Part shown: piece after piece, positions 1 to 64,000 of the stretch
How positions within the stretch are numbered: position 1 is the stretch's first letter
Layout of the letters: each line of letters starts with the position of its first letter
Assembly (NCBI GenBank): GCA_973895155.1
Contig: OZ316892.1
Span: 21,267,619 to 21,331,618 of the forward strand
Direction: 5' to 3'
DNA: 64,000 bases
Source: Marsupella aquatica
Lineage: Eukaryota > Plantae > Marchantiophyta
Position numbers and translations under genes: made by a program
The notes under the pieces: model-generated
What the model was told of the DNA's origin: nothing
Database searches by the model: none
Seen by the model: only the letters and a program-made list of their open reading frames with translations

Positions 1-753
1 TGTACTTCGAACTGACTGATTGAATTAGTGATCTCTGTACATTGTTGGTCCGTTGATCCTGTTTTGTCTCCGTAGACATTAGTTCAGTTATTTATAGTGA
101 CTCTCTTGAAATTGGACCGTGGTCGTTAAATTGACTGACAGATTCAATTATTGATGGATGGATTGATTGGCTCTTTCTACCTCTGTTTGCTGACTTCCTG
201 ATCTGCCTTGCAACCTAGGACTCTGGGTGGACATTTCACATTGTTATTCCCATGTTCTCCGTGGACATTGAATGCATTTATCGGTTCGCCCTCCTTTCTC
301 AATCGGGCAAATGTGGGCTTCAAGAAAACGTTTTCATTATAGTCCACTCTCATGGGAAAATGCACTAAGGCTACAGGGGTGACAAAAAATATGAGGCGGC
401 GATAGTGATGGACGCCAAGACCTCCCTGGGATTCTCTTCCTACCTTTCCTCTCAATATCTCCTGTTTTCGCCGAAGATTTCCTTCGGTCCGATTACCTCG
501 ACCGCTTTCCAGGTCTCTCGACTCAAAAGCACAGCGGGTGCAACGACAGTTGACAATGTCTGTCTAAATAAAACATCTTTATCGATAATTTACCTTAATG
601 TCAAATGGGAAATGTGATCATGGATTGAAAATGGAAGTTTTTGGAACGAAATGACGGTATAACAGGGAAAGAACTGCTGCTAGTTCCCGGTGTGAAAAGA
701 GGAGGTCAAGGAGCAGTGATTGGGTCACCTCAGCATTTTCTATTGTCCTAGTC

Positions 754-3700
754 ATGGCCACGCTTATTTGTGTTTGTGGTGTGGAGCAGCTTCTTCCCGC
801 TGTTCAGCTGCCGGATGCGCCTAGTACTTTGCAGGGCCCCTTTCAGCCGAGGACGATTCCTTTCAATGAATCACTAGGTTTCGGAAGTGAAGAGGTGAAT
901 GGAACAGATCCTCGTGTAGTGAGAAGGGTGACAGGATGGGGGCCAGAGCAAATTTCTTTGGCTCTTTCGACTCCAGACTCTATGTACGTCTCGTGGATCA
1001 CAGGTAATTTGCAGTGGCTGCCACGCTCTGTGCCTCCCCGTCAAGCGTGGGTTCCTTTTATTCCTGCAAGAAATCGGCTATATATAGTGTTCTATTTCCC
1101 ATAGGCAGTAAATGCCGAAAGGTTCTTTGGGGTGGACTTTTTTAATAGATTTCATTTTAGTCGCAAAGCATTGACAGCCTGAAAATGAAAATAGTTCACG
1201 CACGAATTTTGGGAAAGCTCAGCTTGGTCACGCACAAGGTTGTTGGACGAGTAAAACGAAGCAATGAACTTGCTTAGAGGCGGAGAACTGGTTTGGTTTG
1301 CGAGTGAGCACAAAGTGCGACGAGACTCATAATTGTGGAGGTGTGGTACAGGTGAGGCACGAATTGGATCCAGCATTGCACCTCTGGATCCAAGCACAGT
1401 GGCAACTAAAGTTCAATATGGTACCAAAAGTGGTGACCTGTCTCTCACTGCCGTTGGAACCAGCGAGGTTTACAATCAGCTATACCCTTATAAAGGGCTT
1501 GAGAATTATACATCTGGCATCATCCATCACGTGAAAATATATGGTAAACCCGTTATAGCCGCTTCGTTTATTACCTCTAGCTGATATTCAAATGCCGACT
1601 TCTGTGCGACCATTTCTCTTTATAAGTGAAGTTCTTGACCAGTTTTTGAGTTGTTTGAATTGTATTGACGGTGATAATTGTCTGTGGTCGAAGGATTGGA
1701 GCCAAATACAAAGTATTTCTACAGAGTTGGAGATCCCGCCATTCCAGCCCTAAGTAAGGAGCTCTCATTCAAAACTTTGCCAATTCCTGGGCCTGACAAC
1801 TTTCCTACATCTATTGCTGTCATTGGAGATTTGGGCCTGACATACAACTCCACATCCACAATTGACCATCTGATGCAGAATAACCCTGATCTCGTATTGA
1901 TGATTGGTGACATGGTTTATGCGGACCTGTATGTGACAAATGGCAGTGGTTCTTCTTCCTATAGCACGTCCTTTCCCAATACTCCAATTCACGAGACCTA
2001 CCAACCAAGATGGGATCTTTGGGGCAGGTACGTCAGCATCATCGCTCTTCTGCTGACCCATGCTTTGCGACCTGCAAGTATAACATTTCCCCATTTGAGT
2101 TCGTATTGGGACCAGGTCTACCATTCATTATAGCACATTTTCATTGCCTCTATGATTCAAAGATCACTGGTCAGAATACAAAGGAGCCACGTTGCGAATT
2201 GCTTTTAAAAGCATGTGGTACGCGCAAAGTCTGTTTTTGTTGAAGGCTGTACTTCGCTTCAGATTTCTGCATCGACTTGTGTGATCTACTCATTTCGCAG
2301 ACTATCTATGTGAAGGCACAGATTGTGTTCACGGAGAAGCAAATTCAGCTACTTGTTCTGACCGATCCAACTGTTAGTAATGTCCGGTTCTGACCTCAAA
2401 CTTCACATTTCAGATTCATGGAACCATTGACATCCGCTGTGCCATTCATGGTCATCGAAGGAAATCATGAGAAGGAACCGCAAGGAAATGGCGTAACTTT
2501 TGCTTCCTATCAAGCGCGGTTTTCTGTACCCTTCAGGGAGAGTGGATCGCCAAATGCCTTTTACTACTCTTTCAACGCTGGGGGTATCCACTTTTTGATG
2601 CTCGGAGCCTATATTGACTACAGCAAGACCAGTAGGTATCGTTGCCCTTTCTGTGAGCAAAGTCTTGTTCATATTAAATCGAAATTTTCTTTGGTTTGCA
2701 TGAGTATTTTCGCCGAGCCTGAAAGGTAATCGTATCCACCACGACTTAAGCATTGATCTAGCGTCGTGTTCGAATGCGATGTGCAGGTGAACAGTATGCT
2801 TGGATTGAGAAGGACCTTGCACAAGTGAATCGGAGTGCAACACCTTGGCTTATAGCTACATGGCACCCACCCTGGTATAACAGCTATGTTGCACATTATC
2901 GCGAGGTGGAGTGTATGCGAGTTTCCATGGAGGAGCTTCTTTACAAAAATGGTGTCGATTTGGTCATAAACGGACATGTATGACCCAGATTTTTCCCATC
3001 ACCTTATGTTAGATTAGTAGGACTTGGAGTGAAGACTTCAGCTCCACGCTGAAGTTGGGGATGGCCGGTGTGGATTTGCTTGCACTGAGAGGAGTTGAAG
3101 TTAGCAGTTCATCTTGAATGGGTCTTATGAAGCTGAATGTCTCGCTCTTTTGGAGAGACTAGAGCTGCAAAGTGATCTACAATTTTCTGCACCTTACGAT
3201 AGTCTTTAATGCAGCTTCATAACCTGACGTTTAGTCGCAATACTGGATTTTTCTGTTAAAGTGATGTCCCTGATACAGGTTGTCTTCTCCTCTTGTGTTT
3301 CTTCAGGTTCATGCATATGAAAGGATGAATAGGGTGTACAACTACACCTTGGACGACTGTGCCCCAGTACATATCATAGTTGGTGATGGTGGCAATCATG
3401 AAAAGTTTTCATTGCCGCATGCTGATGAGCCGAGGCAGTGTCCTAGACATCCTGAGACGGGGGGTGATGACATTGGTGGCTACTGCGGGTTCCCCTTTAG
3501 CTCAGGGCCTGCAGCAGGCCAGTATTGTTGGGATAGACAACCTGAGTGGAGTGCCATGCGAGAGACCAGTTTTGGCCATGGTATTATAAATGTAAGTGTG
3601 TCCTTGAATGAGATAATAAATCATTTACAGACTTTCAGAGTTAGTAAAAAGTTGAGTGGCCGCCGAATCTTCTGTCAGAGTGGAGAGCGTACTCGAAGAG

Positions 3701-3928
3701 AACTATGGACCGAAGCGAAGATGGTGTTGAGTTCAGAGATTGTGTTTCTTCCTTCATTTGATTATGATTTGATGTATGTTTTGGATTTGATGTTACTATG
3801 ACCAGGTGGTGAACAGCACACATCTGATTTGGACATGGCATCGCAATCAAGATCTTTTCAATGGGATCGGGGATCAAGTCTACATTGTTCGGCAACCTGG
3901 AATTTGTCACAACCAGCCCCAAGCATGA
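754..3928 (+). CDS. Purple acid phosphatase (PAP15/PAP13/PAP23 phytase-like clade), 7 exons
   Basis: Exons 754-1003, 1352-1543, 1694-2027, 2414-2631, 2787-2977, 3307-3591 and 3806-3928 join in frame through GT-AG introns. All five metal-ligand motifs are present: GDLG, GDMVY, GNHE, ATWH and GHVH. The N-terminal PSTLQGPF..PEQISLAL and C-terminal WTWHRNQD..GDQVYIVRQP blocks are typical of this clade. The start codon is uncertain because a short upstream exon is possible. Confidence 0.93.
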
Positions 3929-6307
3929 GCTGCATTTGCAATTTTGCGTACATAATTTAAACGTTGTCTGATCACCGGGGCATTGTCAAGGTGCAGACGA
4001 GAGAGACGACATTCAAAGTGTCTTTGAAGCGCAGCCACACTATTTTGATCTAGTTTTGAACCTGAGGTAGGGTCGAGTCGGGCGACTTGCAGATCTGCAA
4101 AACCGGAAATAGAAAATGGCGGCAAAGATGGTGGACAACACAGCAGGGACGAGTCAAAGCTGGGGTTAGAGGAATATGATCGCTCTTGAATTTGCAATTT
4201 TCTTATGAAAGTTTTCTTTTGTGCCAAGTTGTACAGCACAAGGAGTTCGAGATGAACACCATGAATGGGCCGACAGTGAAAAGCAAGGCATTCCATTGCC
4301 TGACGATAAATTGTGATGAGACTACCGAATTAGATTCTCTTGAAGGCATCATTGGTAGCCGAATACACGAATTCTTGTGCTTGGGTTTTTACAAGAAGTT
4401 CAATTTTTTTGGGCACCAGCCTGCTGCACTTCTTGTGATTGATCTTGGCCCGGCGAACCCATTGTTTTATCTGTTTTTTTGTTCGTGTCTGGAAAGGAAG
4501 GTCCATTGTCCATCCTGACAGTAGGGGGATGATAATAACACCAAGCAAACAAAGCTGATCCTGCTGAGGAGTTCTCTCACCGAATAGCGTGGAGGTGAAA
4601 ACATAAATTCAAACGACAAGCTATTGAAAGACTCTGGAATAGAAAAGTTGTATATATACATTGCCAAAGAACAAAAAGCTCCAAACCATGACACGGGATC
4701 CCGGAGGCCGAGAGTACCCAATAAAGGGGAGGACACAGGGAAATATTCTTTCCTTTGTTTGTGTATTGTTGCGGCGCAATCTTTTAAGGTTTTGGGGGAT
4801 TAGCTACAGTTAATTGTAGCGCTGCCAGCTCTTTTGGGAGGAGTACGTAACTTAATTTTTTTTATTTTACAACTTGAACTGCATACAGAGGCCTTCTATT
4901 GCAATGCATTAGTTCTTAACTTTGAACAAGTTGACGGCAGGTGGAGACTCCAACTCATAAGTAGATAAGTCCATGTACAGGCAAGTGGGAAATCTTTTTA
5001 GGTAACTGTGTAAAAAGTTATGGCCAGATATATATGGCATTCCCCACTACATAATTCTCCACAGCATACATAATTCTCCACAGCCATACATCGAGCTACA
5101 GAATGAGTTGCAATCGCAAACCTAGACTACTTCACAGGGTTTACTCACAATACGATGGCAGGAAACGAGCGGCCCTCATCATTTTTCTTCACTCCCTTAT
5201 AGAAAGGCCGACTTTTGAATGTGCGTCCCCCACATTATAGCACCGTTTCTGCGTCCCTCTTCTAGTTGTTGTTTCCCAACATTACAGCTCCGTTTCTGCA
5301 CCTCTCATCTAGTAGTTGTTTTTCCTGATATAACAAATAGACAGCTTTTACCGTCCTAGTGTACTTCAATCACAATTTGAGCGTTAGAATTAACTAGCTT
5401 AAAATTAGGTGTTACCAATCTTAAGGCTCATGATTTCAAAATATTGCTTTGAAGAAACGTAAGCCTGGACAATCGGACGTGGAAGATTGTGATCCGTGCT
5501 GGACTATTTGACTGCCATTAGATGAATGCCATCAAGAAGACTGAAAATATATATCGTCTTCAATTACCTGCGTCCAAAGAATAGAGTGTTGTTCTGTGAA
5601 AGATATTTATGTCACTGAGGACCCCTGTTGGTTTCCAGGTAGAACAATTACTCCCGCACAACCAAATCCAGACTAACGAATCCCTGCCTGAACATTCTGG
5701 TATGTATAAAAGAAGAACAATACAGCTTTGGTTGTAATGCAGGATCCAGAAAACTTCAGAATCGCTCTTTTACAGGTTACAACGCCAACACTTTAGAGTT
5801 GAACAAGTTCTCCAAGAGATTCACCAAGCTCTAGGTGGAGAAGTCAGAATAAATGATATCAATAGCTCATTTGATGATCTTGATAGAAAATAGAGCAGAA
5901 CCAGACTCTAGAGACAGTTGTTCCGCTTCACATACACATAATTTCATCACTAATCCGATAGAATCTGGGAATCCCGCAACTTGAATCCTCGAATGCATGC
6001 CTCGATGTCTCCATTGGCAACTTTGACGACGTGGATGACATAGCCACGAGTGAATTGATCATTGCAAGTCGGCTGGTCCACAAATTTGACCACAAGCTTT
6101 CGAATGTATAAGTCAGTCAGTTCACCAGACCCGTCCTGAATATAATCCTATCCTTCCACCACTCGTTCCCTCCCACCCTCATTGATGTGCAAAACCTAGC
6201 CAGTTTCTTGTGCACCTATGTCGTGTACTCCTCTTACTGAGGAGTTCTAAAATTATAGGAACTATCAAGATAAATTAAATAAACATTCCAGCAAGTGGCT
6301 GAGCTGA

Positions 6308-9300
6308 TCAATGAACATCTCCTGGAACGAAATCGTCCACTTCAGACCTTCTCCTCCCATGGGTCTGCCACTTTGCTTGCCCACTCTGATCCCTGATAGG
6401 ATCTGAGTCTGCACTGACAATGCTGCGAAGGGCAGGAACTCGAGTCCCGAGAGTCTTGTAAAGGCGAGCATATCTAGCCCTGATTCCATCAGCTGTCCTG
6501 GCCATGGCTAGGTTAGAGAAGGCTTCAGGAACTCGAGACAAAATTTGCCTTATCTCTTCCAGTGACAGCCCATTCAGGGCGGAAGGCGCAGGAACTACAG
6601 CAACAATCTCTTTGCTGTTCTTATCCCCTAGTTTTGCTACTGCCTTCACTACCAGATCCAAAGTTGGTGTCGCCCCGCACTTAATCACCAACGGTGTTGA
6701 GGTTCCATTATTGAATTGCAATACACTCCACTGCACCACATCACCGTCCATATCTTCAGTTTTGTCCGACAACGCTTCACCAGCATCAATTGATCCTTGC
6801 CTGGTCAAATGATGGTTTCCAAACTCTTGAATAGAGTCCACTGCTTTTTGAACCTCAGCTATGGATTTCTGGGCACAAGCATAGTCAATTGGAAGGAGAG
6901 TTGGCATTCTTTCAGAAAGTGTGCTCATGCGACTTATTAATGACTTCTTCAAGGCATTACTTGGTGGTTTCCCTCTTGCATCTCTCACAATTTCGTCAGC
7001 TTGTTTCAAGATATCCTCCAGAGAGACCAGAGAGGCTACTCGAGCGTCCTCATTGGCAGATGACGGGGTCCGGAAAGGTGAGCCACCCTCTTCTTTAGTC
7101 AAAAGAGCTACGTCAGATCGCATTTGCTGCATGACCTTTCTCCGCTTGTGCTCTACAGATTCAAGGCCAGAACGCAATTGTGCAACTTGAGGTACATCAT
7201 CAGCCTCTTCCGTTGCCAAAGTTGCAGCGACGTCCTTTAGATGCTGTAACTCTGTCGAGTATGTGAGCTTTGTATAATCCGACAGCAACTGTCCGAGGGC
7301 GTCGGTACTAGGTCGTTGGGGCACACCAAGACCAGACATCCATCCATCCATGATTGCAGTAGAAAGCAGCTCAAGCTGCCCCTCAACCACACCATCACTA
7401 CTCATGCCCGCTAGAGGGTCAAAGTTCTGAGATAACCAAGAGCGAATCTGACGTTGAAGTTCACCAGCAGGTGTATGAACGAAGAGGGCAGCAAGTGCTT
7501 TGTTCCCAACTGCATATTGCCTCGCTTCGTCACTAGTCTCCCTGAGTCTTCCTCCGGTCACTGGTTGGGGTGAACCTAACTGATCATTTCCCCTGAACTT
7601 ACCAAAGAATGAGGAGATTTTCGATTTCTTTTCCGAACCAAGATTGACTTTGAACCTTGGCACGTTGTCATCCAGTCCGGACTTAGAGTGAAATACTAGT
7701 GGAGAACGAGCTGGGCTGTCCTCACGACTACTAGGTTTGCGTGTAAGGCTTCCACCTCCAGCTCTTTCAAGAAATCTTTCTACAGGAGGCAGCTGAATAG
7801 ATTGTAGCTCACTAGAGCGAGAGCATAGTGATCTTATGTACAAAATCCGCACCCGTGAGACTAGCATGGTGTCCATGGCTGCTCTGGACTCCATTTTCCG
7901 GATAAAAGTGAAGACAGCATCCCGGATTTCTGCCAGCATCTCATGCTCTCGAGCTGCACCTGCTTTTATCACTGCTGCAAGAACAAGCATAAGGAGTTTA
8001 TTGGCTCCGTCACCAACTGCAGCAGGACTGTCGTACTGATCGGGATTGAAATCCAAAAGAGCTGCACTCAAGTACTCTCCAGCTGGAGTGCTTTTAACAT
8101 TAAGAACAGCAGAGGATCCCGTAGGAACCATTGCGCCAGATGTTGATTCTTGACCCCTCTCCCCAGCAGGACGGCTGCTGCCATTCTCGCTTGAATCCTT
8201 TGCATCTCCACGCTCAGATTCTTTGACAGGAGACTCAGTTGGCTTTGCAGTGAGTCGTTCGAACAGCTTCTCATTCTCTTCGTGAAGCCGTTCAATCAGC
8301 TCATCTCTCTTACTTAACTCTTCCTCCAGTCTCTTATTGAGAGCGGCCGTCTCGGCTACAGCCTGCTTTGCTATTATCAATTCCTCTTCTTGAGCTGGCG
8401 TGTTTGCTGCCACTTTATCCACCTCCTTGGACTTCTCTTCTTCGGAAGCTTTCTGCAAGGCGTTCAGTAGGATCAAGCATTGACTGTCAGCCTCTTTCAA
8501 AGATTTCTCCAGCCTTGCATTCTCCTCTTCAAGCCTCGTGAGTTCACTTAGTTTCTCCGCCAACCCTTCACCGCCATTGTCATCCTCTAGGCTTTTCGGT
8601 TTATTGCGAGCATGAACTCCAAAGTTGACAGATGCCAACGTCTCAGGCAGGTCTATAGCGCATGGGCACACGTTCACAATGAGGACAGTCTTCGCATCTC
8701 CACCGACAGAGTCAGCAAGTACACTCGTCAACAACGAATTCCCATATGGAGGCTCATCTTTAGCAGCCACTGCTGCAAGGACATCACCGAGAGCTGCCAA
8801 CGTGGCTTCTACGTTCAGGTGGTCATCACTTGCTGGCAGATCCACGAAAGAGACTTTACTGTGATACTTCTCTCGCAGAAGGGTGTTGACATACTGAATG
8901 TGGATTGTCAAAAGGACAGAGCTGCCACTATCCTGGTAAGAGTAATTGTCGCCCATCCGTTTCCTCGCCCCGTTGTCAAAATATCTAGCGAAATCTCTGA
9001 CGTTGTCGATCTTCTCTCCCACAAGTTTCAACTGACTAGCATCGCCCATTTCCACGGCTGTTGCTCTATCTGAACCTGGTGCATTTGAGAGCAAATCTCT
9101 AACCTTGTCATCGTGCAATTCCACCATTGTCATGTGAAAGATTGTCCTTGCTGCCGGGGATGCATCAGCACTGGACAGATGGAATAGCTCCTCAACAGCT
9201 CTCAAGATAATGCCAGGATCCCCACTCGTTCCTTCAAGGGTGTACGTCTTCCCTGCTCCTGACTGACCGTAGGCGAATAAAGACACGTTGTTGCCATCCA

Positions 9301-9919
9301 GAGCGGACTGAATCGTGGGTTGGACATCATTGAAGATGTCTTCCTGCCCAACATGTGGAGCATAGACCCGGTCGAACTCGAATTGCTTTTCCGTGGCACC
9401 AGTCTTCCCTGAAGAAGGGATCCTCAGCCGAATCATGGAGTCATTGGGGAAAGAAGTTATCACCGTACCTTCCTCTTCGAATTCGGGTCGCACTCGACAG
9501 AACACTCGCCCATTGCCTTTCCCGGCCAAAAGCTTGTTCAACAGCTTCTTCCTCTCATTTTTCAGAGGGGTGACGCGAGCTTCCCACTCGACCGCTACTT
9601 GGTCAAGTTTGCGGGCTTTCTCCGAAAGGACACCGAGATATCTCGTGGCTCTGGTTATCTTTACAGACGAATACTCCTGCAGATCACTGGCTTCCTGTCT
9701 CAGCTCCAGACACTCCAGACGAGCGCTAGAAAGCCTGTCCCTAAGGGCCAAGATTTTATTCGTAACACCGGGAGGAAACGATTTCTGGCCAGACTTTCGA
9801 GTGGATTGACTCTTCATGTCGTTAGTTTTATCACTAGACAGCTGATAGTCGGGCTTCTGCCGAGGCTCCCATGACGTCGAGTTCATGCTCCAAGAATTCC
9901 TCAAACCTGCTTCGGCCAT
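6308..9919 (-). CDS. KAC: Kinesin-14 KAC/KCA-family protein (kinesin-like protein for actin-based chloroplast movement), intronless CDS, 1203 aa
   Basis: Single ORF. N-terminal CLELRQEASDLQEYS..TRYLGVL coiled coil, motor domain with P-loop GQSGAGKT, LEEELSKRDELIERLHEENEKLF, and the KAC C-terminal domain (VKSTPAGEYL, ANKLLMLVLAAVIKAGA, LFVHTPAGELQRQIRSWL, QLELLSTAIMDGWM, LAMARTADG.RARYARLY). Confidence 0.95.
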   Translation of the reverse strand: MAEAGLRNSWSMNSTSWEPRQKPDYQLSSDKTNDMKSQSTRKSGQKSFPPGVTNKILALRDRLSSARLECLELRQEASDLQEYSSVKITRATRYLGVLSEKARKLDQVAVEWEARVTPLKNERKKLLNKLLAGKGNGRVFCRVRPEFEEEGTVITSFPNDSMIRLRIPSSGKTGATEKQFEFDRVYAPHVGQEDIFNDVQPTIQSALDGNNVSLFAYGQSGAGKTYTLEGTSGDPGIILRAVEELFHLSSADASPAARTIFHMTMVELHDDKVRDLLSNAPGSDRATAVEMGDASQLKLVGEKIDNVRDFARYFDNGARKRMGDNYSYQDSGSSVLLTIHIQYVNTLLREKYHSKVSFVDLPASDDHLNVEATLAALGDVLAAVAAKDEPPYGNSLLTSVLADSVGGDAKTVLIVNVCPCAIDLPETLASVNFGVHARNKPKSLEDDNGGEGLAEKLSELTRLEEENARLEKSLKEADSQCLILLNALQKASEEEKSKEVDKVAANTPAQEEELIIAKQAVAETAALNKRLEEELSKRDELIERLHEENEKLFERLTAKPTESPVKESERGDAKDSSENGSSRPAGERGQESTSGAMVPTGSSAVLNVKSTPAGEYLSAALLDFNPDQYDSPAAVGDGANKLLMLVLAAVIKAGAAREHEMLAEIRDAVFTFIRKMESRAAMDTMLVSRVRILYIRSLCSRSSELQSIQLPPVERFLERAGGGSLTRKPSSREDSPARSPLVFHSKSGLDDNVPRFKVNLGSEKKSKISSFFGKFRGNDQLGSPQPVTGGRLRETSDEARQYAVGNKALAALFVHTPAGELQRQIRSWLSQNFDPLAGMSSDGVVEGQLELLSTAIMDGWMSGLGVPQRPSTDALGQLLSDYTKLTYSTELQHLKDVAATLATEEADDVPQVAQLRSGLESVEHKRRKVMQQMRSDVALLTKEEGGSPFRTPSSANEDARVASLVSLEDILKQADEIVRDARGKPPSNALKKSLISRMSTLSERMPTLLPIDYACAQKSIAEVQKAVDSIQEFGNHHLTRQGSIDAGEALSDKTEDMDGDVVQWSVLQFNNGTSTPLVIKCGATPTLDLVVKAVAKLGDKNSKEIVAVVPAPSALNGLSLEEIRQILSRVPEAFSNLAMARTADGIRARYARLYKTLGTRVPALRSIVSADSDPIRDQSGQAKWQTHGRRRSEVDDFVPGDVH

Positions 9920-11660
9920 CTTTACCCTTCTCAGAGTTCTCCAATCCGATGGTGAAGAGGAGGAAAGGACAAGTAGAGTCTTGAGTGACTCGTCCTTAGT
10001 ACACCCCTTAAGTGCAAGACATAAGTAAGACGAGATTCCCCAGGAAGTCCTTCCAAGCCTACCGGCTGTCCATCTGATTGCCTGTTGATCTCCTCATCGG
10101 GCAGCACTAGCATGCTAACTGAGAAACTTGCCCACAGACGAGAGTAACTTGTCAGCCAATCGCTTCCACAACATCCGATTCCACCGAATCCATCTTAATA
10201 CGCTCCAAAATCCAAACGGCTGAGAAAGGTAAAGATCACCACCAGCCATCATTTCAGAAAGAGATCGTAACAAACAGTCTACTACGAACTGAGAATGGCT
10301 CTATACGCACCTCCTCCTCGCCTGATCACATCGAGCGTCACGTCTTACTACAATGAAACTTCACGCGCAGGGAGCGAGGGTCTGAGAAGGTTCCCTGAAA
10401 CGTCCAGGCCTACAGAGATTAAATAGGGAAGATGATTACGAAAGACAGGCAGGACGGCAGCTGCACGACAATTTCTACACAGGAAAAACCCTCAAGCTAC
10501 GGAGAGTGATTATCACTCGGTGGTGAAGCACTGCGAAGGAAGCAGAAAGACCTAAAGGACAATGAATATCCAATGTATACGAGGCACGGTCCAAATTCAA
10601 CCACAATCTCAATGCGGTAAAAATGGCGGGAGAGAAGCACGCTCGGACTTCTCCAGCTCCTAACTCGTAACCCTTCAGAAACAGAGTAGAAAAATCGCGA
10701 CCCTCGGTCAAGCACTCGGCACGATAAGGCCCCTCCGCGCGAGAGATGGGCGGGAACAAAGAAACAGTGCAAACGCAGAGAGGCTCCGGCTGCAACAGTT
10801 TGAAAGGTAGCTTAACAATCTGCGCCAGTTCGACGCAAAAGTAGCACGGCAACAGAACCATAAGAGGTGGCATTTAGATCCTCATACAGTGACGGCTTAT
10901 TCCTTACTCGAGTGCCAGGGTACCTTTACGACACCTTGCACAAACCAATCTTATTCTAGCTCAATCGCACTTAAACCCTCGCGACGGAGATACAACCCCG
11001 CCATGCGGACGGCAGCACCAAGCTCAATAATGTCCCGTCCGTGCACACACTACTTCGGACGAACAAGCAGACCATGAACTACATTATCACCCGTTACAGC
11101 ATTCCCACGGCGCCATAATGAGGGACCACCGCAGCGACCGTAGATAAATCTATCAATCAATCAATCCATCCATAGCGCGGACCGGACCAGCCAATTCCGT
11201 CCCGTCCGCTCACTGCAACTGTTTTCGAGAAACGTACCAAAGGTGCCTGCACACACTCGACCGTTCACTCCAATCCCTCCAGTACCCGCCCTACGACATG
11301 CTCAAATCTCCTGCCGACGAAGAAGAAGTACATGAAAGAAAGAGTGGGAAGAAATGCGCATAAAGTGGTACTTCCCCGTCCGCAAACCAACGTATTAACC
11401 TCTTTTCTTTTCCTCTCCTCTCACTCACACGACCACTCACTCCCTCACCACGAAGTTCCGTCACTCAAACTCCTCTACCACATCACTCAGCTCACTCAAT
11501 CAGATCAATGCATCCAAAAAACAAAAGGAAGGACTCGGCACATACCATTTCCTCTGGGGAATCCTCCACCGACGCAAGACCTAATCCCATCCTGGCACCC
11601 GGTCTACCGCCTGCCCGTCTGTCCCCTTCCTCCCGTCCTCACGTCGCGCACTCCCGCTGG

Positions 11661-11715
11661 TCTCGTCTCGTCTCGTCTCGTCTCGTCTCGTCTCGTCTCC
11701 TCGTCTGGTCTGGTC
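11661..11715. repeat. (TCTCG)n microsatellite
   Basis: About 7 perfect TCTCG units followed by degenerate units, upstream of KAC. Confidence 0.9.
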
Positions 11716-11865
11716 TTTCCTGTCCTCGTGCATTTCCTGCCAACTCCGATGCCACCACCGTGGGGTAGAGACTGAGAGGCCGAGCTGAGCTGAGCCCCGA
11801 TTGATTGCTCGCTCACTGATCCCGCCAGTCTGACCAAAGACAGCAGCAGAGCGAGCAGACTACAC

Positions 11866-11889
11866 CAGCAGCAGCAGCAGCAGCAGCAG
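11866..11889. repeat. (CAG)8 microsatellite
   Basis: Perfect CAG run in the probable KAC 5' UTR region. Confidence 0.9.
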
Positions 11890-14348
11890 GCACGGTGGGG
11901 CTCCTCAGAATGATCGTGGCGATCACAGAGCTCCGCGAGGACCGCAGCGTCCCACCATCACCACCACCATGGCGAAGCAGCGAGGAATGAAATTTCCTAC
12001 GATTAAAATCCACCACCAGTTCCACACCGCTTGTTGGCTGGCTGAAAAGCTCAGCTCCCATCATCTCAGCTCAGCTTTTCTCCAAGATCAGATCGGATCA
12101 CGAACGCATTTTGATCATTCAACAGAAAGGCAATTCGCGACTTCGGACTTCTTCGGTACAACCGTAGGAGTTCGCTCGTTCTGTTCTGTTCTGTTCAGTT
12201 CGGTTCTGTTGTGTTGTGTGAAAACAGAGGAATTCGAGGAAAACAGAGGAAGTCCGTATATGTGAGCAGTAATTTAAGTGGTACAGTGGAAGGTCCGCAG
12301 CCTTTCTCGCGTGCCCATAATGACTCTGCCCGCGGCTCATGATTTGGATTTCTTGCTGAGTTAACTTTTAGTCATGGTTAGTGATTAGCCATCATGATCG
12401 GGATTTCCGCTGACGACCGGGGAATGCTGTGGTTACCGTACCGGGAACCACGTGAGAGTCCAGTGACTCACCGGCGATCACCCGCGCAGGTTAGTTTTTA
12501 ACTGACTTCTTACTCTTTCGCCACTTGCGAATATCACCTAATGCGAAGGAGAAAATACTAAGAATATTATTCATCTCGCTTTATTAGTCCCTCACCGTTG
12601 GATCTCTCTGGATTTCAGAACACGGTCAGATTCTTGCTAATGGGAGAGATTTCAAAACATTCGCCACTAAACAAACTACTCATTTATTTTATTAGATTGT
12701 TTTTTGACCGTTAGATCTCAGTGGGTTAAGGTTAGTGTCAGAAACTTGCCAATGGGAGAAATGGAATTTAGCAAGTTTTGGCCACTTCAAAAAACGATAA
12801 AAATTCCCGAGGGAAATTTATTCGAGGAGACGGGGTAATTTTCAAATTTAAACAAAAAAAGTAGTTCGCAGGATTTATAAAGTCTCCATGTGCCAAGGAA
12901 GAGATGTACAAAATGTTTTTTGGCTGAACTTAAAGTTCAGCTGGTGGGAGCCCAAAATGGCTCCAAACTTTTTTTCTATGCATACGTTTTCTCTACATAC
13001 ATTTTCTCCACATATGCTTTCTTCACATACATATAGAGGCACACAAATATATTTTAGTCACAATATACTCATTCTAACACTCTTTAGTTTGTATGGAATA
13101 CTCAAGATCAAGACAAATTGGAGTACACAGAGAGTATATTGTATTCAACACAAATAAAAATACATTAAATGCTCCCCCTCAATGTACGTGTGTACTTGAT
13201 TCTCTCACCACTTAATGTCTTTATCTTTTAGTTATCAGAATTTCTTAATGCTTTTATATATTTCCCTTTGGGACCAAAGTCACCTTGAAAAGGTACGACT
13301 CTTAAAGGGGCTTCCTTTTTATTTTTGGGTGAAATTGGTCACCTCGAAAAGATTTTTAAAGGGGCTTTTTTTTATAGAAAAAACGATGAGTAAAGAGCAT
13401 GCCGTATGGTTGATCTCATTATTTTATTTTCTTTGAGAATTAAAATAGATAGAGAATCAAGGGTATTTTAAAGAATTGGAAAATCAAAAACACAAAAAGA
13501 GACATTTTTATTTTTTGGCCCGGATGGAGAATTACTTTAAGGGGAGAAATAATAAAGGTTTAAAGAATTTTTTCTTTAATTGCTGAGAGGTTTAAGGGTA
13601 TTTAAGGGAGAGATTTTCAAAATGGTCTTTGTTTATATTTTTTTCTTGCTAGAGGGGGCAGACACTAGTTGAGTGTATCGAACAAGCTAACCCCTATTCT
13701 ATCTTAGAAGTGGGGAGCGATGAATGGTTTAAGGGTCTTTTAAGGGGAGGAACAATAAAGACAAATAATGGAGAGATTTCAGGTTTTATAAATCTTTCCT
13801 TTTTCTTGCAAGAGGGGGGTCAACATCAAAACAAAAAATGTGTTTTTATTCCTTTTGTGGACTTCTCACTCATTTTTCAACATAGATATAGATTTTTATT
13901 TGAGTAATTCTAGAAGAATGGGTGGGTGTGCTTTTAATTAGGTTAGGTATGACATTAATTAGGAACTTAGAAATGATTAGCATAAAAGGGAGAGTCTCTC
14001 AGTTCATTCTCCTCATTCTCTTCTCCTCTCATTGCTTATTCTTTTGCCTTTTATTGGCCAAAGCGACCTCATAGGGATTGGTGCCATAAGCGTTGCTTGC
14101 AACCTACCATTTGCCTAGGTGGTCGTGGAGGGACGCGCTCGATCATTAGGGTCGTTCATAGGTAGTTTTCTATCGTATTCTCTTGGACTAGTGCGAGTTT
14201 GCTCTAGCCGGTGGTAGCAATGACCTAGTCATTTGCTACAGACCTGCCTATAGTCACTTAATCTAGTACATTTGGCCCGACATTTGGATGCAACTCTTTT
14301 TTGTTGGAGATATACTTTGGCTTTGTGTTGTCATCGATGGAGTGTTCT

Positions 14349-14486
14349 CGATGCATACAATGCTTGTTGCTTGAGAAATATTTTGCCTGCGAGCGTGTTC
14401 ATCCTTTAGATGCTGGTCGATGCATACAATGCTTGTTGCTTGAGAAATATTTTGCCGACAAGAGTGTTTATCCTTCAGATGCTGGT
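14349..14486. repeat. Tandem duplication of about 69 bp, two copies
   Basis: tcgatgcatacaatgcttgttgcttgagaaatattttgcc...gatgctgg occurs twice in tandem. Confidence 0.85.
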
Positions 14487-17064
14487 TTGTATATACATCA
14501 ACGAAAGGTTGACGATGAGAGGAGAAAAATATTAATTCTTTATGATTTGTTTCAGATTAGGTGGTGGACAATTTAGGGTTAATTTAGGTTAGTCTTTTAG
14601 ATACATTTAGGTTTTGATACATTTTTTCTCTTATCGAATAAAAATTACATGTATGAATTCTATTTCAAATTTATATTATTTTGAGGTATCATATTATAAT
14701 GAATTATCTTTTCCTTGTATTTATTAATTTTTCTCAAATTTAAATGCAACCCCAACTTATCATGTTTTTGTACTATTGCGAGTCAAATTTGGGTCAAAGC
14801 ATTTCAGGACCCGAGTTTTGAATCTGAGACCTCCCCTTCACGAGAGTGATCACTATACTAATGAAACATTCATGTATTGGTGACAATAACTAATCAGTCA
14901 CAAATTATAAAAAGTAGTTCAGCTTTTGTGACCAAACCCCTTTGGTCAGGGGCATTTTTATTAAAATCACGGGATAATGTGACCATGAGAATGTGGCTAA
15001 TAGACCCTGAGGCTTTGTGGGAAAATGTCTAAAACGATACCACTTTTCCTTCTCACCAGAAACCCACCCCCCCCCCCCCAACGATGAAAAGAGGTGATAG
15101 ATGAATCTTCTAGGAGTGGATTTCTTTAGTGACATGAATTTTTTTCTCGCCAAAGCAGCGTCACCATTTGTTTTATAAATTAAACAACAGACTAAAAGTC
15201 TCTTGCAATGAACGTCATTAAATGCAAAACCCTCATTTCAAGTGGTCAGATTTTAGAAATGTCGGGACCTCGAAATATGCACTCCATGTCAGCATTCACC
15301 TGTGTCCATTGCTTTGCCATATAGTATGTAGAGATGCCATACCTAGCCCCAGAGTTCTTGTAAAACCATCTAGTCATTTCCACTCACAATATGGTCAACA
15401 TTGAGACAACAACGAGCAACCAGGTTCACGGAGGACAAAATAGTGAATTCTTTTGTTTTCTTACTATCATTATTGATTATTTGTGGTAATCACATTCACC
15501 AGGTTTTGCTTTGGGATAGGTCGTATGAAAAGAAAACAATTAATGAATGATGCAAGTTTTCATGCACTTTTTGAAACAAATTTGGAATTTTTTGGTATAT
15601 TTTTGTATCCCCAAATAGTAATAAATTTCCTTAACTTCTACTTACTCAAGTAAACTCATTCAGTTAAAGTAAATCTGATGCGTGCCGACATTTCAAAAAA
15701 GGTTTTAAAAAGCTAACCATTGATTCCAATAACAAAAAATTTTGCACAACGTTTTGTCTCTGAGAAGTGTTCATCCATGTTTTGCAATGTTGTGCATCTT
15801 TTTGCACATAGGAATGGATCAGTCACGCATGGATAACCTTGCTTATGGATGTTTGGATACAGTAAAACACAGTAATTTTTCTAGGATAAGGCATGGAGGC
15901 CAAGTGAATTAAGCCAATTATGCCCCACTCAAGAAGTACGAAAGGCTCCAGAACCGAGTGAGGGCTGAGGAAGCCCTTCCAAGGGAACTAGCAAGAGGGG
16001 AAAAAAAAGCTCTAGATTCTGCTCTTGCATCTAACACAGGTTCTGCTCCAAACCCTCCCATATAGGTTAATGTGTTATGGGTCACACCACTTGTGTAGTA
16101 GGTCTAAAACTTGTGTAAAAAGATACATACATGAGTGTTTTCCTCTCCGGCAAGGTAGTTGAACATGTTGGGAGAAAACAATTTCTGTGGGGAGAAAACA
16201 AGAGGGGAAACCCCCTATTTCGCGACACTCTCAAAGACAAAAGGAGCAATGCGAGGAATGGTCACACACCTACCCATTTTAAATGTTGTTCTTTCAAGAA
16301 TACACTTTTTTGTACAAATGTTCATGTTGTTTATTAAAAAATGTGTGGTCCATGAGGTGAGGTCAAACTTTGTGGCCGTTGACTTCCATTTCTAGTGTCA
16401 TGCACCTTTTCCAAAAACAATTCTGCCATGCAAATGCTTTTCCTTTCTTCAAGTATTTTTTTATCCCGAATGTTTCTATGTAATAAAGTCCGTCTGTCTG
16501 ACATACATTCTACAGTGTATAAGTACGTCCTCCAGTCCTCCTAGTTAGAAGGGCCGACCATGCACTTACGCACTGCCAACTTGCCAAGTAACTGCATGGA
16601 AAATTAAATATGCAGTGCCACACATGTGTTCCGTTATAGGTTGCCGGGAAAATAAGATGCAATAAAACATTATTATTAAATTTTTGAATTTTACTCTCAA
16701 AAATATCTTAGAGTACTTGTCATATCTTCATAAGAATTTTCTATACAACCTTCATTCTACAGACTGATAATATTACATGTAGTGTTAGTGATATATTAAA
16801 TTGAAGAAATACACGGGGAAAAAATATTCTGGAATTAATTTTGGAATTAAAAATATTAAGTATTCATGAAAATACTCTCTGATTTCCTGGAAAAAAAGGT
16901 ATTTCCTGCAAGTCCTCCTACAACCTGGATAGCACCAGCATTGGTTTACTATCTACTCACAGATCTCATTAACCAAAATGTGACCATTTTCCTCAAATCA
17001 AGCAGAATCTAACCTTGCTCTCATTTTTGTGGTTTCATCGACAATTCAATCTTCCTATTTCATA

Positions 17065-17762
17065 GGGTGGGTTACTTTGGGTTTACTTTCATTGAGCGCC
17101 TTGCACCTTTGGCCTTTTTGGGCGCGTGGACGATCGCATTCTCATTGTTAGCCGATCGTTTCCTTATTGAGAATCGACCTTTTTTACTTTTGTCTCTCAT
17201 GGAGGTAGAGGAGGGTTCCTTCCCATTTCAGGTTCTTTTGCGCGCGGTGCGGTCATCATTACCAAATCCGGTTCGTGCTGTGTTACCTTCATTTCAGGAG
17301 TTTTATCCTTGGACCCCGTTCGTCTCCAGGCAGACCTTGCTGGGCGTATGCACGCTTTCACCATCTCCAGCATCCTCATTGAGGCACCCGACACGGACTG
17401 AGCTCGGATTCTTTCTTCCGGAGGGAAGGGCGCAGGAGGCTGGCTTCAGGCCAATCCAGTCATTCCTCATCTGCGGATGTCTTCTGTGGAGTTCTCGACA
17501 GCCATGCGTCTTCGTATGGGACTGCTCCACCCACTTCTTGCTGGTTTACCTCCTTCTTGTACTTGTGGGAAACCTTGTGATGCCACAGTTGTCCATCTTC
17601 TTCGGTGCAGTTTGGGAGGTGAAACCATTTTTGTTCATGACGCGGTGAGAGATGCGACTGCTCAGGTTCTCTCTGGCTCTTTGGTTGGCGTGCGTCGTGA
17701 GGTGGTGCTCGAGTTACCTGGTTCCCCATCACAACGGTTACGGGTGGAGGTTTCTTGGTTTT
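17065..17762 (+). mobile_element. Decayed fragment of an RLE-type (CRE/R2-superfamily) non-LTR retrotransposon
   Basis: Translates to G.FGFT..ERLAPLAFLGAW (post-RT thumb region), then D*ARILSSGGKGAGGWLQANP..LRMSSVEFSTAMRLRMGL, a CTCG..D...HLLRC zinc knuckle and HDAVRD, the segment that precedes the restriction-like endonuclease. Contains a frameshift and a TGA; truncated at both ends. Confidence 0.75.
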
Positions 17763-18103
17763 AGAGGTTTCCTTTTGCTCACTTCGTTTGCATTTGGTTT
17801 TATCCACTTGGGACCTCTTCTGTTTATTCTTTTGTACTCTACTTGGCCCTTTTTCTGCAAAAAGTTTGTTTTCTTTTGGTATTCCAGAATAAATGAAAAT
17901 CAATTACTTGACAGTAGTAGTTTTTCTTTTCATATGTGTGAAATGCAATACTAATCATTCATATTGGGAAACAAGTCACCCTTCACCTTACATGAACTAG
18001 TGGGCACAATCAAAGAAAACCATTTTACGAAGGCTACAGTAGTTACCTCTCAATGGGTCCCTTGTGGGTCCCCTTTTTTTTGCCCATGTTCATAAAAAAC
18101 TTA

Positions 18104-18465
18104 GGGCCACTTTACAAGACGGGCGCGGCAATTTGAGTGCTTTCTACCAGGGCTGTAACAGAGCCTAACTCTTAGTGGTACGGTAGGACTCTAGACCAAT
18201 CCAAGGCAGGAATCCTAGGAGGAAGCGGGCTGCCCATTTTCGCACCTCCAGAGGTCCAATAGTCTAGCGCCCGGATGAGAGTCCCAAGCCGGCTGGCCAG
18301 AGCTGATCCATACCAGAATGCAGGTTCGGTTATTCCCGCAGCTCAACTTGCCGCGCCAGTCTTCTAAAGCAAGGAGTGCCCGGGCAGGCTGAAACAACGG
18401 TTGTGATTGATTCGATCATGAAAAAAGAGAAACTAAATTGCCGCGCCCGTCTTGTAAAGTGGCCC
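18104..18465. mobile_element. PIF/Harbinger (Tourist-like) MITE, 362 bp
   Basis: Perfect 31-bp TIR GGGCCACTTTACAAGACGGGCGCGGCAATTT and its reverse complement at 18435-18465; TTA target-site duplication on both sides. Confidence 0.92.
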
Positions 18466-18920
18466 TTAGACCTCCTCATGAGATGCTTCTTTTCAGAGAA
18501 TTGCATTAATTATCGTCAGACCTAGGTACATATTTTGGTTCAGACATTTACCTTTTGTGTATGAAAGTGTTCATCAATGTGCTTTAGATGAACCTAGACA
18601 ATAGACACTAAACAGCCCCCACCGTCTTGTAAAGTTGTAAAGCTAGCCCCTCTTAGACAAAATAACAATCATTGCTTTCTTCGAAACGAAAAAGCAAAAA
18701 ACCTTATGACCGAGGATTGCACACCGTGACCAGCTGGGAGTGTGGGACCGGCGCTTTCTTTGTTCGGTCGGTAGTGAGTGAAGCTTTCGATTTCCCACGG
18801 GTTGGGCCGGTAAGCTGATTTTTGGAAGATGCATCGGGTGATCTCAGCCTTCGATTGTCGATTTGGTGACCGCCTTGTGGAGGCACCTTCGGTCATCGCA
18901 ATAATTGACCGGACGTCACC

Positions 18921-19412
18921 GGCTGGCTTTACAAGAATGAGCCGGCATTTCGCCTGCCGAACGGACCAGGCCTTCAAACCCCAATAATGGCATCCAGTTT
19001 TTGGATTCATTAAAAGTACACTCCAAAGCTTTCCGTTTTTGTGGTAGTAAGTACGTATGGAATTAATACGGTAATCACGTCTCGTGTCAAACCCTACTGT
19101 ACCGTAATATTGTTTGGAGAATTTCCTTACAAGCTACCGAAATTATCCAAACACTTCAAAAGTTGTAAATTTCAAAAATACCCTTGCAATCTTTTTCTAG
19201 GCTAAGCTGTTGTTTTTCAAGGCGGGAAACTCCACCTACAAAATTGTTTGAGAAATTTTCGAACTTGCCTGAATACCGTGAAGTTTCGGCCCCTTTGTCT
19301 ATATCAGTTTGATCCATTCGGTATCATATGGTAACAAGTGGCCACATATTTTAATGTGACCACTTGTTTGATGTGGAAAAAGCGAGACCGGCTCATTTTT
19401 GTAAAGCCAGCC
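18921..19412. mobile_element. Related Harbinger-like MITE
   Basis: TIR of about 25 bp, GGCTGGCTTTACAAGAATGAGCCGG / CCGGCTCATTTTTGTAAAGCCAGCC, sharing the CTTTACAAGA core with the 18104 element. No clean TSD. A stray TIR remnant lies at about 18622-18648. Confidence 0.7.
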
Positions 19413-22089
19413 TCTGTCAGTCTTGGTTCTTTGGAATGAGTCAACAGTTTAGTGTTCTGAATAGGAGAGAATTCCAAGTTGGTTTACAATTGAGTTTGCA
19501 TTCATGTAGTGTTTGACATTTTTCTCTTTCTATTTTCCATTTTTAAGTTTACATTTGCTTTTCTTTTTTCTGGTTAGGTGTTTGTCCACTTTGGAACTCT
19601 TTTCTTTCCTTTCCTTTCATTGTATTTTGTTTTTCCCTGAATTATACATTTTGGTGAGTTTTTCTCTTTACACTGAGTATTGAAGTATAAGCCATTGAAC
19701 AAGCTGTCATATCCGTCACTCACAATTTGCCACAAAAAACAATGAACCAACAGACATGACTGATGCAGTATCATAGTAAAAGATGAGTTAAAAGAGCTTG
19801 ATGTTCAATCTAAGCAGATAGATTTGCTACAAATATTGAATATCCCAAGTTAGGGAAGTTGATGCTCCCACAAACCAATATGTTTTATCGGGTGTTTAAT
19901 CTAATGACTCCAATGGATCATCTAGCACTTTTTGATACCCCCAAAAATGACCATTTCTGGAAAGAAAGTGTACAAATTGAGTCAAACAGAATCTTTCATA
20001 ATGTCTATCAGACTATTTTGTCACACATTATGGTCCATGGGAGCTTCAATTTCCAAGTTGGAGTACCTCTACTCTTCTCTTTAATACTTTTTCACTGATA
20101 ACAATGGGACAAATGAGCATAGTAATCATGACTCGAAACAAATCCCATTCAATCATCTATCAAAAGACCCCTTCTGCTGAAAAATATCAGTATCTCAACT
20201 AAATACTGGAGAAAAGTAAAAGTAGGAAATTAGAAGTCTATCCAAATATATTTTGCTGATAGTATATGTTTGATGTGATAGTAGTGCTCTACCCATAGGC
20301 CGGGTTAAAGGCTACTGAGCATCAAGTCTTGGTCTCACATAGGTATGCAACTCGAAGTAGAGGTTGAGCTACTACAAACACCTTAACAGGTACGCAGAGG
20401 GCCTAAGTAAGACACAATTAGAAACCCTTTGGATATTGTGGCTTTCTTGATGTTTGTATCAAGAATTTCATTACCATGGATAGTTGGGCTTAAGATACCT
20501 TCTTGCTGTGATTCATTGTTAGATTATGCAAATGCTAGCTATTATTATTCTAGTAACCTTCATTCTAACAATTCTAGCTCAATTAGTCATGTTTTGCTTA
20601 GGGATTTACTTAGACCCTTAGATTCTATGGTACTGGTCTTTTGGTTTAGGGTAGGTCCAAGTACCTTCTGGAAGAGGCCTGAATGAAAATGGCTCTGACT
20701 GTGATTAAATATTTCCATCATAAGCACAAATTAAGAGCCATTATTAGTGGACAATGATGGTTACTAGTCAATTCAAATACACCTTCAAGACAATTTGGAA
20801 GGACGAAGACACTCTTGACTATTGTTATATAATGCACACTATAGTTATGGCCGGCACTCGATTTCCATCCCTTTGATGGATAAGAATGGATAGTCTCCAC
20901 AAATATGAACAACCTTGACTTCATTCAAGAATGTCTGAATTTTCATACAAATTGACACTGTTCACAGGTCCGAATGACACCATAGCTTTATCGTCCATTT
21001 TGTGATCTGAATGAGTGCATCCTTGCAACAAGCATCTTTCTGCAGTTAGTTTCATTCCTTTCTAAATTGAGACAATAAGGAATTGGTTCTATGGCCAGAT
21101 AATGTACTCATCCAGTTTCTCTGCATCTAATGTGATTGACAATGGGAAACAAAAACAGAGGATTATTCTCGTTTGTAAGAGCTACGAGCCTGCAAACCCT
21201 CTAGCTGTGTCTCAAAAGGTACGATCAACCCAATTCATCCAGAAGTTTCTTTGCACGTAGTTTACAACGCATACAACTTTTTTCAAAGTTTTGAAAACAG
21301 TGTTTTGGTAGATTTAATGATTTTTGGATATCAATATGGATCCAGTCATAAGTTTTGAAAAGATAACAGCGCTGGAAGAATGAATAAGTGTTGACTGTAC
21401 ATATTGCATGTATCTCCATTACCAATGGTGCTCAAGATCAATTGTCATCGAACATTTGAATTGGCACAAACTCAGGGTCAAAACATAGAACAATAACAAG
21501 ATTCTACAGTTTCAAATTCAAGGCTCTTCTCGTCTTCATGTCAAAGCCTAGCTCAATTTATGGCTTTGCAAACAATGTAATTGCTCTTTTTAACGGAGAA
21601 AAGTTCAATCCACATTCTTCCAATCACAAACAAACTGGGGTATAAATCAGTGGCATTCGTGCCAACTTGACATGTAGGTTGGTATCACAAGCAACAGGGA
21701 GAGGAAGAAGTTCACGAATTATGGAATGACCCGTTTGAAAATCGTGTCAAACTCCAAGCTTCCAAAGTTCCAAGGCTCAAACTCACACCAAAGAATACAA
21801 TCATTTATGTTTCTCTTCAAAACAGAATATAATGCGGGCAGCCAGAAGGAAGAACCAAAGGACTGGAGAACGCCAAAGGATACATAGGGAGCTACTTGAG
21901 TTGGACTTGAAGAGCACATTGGAATTTTCATTCTTCATACATATATGTGATGAATGTGATCATTGCCCAAGCATGTGTGGAGGTGGAATATACAAACATG
22001 GATTACACTTATGACGAGAAAGGGCCACATTCAACTTCTGCAAGTGTGTCAAAGTGTTGATTAGGATACTAGGGACTGGTACATAATTA

Positions 22090-24296
22090 ATGGCTCTTGG
22101 AAAGGGCTGCATTTGGGGAACGGCCTTTATCATCTTTGCTTTTCACGTGATATCGTTTGCTCTTGCGGTTGCGGCCGAGCAACATAGGAGCTCTGTAAGG
22201 GTTTGACCTAAACTCTAGGATTCAGAGATTTGTTACAATTTGGACGAAACAAATAAGCAACTTGTGTTTGATGGCTAATTCCATTTAATTATTCCATATG
22301 AAAAACAAATATTTTTGGTTGAATTATCTCATTATAACAAACAAAACCAGACAACTCATCGGGCCCAAGTAAATCAGAACCTCGAAACCCCATTGAAGTC
22401 TGGTAATTCAATTGTTTCATATTATGAGCTTGGACATATTTATCAATGAGTATTCTTTGTCATTTTCCTTGAGAAATTAGGGTCAATGTCCAATCTTTGC
22501 ATGACTCGTGACCTGCTTTTGTTTCTGAGTACAATTTAAGAATGTAAAACAGCTCTAATTTCTCTGTATCAAAATTATACAATAATTGGAGCTGTTGCCT
22601 TTGAATAGTTACTAGCCAGAAAACAATTCCCAGCAATCGCTCTTCGCTAAAATGTTCTTAGCTTCTCAGAAATCTGAAATCACATCATTATCTGAAATAA
22701 TATTGGTTCTCTCATGAGTTTTTGGACATGGAAATTAAGTTTCATAAAAACAAAAAGCTGGATACAATTGGAAATCCAATTTTGTAGTAGTTAAGTGACA
22801 GTCAGGATAGAATGCAAGAGATGTCCCATGGATTCTTGTGAAGTTTACTTACCAGAAGATGTCTTGCACAAAAAATGTTTGTATATTCCAGGCAACTGTA
22901 GAGTATGATAAGGCAGGAGGTTACTTCTTTTGCAACTACTCTTCAGATGTTTCATCCTCAATGGCAGCTGGTGGCTTTGTTGCCCTCCTCTTTGGACATA
23001 TTATAACTATGGGCATAACCAAATGCTTTTGTTGCGCAAAAGGTGAACTGCGAGGATCGGGTAAGGCATGCGCCATTGTCTCTTTCATACTTCTCTGGTG
23101 AGTCTTCTTGTCATTCATAATAGTTGTCTGTTGTGATTTCTTTGTTTTTGTTTTGCATATTGAGTCCTGCTCCAGCAAAATTATGATTTAAGAAAAAAGT
23201 CAATCTTCTCAAAACTTGATAACCTTCTTATGTTTACCAACTCAACAAGTTCATCACTCCACTCCTGCTCCATTGGTTGAAATCTATATTCCAACAAACC
23301 CCATGGGCGAGGCTTTCTTTGTCTAATGAAGGGTCTTGGGGTCCTAGGTAAAACCAAACACTTGCTCCTCAGCTGATTGCCTACTGGCACACAATGGAAA
23401 GTTGTTTACTTTAGCCACTTTCTGTAATGTCCCAACTTCAAATGTATCTCCCTGGGACGCTCTTAGTGAGTGCCTATAAAGCTAATGACAATGACGACAT
23501 TCTGAAAACACCAAGAGTCTACATTATAGCATGGTATATGATCTTTTGTATTTTGAGAGAATTCGTTCATCAGATTGTGTGCAATAGACTACGTTTTGTG
23601 AATGCGTGTGGGTGGGTTCAAGGTTGGCCAACTTGAACTTTGATCATAGATAGGATAAGTTAGGCAAGTGTAGAAGACAAGTCCTGTCTACCCTGCTCAA
23701 ACATCAGAGATTCTTTCCCCCAAACTCAATTGTTAACCCCCTTATTTGCTTTACGTCCATTTCTCCAAGCGAAGCCAGGTCACCCCCTCTCATGCTTACA
23801 TCCCTGAGTATTACATTGCCTTTTGCGATCACTAACATTAATGTGAAAAGGAACTCAGGAATTTGGAAAAATGGATTGTTTCTTATTAGATTTGTTGGAT
23901 TATTTGAGCTTCTAGGTCCCACATTGAGAATGGCCTAAGTTCCAGCGCAAATGGTAAAATCAAAACACTTTGACATGAATTTCTCTTTGCTGGAATTGCA
24001 GGCTTTGTTGGTTCATAGCAAGTGTTTGTTTCCTGGCTGGAGCTAATCGAAATTCCATCCATACAAAAACTGAATCCACTGATGTACTAAGTGTACCTCT
24101 TACATGCACTATGATGCGGAGGGGTACCTTCGGAGCAGCAGGCGCCTTTGTATTTTTCTCCTTGATTCTCAGTGAAGTGTATTTCTTGCTAGTATCCTTT
24201 AGTGCAAGAGATGCCAGCTCTTCTGGTACTTCTATGGGTTGGCAAGGTCATGCGGGGCCTGCTATGCCACCACAGCAGTCTCCTTATGCCTTATAA
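22090..24296 (+). CDS. DUF1218 / MODIFYING WALL LIGNIN (MWL)-family membrane protein, 3 exons
   Basis: Exons 22090-22194, 22892-23097 and 24002-24296 join in frame with GT-AG introns. Motifs FALAVAAEQHRS, CNYSSDVS, TKCFCC, WLCWFIASVCFLAG..RNSIHTK and C.MMRRGTFGAAGAF match the family. Confidence 0.92.
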
Positions 24297-25239
24297 ACTA
24301 CTATTGACATTGAGAAATACATACCTGGTTCCTCGACTCTCGTTTGCCACGAAGGTTTCCTTTTCTCAGATGCATTTAAATAGATGTAGCTGTCTTCTAT
24401 CAAATGGGTCTCCAAGATTCAAATGTTCATACAACCGTGAAACGACTGGGAAATTATCAGAACTTTCATGATTAGTGAATATCTCATGGGGAAGCACAGT
24501 TGTCTTCATGAAAGATATTTGTATACTTCACACTGTTTATCTATTGAAGTGTGTTCTTCAACACCCTCGGTGAAATCACTTTAAAGAATATGTCACACCC
24601 GTCATGAAACATGGGCTAGAATTTTAGCAGATATACAAACATTGTGATGTCGTTCAAGCTGTTGTGATGTTGAAATGGACCGTAGTTGCACCTGCTAGCC
24701 TGAATTTGCCTCAAATCAGGAAGGGTAGCTTCTCTACTGACTCTGCTACACAGTCCTACTTCTTACGGGCATATTCAAAGAATGGCGCATAGGGGTTGAA
24801 TTGCTCTCAGTTCGTGCATGGGTACTCCGTTCTCATAATTATCAAACTTACCTTCAGTATCAGCGATTCACTAGTCAGGCCGGGAATACTCGACAACGTG
24901 ACCCAGTATCCACCTGGAGGTGACTAATCCTAGTGCTGATAGTGTTATAGAAACAGCTCTTATACTTGCTAGTTTTGTTTTCAATTGACTTTGGAGAACG
25001 TGTGAAACCTGACCTAAAGCCAGTGCATATCAGTATTAGCCTTACATTTGACTCCCATAATTATACAGTTGAACAGCCTCATTCATCTAAAGGTTTCAAA
25101 CTCGGCCGTTAAGAGGTTAGACTTCAGGGAAGTTTGTGAGCGTCATGCTTCAGGTGGAAATCAACATGCCATCAGAAACGGAAAAGAAGACGCATCATAA
25201 TGGAAAGATGGCATCTTCAGATGTTAATAACTTCAGAAT

Positions 25240-28200
25240 TCAGGTCCTGAGTTCCAGCACAGTAACGCACTCCACATGAGGGGTATGGGGAAACATATCA
25301 ACTGGTTGCACGCTCACCAGCTTGTAAACTTGTGGTCCTTGCCCTTTCTGGAACAAACAAAGACCACGTGTAAGCGGGGTATTATATCGTCAAGAAAAAG
25401 CTTGCGCAGACCAAAAATCAAATATCGTGGTAGCACCTGTTATCTGCCTGTCACAAAAGGATGATTGTTACATCTGATACTGCAAAAACTGCTACGTCCA
25501 ATCTTGAGAAATCACAAATTGCTTTTGGCAAGAACGTCAACGCAATTGGGCGGATACCTCTCCTCCATGACACAGTAGATCGAGATCTCGAGCGCATGTT
25601 GATGGGTTGCAAGAAACATAAACTATTCTTTGAGCTCTCAAATTCAATAAATACTCGATTAGCTTTGAATGCATTCCAGGCCTATTTGGATCTGCAGGGG
25701 AAGCCACAGAACTCTGTCAAAACGTCAAGTACTCATGACATGTGATGAGCCACTTTAACGTGGAACACTCCAAATTTTATATCTGAATCTCAATAACACA
25801 TTCACAAGCCGTAGTAATCAAGCATGCGCAGTGGCTACAGAGCATTGATCAGTAATACCATACTTTTATGGCTCTAGATTCGAGAAGCAAATTCGTCACT
25901 ATATTGAGTTACAAGAGACAAGCACGGAGGCTATAACATCACCAGCGCCAGACTCGGCTCAGGGAAACTACCTGTTATAACTATGTCTGGTCGAGGAAAA
26001 TCACTGCCGAATTGTGCTGTTAGTTTATTTAGGTCTCCCTGAATAAAAGTTGCATTAGTGATTCCATTCCTTTGAGCATTTCTTCGAGCATCTGCTACAG
26101 CTTCTGGGACAATCTCAAAGCCATAAACATGCTTGGCCCTGGCAGCACAGAATATAAGTTAGAAGTTATTGAAGTCAAGAAGTGAAGTCCCATATTTTCA
26201 AAATAGAAAATTAGGATGACCATCACTTATGGAAACAATCATTATAGCATATTGCCGCCAGAGAATTCTCGAAGCGAGCTCATCACATCACAAAAGCAGA
26301 CCAACATGTTTAGCACTTACTTGTGGGCCATACTAAGACCAATTGTACCAGTACCACAGAATAGATCAAGAATAATTTCACTGCCATCTCCCTTCAAATT
26401 ACATTCCTCTTCCACCATCCGGTATAAGACCTCTGCCTGTGCAATCAAAATAGTAGGATATCCCATTCAGCTCATTTCAAATGACATTCAAACACAGAGA
26501 ATTGACATTTATAGGGGTTACGGTAGGCATACAACCTTCACCAATTGCAGACAGTTAGGTTAAAAAGCTTTACATTCCCGTGACAAATACTCGGACAGCT
26601 ACAATCAAATTCACGCCGTACCTGTGTCGTGTTAGTTTGAAAGAAAGAGTTGGCGGAAATTTCAAATTGAAGTCCTCTTAAAACCTCTGTTATTGTGCGC
26701 CTGCCATGCAACACATGCTCTGTTTGACCAACTGATGAGGGTCCCAGAGAGGAGGTAACGTTGTTCACAAAACTTACCTGTAAGAGGACATCCAAATTAC
26801 TTGTTACCCACCTCGAAAGAAAGCTCCACAGGATCACTAACACACAAGTAACAAATTGACATCCACATCTAGTTTCTGTATTCTTAACAAATTTACTGGC
26901 TCCATTCTTAGTTCTATCAACAATCACTTACAATCTGCGGAAAGCTATTAATTAGGCTTGCAACAAGCGGCTGCAGTAGCTCTGGTTGATATGTTGAAGT
27001 CACCAAATTCACCATTACTTCTAGATCACCTGTGTCGCAATCCCTAAACACATTGTAAAGCATGGTGTGACCAAGTGCAGCAACGCATGTTATTGTAGCA
27101 AAATCAATTCCATGACAGGGGAGGGGACAAAGGGCAGATGACGAAGATCTGAAACCAAATTAGGCGGTTTATAACGTCTGTATACAGGCTATATTCAGTC
27201 CAACGGAAATCTAGGAGGAGCGAATAGTATTCGCAAGATGTTCATGAGTCATAAACGCAAAATACTGCAGGCAAACGAAGGCACGAGACTGCCAACCGAA
27301 CTTGCTGAGGTTCAACTTCTATTCTAGCAAAGTGCAAGTAGAATAAATATCTCTCAACGATTACAAACAACGACTATGTTCCATAAGTAATCCTCTTTAA
27401 TATGAGGAGCAATCACTCAGAAAATACCTGCCGGTCCGTATCATCAAGTGCCTGAGGAAACCTTTGTGCGCAATAACATCATACGCTGGCATTTTCAAGT
27501 TATGTTCTTTACAGTACTGCTGTACTTTGTCCAAAATCTGCATGCAAGCAGTTACCTTTGCTTCAGTTCAAATGAAAGCCACCAATCGATTAGCGGTAAG
27601 TTTCGGGAAGGGATACGCGAGTCGACTTGGTTTTCAATTGGTCAACACCCAGTTGCGAGATATTCTCACCACAATGTGTTTATCACAATATAGAACCATC
27701 CAGAGCAATTACATTTTGAACTCCATTTCGAAATAGAGCCACATAATTAAGTCTTCAAAGATCACGGCGATCTTTCCACTCAAAGATCTATCCACTGATC
27801 CAGTGATTGAGGGTTGTACAGGCAGATATTCACATTATCATGGTGCATGATTTCAAGAACCCTTTCCAGAGATCGCTAGAAGATGCGTTAAACGTACCTG
27901 GTTTCCTACTTCGTCCTGCAATAAGCACTCATTGATGGGAAGAATCTTATCGAATCTTTTTGGCGCATGGAGACCCAAGGCAAAGTTTCCCGGGCCAGTC
28001 TGAAACTTCCCAGCTGAACTGCCTGATACTTGGTCTTCCGACAACAGAGACGCGTCCAGTTCCTCCCTTGGCGTCCACTTTTGTGTTCCAAACGAGAATT
28101 CCATCTGCAGAGCAGCCAAGGATCAAATCACCCCTATTGGAGCCACCATAAAAAACGAACTTCAGGCCCTCAAACACAAGATGGATACATTCTGACTCCT

Positions 28201-29335
28201 TGAAGGAAATCGTTACAGGGTTGGACATATTTTGAACTCACCTTGTTTCGATAATGAAACTGCTTTTCACATGGCACTATGGGCTTCAAGTAGCTTTCAG
28301 GTGAACCTTGTGGTTCACTCGGGCCAAATCTGCCTATACGTGAAATAAGGTCATGAACTTGTTGCTCTTTCTCGTGAAGTTGGGCATGGTAGGCAAGATT
28401 CTGTGTCTTGCAGCCTCCACAATCCCCAAAGTGTTGACAGGGAGCGGCCACTGCATTGTGATGAACAGAAAGAGTCTTCAGCTTGTATGCCTGTAAGGAT
28501 CAAACCAGAGCTTTGATATGACCCTGCCTCAACTTTTTGCTGACGTGAATAAGAGCCAACGAGTTTGAACTGCTTATGCGAGAAATTGTGCATAGCTAAT
28601 TCCAGAGGCCCGGTACTAAGAACCCTGCCAGAGAAGGGTTTCACCTTAATTTGAAAAGAGACTTCGATTATCCCATTTTGGTCTGCACCTTCGTTTACAA
28701 GATGAGTGACAAAATGAAGCGAGTTGGTACATATTTGTTGTTAAAACTTTTTCATCGGCAGAGTGAAATGAGTGGAATTCTGACCAGAAATGCTAGAAAG
28801 GTATTAGCTCTCGACTAAAGCGAACCGTTGACTGAGAGACACAAAACAGTCAAGAGGGAGGGATGTCAAGGACATTTGTCATCTTTCACAGGAGAATTCA
28901 ACAGGAGGGAAATCAGAAGATAATAACCTGCGCAAACCCATTCTTCTTCCGGAGAATCCTTGCGATGAGGCGCTCTCCGGGGAGCGCCCTCTCACAGAGC
29001 ACGACGAACCCCGTCTCCACGACCTTGCAGACGCCATTGCCCTTGTATGCCAGACTGTCGCACACCAGCTCCAAGTCCTGGCCCCTCTTGGGGTAGAACA
29101 CTTTCTCCCTTGGCTCCCTTTTCCCAGATCGCACAGCCGGCTCTTCTCGGACCTGCTGCGGGATCTCGTCATCCACATCTTGGAATTGGAGCACCGCCTC
29201 ATCGCCAAGAGCAGAGCTTGCCGACGCCCTAACGGTCGACAGAGTCCGGAGCCGTGAAGGTGCGACGGCAGCAGTGGTGGAGCGGGGAGACAGGGAGCTT
29301 TGACAAACAGCGGAGAGGGAACGCCATAGAGCCAT
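25240..29335 (-). CDS. RlmD/RumA/TRM2-type RNA (uracil-5)-methyltransferase with TRAM domain and probable organellar transit peptide, 10 exons
   Basis: Exons 29335-28928, 28490-28242, 28104-27898, 27537-27428, 27043-26932, 26777-26622, 26436-26321, 26138-25972, 25691-25558 and 25347-25240. TRAM domain (LAYKGNGVC..ALPGE), Fe-S motif CQHFGDCGGC, SFFQTN, SAM motif LDLFCGTGTIG, DPNRPG, catalytic YVSCNP and VDMFPHTPHVE. The Ser/Arg/Ala-rich N-terminus suggests a transit peptide. Confidence 0.94.
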
Positions 29336-32300
29336 TCTCAATCGATTCTAATGCCCCTTGCCGTGAAAATCGAACCCAGCACGAGTAAATTGATTGGCAG
29401 AACGAATGAACTCTGCTCAATCAACGAGCTGCAATGCAGGGTTCAGGGTTTAACGAGGCAACTGGGGCTCAGGACCCATCTTTCCTGAAGACAAAGGGGG
29501 GTCGAGAAACGCCATGTTTTCTCGATGCCCATTCGAAAGTTGATGCCATGGTAATTTCTCAGGTTTCTGGGTTTTACTAGATAGCCAACTTATTTTTGTT
29601 GGAATATGAACACTTGCCACTTTTTTCTGGTTTTGTGTGTCCTATCACAATTTGGCCACTACTGGCCACCTTTTCTGAGTAAATCCTATATGGCATGCTC
29701 ATCCTCGAACATGCTTTATTTTTTTGTCTTGTAATGATCTTAAAGTAAATAAAATATGAGAGCATAGAAGTGCTGTTATATAAGTAAAGTGTCTGTCAAG
29801 AAAAGCAGAGTGACCAAGAAAAGGTACAGAAACGATGCTACCATGTGTGCACTTAACTCAGGGTGCCTTATGAATGACACTCCTTTCAATAAAAACCATA
29901 AACCTAGGAAAGAAAAACATGAGGAGAACTTAAGAGACTATGCATTCATGTTCTTCAGCATCATTTCTCTCACTAGTGGTGGTGGAGCCTTTGGTTTCAT
30001 CTCTAAGAAAACACATACTGTGAAAGGGGGTTGCCAAAATAAGTTCAAAATACTCTAGAATACCTAAAACTAAATGGGTCTAAAAATTATAGAATACAAA
30101 GGCTGCCCCTTGATAAGGCAGATTGAAATGAAAATACATGACACAAAAATCTGAATAAGACAAAATCTGAAATGTGCATTCACCATATAGCAGCTTCAAA
30201 AATTCACCTACAATGCCACCTTTTTAGTCAGGGGTTAAATCAGTTAAAGTTTGGTTAGCTGCAAAAGATTTTAATATTGCCCCGGGATTCTGACATTGAA
30301 CAATGCACCATCACTCTTAGGTCCAATTCAAGCACACCCACTATTGGTCCACTTGGGGGCCGCCATGGCTGGAAGTCCCCGCCAATGCCTCCCTTTTTCC
30401 AAAGTCTCCTCCTCCACCCTCACATTAGCTGCCCCTTCAGTTGGCACTCTGCTCCAAAGGGCGATCGATCAATATGGGAACAGTCAATTTCTTCAATGTG
30501 GTAATATCAGGACTGCTGGATCTTCTGCTGTTAACCAATATGAAGTAAGACACTTAAAAGTTGAAGTTGTGCTGAAAAAGATTGACATTGTAATAATCAA
30601 TCTTCAAAAAGGTGGCAAGTAGTGATATTTGACAAAAACCAGAGGGTGTCAATCTAATAAACCCTAACTTTTGTAATTAGCTAGGGTGGCAAATGTTACC
30701 TTGTCCCAACTGAAGGAGGAGATGGTCCAAATGTTTCTTATCTAAATTCCCAAGTTTCATTACTATTTACTGGGATAATATTGTGCAACTAAATGTCATA
30801 GACAACCAATGTCCAAATGAGGCCGGTCACGGAGGAAAGGAATATATTGTGTTCTTTGTTGGCCAATATAAGCAGTGGTATATTAAGGAAAAGGGTCCTT
30901 TCACAATAAATAGCGATCTGTCAAAGGGGGATTCTTGTAGGTTTTGGGAGGGCTACATTACCTTAAACTCCCGAAATCTCCATGTTGCTACCCCATGTTG
31001 TTCCTCCATTCCACCCTTTTCACAGGCTGTTAACCCTACTAAGGACCTCCTGGTTTTCCCTCGTTTGCAGGTTTAGAAGATTCTCCAGGCTTTTGTCCTC
31101 CTGGGATCCTCTATCCTGGTTTGGCTTTCATTTTGCTCTAGCTTTGGCATATAAATTATGATATACAACTACTTTCATGTACTATTCGATTCGAGGCACT
31201 ATTGCACTCAAACATTTTTAGACAGCGTGGAAATTAACACTACAGGGCATGGTCAGTGGAGCCTAGGGTCGCGTCTCGCTAATTATGAAGTGTTTACCGA
31301 TCAAACTTCCTTGAGACAAAGAGATCATGCTCTACCAAGATGGTGTCCACTTAAATTTTATGTACGTGGTGTAACCACGTACACACCACGTACATAAAAT
31401 TCCTTGACCATAGTTTCATCATTGTTCCGAATGGAAATCTGAGCTCCCTCAGATACCCAATCATTTGAAAAGAATACAATGAGCAATTGTCGTGAACCTT
31501 TCTACTGAAGAATTGATACAAATAATGAAAGAGTCATCATGGGCGATCAGATTTGTAGTATTGGATAATTCACAAGTTTTCCATCGTAGCTGCTCAAATG
31601 CAAACTTTCGAATAATACAGATGCTCATGCTCATATACATAAATGACAGTCACGTTTTCTTCTAGTTCTCCTATCGATACCGATGTCGCTACTGTTGGTC
31701 GTTTTATTCGCTGCACTCTTCTTCTTCAATTCGCTGTAATTCCTACGGTCACTTCCGAGTCCTGGATACCTACCTAACTAATCGGATTGTGTGAGCTTCT
31801 CAAAAAAGTTTGATTGGTCTCCTTTTCCCCAGCCCTTCTGCATGAACTACACTATCAAACTCCAACTCATGTGTGACGAAACTCCCACGACGAGAGCTAC
31901 GGTCTAGCCGCGTCTCTTGTTCTGGGGTTCTGCATCTTGCTCTGAATCTCGATAGAGGTCTGGATTATGAACATCTTGTCTCGATCTGGAGACAGAGATC
32001 CGGCTCCATGCAGATCGTCCGCGCCAACGAGATCATGCTCGAGAGTCAGACCTATAGCTACTCAGTGATCAAGCGAGATACGTGAGCCCTAAAATAACCA
32101 CAAGCCAATTCGTTGCAGGGCATAAATCAGGTATATAACTATCACAATTCATCGAAGATATTCACCCTGAAGATGACTGCACATATTTAACAGACATTGG
32201 CAGCTGCAGTCTGGCGACAGTAAATAAAGAACAGCATGCCTTCAACTCATGTAAAGTCATAGTTGTAGTCTCACCCGGGAAATTTGAGCTGGGTGCCTGT

Positions 32301-32647
32301 GCTCTTAGGTCACATATGAGAAACTCAGAATGTCCGATCAGACACGACTCCCACCGCAGACCGGATCCATGCACAGTAAATCTTGAATGCCGCAAAATGC
32401 AGAAAGCTGTGCAGCAACTCCGTGTCTCCGTCGACTAGATCTCTTCTATTAGTAAATTACACAGTTGCACCTGCGGATATATCCCTCATACATCAATTCA
32501 TGTCGGAAATAGACAGTTTGGCAGAAGTCAGGAAAATACTTGAAGAATCCAGAAGGGTTGGGCCTTAATATCTTCCCCCAGGAGTCGGATGGTGATATCG
32601 GTCAGAAGAGAAAACGTCAGAGAGAAACAAAGAAGACGGACGTAGCT

Positions 32648-33466
32648 CTAGGACGTGACGTGACAAAGGGCGAGAGAGAGCATCAAGTTGAGATTTGACC
32701 TTCGGCGTGATTCCTCGTTAGCCTGCTGTTCCTCGACTCCACCTCCGGCAGGGGGTGCGCTCTGCGCAGTGGTGTTCACGGACCCCAGCACTTGATTTAT
32801 GTCCTGAGCAAGCTCCAAGTGGGTAGCACTTGCAAGTCCGCCTGGGCGACTTGCTCTGTTTGCTTCCAGTCTACTCGCCAGCGTGCTTCCCCCGCCAGTT
32901 TCTATGGACGTGTCGAATCCTCTCGCCAAGGGCGATTCGTGAGAGTTCTCCTCCTTACTGTCGGCCATCTCCCGTCCTGTGAAGGGTTTTTCTTCTTCCG
33001 AAGAATCTGACGACCTAGTCGTTTGGCTCACACCTGCTGATTGAGCTGGCGCCTTTTCTTCTCCTGTCAAGAACTTCCAAATGTCTATTTTTTCTTCATC
33101 CGAAAAACCCATCAACCTCGTGACCTTCGGATCTGCTGATCCCCCTGATTCGCTTCCTTTTCCAGCCATTATCCCTGCCTGCTTGGTTGCTGCGGAATGC
33201 GCAACTTTTCCTTCCTCCGAAGAGTCGGATGGCGACGGATCCGTTGTACTGAGAGGAGCTGATGAAGCCTCCCAGGATACTTCTTCACCCGGCGAATTCT
33301 TCGGCCCCCTCTTAACCAAATCCCACGATGCTCCAAATATGTTCACCTTCGGAATTCCTTCCACTTTTGGCGACATCATGGGGAGCGCCAATTCTTTTGG
33401 ACTTTTAGCATCTATATTGGCTTTTGGGAAGTTCTCGTCCATCTTGCCTTTTCCTTTGTCGGCCAT
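32648..33466 (-). CDS. Hypothetical 272-aa low-complexity protein with C-terminal LxLxL (EAR-like) motif
   Basis: Long ATG-initiated ORF with coding-like composition, rich in S/E/G/A, ending RRRSNLNLMLSLALCHVTS. No recognisable folded domain. Confidence 0.55.
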   Translation of the reverse strand: MADKGKGKMDENFPKANIDAKSPKELALPMMSPKVEGIPKVNIFGASWDLVKRGPKNSPGEEVSWEASSAPLSTTDPSPSDSSEEGKVAHSAATKQAGIMAGKGSESGGSADPKVTRLMGFSDEEKIDIWKFLTGEEKAPAQSAGVSQTTRSSDSSEEEKPFTGREMADSKEENSHESPLARGFDTSIETGGGSTLASRLEANRASRPGGLASATHLELAQDINQVLGSVNTTAQSAPPAGGGVEEQQANEESRRRSNLNLMLSLALCHVTS

Positions 33467-36195
33467 ATTAGCCGTCCGCCTGGGTGTCTACGTGCAATGA
33501 GACTACACAGTCGAGTGCTAGTTCGACTCTGAAATCACGAAAAGTTCTGCTTTCTACACAGCTCCACTAAGTCTATAGGATATCAGGGGAATAGGCTACA
33601 CACTGACTCTAAACTGCTTTCTCTAGGCCTCGTTTAGTCACAATTGTGCTGAACACTAGTGGTTGCAGCGAGTTTGCTCGATCGATCGTCCCAGTCCTAG
33701 AAATGATTAACGGATTCCAGATCTTAATACGTCAGCTGTCTATCGACTCAAGAAAATCAGACGTCTATCCTGACTCGAGAAAACTCAGAAGCCACTCAAA
33801 CGCTATCTCTCATACACTAGACTCGATCTTTCTGTAGTTCGAACTTTGATCGAGTGCCACAAAGCATTTTGACCGTAGCCGTAAATATCAGTTGCGCGCA
33901 TCGATCCATACGTTAAGGCCGTGCTTTGAGACGCCTATTATGCCTTGGAAAAACAGCACACGTCTTTATGAATTCAAAATGAATTTCATCCATTCACGAA
34001 GGGTTGAGCTTTGGCGGCAACATCTTAGCTTAAGCCGTGAACGTTGTTCTCGGATCGACTCGCCAAGGGCCAACGATCACGGAGACCGCCGTTTGAAGGA
34101 CGAGCGAACGAATTTGAAAAGGGGTTAAGAGCAAAAGTCCGATCGCCAAATAAAACTTTGTTCATTCCTCATTCGCCCTAACAATTCAACTAAGCATTTG
34201 AACAAATGCTTCGGTTTCCGACCGAGCATGCCGGGCTACTGAAGGAGCTACGCTGGTCATATGGAGAAGATGTAATTTGAAAACCTTAGGCAATTCAACC
34301 GATCGATATCTTTTGCTCTCCCGTTGAACGCCATATATTCACACCTACATCCCAAACGACAACATGTCACGGGCTGTTCAAGTTTCCCAGAGAGAATCCA
34401 ACAAACGCTATCTACACTGTTGCGACCGTTGGCGATCGCAAATGCTGTTTTAGAGTGTGGAGCCACGCGCGCGGGCCTGCGCTCTGCCGAATGCACACGG
34501 TCATAATTGATTGTTTGATCGGTAACAGGATGACAGAAGACGGTAGTTTACAGTTGCAACGCATCGCATGGCAATTCAGGAGAACCTTGAGAGATGACAG
34601 GTTTAAGGTTGGCGTTGGCTTGCACCATGCAAGCGGCATGTTTGAACTCACTAGTATCAATATTCTGGTACTGACATGTGTTCGAAAACTGCCCTTATCT
34701 GCAGGAAAATAATCACAACTGGATTGAAAACAATGATTGGACAGCCTTCACTTCAGGCAATCCAGCCATTCTGCCAGGATATTTATGCAAGCAATGCTTA
34801 AGAGAAATAAATAATCAATCGCTCAGATATTTTCAGTTTTCAACCCTGCAATGGGACTAGAATGTAGGTGACCACATATTATCTCATATGGACCGCCAAA
34901 TGGCAAAACTTTGAATTTTCTTTTGGTCTAAGAAGGAAAGCAACGAGTAAACGATCGAGACGTGATTATACCCAATTGAATTTTGTTACTTTGTGACTTC
35001 CTACGTGGCAAAAAATTCATTGTTATAACTGTAAATTGGGTCCACTGTAGGGCAAAGAAATTTCATGGGCATAGAATAAGTAGAAGAATTATAGAAGAGA
35101 AGTCTATATCTTATTAATATGAACACCAGTGACATGAAAGGAGCTAATTAATTAACAGGCTAGGACGACCAGAAAAATAGATTGTTTATCTTTTTATTGT
35201 AGATTGCAACACTAAATTTGAGATGCTAAGGTTTGAGACACCTTCTGTGGATGACCTGACTGAATCGTATGGAGAAAGAATTGAATATTAAACTATATGA
35301 AATTTTCAGTTCACCGTAAATTAACAAACTAATCACATTTTCAATTCTCTGTAAAATTGTAACAAAAATACATTAATATGAATACTGAAAGTTAAAATGG
35401 AGAAGTGGGAAACACTCAAGAGAAGACCTCTACAGTCCAAACGACACATCTAGATATTAATAACTACTTAAAACTAAACGAACTTAATAATAATGGAGGG
35501 TACAAAGGAAGCATTAATCAATATTCTCTTTCAGCAGGTCGATCAGCTTCGGTAAGGAAACCAATTTGTGTAAAGAAATATCTTAGGTCCTGGGATGTTA
35601 GGTCTAGTCATAAGAATAATATGTACATTCAAGTATCAGGAAGACTTTTTTAGGTCTTAGGCACCATGAATAACTTCGGGGTCCAGAAGTATTTTCATTT
35701 ATTTATCAATAGTGGAAAATTGGTCAACCCATAATCTCCAATGAAAATGTATTGTTCTTTTAATTGGGTGTAATTATTATTAAATTGATATGGGTAGAAA
35801 AAATATAAATTATTAAAAGAAACTCTGAGAGAAAAACTCTCAAAGTATAGGTTTATTCCCTTTGGACTAGCATTGCTCTTATTTCCATATGGAGACTTCC
35901 CTTAGTACTTCCAGAAACAAGAATTAAGAAAATTGGTTGTAAAACGAGGCGCCCCTTAGATCGAGCGTTGCATAGAGCGTTCTTTTTCATACATTTGTTT
36001 GCCCCACTTTGTCTTGCATTGGAGGTCACAAATTCAGTTGTATTCTAATTCGAAATCTACACCATGGATTGATCCAACTCTCCTACTGGCTTCATATTAA
36101 GACGGCTTAAATCAACAATGTCGTGCTACAGTAGTTAAGTTAAGTTCTGGTCTGGGCAGGTACAATTTCCAATCCTGAACTTCTTTTTCTGGACA

Positions 36196-36258
36196 ACTTT
36201 GGTCGAAAGGTGTGTCACTCTGGTCGAAAGGTGTGTCACTTTGGTCGAAAGGTGTGTC
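36196..36258. repeat. 21-bp tandem repeat, three copies
   Basis: ac(t/c)-type variant unit actttggtcgaaaggtgtgtc repeated three times with one substitution. Confidence 0.9.
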
Positions 36259-37517
36259 AGCCCGATTGCACTGTTAGGGATAGTCATACTGCCTGATGGG
36301 CCGTCGCCACATATGTACAGCCCAAATCTCCTACAACTGTCGAGAAGTTTACTTGGCAGCGTTGACTCCTACCATGTATGTACTAAGTCTGAGCCATAAT
36401 TTTAGAGCAATCCCCTGCCCCTGAGGGGGAGCAGCTGGTCTGCCTTCTTGCGGCTGAGTGCCGGAATCCATCTCCCTCAATGCGCGGCGGTCAGCGGATA
36501 GCCCCCCTATTCCCGTCCTCCTCCGCTCTTAGCAATTGGGGTATACCATCAAACACAAGTGACCTCCTTGACCGTATTTATCGGTTCTAACTTGGCAGAG
36601 TCACCTTGTGAGGTTGTAAACCGCATCAGGCACCCAAGTCAATGAAATTCAATGGCGTAGCCAAACTTGCATCAATTTTGTGATGAGTTTTTCTTTCCTC
36701 GGTGTATCAGTTAAGGTGGAAAACTTCCACTAGGTTGACCTCGTTGAGCACTTGGCCGCCTCACTGATCTGGCTAACACAAATGAATGATGAGAGCTACT
36801 GAATACGGCCATTGATAACTGATGGGTTAACTATATTCTAGTCCTCAGCTCATGTTCAGGATACTTTCTGTCCATGTCTCGTGGAGAAGTGCTACGTGCA
36901 ATTCCCGAGTGCCATTGTCAACTCGTGTGTGAAGCACACACAGGGCCAGGACTTCACAAATCTCCCTCGCGTGTAGTGCACACATGGGACGACACATTTC
37001 TCCGCGAGTACACCTGTCTCTAAGTAAGCGCGGGTATTCCTGAGCCTGAGTGTACACAGAGCCTCTGATCGAGAGGGGGCTGGGCACACAATCCTCCTTG
37101 AGAAAGGATGAGCACAGAAACATTTGTAGCAGTGGGGAAGTGTAAGTTTTTAGTATCAGTAAGGTGAGTAATTTTCTCCCTGCTACAAAATTTCCCACAA
37201 CACATTTCTGAAAATTCAAACTCTGTCATTGTAAATTTGATTTTTGAGAGAAATCGGTCACCTTAGTTTTTGAAATAGGAGATGATGAGATTTAGTGAGG
37301 TCAAAACAAAAAATCAATTTTCTAAAAATGATAGATGCTAGGGTGTGCTTTGTAAAGGTATTGAAACACGTGTCAACTTTCACCGTTCAACTAGGTATGT
37401 CATGATGCAAAAGGAAAACTTTCATGGGCCTTGCCTATTGTTTTCATGGATCTTAATTGGTCAGTATACTTGATATAATAGTATTACTGTGCCTAAAGTG
37501 ACGAAAAATCCGGCTAT

Positions 37518-37810
37518 CCTCACTTCTTTTCTTCTGATCCATCCTGCACAAATAGATATATGAATTTTTGCTGGATTAAATAAAATAATTTAAAATTTTT
37601 GTGGAATAATATTAAGGGCATTTTAATCAAATATTGAGAATTATAATAAACATAAGGGTCAAAAAATCAAATATGAAAATGTTCCAAAAATATTTCAAAT
37701 TTTTGTGGTTATAATATATATTTCAAAAACTTTATTTACTTATGTTTTAGAATTTTTATTCACTCAAAACTTGACTGCGTGATATGGGACCCCCCTTGGA
37801 ATGAGGCCCC
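37518..37810 (-). mobile_element. AT-rich MITE-like repeat of about 300 bp (family with GGGGCCTCA...TGAGGACCCC termini), copy 1
   Basis: Diverged reverse complement of 40953-41251. Confidence 0.7.
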
Positions 37811-39568
37811 AGTAAATAATGACCCTTTTTCTTCACAGACTTGTGAAAACTAACTTTACTTTTCAATAAAATATACATAGACGGCCTTGAGACCCTATAG
37901 ATGAATGGTGCTAATCTGTTGTGGTGTATAGAAGCATTGAAGTTGGCTCACACAGACATGTTGGAGAAGGACCTATGTAGGTCAAAATTAGAAACCTGGT
38001 TACCTTTAGTATTAGGACTCAACTGAGGTGGCTTCCCAACCCTGCAAGGACAACATAGCAAGCAAAATGCACCCAACACAACAAATGAGCAGGGCCTCTG
38101 ACAAGTTTAAAGGAGCTAAATCGAGCAGACTTGATGAGGTTCTCAGTAAAAGCCCCACTCAGTAGTGAAGAAAAGCCTACTGTTTCCATAGTACTGGGTG
38201 GAGTAGTTCTAGCTTGCTGCCCAGTAGTGACTCACTTTTACGTGTTTCATACCTTGCCAGAAACACTGCCAAAGCATTGGAAGACAAAATGCAGTTTTAC
38301 CCTGAAAGAATCACTCGTGCAGTGCAAAGTCGAGTGTATAGCATGTGGTGCATATATAGAAGATTGAAGTTGCATGGAGCACAGAATTGAAGTTGCCTGG
38401 AGGAGTCATGATTGAGGGTCAAAATCAGAAATGTGGTTAAAACAAGTTCAGATCTCTCGATCACAAAATTCTGGAGTAGGCCCTCAGCTAGATATATTGA
38501 GTGGGATCTGACATGATACAGATATATCAAAACAGTTTCATTTCAAAAGAATTAATGGCATTACGTATTATACCAAACCAACTACAATATTAGAGTTGCT
38601 GGCAGATTATTATAGGTAGCCGCGTTTTGTGTGAAGCTGAAGAAGAATCTGATTGCTGACATAGTTGCAGTTAAATGAAGCTAAGGACACAAAGAATACG
38701 GACCTGGCGTGCTCACCTCTTCAGGTAGAAGGCCTGAAAATATTGATTTTGAAACTAGAAACCCTGAATCAACACCGCTAAATGCATGATCACACACATT
38801 AAATGTGTCTGCCCTCGACTTAAAATGCGCTCAACCTAGCAAACTGCTTTCCTACTAATAACCCCACTCAATTGAGTTTGAATACACCTCTGTCCAAATC
38901 TAACTGTACAAACTTTTTGCAAAACGGAGGCTGCAGAAAGATCTAACTCTACAAAATTTTTGCAAAACGGAGGCTTCTCTGCAGCCCAAAAGTGTCACCT
39001 GTCCAAAAACAAAATGAAACATACCCTAGCTAGCCTGCCTCTGACGATTGACATGTAGGTCACTAGCTAGGAGTACGTACGTACTTTTAGGGGCGTGATT
39101 CTTTGGTAGCCAAATGACTGGGGTTATTATTAGGAATTGTGATAACCCCGTCCCTATGAGTACTTTTAAGGGCGCGCGGCCAGTTTTAAGAATTGTAGTC
39201 AGCCTGCAGTCACTCCTCAGGGTTTGTTCCTAGTCAAGTGACTGGGGTGATTACTAGGACCTTGCTGCTCGAACTGTATAGATGGCGTGAGCTTGACCTT
39301 AAAGCTCCATTCTACTGAGTACTTCTTACTCACCTTCTATTCTTCCATCTTGCCGGTAGTTGTGAATAATTGTTTTGACTGGAAGTCGCATTTCGGACTG
39401 GATATAATTAGTTTTCACTTTTTTCAAGGCCATCGAGGGTTTGCCACTATTGCTTCGTGAAGGAGAAGAGGTTTTCAGCTAGCTACAGAAGAGCTGTACC
39501 ATTTTCTTGTTGTCGATACCTTCAGCTTTTTGTCAGAAGTTGTGACCAGGACCCTAGTAGCAGCAAGT

Positions 39569-40423
39569 ATGGCAAGCAGATGGAGCTCCTGCTGGTCAAA
39601 TCTTCTGCAATTCATCGCGGATGAATTTTCTTACTCATCTGGTGTTGCGGAGAATGCTAAACCATCAGCTCTGCGCTTAAATCAGCTGCATCAACTTCTC
39701 TTGTCTCAAGAAGCTCATGAGTTTCAGACACCTCCTGAGACCGGAACACAGATGGAGCAACAACAAAGTCCAAACTGGTCTACTACAAGGCAGCCTGAAA
39801 TCAACTTAGTGTCAGGCAGAGATCAGGGAGCATGCCATGAGGGAAAACTACTTGCTGGTGATCAACATCGCCTCAGAGATGTTTCCTCTGAGAGAACACA
39901 GTCGGACACACCTTGCAAGTCAGCAGAAGAAGGGGAAAGCAGTATGGTCACCATACCAAAACGCAATGAAGCTGGCTATAATTGTGAAAATTAGACAGAA
40001 AGGGAGATGAAATTTATATTAGAACTCCTGTCCATGAAGAAAAATCTACTGGATAGCCAGCACGAATCGAGTAAACTTTCCCCAGAAATCGCTTCCTTGA
40101 GACTGGAACTGACCTTATACTTAAGTAGGGAAAAGGTAAATGTTCCAGACAGTCGTTTTGAGGATGATGTTTGGCAGCTAAAGCAGGTTCTGGAAGATGA
40201 ACCTACCAATAAGAAGGACTTAGCAGACAAGAACAAGTGCAAGATTTGCTATGACTCATGTCGAGATACCCTTATTCTTCCGTGTTTCCACTACCACTGC
40301 AGTGTTTGCCTACAAAAGGAGCGCCAGAAGAGGAAGGTGAGGAACCGGGCAGAGACGGGGTCGAGGAAGAGAAAATTTCGTTGCCCCTGTTGTAGAAGCT
40401 CAGTTAAAGCTCTGCCTTGCTGA
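39569..40423 (+). pseudogene. Intronless C3HC4 RING-finger protein gene with one in-frame stop
   Basis: Two ORFs in the same frame are separated by a single TAG at 39992-39994. A coiled-coil-like segment precedes CKICYDSCRDTLILPCFHYHCSVC...CPCCR. Confidence 0.75.
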
Positions 40424-40952
40424 AGGATACCAAATTGAAATTAAGTAAGCTTTGGTATCCAGTCTGCAAGGTTGACAGAGCAACAGGAATACCGGAACAT
40501 TATTGAGAGGCATCGAAGTCAAATCTATGTTAAAAGGATTCCCAACTGGGGTGGTACCTTTTTCTGTTCTGATAAATAGAGGAATAATTAGAACTATGTG
40601 AGGCTGAGTTGTGATAGCCAGATCTTGTGTATGGAGTTGTAAATCCCTGTGTCAAACTAGGAGTTTCCTAGTAGGTGTACCTAAACAAACTTACTTCAAC
40701 TTTTGAACCCAAGTGAATTTCTTGGTCCTGCTGGTTTTAGTTTAAGTATACTCCCCTTTTGAGGGAGCCCTACTATCTTCGTTGGCTTTAAGAGGTGCTT
40801 CAAGAATTGATTGTAAGGTACTGTTGAATAAATAATTATTCGATGAAGGCAAAAAGACCTTCTCCTCCTTTACCTAGAAGAAGGCTAGGGTACCACTACT
40901 TGAAAATGTCAGAGTTAATGCAAGTTTTTACAATAGGTGCTCCTCAATCCTT

Positions 40953-41251
40953 GGGGGCCTCAATCCAAGGGGTGTCCCATATCACGCTCAAAATTTGGGG
41001 CGAATAAACACCCTAAAAGTTAAGTGAATAAAGTTTTTTTTAGGAATTATTTTACCCCTAATTTAATAGAATATTCTAAGAATATTCATATATTTGATTT
41101 TAAAAACCCTATGATTCTTACAATTCTCAAAATTGGATTAAAATAACTCTAATGTTCTTCAACAAAAATTTAAAAGTATTTCACTAAACCCAATAAAAAA
41201 CCCTATACTTATTTGCGTGTGATGGGTCGGAAGAAAAGAAGTGAGGACCCC
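40953..41251 (+). mobile_element. AT-rich MITE-like repeat, copy 2
   Basis: Termini GGGGCCTCA ... GTGAGGACCCC; homologous to 37518-37810 and 47036-47321. Confidence 0.7.
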
Positions 41252-41590
41252 AGGCCTCAACCTGGGAGCAAAGCTTAAACTTATTCTTCATCCTTGATGT
41301 TTGAAATTGGAAAATTGAAGAACAACTGAGACTACTAATTCCTCCCCCGTGCCCCTAATTATGCCACATGCAGTAGCACCAATTTCCCATATGGGTTCCA
41401 TAATGCATGCAATATATATGTACAATTGAGGAAACTGGAAACTGTACATCTTCAGTTGGCAAGCAACAAGGGTGGTGTCTATTAGACGTACCACCATGTT
41501 CATCCTTTGTAAATAAACTATTATTAGACTCCTTCTAGCAAAGATTCTCTTTGGTCCCTTAAGTTTATAATTGACCATTTCGGTGTAGAG

Positions 41591-44500
41591 CAGCGTATTT
41601 TTAAAACTTGTGCGAAAATTTGCCAAATTCCACCTCCAGGTGGAGGCTTCGCCATATTCGGCGAACATTCGCCAGCAAATTTAGCGGCGATTCGCCGCTC
41701 TTCCACTTCCGGTGCACCGGGGTTCGCCAGAACATGCGTGGTAGGGCCAGCGGTGATCGCCACTTGGATCCACCACTCCCTGCCTGGCAATCGCCAGAAA
41801 ATTTAGGAGTCATTCAGGGAAAATCGCCACCGTTCCCACTTATCAGGGATGAACCTTCGCCAGCGATGTGCTTCGCAGGACTTAGGGTTAGGCAGGTTCG
41901 GGCAGGCACCTGGGGGTTGTGCATTGTCAAAGGATTTTGGTGTATTCTTTCATTTCTTGCCTCCTTTCCATCCCTCTCGGCGGGCCGTCAGGACAAGTTA
42001 TGTTGATACATTTTCTTTGTAGTTTTCCTGAAAATGTCAAGCCAATGTTGTCTTTCTTGCGTCTCCTTCTTTATGGCATGTTGGCTGGCGCGAGTTTGGA
42101 AATTGCGCGTGCTCTCGATAAGCTGACAGCCACCACTACCAGAGGCGGGAGTCTTGAATTTGTATGGCAGATGGCAGCGATGCGGGAGCACACATCTTGC
42201 TGCAACCATCCTCTATTTGAACAGGGGGTTTTCTTTCTTTCTCACAGTTTTTCATTGAATGTTTTGCTTTCAGAACTCCTGCTGCTAGCAACATCTTGTT
42301 GCTTCATCCAAGTTCTGATTTGGTCATTCTGTTTGTGAGAGACTGAGGCTTACGCAGTGCATTGTTTCAGTTTGATTTTTGCAATTTACATCAGCAACAT
42401 CTCGTTGCCATCTTCTGCTCCATCATGGCAATGACTAAGGCAAAGTTGAAGGCAGCACAACGTGCTGGCCTCCCAAATAACCTCATGGTGAAGTATTTTC
42501 TTATTAATCGACTTCAAGCCTTGCAATCCCAATGGCACCCCTGTCTTTCTTGGCTCAGGATCATCATCTGGTGCTGCGGGACCTGCAGAGGATGAGGTTG
42601 TCACTCATGTAGGAGAGCCCATTGGTGTCGGATCTGACGACTCTGCTGTGGTTGAAGAGTTGGGAGAGGAGGTGGTGAAGAAGAGAAAAAGAAGCTATGA
42701 GATGAAGAGGAACTTCCAACCGGGATGGGCGGCTATCCATCCTTGGGCTGAGGCTGCCACTCTTAACATGGAGGGGGAGGTTACTCAAGTGCATTGCACT
42801 ATTTGTACAAAGATTGAAGGGAGGGAGAAACTGTATGTTCCAAAGATTGATGGTCTTTGGAAGCATGCAGGGAGGAAACGTGCAAAATGCGCCATGGTGG
42901 TTCGGGGCCAAAAGGTTGCAAAGGGCGAGTTCTATTTCTCGGGCTCGACCCAGCACGAGAAGAATGAGAAGTTGTTGCTGCATCGTCCCCAGGACCCTGT
43001 CCATCAACAAATGCAGGTCGCAATGTGTGCTGAGAGGAGAAGAAAACTTGTGTAGTTTACTCTTCTTTTTATGTTGCTGACATTGGGTCGCCCGATGAAT
43101 GATTACGAAGTCATGGCGAAGCTGTTTCACCAGCTTAGAGTTCCTGATACTCCAACAACGCATTGGAGTGTGAATGCGGGTTGGGGCATGGCAGAGAGCA
43201 TTTTTCACATGGTGAAGCTCAAGACCAGGGAGACTTGTTTCTCTGCACGGTATCTCTCTGTCTCAGCTGATGAGGTAACTACTATCAACAATCAGTCTTG
43301 GCTTAGTGTCCATGTGTACCTCACAAAGAAATGGGAAAGGATTCCTTTCCTTCTTTCGTTAACAAAACTTGAATCTGGAGCTGATGCTGAAGCCATCACA
43401 GCCGTGGTGAAGGAGTCTCTCACTGGAGATTGTGGGAATCTGGCCGGGATGGAGTGAGGTGGCCACTAAGCTTGTTAGTTTTGGAGCTGATGGAGCTGCT
43501 GTCTTCCAAGGCCATCGAAGTGGTGTGTTGGCTCGGATGCATCGTGCTTATGCTCCCTTCATGACTGGCCTGCATTGTTGCGCTCACCGGACTAATATAT
43601 GTGTGGAGAAGTTGGATTCTTTGCCAGTGGTCGGGAAGATTGAGAATCTTGTAACCAATTTACATTCCTATTTTGCACATAGTCCGAACGCCAACTGGAG
43701 TTCAAACAGCTAGCAGAGGACCTGGAGACCGAGGGATTGAAGATCCAACGGAACCACAAGACCCGTTGGATATCATTGTTATCACCGTTGCAGAGTGTCT
43801 TGCGTGAATACAAGACACTAGTGGTACAAATGTCCTCTGATGTTGCCACTCTCATGACAGCAAAGTCTAATGCTGCTTTGCTCTTGGACCTTGAGACTTT
43901 CCTATCTTTGCCGTGTCTGTTGCCTTTGTTAAAGTCTGTGGATAATCTCATCCGGTTTGCACAGTCTCGTAATGTTATGATCCAAGACTACATATATCAA
44001 TGCAGTCAAAGTTTGTCAAGCTGAGCTTCATTGCTACTATGTGGATTTGATGACCTCATTCAGACCAGGTGTATTTGCTCCTTTTCAAGAGATTGTATCC
44101 AACCGGTCATACACTATAAGTCATGAGTGGATGACTGACTTGGAGACGAGTGTGGAATACCTTTCCTTTCGAATTGCAGATCACACGTATCCAACTCATT
44201 GGTTCGATGAAATACATGGCAAACAGTCTGTTGTGACACGACATGATTTTGATCATGTCGTGTATTCTGTGAAGAACCAATGCAAGGAGGCAGCACAGAA
44301 GCTCATAAAGCTTTTTGACACTTGGTTTCCTAACGTTGACCTCTTGAACGCCTTAGGAATAGTGCATCCACAGTATTGGGAGAGAGAGGATGCCGAGGAG
44401 AACTTTGTGTTCTACATGTCTATGATTCGGGAAGCTTTTTGTAAGCCCAAGTCAATGTCAAATGGAGGTGTTGCAGGAGACAAAACCATGGAGATTAGTC

Positions 44501-46365
44501 CAATTCTTGATTACAAAATGCTGGTGGAAGAGCAGAGCTACTTCAAGCTCACAATGGAAGGCAATGCTAGTAAGGTGATGGCAGAGCAGGAGTTCAACCC
44601 AGAGGTAATGAACCCCATGACACGGATGTGGAGGAGGTTGGGAACAAATCCTCTCATTCGAGCTTGGATGGGTGAATGGTTCAAACTTGCAGAAATCACT
44701 GTGGTCATAGTCACAGGGTCAGTTGAAGATGAGAGGATCTTCAGCACACTGTCTTTTGTTAAAAGCAAGCTACGGAATAGATTGGGGTGCCATTTGGATT
44801 GCACGGTACGAATGTTTTCTCAACAATTTTACAGTCTACTAGACTTTCCACTCCAAGATGCAATTACTCATTGGTTAGATGCAGAGAGGCGTGGAGTCAC
44901 TGGTTAGGTGAGTTTAGGAATGTTATTATTGTGTAAATAGATTTGGAATGTGGGATTGCAACAACGATGGATTGAGTGTGATTGGATTTAGAGTATAGAG
45001 CCATAGAGGGGTTAAAATTAGCGGGAATAGGCTAGGGGGTAGGGACTTCGGCTTCTGGAAGGACTGTGAATTTCCACAGTTTGGGGTTCCACACCCCACC
45101 GTTGCGTGTTTAATTGCAAAGGACGACAACGACTAGTCGCAGCATACAAACAGAAGTACCACTTAACGTGAGTGCGACTAGACTAGTTGCGTGCCAGATT
45201 TCAGAAGCACATGTTGTTTGCCCCTCCATCCCCGCCTCCAGCTCCATACAGTATTTAAGCTTTGCTTCAGGTCATGTAATGTCACTTGCAAGAGTTTTGG
45301 CAGTGTACAGGAAGTGAGGAACCCCAGGAATTTGCAAGAGCATCGCAGCAATGGCAAGGCCCAAGTGCTGCATGAGCAGGCGACCTCAGCCAAGCCCCGA
45401 GGCCGATTCGGTGGATGATGTTAAGGAGGAGCCGGAAGTGAGGAGGAGTGAGGAGGAGCCCTCATAGACGACCACACAGAACACGACTCGGGCCTGTGTA
45501 CTTCCGCCATTGAAGCCTGTGTGGAAGGTTAGACCTACTCGGCAGACGAGGAGACAGCCAAGCCCGGACGCAGCATCGAGTGTTGTTGTGATGGCAGATT
45601 GCGAACTTCTTCCGAAGGAGGAGGCAGGAGAGTTAAGTAGGGAGGAGCCCCATCATCAGACCGAGCACATGATGACTCGGGCTTGGGTACTCCCATGGCT
45701 GAAGGCAAGACCAAAGTTTCGAGCCACTGCAGAGATGATGAGGCAGAGGAGAATGGGCCGATAGATAGAGGGCGAAGAAAACAGGCCAATGCGGCCACTA
45801 GCACAATTAGGATTTAGTCTGAATGGAAGCAATCAAGCAAGCTTCCAAGATGAGGCTAATCGTAGCTTATTACAACATTTTGTAGGACTCGACAAGAGCT
45901 TGACGATGGGCCGCAGAAGCCCTGTTTTGTACACATTTTGACAGGCCAATGTGGTGTCTGATCTTATGAATCCAATTTTCCGATTCGGCATTTCCCACAT
46001 CAATTTCTGTGGATTTCAGTGTGCTGCTATGGATCTTATGAATGTTTCGAACCTTTTTGGTTGGAATGTGCTTTTGAGTTCCAATGTCCTGAATGCATTC
46101 GCCATCTCCCGCTACTCGCAGCAATGTGCATTAGCCATGTCGATTACACACAATCTGATTCGCCAGTTTTGTCGACTGTGCTGGACCCGATTCGCCAGTT
46201 ACCACGTTCAGGAAAATATTCATTCACCAGTGGGTTAACCACGTCGGGAACCTGGTTCGCCAGTTAAACCTACTGCCCGTCGCACCCAGTAGCCACCTCC
46301 CCTACTTGAACACTTATGACACTCGCCAGTCTGGCAAAAATTCAAAAACCTTAAAAAATACGTTG
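41591..46365 (+). mobile_element. Full-length hAT DNA transposon (4775 bp), decayed
   Basis: TIRs CAGCGTATTTTTAA / TTAAAAAATACGTTG; perfect 8-bp TSD GTGTAGAG at 41583-41590 and 46366-46373; subterminal TCGCCA motifs at both ends. Confidence 0.95.
42425..44907 (+). pseudogene. hAT transposase (ZNF862/TTF-zinc-finger-like), disrupted
   Basis: KRNFQPGW..HPW..VHCTIC zinc finger, SADEVT, FGADGAAVFQG, HCCAHR (CxxH), TRWIS, and GSVEDERIFS..KSKLRNRL dimerisation domain. In-frame TAG at 43053-43055 and frameshifts near 42510, 43450, 43690 and 43990. Confidence 0.92.
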
Positions 46366-46719
46366 GTGTAGAGCATTATAATATACGAGCCCTATGCCCA
46401 CGTTCATTGTGCAAGGAGGGCCAACCCATAGGGATTGTGCTGGGGAATTCATGGGGAAGCACATATGTGCTAGGGGTGCACATTTCTTCCATCAATGGTC
46501 AGGGAAAATAACTAATCAAATCAGACGGCCTTGGATCTTCCCACCCAAGAGCTTTTTTGTATTAAGACAAAGGACAACAAAGGTGGGATCCCTTATTATA
46601 GTTATAGATAGTGCACATTTTGGACTTAAATAATGTGTATTTAGAAATCAAAAGTGAACATTTAGAGGCCTAAAAGTGAACAAAATAAAATATGATTTTA
46701 ATGAACAGAGTGATAACTA

Positions 46720-48350
46720 TATAATGGATTTTTTCATATAGGGATCTACACCAAAACTAGTCAATTTTTGGAGGATTTTGATTAAAGTTTTCCAAATCCT
46801 TTAATAAGAATTACAACTAAGTTTAGAAATTGTTTTTAATCTTATGTGGAAAAGAAGAAAACCAAAATTTACATATGTCTCATAACATGGCTAATGAATG
46901 TGGGAACCCAACTTTTTCAAGTTTTAATTTTTCTGATATATAGCTAACATTTTAGTCCATTTCAAAATGTAGACCCTTGCCTATTGAACAATAGTTGCGT
47001 AACCAGGGAGTTGTGTACCCAGGGGAAAAGCTTGTGGGCCTCACTCTAAAGGGGATCTCATAACACGCTTGACATTTTCAGATATTATACACTATTTTTT
47101 TTAAATAAGTGTTTAAAACCTTTTTTCCCTGATTTTGTTAGAATATTCCAAACATATTCCCAAGATTCATTCTAAAACCTTATATTTTATTAAAATTATT
47201 AAAATTGGATTTTAAAACCTTATGTTATTCTACAAAAATTAAAAAGTATTCTTCTCAACCCAATAAACAAACCCTATATTTACTTTTGCATGATGGGTAA
47301 AAATGAAATAAGTGAGGACCCGGGGGGCGGGGGGGGGGGGGGGGCAAGGTCAGATACCCATTAGCTTTTGAGTTTTTGAACCAAGTAACAAAATTTGAGG
47401 CTTCTCCAATACAAAACAATGCAACAATTTAAAGTCATTTAAACCACTACCCACCCATCTTTGAAAGAAAGGAAGGTCAAGGCCTTGGAAAATGATAATA
47501 CAATCCAATAGCTTCTTACTCCAAAACTTATAAAATTCAAATTCCCAGGTATTTCCCCATTTTTTATTGTATGCTGGAGCCAAGCAAGTCTATAAGGCTT
47601 TCTATTTATGTGAACCCTACCTACAAGATACCCAGGTACGCAACTCCTCTATGATAGGCAAGGGTCTACATTTTCTTATGGATTAGAAATTAAGTTGGCT
47701 ATAAGTAAAATCATAATTTGAAAAAACTTGGGTTTCCACTTTTAAAAGTTTGAAGATCACCTGGGTATGCAACTCCACTTTTTACAAGGCAAGTTTATAA
47801 TTCCTTATAATGACTTTATATCCAATTCACCATGTGAAGTTTCATTTTAGTCTACTAAAATTTTGGTGCTCTCAATGCAAGGAATCCAACGACATAACTG
47901 TAAAACAAAATTGAACTTGTTTTGATATGAATTTTTTTGATCAAACCGGCCAAACTAGCCAGCTTTCGGGATTTTTATTAGAATTCTAAAAATATTTTAA
48001 TATAAATTACAACAAGTTTAGGAATAGTTTTAATTTTATGCAAAAAAAAGAAAAAAACTTTTATAAGACTTAGGATTTTCCACTTTGATTATTTTAAGGT
48101 CATGAAAAGGTTTGGTGTACGTTCTTCTTTTTCCACATGAAATTAAAACATGTATATTCCTGAACATGTCGTAGTTTTTTATGAAAATATTTGTAGAAAT
48201 TAATTAAAATCCTAAAAGCTGGCTAGTTTGGTTGTAGACCTCTATATAAAACAAAGACCACCAAATTTGGTCTTGATCAAATGAATGTTTTTTACATCAT
48301 AACATGTTAAGTTTTTTTTTAGAGGTACATTTTTGGATTCCCTGAGTTGA
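46720..48350. repeat. Nest of AT-rich MITE fragments from at least three families
   Basis: Pieces homologous to the GGGTATGCAACTC-terminated family (46720-47003, 47631-47750, 47760-48350), a GGGCCTCA-family copy at 47036-47321, and a segment at 47340-47480 matching 58905-59045. Confidence 0.7.
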
Positions 48351-48535
48351 CTCCTTAGGACAGGTTTGGCTCCATTAGAACATACCTTTGTTGAAGAAAT
48401 TTCATCACAAACGGCATGTGCTTTTGGTAAGTAGATCTAGAGGTATGACTGCCAATATGATGACTGTTTTCTTAACTTGCATCAAGCTTCCAGGTACTTC
48501 GAAGTCCAGTTTATCTCATGGACCCTCAAGACATC

Positions 48536-49680
48536 ATGCCATCTCTATCGGAAGAACTTCTTCCAGGGATACCCAATTAATGATGTAGCGTTGATGGAGA
48601 TTGCGACCAAATTACCAAGTGTCTTCACTTAGTCATAGTTGGCAGCAAATGATTAAAAGCCAACTTGTGTACAATGCCAGAGTTTGTTGCCATTCACTAG
48701 AAACTTCTATAATACTCAGGATTGGCACTAGTTTCTCTCAAAAACACGATGGGATTTATCTTTATTCCCTAAGTGACGAGAGTCTGTGTCAACTTTCTCA
48801 ATCCAACTTTCTCAAGTTCCAGGTGTTGTATTCGGGGCTGTACTGAGGTCCTCCAAGTTCATGGCTCTGGACGGTAAACTATATGCCTTGGGAGGGATGA
48901 GCACAATAATCGGAGCTACCATAGCATGCACGTGTTGGATCTGGGAGCTGGGGATATGCACTGGAAGGAGTGTGCAGCTATGCTACAACCAAAAATCTCC
49001 TTCCAATGTGGTATTATGGATGAAAAGTTGTATGTATTCGGTGGTACTTCCCCTGAGGATCCGACTTCTTCGTGTACTTGTGCATTAGAGTTGTATGATC
49101 CAAACTGGATGCCTGGTCTCCAATAAAGCCAATGGTATATGAACAACTCCCCATCGAGTTAGACATATGGGCGAGGAACTCTTGTGGCCTGTCGAAATGG
49201 ACTGGCATCATCATGGCAGATTTATCATCCACTCAAGGATGAGTGGAGAGTGGTGAAACCAAGGATGGATCTGCCTGACAGATTTTCAAATATTGAAAGC
49301 GTTTTCATGATGCAAGGAAAGTTCTATTCAGCCGACTCTGATGGATTCCGGGTTTACAACAGCGACAACCAATCATGGGATCATTGGTCGTCCATAGCAT
49401 ATGATGGATTGGGACTCAACAACTCGGTCAAGCTTGATCCAGATTCAATTGTAACGTACAGTTAATAATGAACTGTTTGCAATGGTGCGGTGGAAGAGGC
49501 CGAGACATTGTCCGAACCAAAGGATGGTATGTCCTTCAAAGCAGCGGATTCAGTAGCAACAACAGACCAGTTGTGTGGTTGATTAGTGGGTGCGCGCGTG
49601 CCCTAGGGCATATGGTAGTTTATTGTCAAATTACTTTAATCCTCTACAATTGCTGTGTCCTATTGAGCTTTGAACAGAAT
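48536..49680 (+). pseudogene. F-box/kelch-repeat protein pseudogene
   Basis: MPSLSEELLPGIPN/DVALMEIATKLP..SHSWQQMIKSQLVYNAR (F-box), followed by kelch motifs DGKLYALGG, WKECAAM..PK..FQCGIMDEKLYVFGG..ELYDP and IYHPLKDEWR. Several frameshifts and stops. Confidence 0.85.
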
Positions 49681-51169
49681 CATGGAGCCGATTCCTGAAA
49701 TAAATTTTGTTGACCTATTGCACTAGTTCCCTTAATTTTCTATATAAAATATGTATGATTTTTTCTTGTGGTTAGAGGATCCAAATGTGATCATATGAAT
49801 ATGACATTATCTTTCCCAAAAAGGAGCTAGAACCTTCCCTCCCCTTATGTAAGTTTAAGATCTCCATCCTAAGTTTAGTGTGTATGCTAAGAGTAGGTAG
49901 CATAAGATTCTTCTGAGCAATGTCTGGACTGATTAATTTCGATCTTCTTCAAAGCTAGCTCTTGTGAGGTTTTAATAATCAGCTGCGGTTTTGAGATGTG
50001 TGATCAATCACTTCCCAACATAGAGGTGTTGATGGTATATGCAGAGATACTGCAGTAAGTTCTTTCCATTAATTATTTCAATGGCTTTTGATTGACAACA
50101 TACAATACTTTCAAAAACTTGCAGTCCGATGAAACTCTCAGCTATAACCTAATATTCCACCACAATCAAAACGGAAAACAGCTGATTGAAATTTAGATTA
50201 CAGATTTGTTTATTTTTAAAGTATAAAATAGTTTCGAAATAACCAAATTAAACAAACCCTTTCGTTAAGTCTCTATTTTGTCCTTGCAGAGGATTGAGGT
50301 ACATTAGTATTGGAGTCAGGAGACTCTGATTGTGCCAAACTTACTGTCATGCAACTTCAACAGTTAGAGCATATTGATCTCAATCAATCATGGGCTTGAC
50401 TCTATAAACGCTGGTCCCTGGTCCCATATTCTTGGTCTTCTCTCAGCCCATGGGTCTCTTTGCAAGAGGTGTCTTTTGGGCTGGGTTCCAGGATATCATG
50501 CTCATCCTATATATTCACCTTGACCAGATTAATTTCTGCGGGTGGGTACCCGTACTTTGCACACAAAACATTTAGGTGAGGCAAGGGGAATTTGTGGAGG
50601 CAAGGAAGTAGTTGATGCTAGCAAATGTCCATGCATTTGGCATTATTTAAGTTTTGCTGAGATAGTATCTTCAACAGCTCCATTCTTCTCCAGGCAATGC
50701 TGTTGACCCATTGAGACTGCATGTACGTATCAAGATTGGAATTACATTTGAGCTCCCATCCGCTTATCGGGTAAATTATAGCATATATAATAAGTGTATA
50801 TGGTCTCTTCATTATCATGGCAATTCAAATACAATTCATTGTCTAATAATGCAATGTTAAGTACTCATGAGACCGACCTCACTGCAATGGTCAAATGTAA
50901 AGTCTTTAGATATTGCATCATGAGCCTCACTCACAACTTGTGATGCACTTATTCTAAATTTCTAGATGGACTAATACAATGTGATTCACTTATACAATTT
51001 AGAGACTAATCCTTATAAAGTTGTCCTCGGAAAATAAATCTGCACTATCTGTTCAAGATCTTCACGGAATATGTGAAGTACTGGCAATTGGTGTTGTTCC
51101 CTCCCTTCAATAATGAATGTCCGTAGCGAGATTCGAAAGTCTCGATGAAGCCATCTTCTAGACCCGGCC

Positions 51170-52853
51170 CTAAGCCATCATCTGGACCCATGTTGCTTTG
51201 CTGGGGATTCCGTCGTGGACGAGGAAGAGCATGTAGTAAGCGGCAGGTGCAATGATTACGCTTGGAGGCGCTATTCCAGAGATAGTATACGAATCGCCTC
51301 CAAGAGATACTGGACGTCCAGTGATGGCAAGAACTAGCTGCCGTTGCCCCGGCCTGACTGAAGGCGTGTGTTGTGAAGGGTGCACTGTTCATAACGAGAG
51401 TCACTGTTCCCACTGGAGCCGTGGCGATGGTGAAGTTAAGCGCGAACGCAGTACCATACTTTAGAGTGGCTGGGGCGGATGTAATGCTTGGCCTAGAGGC
51501 ATCATTGGACGAATCCAAGTATGGTGGTGAGAATGCCTCCACTCGAAGCTCTGTGGGAAATGGTCCCGTGAAAGTGTAGAAATGATGGGTGTTGCTGCCA
51601 GCGATAAGAATGCGACCATCGGGAAGAAGATTTGCTGTGGAATGGTACATGCGAGGAATTGTGGTTGGACTCCAAGTGGTGAAACGGGACCCGGCAGTTG
51701 CATTGGGGTTGTAGTTCACCGGACTCAAGCATGGATTGGTCGCGTCACCCCAGCCCTCAGAACCATTTTGTGCCCCGTTTACTATTAATAAAGTCTGATC
51801 GGGAAGCAGGACCATGTCACCCATCGTGCGTGGTGTTGGCATGGTCTCCATAGACCAAGTCGGGGTTGGGTCCGTGGCAACAATACGGCCGCAGGAGTCA
51901 GTGGCTGGATACTGAGCACTCGGGTTCATGAACGCTCCCAGCTGGGCACCACCGCAAACTAGAATCTCAGCTCTCGCATATCCATCCGTGGATCGAAGGG
52001 CCAACATGACAGAGCTCCCCGCAGAAGGGTAGTTGCGAGGACCTCCTGGAAGCGGAGGAAAATTGGATATAGTTTTGGCCGTTGTGTAGTCGTAAAGGAT
52101 GGACAGGTTGTTTGCGAATATGAAAAGATTGCCATTGGGGAGGAGATGCACGTACGGGTACAGATTGTCGTTCTCATGGTCGCTGGTGACTACCAGTAAA
52201 TCAAGAATTGTGGAGTTCGATCCAGCCGGAGGTACGAACTCAACATAGGGAGTCGCACGGCCACCCACCACAATCAGTCGCCCATCAGGCAAGAGCTGGT
52301 TAGTTGAATACCATCGAGGCTGCTGTAGGGATGTAGTTTCGTCCTCCACCCAATCACAGGTTCCATCTGATTCGGGACATGGAGTGAAGCGCCGTATCTT
52401 CGTCAGCCCGTCGAAGTCCCCTCCCGTCTGCACTAGCACTCCACTGGCATCGAACTGACCGGACGAGCACCAAGTATCTGTTGATATGAAGAGAGGGTGA
52501 ACGAGATTGGTATCAGGGTAGAATTCCACCGAATGCGCAGTGCAGTCGTGTTTCAATATGAGGTCGTTTGGATCGTCTCGGCACTTTCCATTGGGCAGAC
52601 TTATGTTTGATGGGCCTATGTCAGTTCTGTCCAGAAAAATGGCCGTGCCAAAATGTGTGATTGCGGTATGCATCGACGCGATTCCTACGTTCTCAGATAA
52701 AAGAGACCAATTGCCCTGCGCGCTCACTCGCGGCAGCATTACAGCGTCCCTCCATAACTGCAACAACACAATGCACACCAAGGCCGCTGCTCATCTATTC
52801 CATCTAACAAGAAGGCTGCCCTTCATCTGCGACTCCGACCAACTGCCCATCAT
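51170..52853 (-). pseudogene. Glyoxal/aldehyde oxidase (GLOX, AA5_1 copper radical oxidase), intronless, two lesions
   Basis: GIASMH, TDTWCSSG, RWYSTNQ, NLYPYVHLLP, RNYPSAGSS, PRMYHS and THAFSQ motifs. In-frame TGA at 52793-52791 after the ATG at 52853. A 4-bp insertion near 51352 shifts the normal GQRQLVL...APAAYYMLFLVHDGIPS tail into another frame. Confidence 0.88.
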
Positions 52854-54168
52854 GAATCTTGATCGCAGCAATGCAGGACGTTGAGTGGAATTGCACTATG
52901 CCACACAATTCGAACTGTAAGCTTCAAGCAGGGTGTCACAATCCCAACATCGTTTGCTGCCCGCTTTCACATAGATAATTGAAGTTTTGCTGATGTCTAG
53001 TGACAGCCTTCTCTCTAGATACAGCACGGCTATCTGTTGAGGGTGAGAAAGAAACCCAAGTGTGTGAACGGTACACTAGCGGCAAGTGCAGTGAGATTTT
53101 TACCCGGCAGCGCGCTGCTGGGTAGGAGTTCGCACTCCTCTAGCTCGTCTCTTGAAATTACTCTCAGCTCGTGCACAAGGAACTGGCCTCACCAGTGGTC
53201 ATGCATGACACCTCCGTCCTGAGGTGGCTAGCAACTGTGCTGCACCTAGATGATGTGGTAACTCAGACAATTCTCAGGCCTTATGTATTGGGTCTTCTAC
53301 TTCCGTGGATAACACTACTGCCTTGGGCCATTAGCTTAGCTAGTAATGACCCGTGCTTAACGGTCTCAAGGCGTTTTTTAATCCATCCGACTAATTGTTA
53401 AAATTTCTTATATCCTTACAAGCCCCTGTTTAACTATGGGTTTGATCATAATGAATGTAGGGGTTACTTGGAATGCCCCAAGTCACCAGTACATGTGTCT
53501 AGGCATGGTAGCCCGGTATACATGGTTCAATATGTGCCTATTAAGCACATTTTTGGAGAATTCATTAGATGGAGATCTCTTTTATGGGTATGAAACTTTT
53601 ATGGGTATGAAACGGTATAGACTGAGTGAGTGTTTTAACTCTCCCCGCCACACTCCCTCGCTCCCAAAAGTTTCACACTCGGCCAGCGTCCCCCCTGACT
53701 CGGCCCCAGCTGGCATTCCCTGTCTTTCACTCAGTACTTTGTTTTTTGCAGGCTCGTTTTGTGCGTGTTTGTGTGAGTTTATGAGGTTTTTGTGAGGGAT
53801 GCTTAGGGTTTACATGAGAAAACGTCAAGGCAGGCATTGAGGATATGCGCGGGGTCAGACTTGGCGGCGGGTTTGGAGGTGGGAGGTTCTTTGGTTTGCT
53901 TTCCCAGCTTGTCATCGCCACCATGTAGCTTTGAGCTCGATGATGCTGGCGCCACTCAGAAGGAAGGAAGAAGAGTGTTGCTTGGAAGGACGAGCCTTGC
54001 ATAGGAAGGTAGGCGCCAATCATCTACAACAATCAAGGCGCTACTGCTCCTCAATTCCTGTGACGCGCCCCAATCCCAAGTTGTTGCTCCTCTTGCAGAT
54101 TTTAGGTAAGAGGTTTTCATTTCTTTTTGTGTTTCCTTCCGTTTCTCCTTTATATGTTCAAGTTGCTC

Positions 54169-54234
54169 GCTGAATGCAACACCTGAGTAAATGTGCTGAA
54201 TGCAACACCTGAGTGAATGCGCTTAATACAACAC
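54169..54234. repeat. 26-bp tandem repeat, about 2.5 copies
   Basis: gctgaatgcaacacctgagt(a/g)aatg(t/c) repeated. Confidence 0.8.
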
Positions 54235-55278
54235 TTATATATATATATCTCTTTGATAGGAAATGCTTTTATAACACCGCATATTTACTGTACTTTTGGT
54301 AACCGATAACCCTAATAGGCCGAAATGGTTTCTTCGTGACCCAAAAGTAATTTATTAGTACTAACAAGAGTTTTGTTAAATGCCTAATACCACTGAAAGG
54401 GTTTTGTTAATATACACATTTACACCGAGCGAAGGTCCCAGGGGACTACTGAAAGGGACTACTGAAAGCATATATATGTATAAGCGCCCTTGGCACCAGT
54501 AGGCTTGTTTAGACTCCTTTCCCGACCTGTCACGGCCACTCCCTTAGTTTCCATTGTAGTAACTCGATCGGCCTACTTTGCAATTCAACCATTGCATGCT
54601 CTCCTGCCAAGTGACTAAGCTAGAGACCAAAGACTTGGATGTCCCTTTGAATTCATTGATCGAGAGCAGCATTATATATACCAAACTGACCAAAGATACA
54701 ACATCTCTAGAGCATGCAAGGATCATTTGTTTAGGTTTTGGTTGAGGCAGATTTTTGTTTAATAAGGAGCTAGCACCTTCAGAGTACGTACGTAACCACA
54801 TCTTCAGATCGGGCTTCAGATTTTTAATTAAGCGTCACCTTCGATCAGAAATCGCTTGGTGGAAAGAGCAACTAGGGTATATATAAGGCTGACCGGATGG
54901 TCCTGTCCTCTACTCGAAAGTAACACCCTCCATCTCCAACCCTGGAATCTAGAATACTATCTCTCGATTAGATTAATTACCACTAACTGGCCTGGACAGT
55001 GTTGGGTTAGTATGAACTGCTTTACTCATTTGGAAAATCACCAGAACAATCTTGGACTTGGGGCCGGGATATAAACCCAAGCTATCCAAGTTCTATTGGA
55101 TATGCCTAAATATATTGAATTTACTCGGGTCCGGCCCCAAGATTCCTAGCTTTAGAGCGCCGGTCTTGATGCAGGATTCCCACACATCTAGTCGCGAAGC
55201 TTCTAATCCTTGTTCATCAGGTTCTGATTCGTCGAATAGCCATCCCTCTATCTTCGCCAGTTGATTTTTCTTCAATTT

Positions 55279-57231
55279 TCAGGCAAGTTTCCGTTGCTTC
55301 CTACAATAATTCTCGAACCAGTATGATACCTGCATTTAAGATTCCAGAATATAAGCTACTCCAGATGACACCCTGCATTTAAAATTCCAGAATATAATTA
55401 AGCTACTCCAGATGACACTGTTGGGGTTTTTCGACAGAGTTGAAGAAAAATTATGCCAGGAGTTGTGCTGGGAAAGTGCGCGCCTTTACTTACTTTTTTC
55501 AAGGTAAGTTTGGCTTCGTTAGCCAGCTGAATTTTCTCCTCCTTAGTTGGCCTTGCATTTGCAGGGTGGGTTTCGACCCATGCTCTGAATAAACACCACG
55601 CAGATTGTCAAGCAGTTGTTCACAGAATGCTACAAGTACAGAGAGATATACAACACAAGTTTAAGTTGCATTTCACTAGCTGGACTAGCGCGCTTCGTAG
55701 TTAGATACTCTACCTGGATAATCAGTGACTATTCAAAACATTGCAAGCTACTAAAGGTTCAACAACTAGAAGCAGAACCAGTACGTCCCTGCCAATTAAT
55801 TACTTAATTGTTACAAGTACTGTCTACTAGCAATGAAGTCAATTAGCTACAGTAGTGAAGCTCTTTTGGTCTTGGTAACGATTTATACTTCAACACATTG
55901 ATTGCATCGTCAGGATGGTGGTTCTGTCGCTTATAGCTGACACCAGCACTGTTTGTGCCCATCCCCCGTTTCTTTTCCCTTTCGTTGCCGAACCAGGTGT
56001 TGACCTACAAGTATTTTCGAAAGCTGAAATTAATAATTGAAGCTGAAATAATCTCTGATAGTTAAAAAACTCGTCATCCAGTGATTTTCAGGTAGCTAAC
56101 AATTCAAAAATTATGGCCCCCTTCTAGTTTTTGAGGTGCACCCAAAGGAAATTAACTTTTACCTGCTTTATTGTGAGCCCAGAGAGCTTCGAAAGCTTGT
56201 AAAGCTGCCTATGGTTGGGATAAGGAGTTTCCTTATCGTAAAAGTTCCTGCAACCAAAGTAGAGAAGTTAAAAATATTGTCTATTTATATTCATCAGAAA
56301 TGCATGCCAGCCAGATAACATCTTTCAAACCCCCAAAAAGTGGAAATTTTGATACTTGCATGAATGATGAGAGCTCGCCAAGTTAGTTAGTATGTTCAAT
56401 CAATTCAAATACATTACGATCATGTAGAGGTGTAAACCGACTCATGGAATATAATCCATAAATGTTACCTCAGGCTCAACACAGCTGTTTTAGAGTGGCG
56501 ATGAATCCTTGTCTGTTGGCAATCGTCGGCTCCCAGGGAGATCCCCTTCCTCGCGGACTTTATTCCGATCATGTCCGGAAGTGCAATATCTTGATCCTTT
56601 TCCCGTGTCTTCTCACATTCGTAGAGACCGCCAGTCATATCTGTTCTATCTGCAACTTTCTCAAACCTTGAGGTCGCTGGAAGTAGATTTTCTTCGGTCT
56701 CCATTTCCCCACCACTATCACTCGTGTTCTTTGGCCAATCCGTTTCCTCCAAAGTGAGGTACTCATCTTGAGGTATGTTATTCTTCCCACACTTGTCCAG
56801 ACTGCCACTCATATCTATTCCATCTGCAACTCCACAACTGCTTCGGGTCTCTGATGGTAGATTTTTTTTGGTCTGCATTTCCCCCTTCAACTCGTGACTG
56901 CTGTCACTCATATCCAGCGATTCAATTTCCTCCACCGTGAGGTAGTCCTCGAAAAGTACAGTATATTCAGGACAGCTTGCATGCCTGCTTGCATGACTAC
57001 CTCCCCGGTGGTCAGCGCCGGTGAAACTCCTGCAGTCGATATGTTGCTTACATGTTCCCATGAATTGAGCATGTCCTTGTCTTGGTCCATCGTGGTGAGC
57101 ACAGAACTTGGCATCTTGCTTTGACCGTCCCATCCACTTGGGTCTTCATATGTTGAGCTTGCCGTGTGCAGATGTACAGAACTCGGAGAAGGGCCCACGT
57201 AGGTCAAATTACCAGCAGAATTGCTGTCCAT
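55279..57231 (-). CDS. Double-homeodomain (TALE-derived) transcription factor gene, intact or recently pseudogenised
   Basis: Exons 57231 or 57133-56469, 56247-56163, 56004-55889, 55584-55494 and 55329-55279, all GT-AG and phase-compatible. HD1 = RIHRHSKTAVLSLRNFYDKETPYPNHRQLYKLSKLSGLTIKQVNTWFGNEREKKR. HD2 = KRQNHHPDDAINVLKAWVETHPANARPTKEEKIQLANEAKLTLKKVSYWFENYCRKQRK. The frame stays open past the TGA at 55281-55279 to a TAG at 55093. Confidence 0.82.
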
Positions 57232-58121
57232 ATTGACTGCAATTCAGATTTCATTGAAATGTTCAGTACACCTTCATATTGACTAGAATGTAAACTTGAA
57301 AATATCAGCTTCCAAGAGTAAATTAGTTCATGCCGCGCGTACGCATATTTTGACTAAAAGCAAGCTACGCTCTGGCACTTGTTGGTGTAGCTTACGTGAA
57401 AGACCAAAAGAATACATACATCGCCTCCCCAACATTGTTTAAGTCAAGAAAAAACACAGTTAGTTGACGACCCACTCAGGACTCAGAATCAGCAAATTGA
57501 CTACTGGCCAAATACGGAACTTGACATTGCTCTCGCAACCAGAGTATCTAAACTCACAACGCCCACCTCGTTGAATGCGCTCCCGAAATGCAACACCAGT
57601 CCTACAGAGTGCAAAGCTCCTCACCAAAATTAAGATGACAGAATGCAGAAGGCAAAATGCTTGAGATGCTGCGAATTGAGTGGGGGCATCCGGCTTAAAT
57701 GAGACAGACCTGCAACCTAGATCAGAAGAAGTCCCAGCAACAATCCCAACCAGTGACTAAGAAAGAGCCTGCCGTTACAATTCTAGTAATGGTAATTAAG
57801 ATAACCCCAGTCACAGTAATACATTGGCTACGAACTTCATGCTGTACCAGCTGTAGGAGTTCTAGACCGGGTTCTAGACGCAATCATCAGGCCTTGAAGC
57901 GCGCCAAGCACTAAGTAATAATCCCATGCCTGCGACTGTTTGATAATAAAGAAGTGGGTATTCCGACCATCTTGGAGTAATGCACCCAAATTAACTACGA
58001 AAGCCCACAGGTACGAGGGTATATCACACTTAGTGTATTTTGACCTCTCCTCTACATGTCGGGTAATTTACCTATTTACAACCACGCCTCTTTCGTCGGG
58101 TGATCCTTAATGTGTTTTGCC

Positions 58122-58597
58122 CCCGGGTATGCAACTCCCCTTTTCATAATAAAAGCAACTTTTTAATTCCTTATAATGGCCTTATATCCTTAGACCATCT
58201 TAGATTTCATTTTAGTCTACTAAAATCTTGTACCTTTCAACTCAAGGAATACAAAAATGTAACTTAAAAAAGAATGAACATATTTTGATGTATAAAAAGT
58301 TGATCAAAACCAAATTATATGGGTTTTTTAATACAAGGGTCTATTGCCAAACTAGCCAGCTTTTTAGGATTTTTATTAAAATTTTAAAAATCTTTTAATA
58401 AAAATTACAACACGTATAGGAATATTTTTTATTTTCGTATGGAAAAAGAAGAGAGCCAAACCTTTTATATGACTTGAAAATTTTTAAAAGGGGAAAACCT
58501 AGGTTTTTTTCAAATCTTAATAATTTTGTATAGCCAACTTTTGAGTCTATATAAAGATGTAGACTTCCTACCTATAATACAAGAGTTGCATACCGAG
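58122..58597 (+). mobile_element. hAT-type MITE of about 475 bp (TIR CCCGGGTATGCAACTC), copy A
   Basis: Ends cccgggtatgcaactc / gagttgcataccgag; flanks tgttttgcc / tgttttacc form a TSD-like pair with one mismatch; closely similar to 59181-59654. Confidence 0.8.
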
Positions 58598-59180
58598 TGT
58601 TTTACCACCATTATCACCCACTGAAGTGTCGTCAACCTACTGCATGCCTCAATACTTTATAAGCGGTATCTTTTAAAGAAGTAAAGGGTTTTATGATGAG
58701 TCTCAAATGTATTTTAGAAATGACTCAAGGTTTTTTTTTAATGTAAGGAAAATTATTTATTGTACTTTTCAAGGGTATTAGTTTTAAATTTGCAATATGA
58801 AAACTAATAAGGGGTATAAGTATGTAACATGTAAGTGTTCACAGGGGTATTAAGCATTTTAGCCTAAGTGATTCCCCAGGGTGCATGCCCAGGGAGTTGA
58901 GTACTTGGGGGCAAGGTCAACAGCTGATTAGCTTTTAATTTGAGATATTCAATCCTATTGAGAAATTGGAGGCTGCTCCTATGGAACACTGCAAAAAATC
59001 AAAGTCATATAAACCACTACCCATCTTTGAAAGAAGAGAAGGTTAGGATATAAAGTTGTTGGATTGTTTTAAATTTTTTTTTTACAATTGTAATAAAATC
59101 CAACCTAAAATGCCAGTTAGTTTAGTTGGAGAACCCTCTATAAAGAAAACCATATAATTTGGTGTTGATCAAGTCTTCCC

Positions 59181-59654
59181 CCCGTGTATGCAACTTCCCT
59201 TTTTATAAATCAAGTTTTTAATTCCTTATAATGACCCTATATCCTTAGACCATCTTAGATTTCATTTTAGTTTACTAAAGTCTTGTACCTCTCAACTCAA
59301 GGAATCCAAAAATGTAACTAAAAAAAAATTCCGAATATGTTTTGATGTATAAAAAGTTGATCAAAACCAAATTATATGACTTTTTTTTAATACAGGGGTC
59401 TACAGCCAAACTAGCCAGCTTTTTAGGATTTTTATTAAAAATTTAAAAATCTTTAATAAAAACTACAACATGTATAGGAATATTTTTTAATTTCATATGG
59501 AAAAAGAAGAGAACGAAACCTTTTATATGACTTGAAATTTTTTAAAAGTGGAAAACCCAGGTTTTTTCAAATTTTAATAATTTTGTATAGCCAACTTTTT
59601 AGTCCATATAAAAATGTAGACCCCTGCCAATTATACAAGAGTTACATACCCGGG
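59181..59654 (+). mobile_element. hAT-type MITE, copy B, nested in an inverted older copy of the same family
   Basis: Ends cccgtgtatgcaac / gagttacatacccggg; 8-bp TSD GTCTTCCC at 59173-59180 and 59655-59662; the host copy spans about 59050-59880 in opposite orientation. Confidence 0.85.
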
Positions 59655-60663
59655 GTCTTCCCACATCAAAACATATACATTTTGTTTTTCTATATTGGGT
59701 TTGATCAAGACTTTACACATGATCAGAACATAATTCAAGGTTTTTCTTAATGTACATTTTTAATTCCTTGAGTTCAGAGGTACAAGAGTGTAGTTAGAAT
59801 AAGATGACATGGTCAATTGGATATAAGGCCATTATAAGGAAATTAAACCTTGCCTATAACAGGGGAGTTGCAAACCCCAGATTTTGTCCCTTGATTTGAC
59901 ATCTTGCCAACCACCTTAAAGCCAATACCAGGCAAGCTCCAAGCATTTCAAAATTTGACACCAGTAATTTATTTTTTTACTTCTGTGACTGAGTCAAAAT
60001 TTTCAAACAATTGTCTCTAGTGAGAAACTAAACTCTTTACCCAGGCAACCTGTCCAATTAATTATAGGTAAGTTGGGAATAGCAATTTAGGCTGCACAAG
60101 GTAAAGCAATTTGTTGGACGTACTCTAGCTCTGGGAAACGTGTGGCTCTAGTCAGTACTATTTCATCAATCAAGTCATCAGTCTGTCAAACTCCCTTGGG
60201 GAGACTAGAAGTTTTGTCTCTTGTCAGCGCCACATCCCTTCAATACCATCATTTCTCAACATTACATGTACCTGAGCTGCTGCCAGGGTACTTTATAAGG
60301 AGGAATTGTACGATGCGAGGAAACAGGAGATTTTGCTAGCGAGGCAACATTGTTAGCGAAGCATTCTGGCGGATAAATTTCTCTCACATTCCACGAAAAC
60401 AATGCCAAAACAGTATCAATTTTCCACCTCTTACAATAATGAAAAGAATATGACAATGAAAAATCCTGCATTATTTTCATAAGTATTCCATACTTGAGCC
60501 ACACACGTTTTAATCATCTAAAAAGGATCACCAAAACTAGAAACTCCCATCAAAATATGGAACCTCTTTACATTGAAAGTGTGGATCGCCAACAACTTCA
60601 AGACAGAAAAACGGTAAGAGTCGACCTCGACCAGTACATCCAGTCCTACTTACTCTTACTTGT

Positions 60664-63600
60664 TCAGTCATAAACTTCATCCTCTGATTCATCAGAGATG
60701 TCACTACTACTAGGATCGCTACTGGTCTCCCTCTCCGTGGACTCGGCAGACTCATCTAAATACTGACGGACTGTCCCCGCCTCATTGTCGATAAACCTTG
60801 AACAATCCAGATATCTTCGAGCACCTCTCATGGACCGAAGTCCTTTCGCCTCCCAAGTCAAGACAACAGGATCTTCATCAACCTGCCTCGCCGATGTCTC
60901 AGCATAGCACGGAAGAGTAAAAGGCTTCTCAGGAGTAACCACAATGGACTCCTGGACTTCCCTCCGAAGACGAAATCTCTCCTCAGAAAACCAATCCACC
61001 CTCCTATCACTGACGCAACCACCGACATCAGTTGACGAAGAGCAACAAAATAAAGAAAACAAAAGAAACCAAATAGGGAGTCCGACATCAGAAGAGGCCA
61101 AGTACTTTACTCCAGGTCGAATTCGTCTTTCTCGCTTGAAGGCCCAGCCTGTTCATCCCCTGGAATCGTGAACTCATCATCCGACCCAGCGTCTTGATTA
61201 ACCTTGGCTGGCTGATCCCTAATCTGTTTTGCCTTGCTCGAATGCCTCGCCAGAACACTGTTTAAAGTTTTTTCTGCACAGCAATGGAGAATGTCCCTGT
61301 CTTCAACACCGACAACAAATCTCCCGGAGAATTCTCCGGCAGAAAACGAGCTACCGTCACACACAGTCCAGTCAAGGACTATATCTTTGGGCTTCGTGAG
61401 GAATTCCATCACGGCTTGCATGAACCCAATTGAAAGCCTTTTCGATCCAGCAACAGCCGCTTCTGGACAGGGGTCAGTCTTAGGGTAACAAACACTCAAC
61501 ATTGACTTATGTCTTGCATCTTCCGAAGACGTCAATGGAACATACGCTGGGTCTTTAGGAATCTTTGCACTAAATTCCACCCGACAAAAAACATCCAGGA
61601 TGAGAGTGCACACCTGCATAAAAACTAAAATACATCAGAAACAATGCTAACTTTGTTAGCGAGCTCGCTAGCATTAACTTAGTCGGAAAATAGAAAATTA
61701 ACAGTCACCTAAACCAGATATGTTTGGTAGCTAAAAATTATAATTTTGTTAGCGACATCGCTAGCATTAAAACTCTCAAGAAATTTAAGGGATAACTACC
61801 TCAATATCCATATCTGCCCTCCATAAAGGGGTGGACAACAAAACGGTATATTGCTGCACATGTTTGAATTTGTTTTTTTGCTCGACTGCCGTAAATATTT
61901 GCCTCATGTGATTGAAGTCTGAGCTGTGCAAGACAGCAACATATCCGTCGTCTGAAAGCATTGGTCTCATCACTCCAAAAAAATAATATGGGAGTTTCTC
62001 ACTCCAAACATTCCAAGACGGAACCTGTTTGTCTGTAACGCTTGTTCTATGCCCAGTTGGAAGAGAAATGAATCCCAAATGTGCTCCAATCCCAACATAT
62101 GGCTTTCCATTAATTACGACATGGTTCGGGCACTCTACGCTCTTCGACATCCCAGTAATCCATCGATCTCCATCTCCCATCCAAGATGGCCTTGAGCACT
62201 TTACTTTAATTGAGTTTGCAGTATCGGTCAAATTGCTACGAGCCAGGAAATGTCGCTGCCCATCCATCTTCAAACCACACATCCGAGCAACACCTTGAGC
62301 AACTGAAACTTCCTCATCGTCGGAATCTGAAAGAATCTGGATGTTCCGCTTCCATTTCAAACGTTTTATACTTCCTAAATCCACTGCGCTCTTTGTTGTG
62401 ACTTCGGCATCTGGGGACTGAGGTTCCTCACCATCATCTGCTCCACTCTTCAAACTCTCAGAAGCCGCTCCCTTCCTCCTCTCTATGAAGAAAAAGACAT
62501 TAGTGTCTGTATATTCGACACCCATCCGGACTTAAAAATAAAAAGTAACATACAATTAACAGACTTACTTGGCTTTCCGGAAATCTGGGACCCATCTTTG
62601 GATGTGTCCTTCAATGCTCCTTTTCTTGGCTTCCGTGCTCGACTCCTATCCACTATGGCAGCTACACCAAGACAAGCTTTTTCCATCGCCTCGCAACCAC
62701 CAACTTCAGCATCAGTGGGTGCCAATTTGGACTCGGAGATGTAAGATTTCGGAAGGAATCCTCGATTGATCATGTGAAAAGCTGCTTTCTCTGTAGTGTC
62801 AAATGTCACAGACCATTTGTCCGAGTCCAAATACCATGGACAATGAAGAACCTCCCACTCGCTCAATCTCCTCGGAGCTTCACTTCCCTTGCATGGAAAC
62901 ATACAATATTCCCCAAACTTATCACTTGTAGGGTCCTCTTTAACCCCGGCTATCCATGGGGAGAAACAGGCTGGGTAGGACCACCAGTAAAATTTGTCTG
63001 CTACTTCTCTGTCTACAAAAAATCGATACGTGTATCTCTTCGCTCTCCTCCGAAACAATGTAATGTCTACCTTCTCTCCTGTCTTGGGTGGCCAAATCTG
63101 CTTGAAGAAACGAGTTTTCACACGAGTTTGGAAATCCTCAAAATCCTCCTCAATGTCAAGGATTAGCGAAGCTTTCGTCTTCTCTGAAGACGTAAGGATC
63201 CTCGACTTAGGGACAGTAGGCATTACCTCAGAAACAATTTCAGACATGAAGGAAGACGAAATTGACTCGACTTGCTCCCACACTGCCCAACGATGAAGCC
63301 AAAGCTTAGTCTCACCATCTGAGAATTGACCTGGATGAAAGAATTTTTTCCGAAGCTCAGGATGACACTATGCCTCCAGGAGTGTACATCGGAGCTCTGG
63401 GGATAAAGAGGTCACACCAGTGAACAATCGAGCTCGATCAAGACCACAAGAAACATTTCCCCTGCCTTTATCATCTGTTCTCTGGGCCTCCTTTGTCTCG
63501 TTCTCGCAGTAGTTATGCATTTCGACACATTTCTTGAAAAAGTCTCCAAACTCTGGATTTAGTAATGGACCGACCTTTGGAACTTTCACATTCCAATCAG

Positions 63601-64000
63601 CAAGTTGTTCTTTCATCATGTCACGCATTGCTAAGTCCTGTGCAGCCTTGGAAAGGGGCTTGCCTTGAGCCTCCTTAAGAGCAAATTTCTTCTTCAGGTC
63701 CTCGGTCTGCGATGCAATGTTAGCAGTGGATAGAATATAAGTGTAGGCATCCAGCGTCATGTTCTTCGAATACCATGCCGCCTTCCGCACATTGGCCATC
63801 TTCTGCTGGAAAAGTTTGTAATTCTCAGCGTCGATGATATCTTGGTAAACGGATAAGTCATTGTTCAGAATCTTCTGGACGCGTTCAGCCTCCAAAACCC
63901 AGGAATTCTCTACATGACATTGAGTTAACCTGCCACAACATGCCTCATGTTAGCGAGATCGCTAGCTAAAAGTGACCTGGTAAAAATGAAATTTCAGAAC
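60664..64000 (-). pseudogene. Large spliced, probably transposon-associated gene with a divergent beta-class N4/N6 DNA methyltransferase-like C-terminal domain (5' end outside the window)
   Basis: Exons 63929-62569 (with an in-frame TAG at 63370-63368), 62482-61800, 61613-61111 and probably 61003-60664. GAHLGFISLPTG resembles motif IV, RPMLSDDGYVAVLH resembles RxLKxxG, and KRLSIGFMQAVMEFLTKPKDIVLDWTVCDGSSFSAGEFSGRFVVGVE resembles motifs X, I and II. Confidence 0.7.

What the first reader, a model, noticed from the sequence alone, without database searches (positions are those of the whole stretch)
55093..57236. Hidden spliced gene encoding two tandem homeodomains (TALE-derived double homeobox) in a plant
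Seen in sequence: five minus-strand exons, mostly too short to show in the ORF track, splice in frame into two consecutive homeodomains. HD2 has the TALE three-residue loop (LKAWVETHPANARPTKEEK) and helix 3 VSYWFENY. HD1 has a one-residue loop extension with PYP (LRNFYDKETPYP) and helix 3 VNTWFGNER. Both HDs have introns at identical positions: phase 2 just after helix-1 Leu16, and phase 0 before Val45. This points to internal duplication of one ancestral homeobox. Established knowledge: plant KNOX and BELL TALE proteins have a single HD with WFIN and act in zygote/sporophyte activation, while tandem-HD factors are best known from animals (e.g. DUX). Here residue 50 is Gly in HD1 and Glu in HD2, and I see no KNOX, ELK or POX domain. 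Inference: a lineage-specific double-homeodomain factor that may recognise a bipartite site as one polypeptide rather than as a KNOX/BELL heterodimer.
Basis: partly seen in the sequence, partly recalled or inferred. Interest (0 to 1): 0.88.

Follow-up and report, generated by a model that had tools for sequence, protein, structure and literature searches.

The report
Broken copy of liverwort double-homeobox gene
This is a real five-exon plant gene model with two DNA-binding homeodomains in a row, likely a relative of the multi-homeodomain BELL factors that liverwort gametes use to start embryo development, and the copy in this window is likely disabled by a two-base frameshift that near-identical sister sequences lack.

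Summary
Five minus-strand exons join through four GT-AG introns into two homeodomains (Pfam PF05920 and Meis1/2 hits), each with introns at positions 17[2/3] and 44/45. The novelty claim does not hold: Marchantia BELL2/3/4 ('BELL-gamete') already carry two or three TALE homeodomains from intragenic duplication, have no evident PBC domain and act in zygote activation (PMC8476127). The only close relative found with a homeodomain is a leafy-liverwort protein (Calypogeia fissa, 68% identical over HD1), whose annotation stops before HD2. So the window probably holds a damaged member of a small, recently multiplied family. Membership in BELL-gamete is likely but untested, because no Marchantia sequence could be fetched. 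Unusual points: HD1 has a one-residue loop, residue 50 is Gly/Glu, HD2 lacks Arg53, and the 17[2/3] intron. No RNA run was listed.

The parts
56469..57236 (-). Coding exon 1: acceptor before 57236, ATG at 57231, acidic N-terminal region, then the N-terminal arm and helix 1 of HD1; ends in a phase-2 donor inside codon 17
   Evidence: P0001 ends at the same donor; acidic content 32 D/E against 16 K/R in 137 residues
56962..56963 (-). 2-nt insertion (frameshift). The frame from ATG 57231 stops at 56908 after 107 residues, before any homeodomain
   Evidence: all 4 DNA runs hold contigs lacking 2 nt here (table 4); P0001 switches frame at 56968/56962
56608..56950 (-). Internal repeat of about 58 codons (174-183 nt period) in the acidic N-terminal region
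   Evidence: families D6, D8, D11; also in P0001
56163..56247 (-). Exon 2: HD1 residues 17-44, one-residue loop extension, PYP
   Evidence: PF05920 E 0.0086; 71% identical to C. fissa P0047
55889..56004 (-). Exon 3: HD1 helix 3 (W48 F49 G50 N51 R53), linker of about 6 residues, HD2 arm and helix 1
   Evidence: 44% identical to P0047 over 43 residues
55494..55584 (-). Exon 4: HD2 residues 17-44, full three-residue TALE loop, ARP in place of PYP
   Evidence: PF05920 E 0.00021; Meis hits with the E4+E2 profile
55329..55418 (-). 43-47 nt tandem duplication at the 3' end of intron 4 that makes a second, out-of-frame acceptor at 55373
   Evidence: families D12, D15
55279..55329 (-). Exon 5: HD2 helix 3 (W48 F49 E50 N51 C53) and TGA
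55093..55278 (-). Same frame stays open for 61 more codons after the TGA, so the TGA may be premature
   Evidence: 314 of 20000 shuffles stay open; 4 of the 5 listed sister differences fall on third codon positions; no homeodomain match there
54546..57821 (.). Gene-sized stretch over which 95-98% identical sister sequences lie at about 2.5-5 times the depth of the window-like contigs; the flanks on both sides hold only window-like contigs
   Evidence: tables 2, 7, 8; no terminal repeat or target duplication longer than 6 nt at the edges

Best explanation
The locus encodes two tandem TALE-type homeodomains and is likely a leafy-liverwort relative of the multi-homeodomain 'BELL-gamete' factors (MpBELL2/3/4), and the copy in this window is likely non-functional because of a frameshift upstream of both domains. 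An intact sister would make a protein of about 367 residues: an acidic, repeat-containing N-terminal region (inferred activation or partner-binding region) followed by two homeodomains about 6 residues apart. By analogy with Marchantia (inferred, not tested here) it would be made in gametes, mainly sperm, pair with egg-supplied KNOX1 after fertilisation, bring the pair into the pronuclei and switch on zygote genes. The second domain would add DNA contact or stability rather than replace the KNOX partner. Shown: exon structure, two homeodomains, shared introns, the frameshift, a liverwort homologue and sister sequences. Inferred: host lineage, clade membership, expression, partner, and intactness of the sisters' whole reading frame.
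For: Two domains from one ancestor: identical intron pair. The 44/45 intron marks the non-KNOX TALE group in green plants, and the KNOX-type 48[2/3] intron is absent (PMC6219170 passages). The canonical BELL 24[2/3] intron and the POX domain are absent. The nearest homeodomain relative is from the leafy liverwort Calypogeia fissa (68% over 56 residues of HD1; SH-aLRT 99 pair; taxonomy), and BELL-gamete genes with 2-3 domains occur throughout liverworts. As described for that clade, the C-terminal domain keeps the full TALE loop and the upstream one has lost part of it. Weak hint: an overlapping primer and guide in PMC8476127 supplement 4 read ARHSQ near the MpBELL2 start, like the RHS at positions 7-9 of HD1 here and in C. 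fissa; RHS occurs in 3 of the 130 stored proteins; the register is inferred. Frameshift. Purifying selection among sisters, weak: 4 of 7 listed exon differences are silent (p about 0.07; 40 of 199 differences were shown).
Against: No Marchantia BELL2/3/4 protein was recognised among the hits: 28 of the 95 profile hits were looked up by name and only one is a land plant, none of the stored proteins starts like MpBELL2 or MpBELL4, and the homeodomain profile search returned only C. fissa (1 of 332 candidates). HD1 and HD2 are only 15 of 61 identical and do not group in the tree (quick tree, 49 of 78 branches open, no plant KNOX/BELL rows). HD2 is not cleanly the better conserved domain: it lacks PYP and Arg53. 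Neither domain has the Ile50 (WFIN) seen in the algal GLX and KNOX rows. The C. fissa record has only one complete domain, so its second domain is inferred from a shared donor site. The window's lineage was not determined directly.
Confidence: 0.6

Rival explanations
1. An independent double-homeodomain factor that arose in leafy liverworts from a separate non-KNOX TALE gene and binds a bipartite site as one chain, DUX-like, without a KNOX partner.
For: No Marchantia hit in three searches. The 17[2/3] intron is not among the positions in the rows seen of PMC6219170 supplement 1 (a small part of 433 rows). Gly50 and Glu50 differ from the usual Ile50, and HD1 has lost two of the three loop residues. 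The W48-to-W48 spacing of 69 residues would let both domains reach DNA (inference). Tandem TALE-like domains arose many times elsewhere.
Against: A multi-homeodomain TALE clade with 'extensive sequence diversity' is already described throughout liverworts, which explains missed hits more simply. The multi-domain MpBELL4 still pairs with KNOX1. HD2 lacks Arg53 in this copy.
Confidence: 0.25
2. The whole sister family is decaying or has become a weak-binding decoy: the domains no longer bind DNA well, and any protein made competes for KNOX or BELL partners, as proposed for the homeodomain-less MpKNOX1A/B.
For: This copy has a frameshift, a duplicated acceptor, Cys53 and a possibly premature TGA. 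Riccia species have lost BELL2/3/4 or keep versions without homeodomains (PMC11923412 passages).
Against: Sisters lack the frameshift. W48, F49 and N51 are kept in both domains. HD1 is 68% conserved with C. fissa while the N-terminal region is about 30%.
Confidence: 0.1
3. The window copy is functional: an extra intron (for example 57051 to 56948) or a downstream start (ATG 56911, overlapping the frameshift stop) bypasses the 2-nt insertion.
For: In-frame GT..AG pairs and in-frame ATGs exist. Marchantia BELL3/4 make short 3' transcripts that still encode homeodomains.
Against: The homologue aligns at 66-68% as coding sequence on both sides of the break, so that stretch is exon. The candidate acceptor is GAG. 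Sisters simply lack the two bases.
Confidence: 0.1

Closest known systems
BELL-gamete clade: MpBELL2 (Mp4g09650), MpBELL3 (Mp8g02970), MpBELL4 (Mp8g07680) of Marchantia polymorpha (PMC8476127)
   Same: Two or more tandem TALE homeodomains from intragenic duplication; no recognisable PBC domain; the C-terminal domain closer to the TALE pattern; liverwort distribution; rapid divergence
   Different: No direct sequence match obtained; here about 250 residues precede the domains (MpBELL2 has only the two domains, MpBELL3/4 are large); one-residue loop in HD1; Gly50/Glu50; recent near-identical sisters; this copy is frameshifted
Calypogeia fissa CAM6111588.1 (P0047), 'unnamed protein product'
   Same: 68% identical over HD1, same one-residue loop, same linker and start of HD2 helix 1, weakly similar acidic N-terminus, ends just after the same splice donor
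   Different: Annotated with one complete domain; Ser50 instead of Gly50; no 58-residue repeat seen
Canonical land-plant BELL (MpBELL1, PpBELL1-4, AtBEL1)
   Same: TALE homeodomain with the 44/45 intron
   Different: Single domain, POX domain and 24[2/3] intron, none of which is present here
Animal DUX4 double homeodomain
   Same: Two homeodomains in one chain
   Different: PRD-class and unrelated in origin (own knowledge); its top rank in the fold search is not meaningful (E 1.7e-3, rmsd 19.5)

Membership tests
Homeodomain fold | Three helices with L16, W48, F49, N51, R53 | tested here: met
   HD1 has all five; HD2 has all but R53.. The C. fissa stand-in folds as three helices at pLDDT about 90 and hits PF00046 at 51 bits
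TALE superclass | Three extra residues between helices 1 and 2 | tested here: inconclusive
   Met in HD2; HD1 has one extra residue but keeps PYP
KNOX | KNOX1/KNOX2/ELK domains and the 48[2/3] intron | tested here: not met
   No Pfam hit in exon 1 or P0001; introns at 17[2/3] and 44/45 (for the rule)
Canonical BELL | POX (SKY+BELL) domain and the 24[2/3] intron | tested here: not met
BELL-gamete (MpBELL2/3/4) | Two or three tandem TALE homeodomains from intragenic duplication | tested here: met
   shared intron pair
BELL-gamete (MpBELL2/3/4) | No discernible PBC or canonical BELL domain | tested here: met
   no Pfam family in exon 1 at E up to 1
BELL-gamete (MpBELL2/3/4) | C-terminal domain most conserved | tested here: inconclusive
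   HD2 keeps the loop and scores 64 against 57 bits but lacks PYP and R53
BELL-gamete (MpBELL2/3/4) | Placement in the BELL-gamete clades of a homeodomain tree (the actual definition) | not testable with these tools
   no MpBELL sequence came back; the paper's alignment is an image
BELL-gamete (MpBELL2/3/4) | Expression in antheridia or eggs; interaction with KNOX1 | not testable with these tools
   no RNA holder listed
PLINC (ZF-HD) | One-residue loop insertion with Met49 and an upstream zinc finger | tested here: not met
   F49 in both domains and no zinc-finger hit (definition from PMC2775110 passage)

The most novel reading that the evidence does not exclude
Leafy liverworts built their own double-homeodomain factor, separately from the Marchantia BELL-gamete genes: one TALE homeobox with a private intron was duplicated, both recognition helices were rewritten (Gly/Ser50, Glu50), and the gene now multiplies and dies in near-identical copies, as DUX genes do in mammals, acting as a single-chain zygote or gamete activator that needs no KNOX partner.
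Probability: 0.2. Interest if true: 0.7.

Novelty: new variant of a known kind. Interest (0 to 1): 0.36.

Why it matters
Multi-homeodomain TALE genes are known in liverworts, so the architecture is no surprise. The value is smaller: it gives a hand-checked gene model for a fast-evolving gamete-factor-like family in the less studied leafy liverworts, shows that automatic annotation drops the second domain (C. fissa record), and suggests recent multiplication and loss of copies. If the family proves separate from BELL-gamete, it would be a second origin of tandem TALE domains in land plants and a test case for whether a double domain can replace the KNOX/BELL heterodimer.

Tried and rejected
No whole genome is held, so paralogues could not be searched in the assembly. 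No RNA holder listed: no evidence on expression. All four runs behave as DNA: no joint over any intron. A closer look at the reads over the homeodomain exons was not obtained, so whether sisters carry Arg53, the duplicated acceptor or the TGA is open. Exon-1 search: 1 hit among 99 candidates. Two-exon word search: 0 of 43. Metagenome scan: 2 loci from 20 stretches, both 12-15 residue chance matches without a homeodomain, rejected. Fold search with the C. fissa stand-in: no match at E up to 0.001; the 45 listed rows are homeodomain-containing entries at E 0.002-0.01. ESM Atlas: best scores 0.78-0.87, homeodomain clusters, leads only. Tree of 81 domains: the careful search did not finish; the quick tree resolves only the HD1-C. 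fissa pair near our rows; domains under 40 bits or 50 residues were left out. No other homeodomain segment in the window. No terminal repeats at the edges of the multi-copy stretch, so no support for transposon capture. A third homeodomain after the TGA: no match. An assembly error as cause of the frameshift is unlikely: in X1 about 16 of 58 depth units lack the deletion, like the window-type depth of 14-16, though that run may be the window's own source. Literature searches found no paper on this leafy-liverwort gene; most subscription papers are not in the library.

Full report
Observation. On the minus strand five exons (57236-56469, 56247-56163, 56004-55889, 55584-55494, 55329-55279) are separated by GT-AG introns of 221, 158, 304 and 164 nt in phases 2, 0, 2, 0, and the join is open from exon 1 to a TGA at 55281. 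Exons 2 and 4 each hit Pfam PF05920 (E 0.0086 and 0.00021), and a profile of the two hits Meis1/Meis2, PBX1 and PKNOX1 structures, best E about 1e-6. The spliced model holds two full domains of 56.7 and 64.2 bits against an HMM of 126 other domains; the best of 500 shuffles gave 5.7 (the references came from a window-derived search). Both domains are cut inside codon 17 and between residues 44 and 45. HD1 has one extra loop residue, PYP, and W48 F49 G50 N51 R53. HD2 has three extra residues, ARP, and W48 F49 E50 N51 C53. The two W48 lie 69 residues apart, a linker of about 6. The domains are 15 of 61 identical.

The ATG at 57231 is not in frame with the domains: that frame stops at 56908 after 107 residues. 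An unnamed homologue (P0001, 246 residues, the only hit among 99 candidates) aligns at 66% in one frame up to 56968 and at 68% in another from 56962, and ends at the same donor as exon 1. All four DNA runs that hold the region have contigs lacking 2 nt at 56962 (table 4), which puts the ATG in frame. In run X1 the deletion form has depth 42 of 58; in X2 and X4 only the deletion form is listed. So this copy carries a +2 frameshift, which may be polymorphic. Further possible lesions: a 43-47 nt duplication in intron 4 creates an upstream acceptor that would destroy helix 3 of HD2; Arg53 is replaced by Cys; and the frame runs open for 61 codons beyond the TGA (314 of 20000 shuffles; 4 of 5 listed sister differences at third positions). 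Whether sisters share these three is open.

Sisters. Between about 54546 and 57821 the runs hold contigs 95-98% identical to the window at about 2.5-5 times the depth of window-identical contigs, while the flanks hold only window-type contigs. The simplest reading is several recent copies elsewhere in the genome. Depth of contigs is not a copy number, and alleles or homeologues with unlike flanks are not excluded. Of the 40 differences shown (of 199), 7 lie in exons 2-4 and 4 are silent (p about 0.07).

Relatives. A search of 1.84 billion representatives with the exon-4/exon-2 profile gave 95 proteins at E up to 0.001. Against the spliced domains one stands out: P0047, 57% over 79 residues and 68% over HD1, where the next hits are at 30-40% over the two domains. 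It is Calypogeia fissa CAM6111588.1, a leafy liverwort. It is spliced at the first two junctions, runs through the linker into HD2 helix 1 and ends just after the donor of intron 3 with the same K-Y read-through as the window, so its second domain was probably missed by the annotation (inferred). It hits PF00046 (51 bits) and PF05920 (36 bits) and folds as a homeodomain. Of the 28 hits looked up by name it is the only land plant; the rest are unnamed, diatom, insect, protist or viral multi-domain proteins. A second profile search returned only P0047 (1 of 332). In a quick tree HD1 pairs with P0047 (SH-aLRT 99) and HD2 is unplaced. The neighbours are plant-type genes (kinesin, glyoxal oxidase). 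The host is therefore likely a leafy liverwort, but this was not shown.

What is known. [quoted passage not shown] Its preprint (section 5 and passages) says the same; the alignment is an image and its supplements were not seen. PMC8478417 (passages and the first part of the discussion) proposes that sperm MpBELL3/4 recruit egg MpKNOX1 to the pronuclei. PMC6219170 (passages and part of supplement 1) gives 44/45 as the intron of the non-KNOX group, 48[2/3] for KNOX and 24[2/3] for canonical BELL; 17[2/3] is not in the rows I saw, but the intron figure (additional file 3) was too large to read. PMC2775110 (abstract, parts of results) gives the 14 plant classes; none of those checked fits. PMC11923412 (passages, supplement passages) reports loss or homeodomain-less BELL2/3/4 in Riccia. 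A primer and guide for MpBELL2 read ARHSQ near its start, like RHS at positions 7-9 of HD1; this is a weak hint with an inferred register.

How it most likely works. An intact sister would give about 367 residues: an acidic N-terminal region with a 58-residue repeat and two closely linked homeodomains. It works like a BELL-gamete factor (inferred): supplied by gametes, pairing with KNOX1, activating the zygote. This copy would yield a 107-residue fragment without a domain, unless a short transcript starts at ATG 56911 or later. Membership in BELL-gamete is likely (about 0.6) but its defining test, the tree, could not be run. The single-chain, partner-free model stays possible (about 0.25) because no Marchantia sequence was recovered and the intron, loop and residue 50 are unusual.

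Verdict. Real gene, accurate anatomy, but tandem TALE domains are already known in liverworts and this copy is probably broken. New variant of a known kind; interest 0.36. Look-ups in the scan's own notes found nothing that bears on it.

Noticed in passing
window 51045-52739 (-): Glyoxal/galactose-oxidase-like gene (PF07250 E 8e-103) has a frame break near 51370; the C-terminal Ig-like part continues in another frame. A second broken gene close by; not checked against reads.
   Followed up: partly
window 6308-9919 (-): A 1203-residue kinesin (PF00225) is one unbroken reading frame with no intron, unusual for a plant kinesin of this size (own knowledge); possibly a retrocopy.
   Followed up: no
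window about 58050-59900: AT-rich repeat just upstream of the gene, with direct copies about 1057 nt apart and many inverted matches; read depth rises to thousands from 58052 on. Looks like a high-copy non-autonomous transposon.
   Followed up: no
proteins P0002-P0011 and others: Many proteins carry 3-10 tandem TALE-like homeodomains with altered helix 3 (WFxxER); one cluster is named as the diatom Cyclotella meneghiniana, most are unnamed. One search listed no paper on such arrays by title.
   Followed up: partly
protein P0021: A two-homeodomain protein annotated from a giant virus metagenome assembly (Hyperionvirus sp.).
   Followed up: no
window 42492-44907 (+): Several broken reading frames that look like a hAT-type transposase remnant by eye; the one frame scanned had no Pfam hit.
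   Followed up: no
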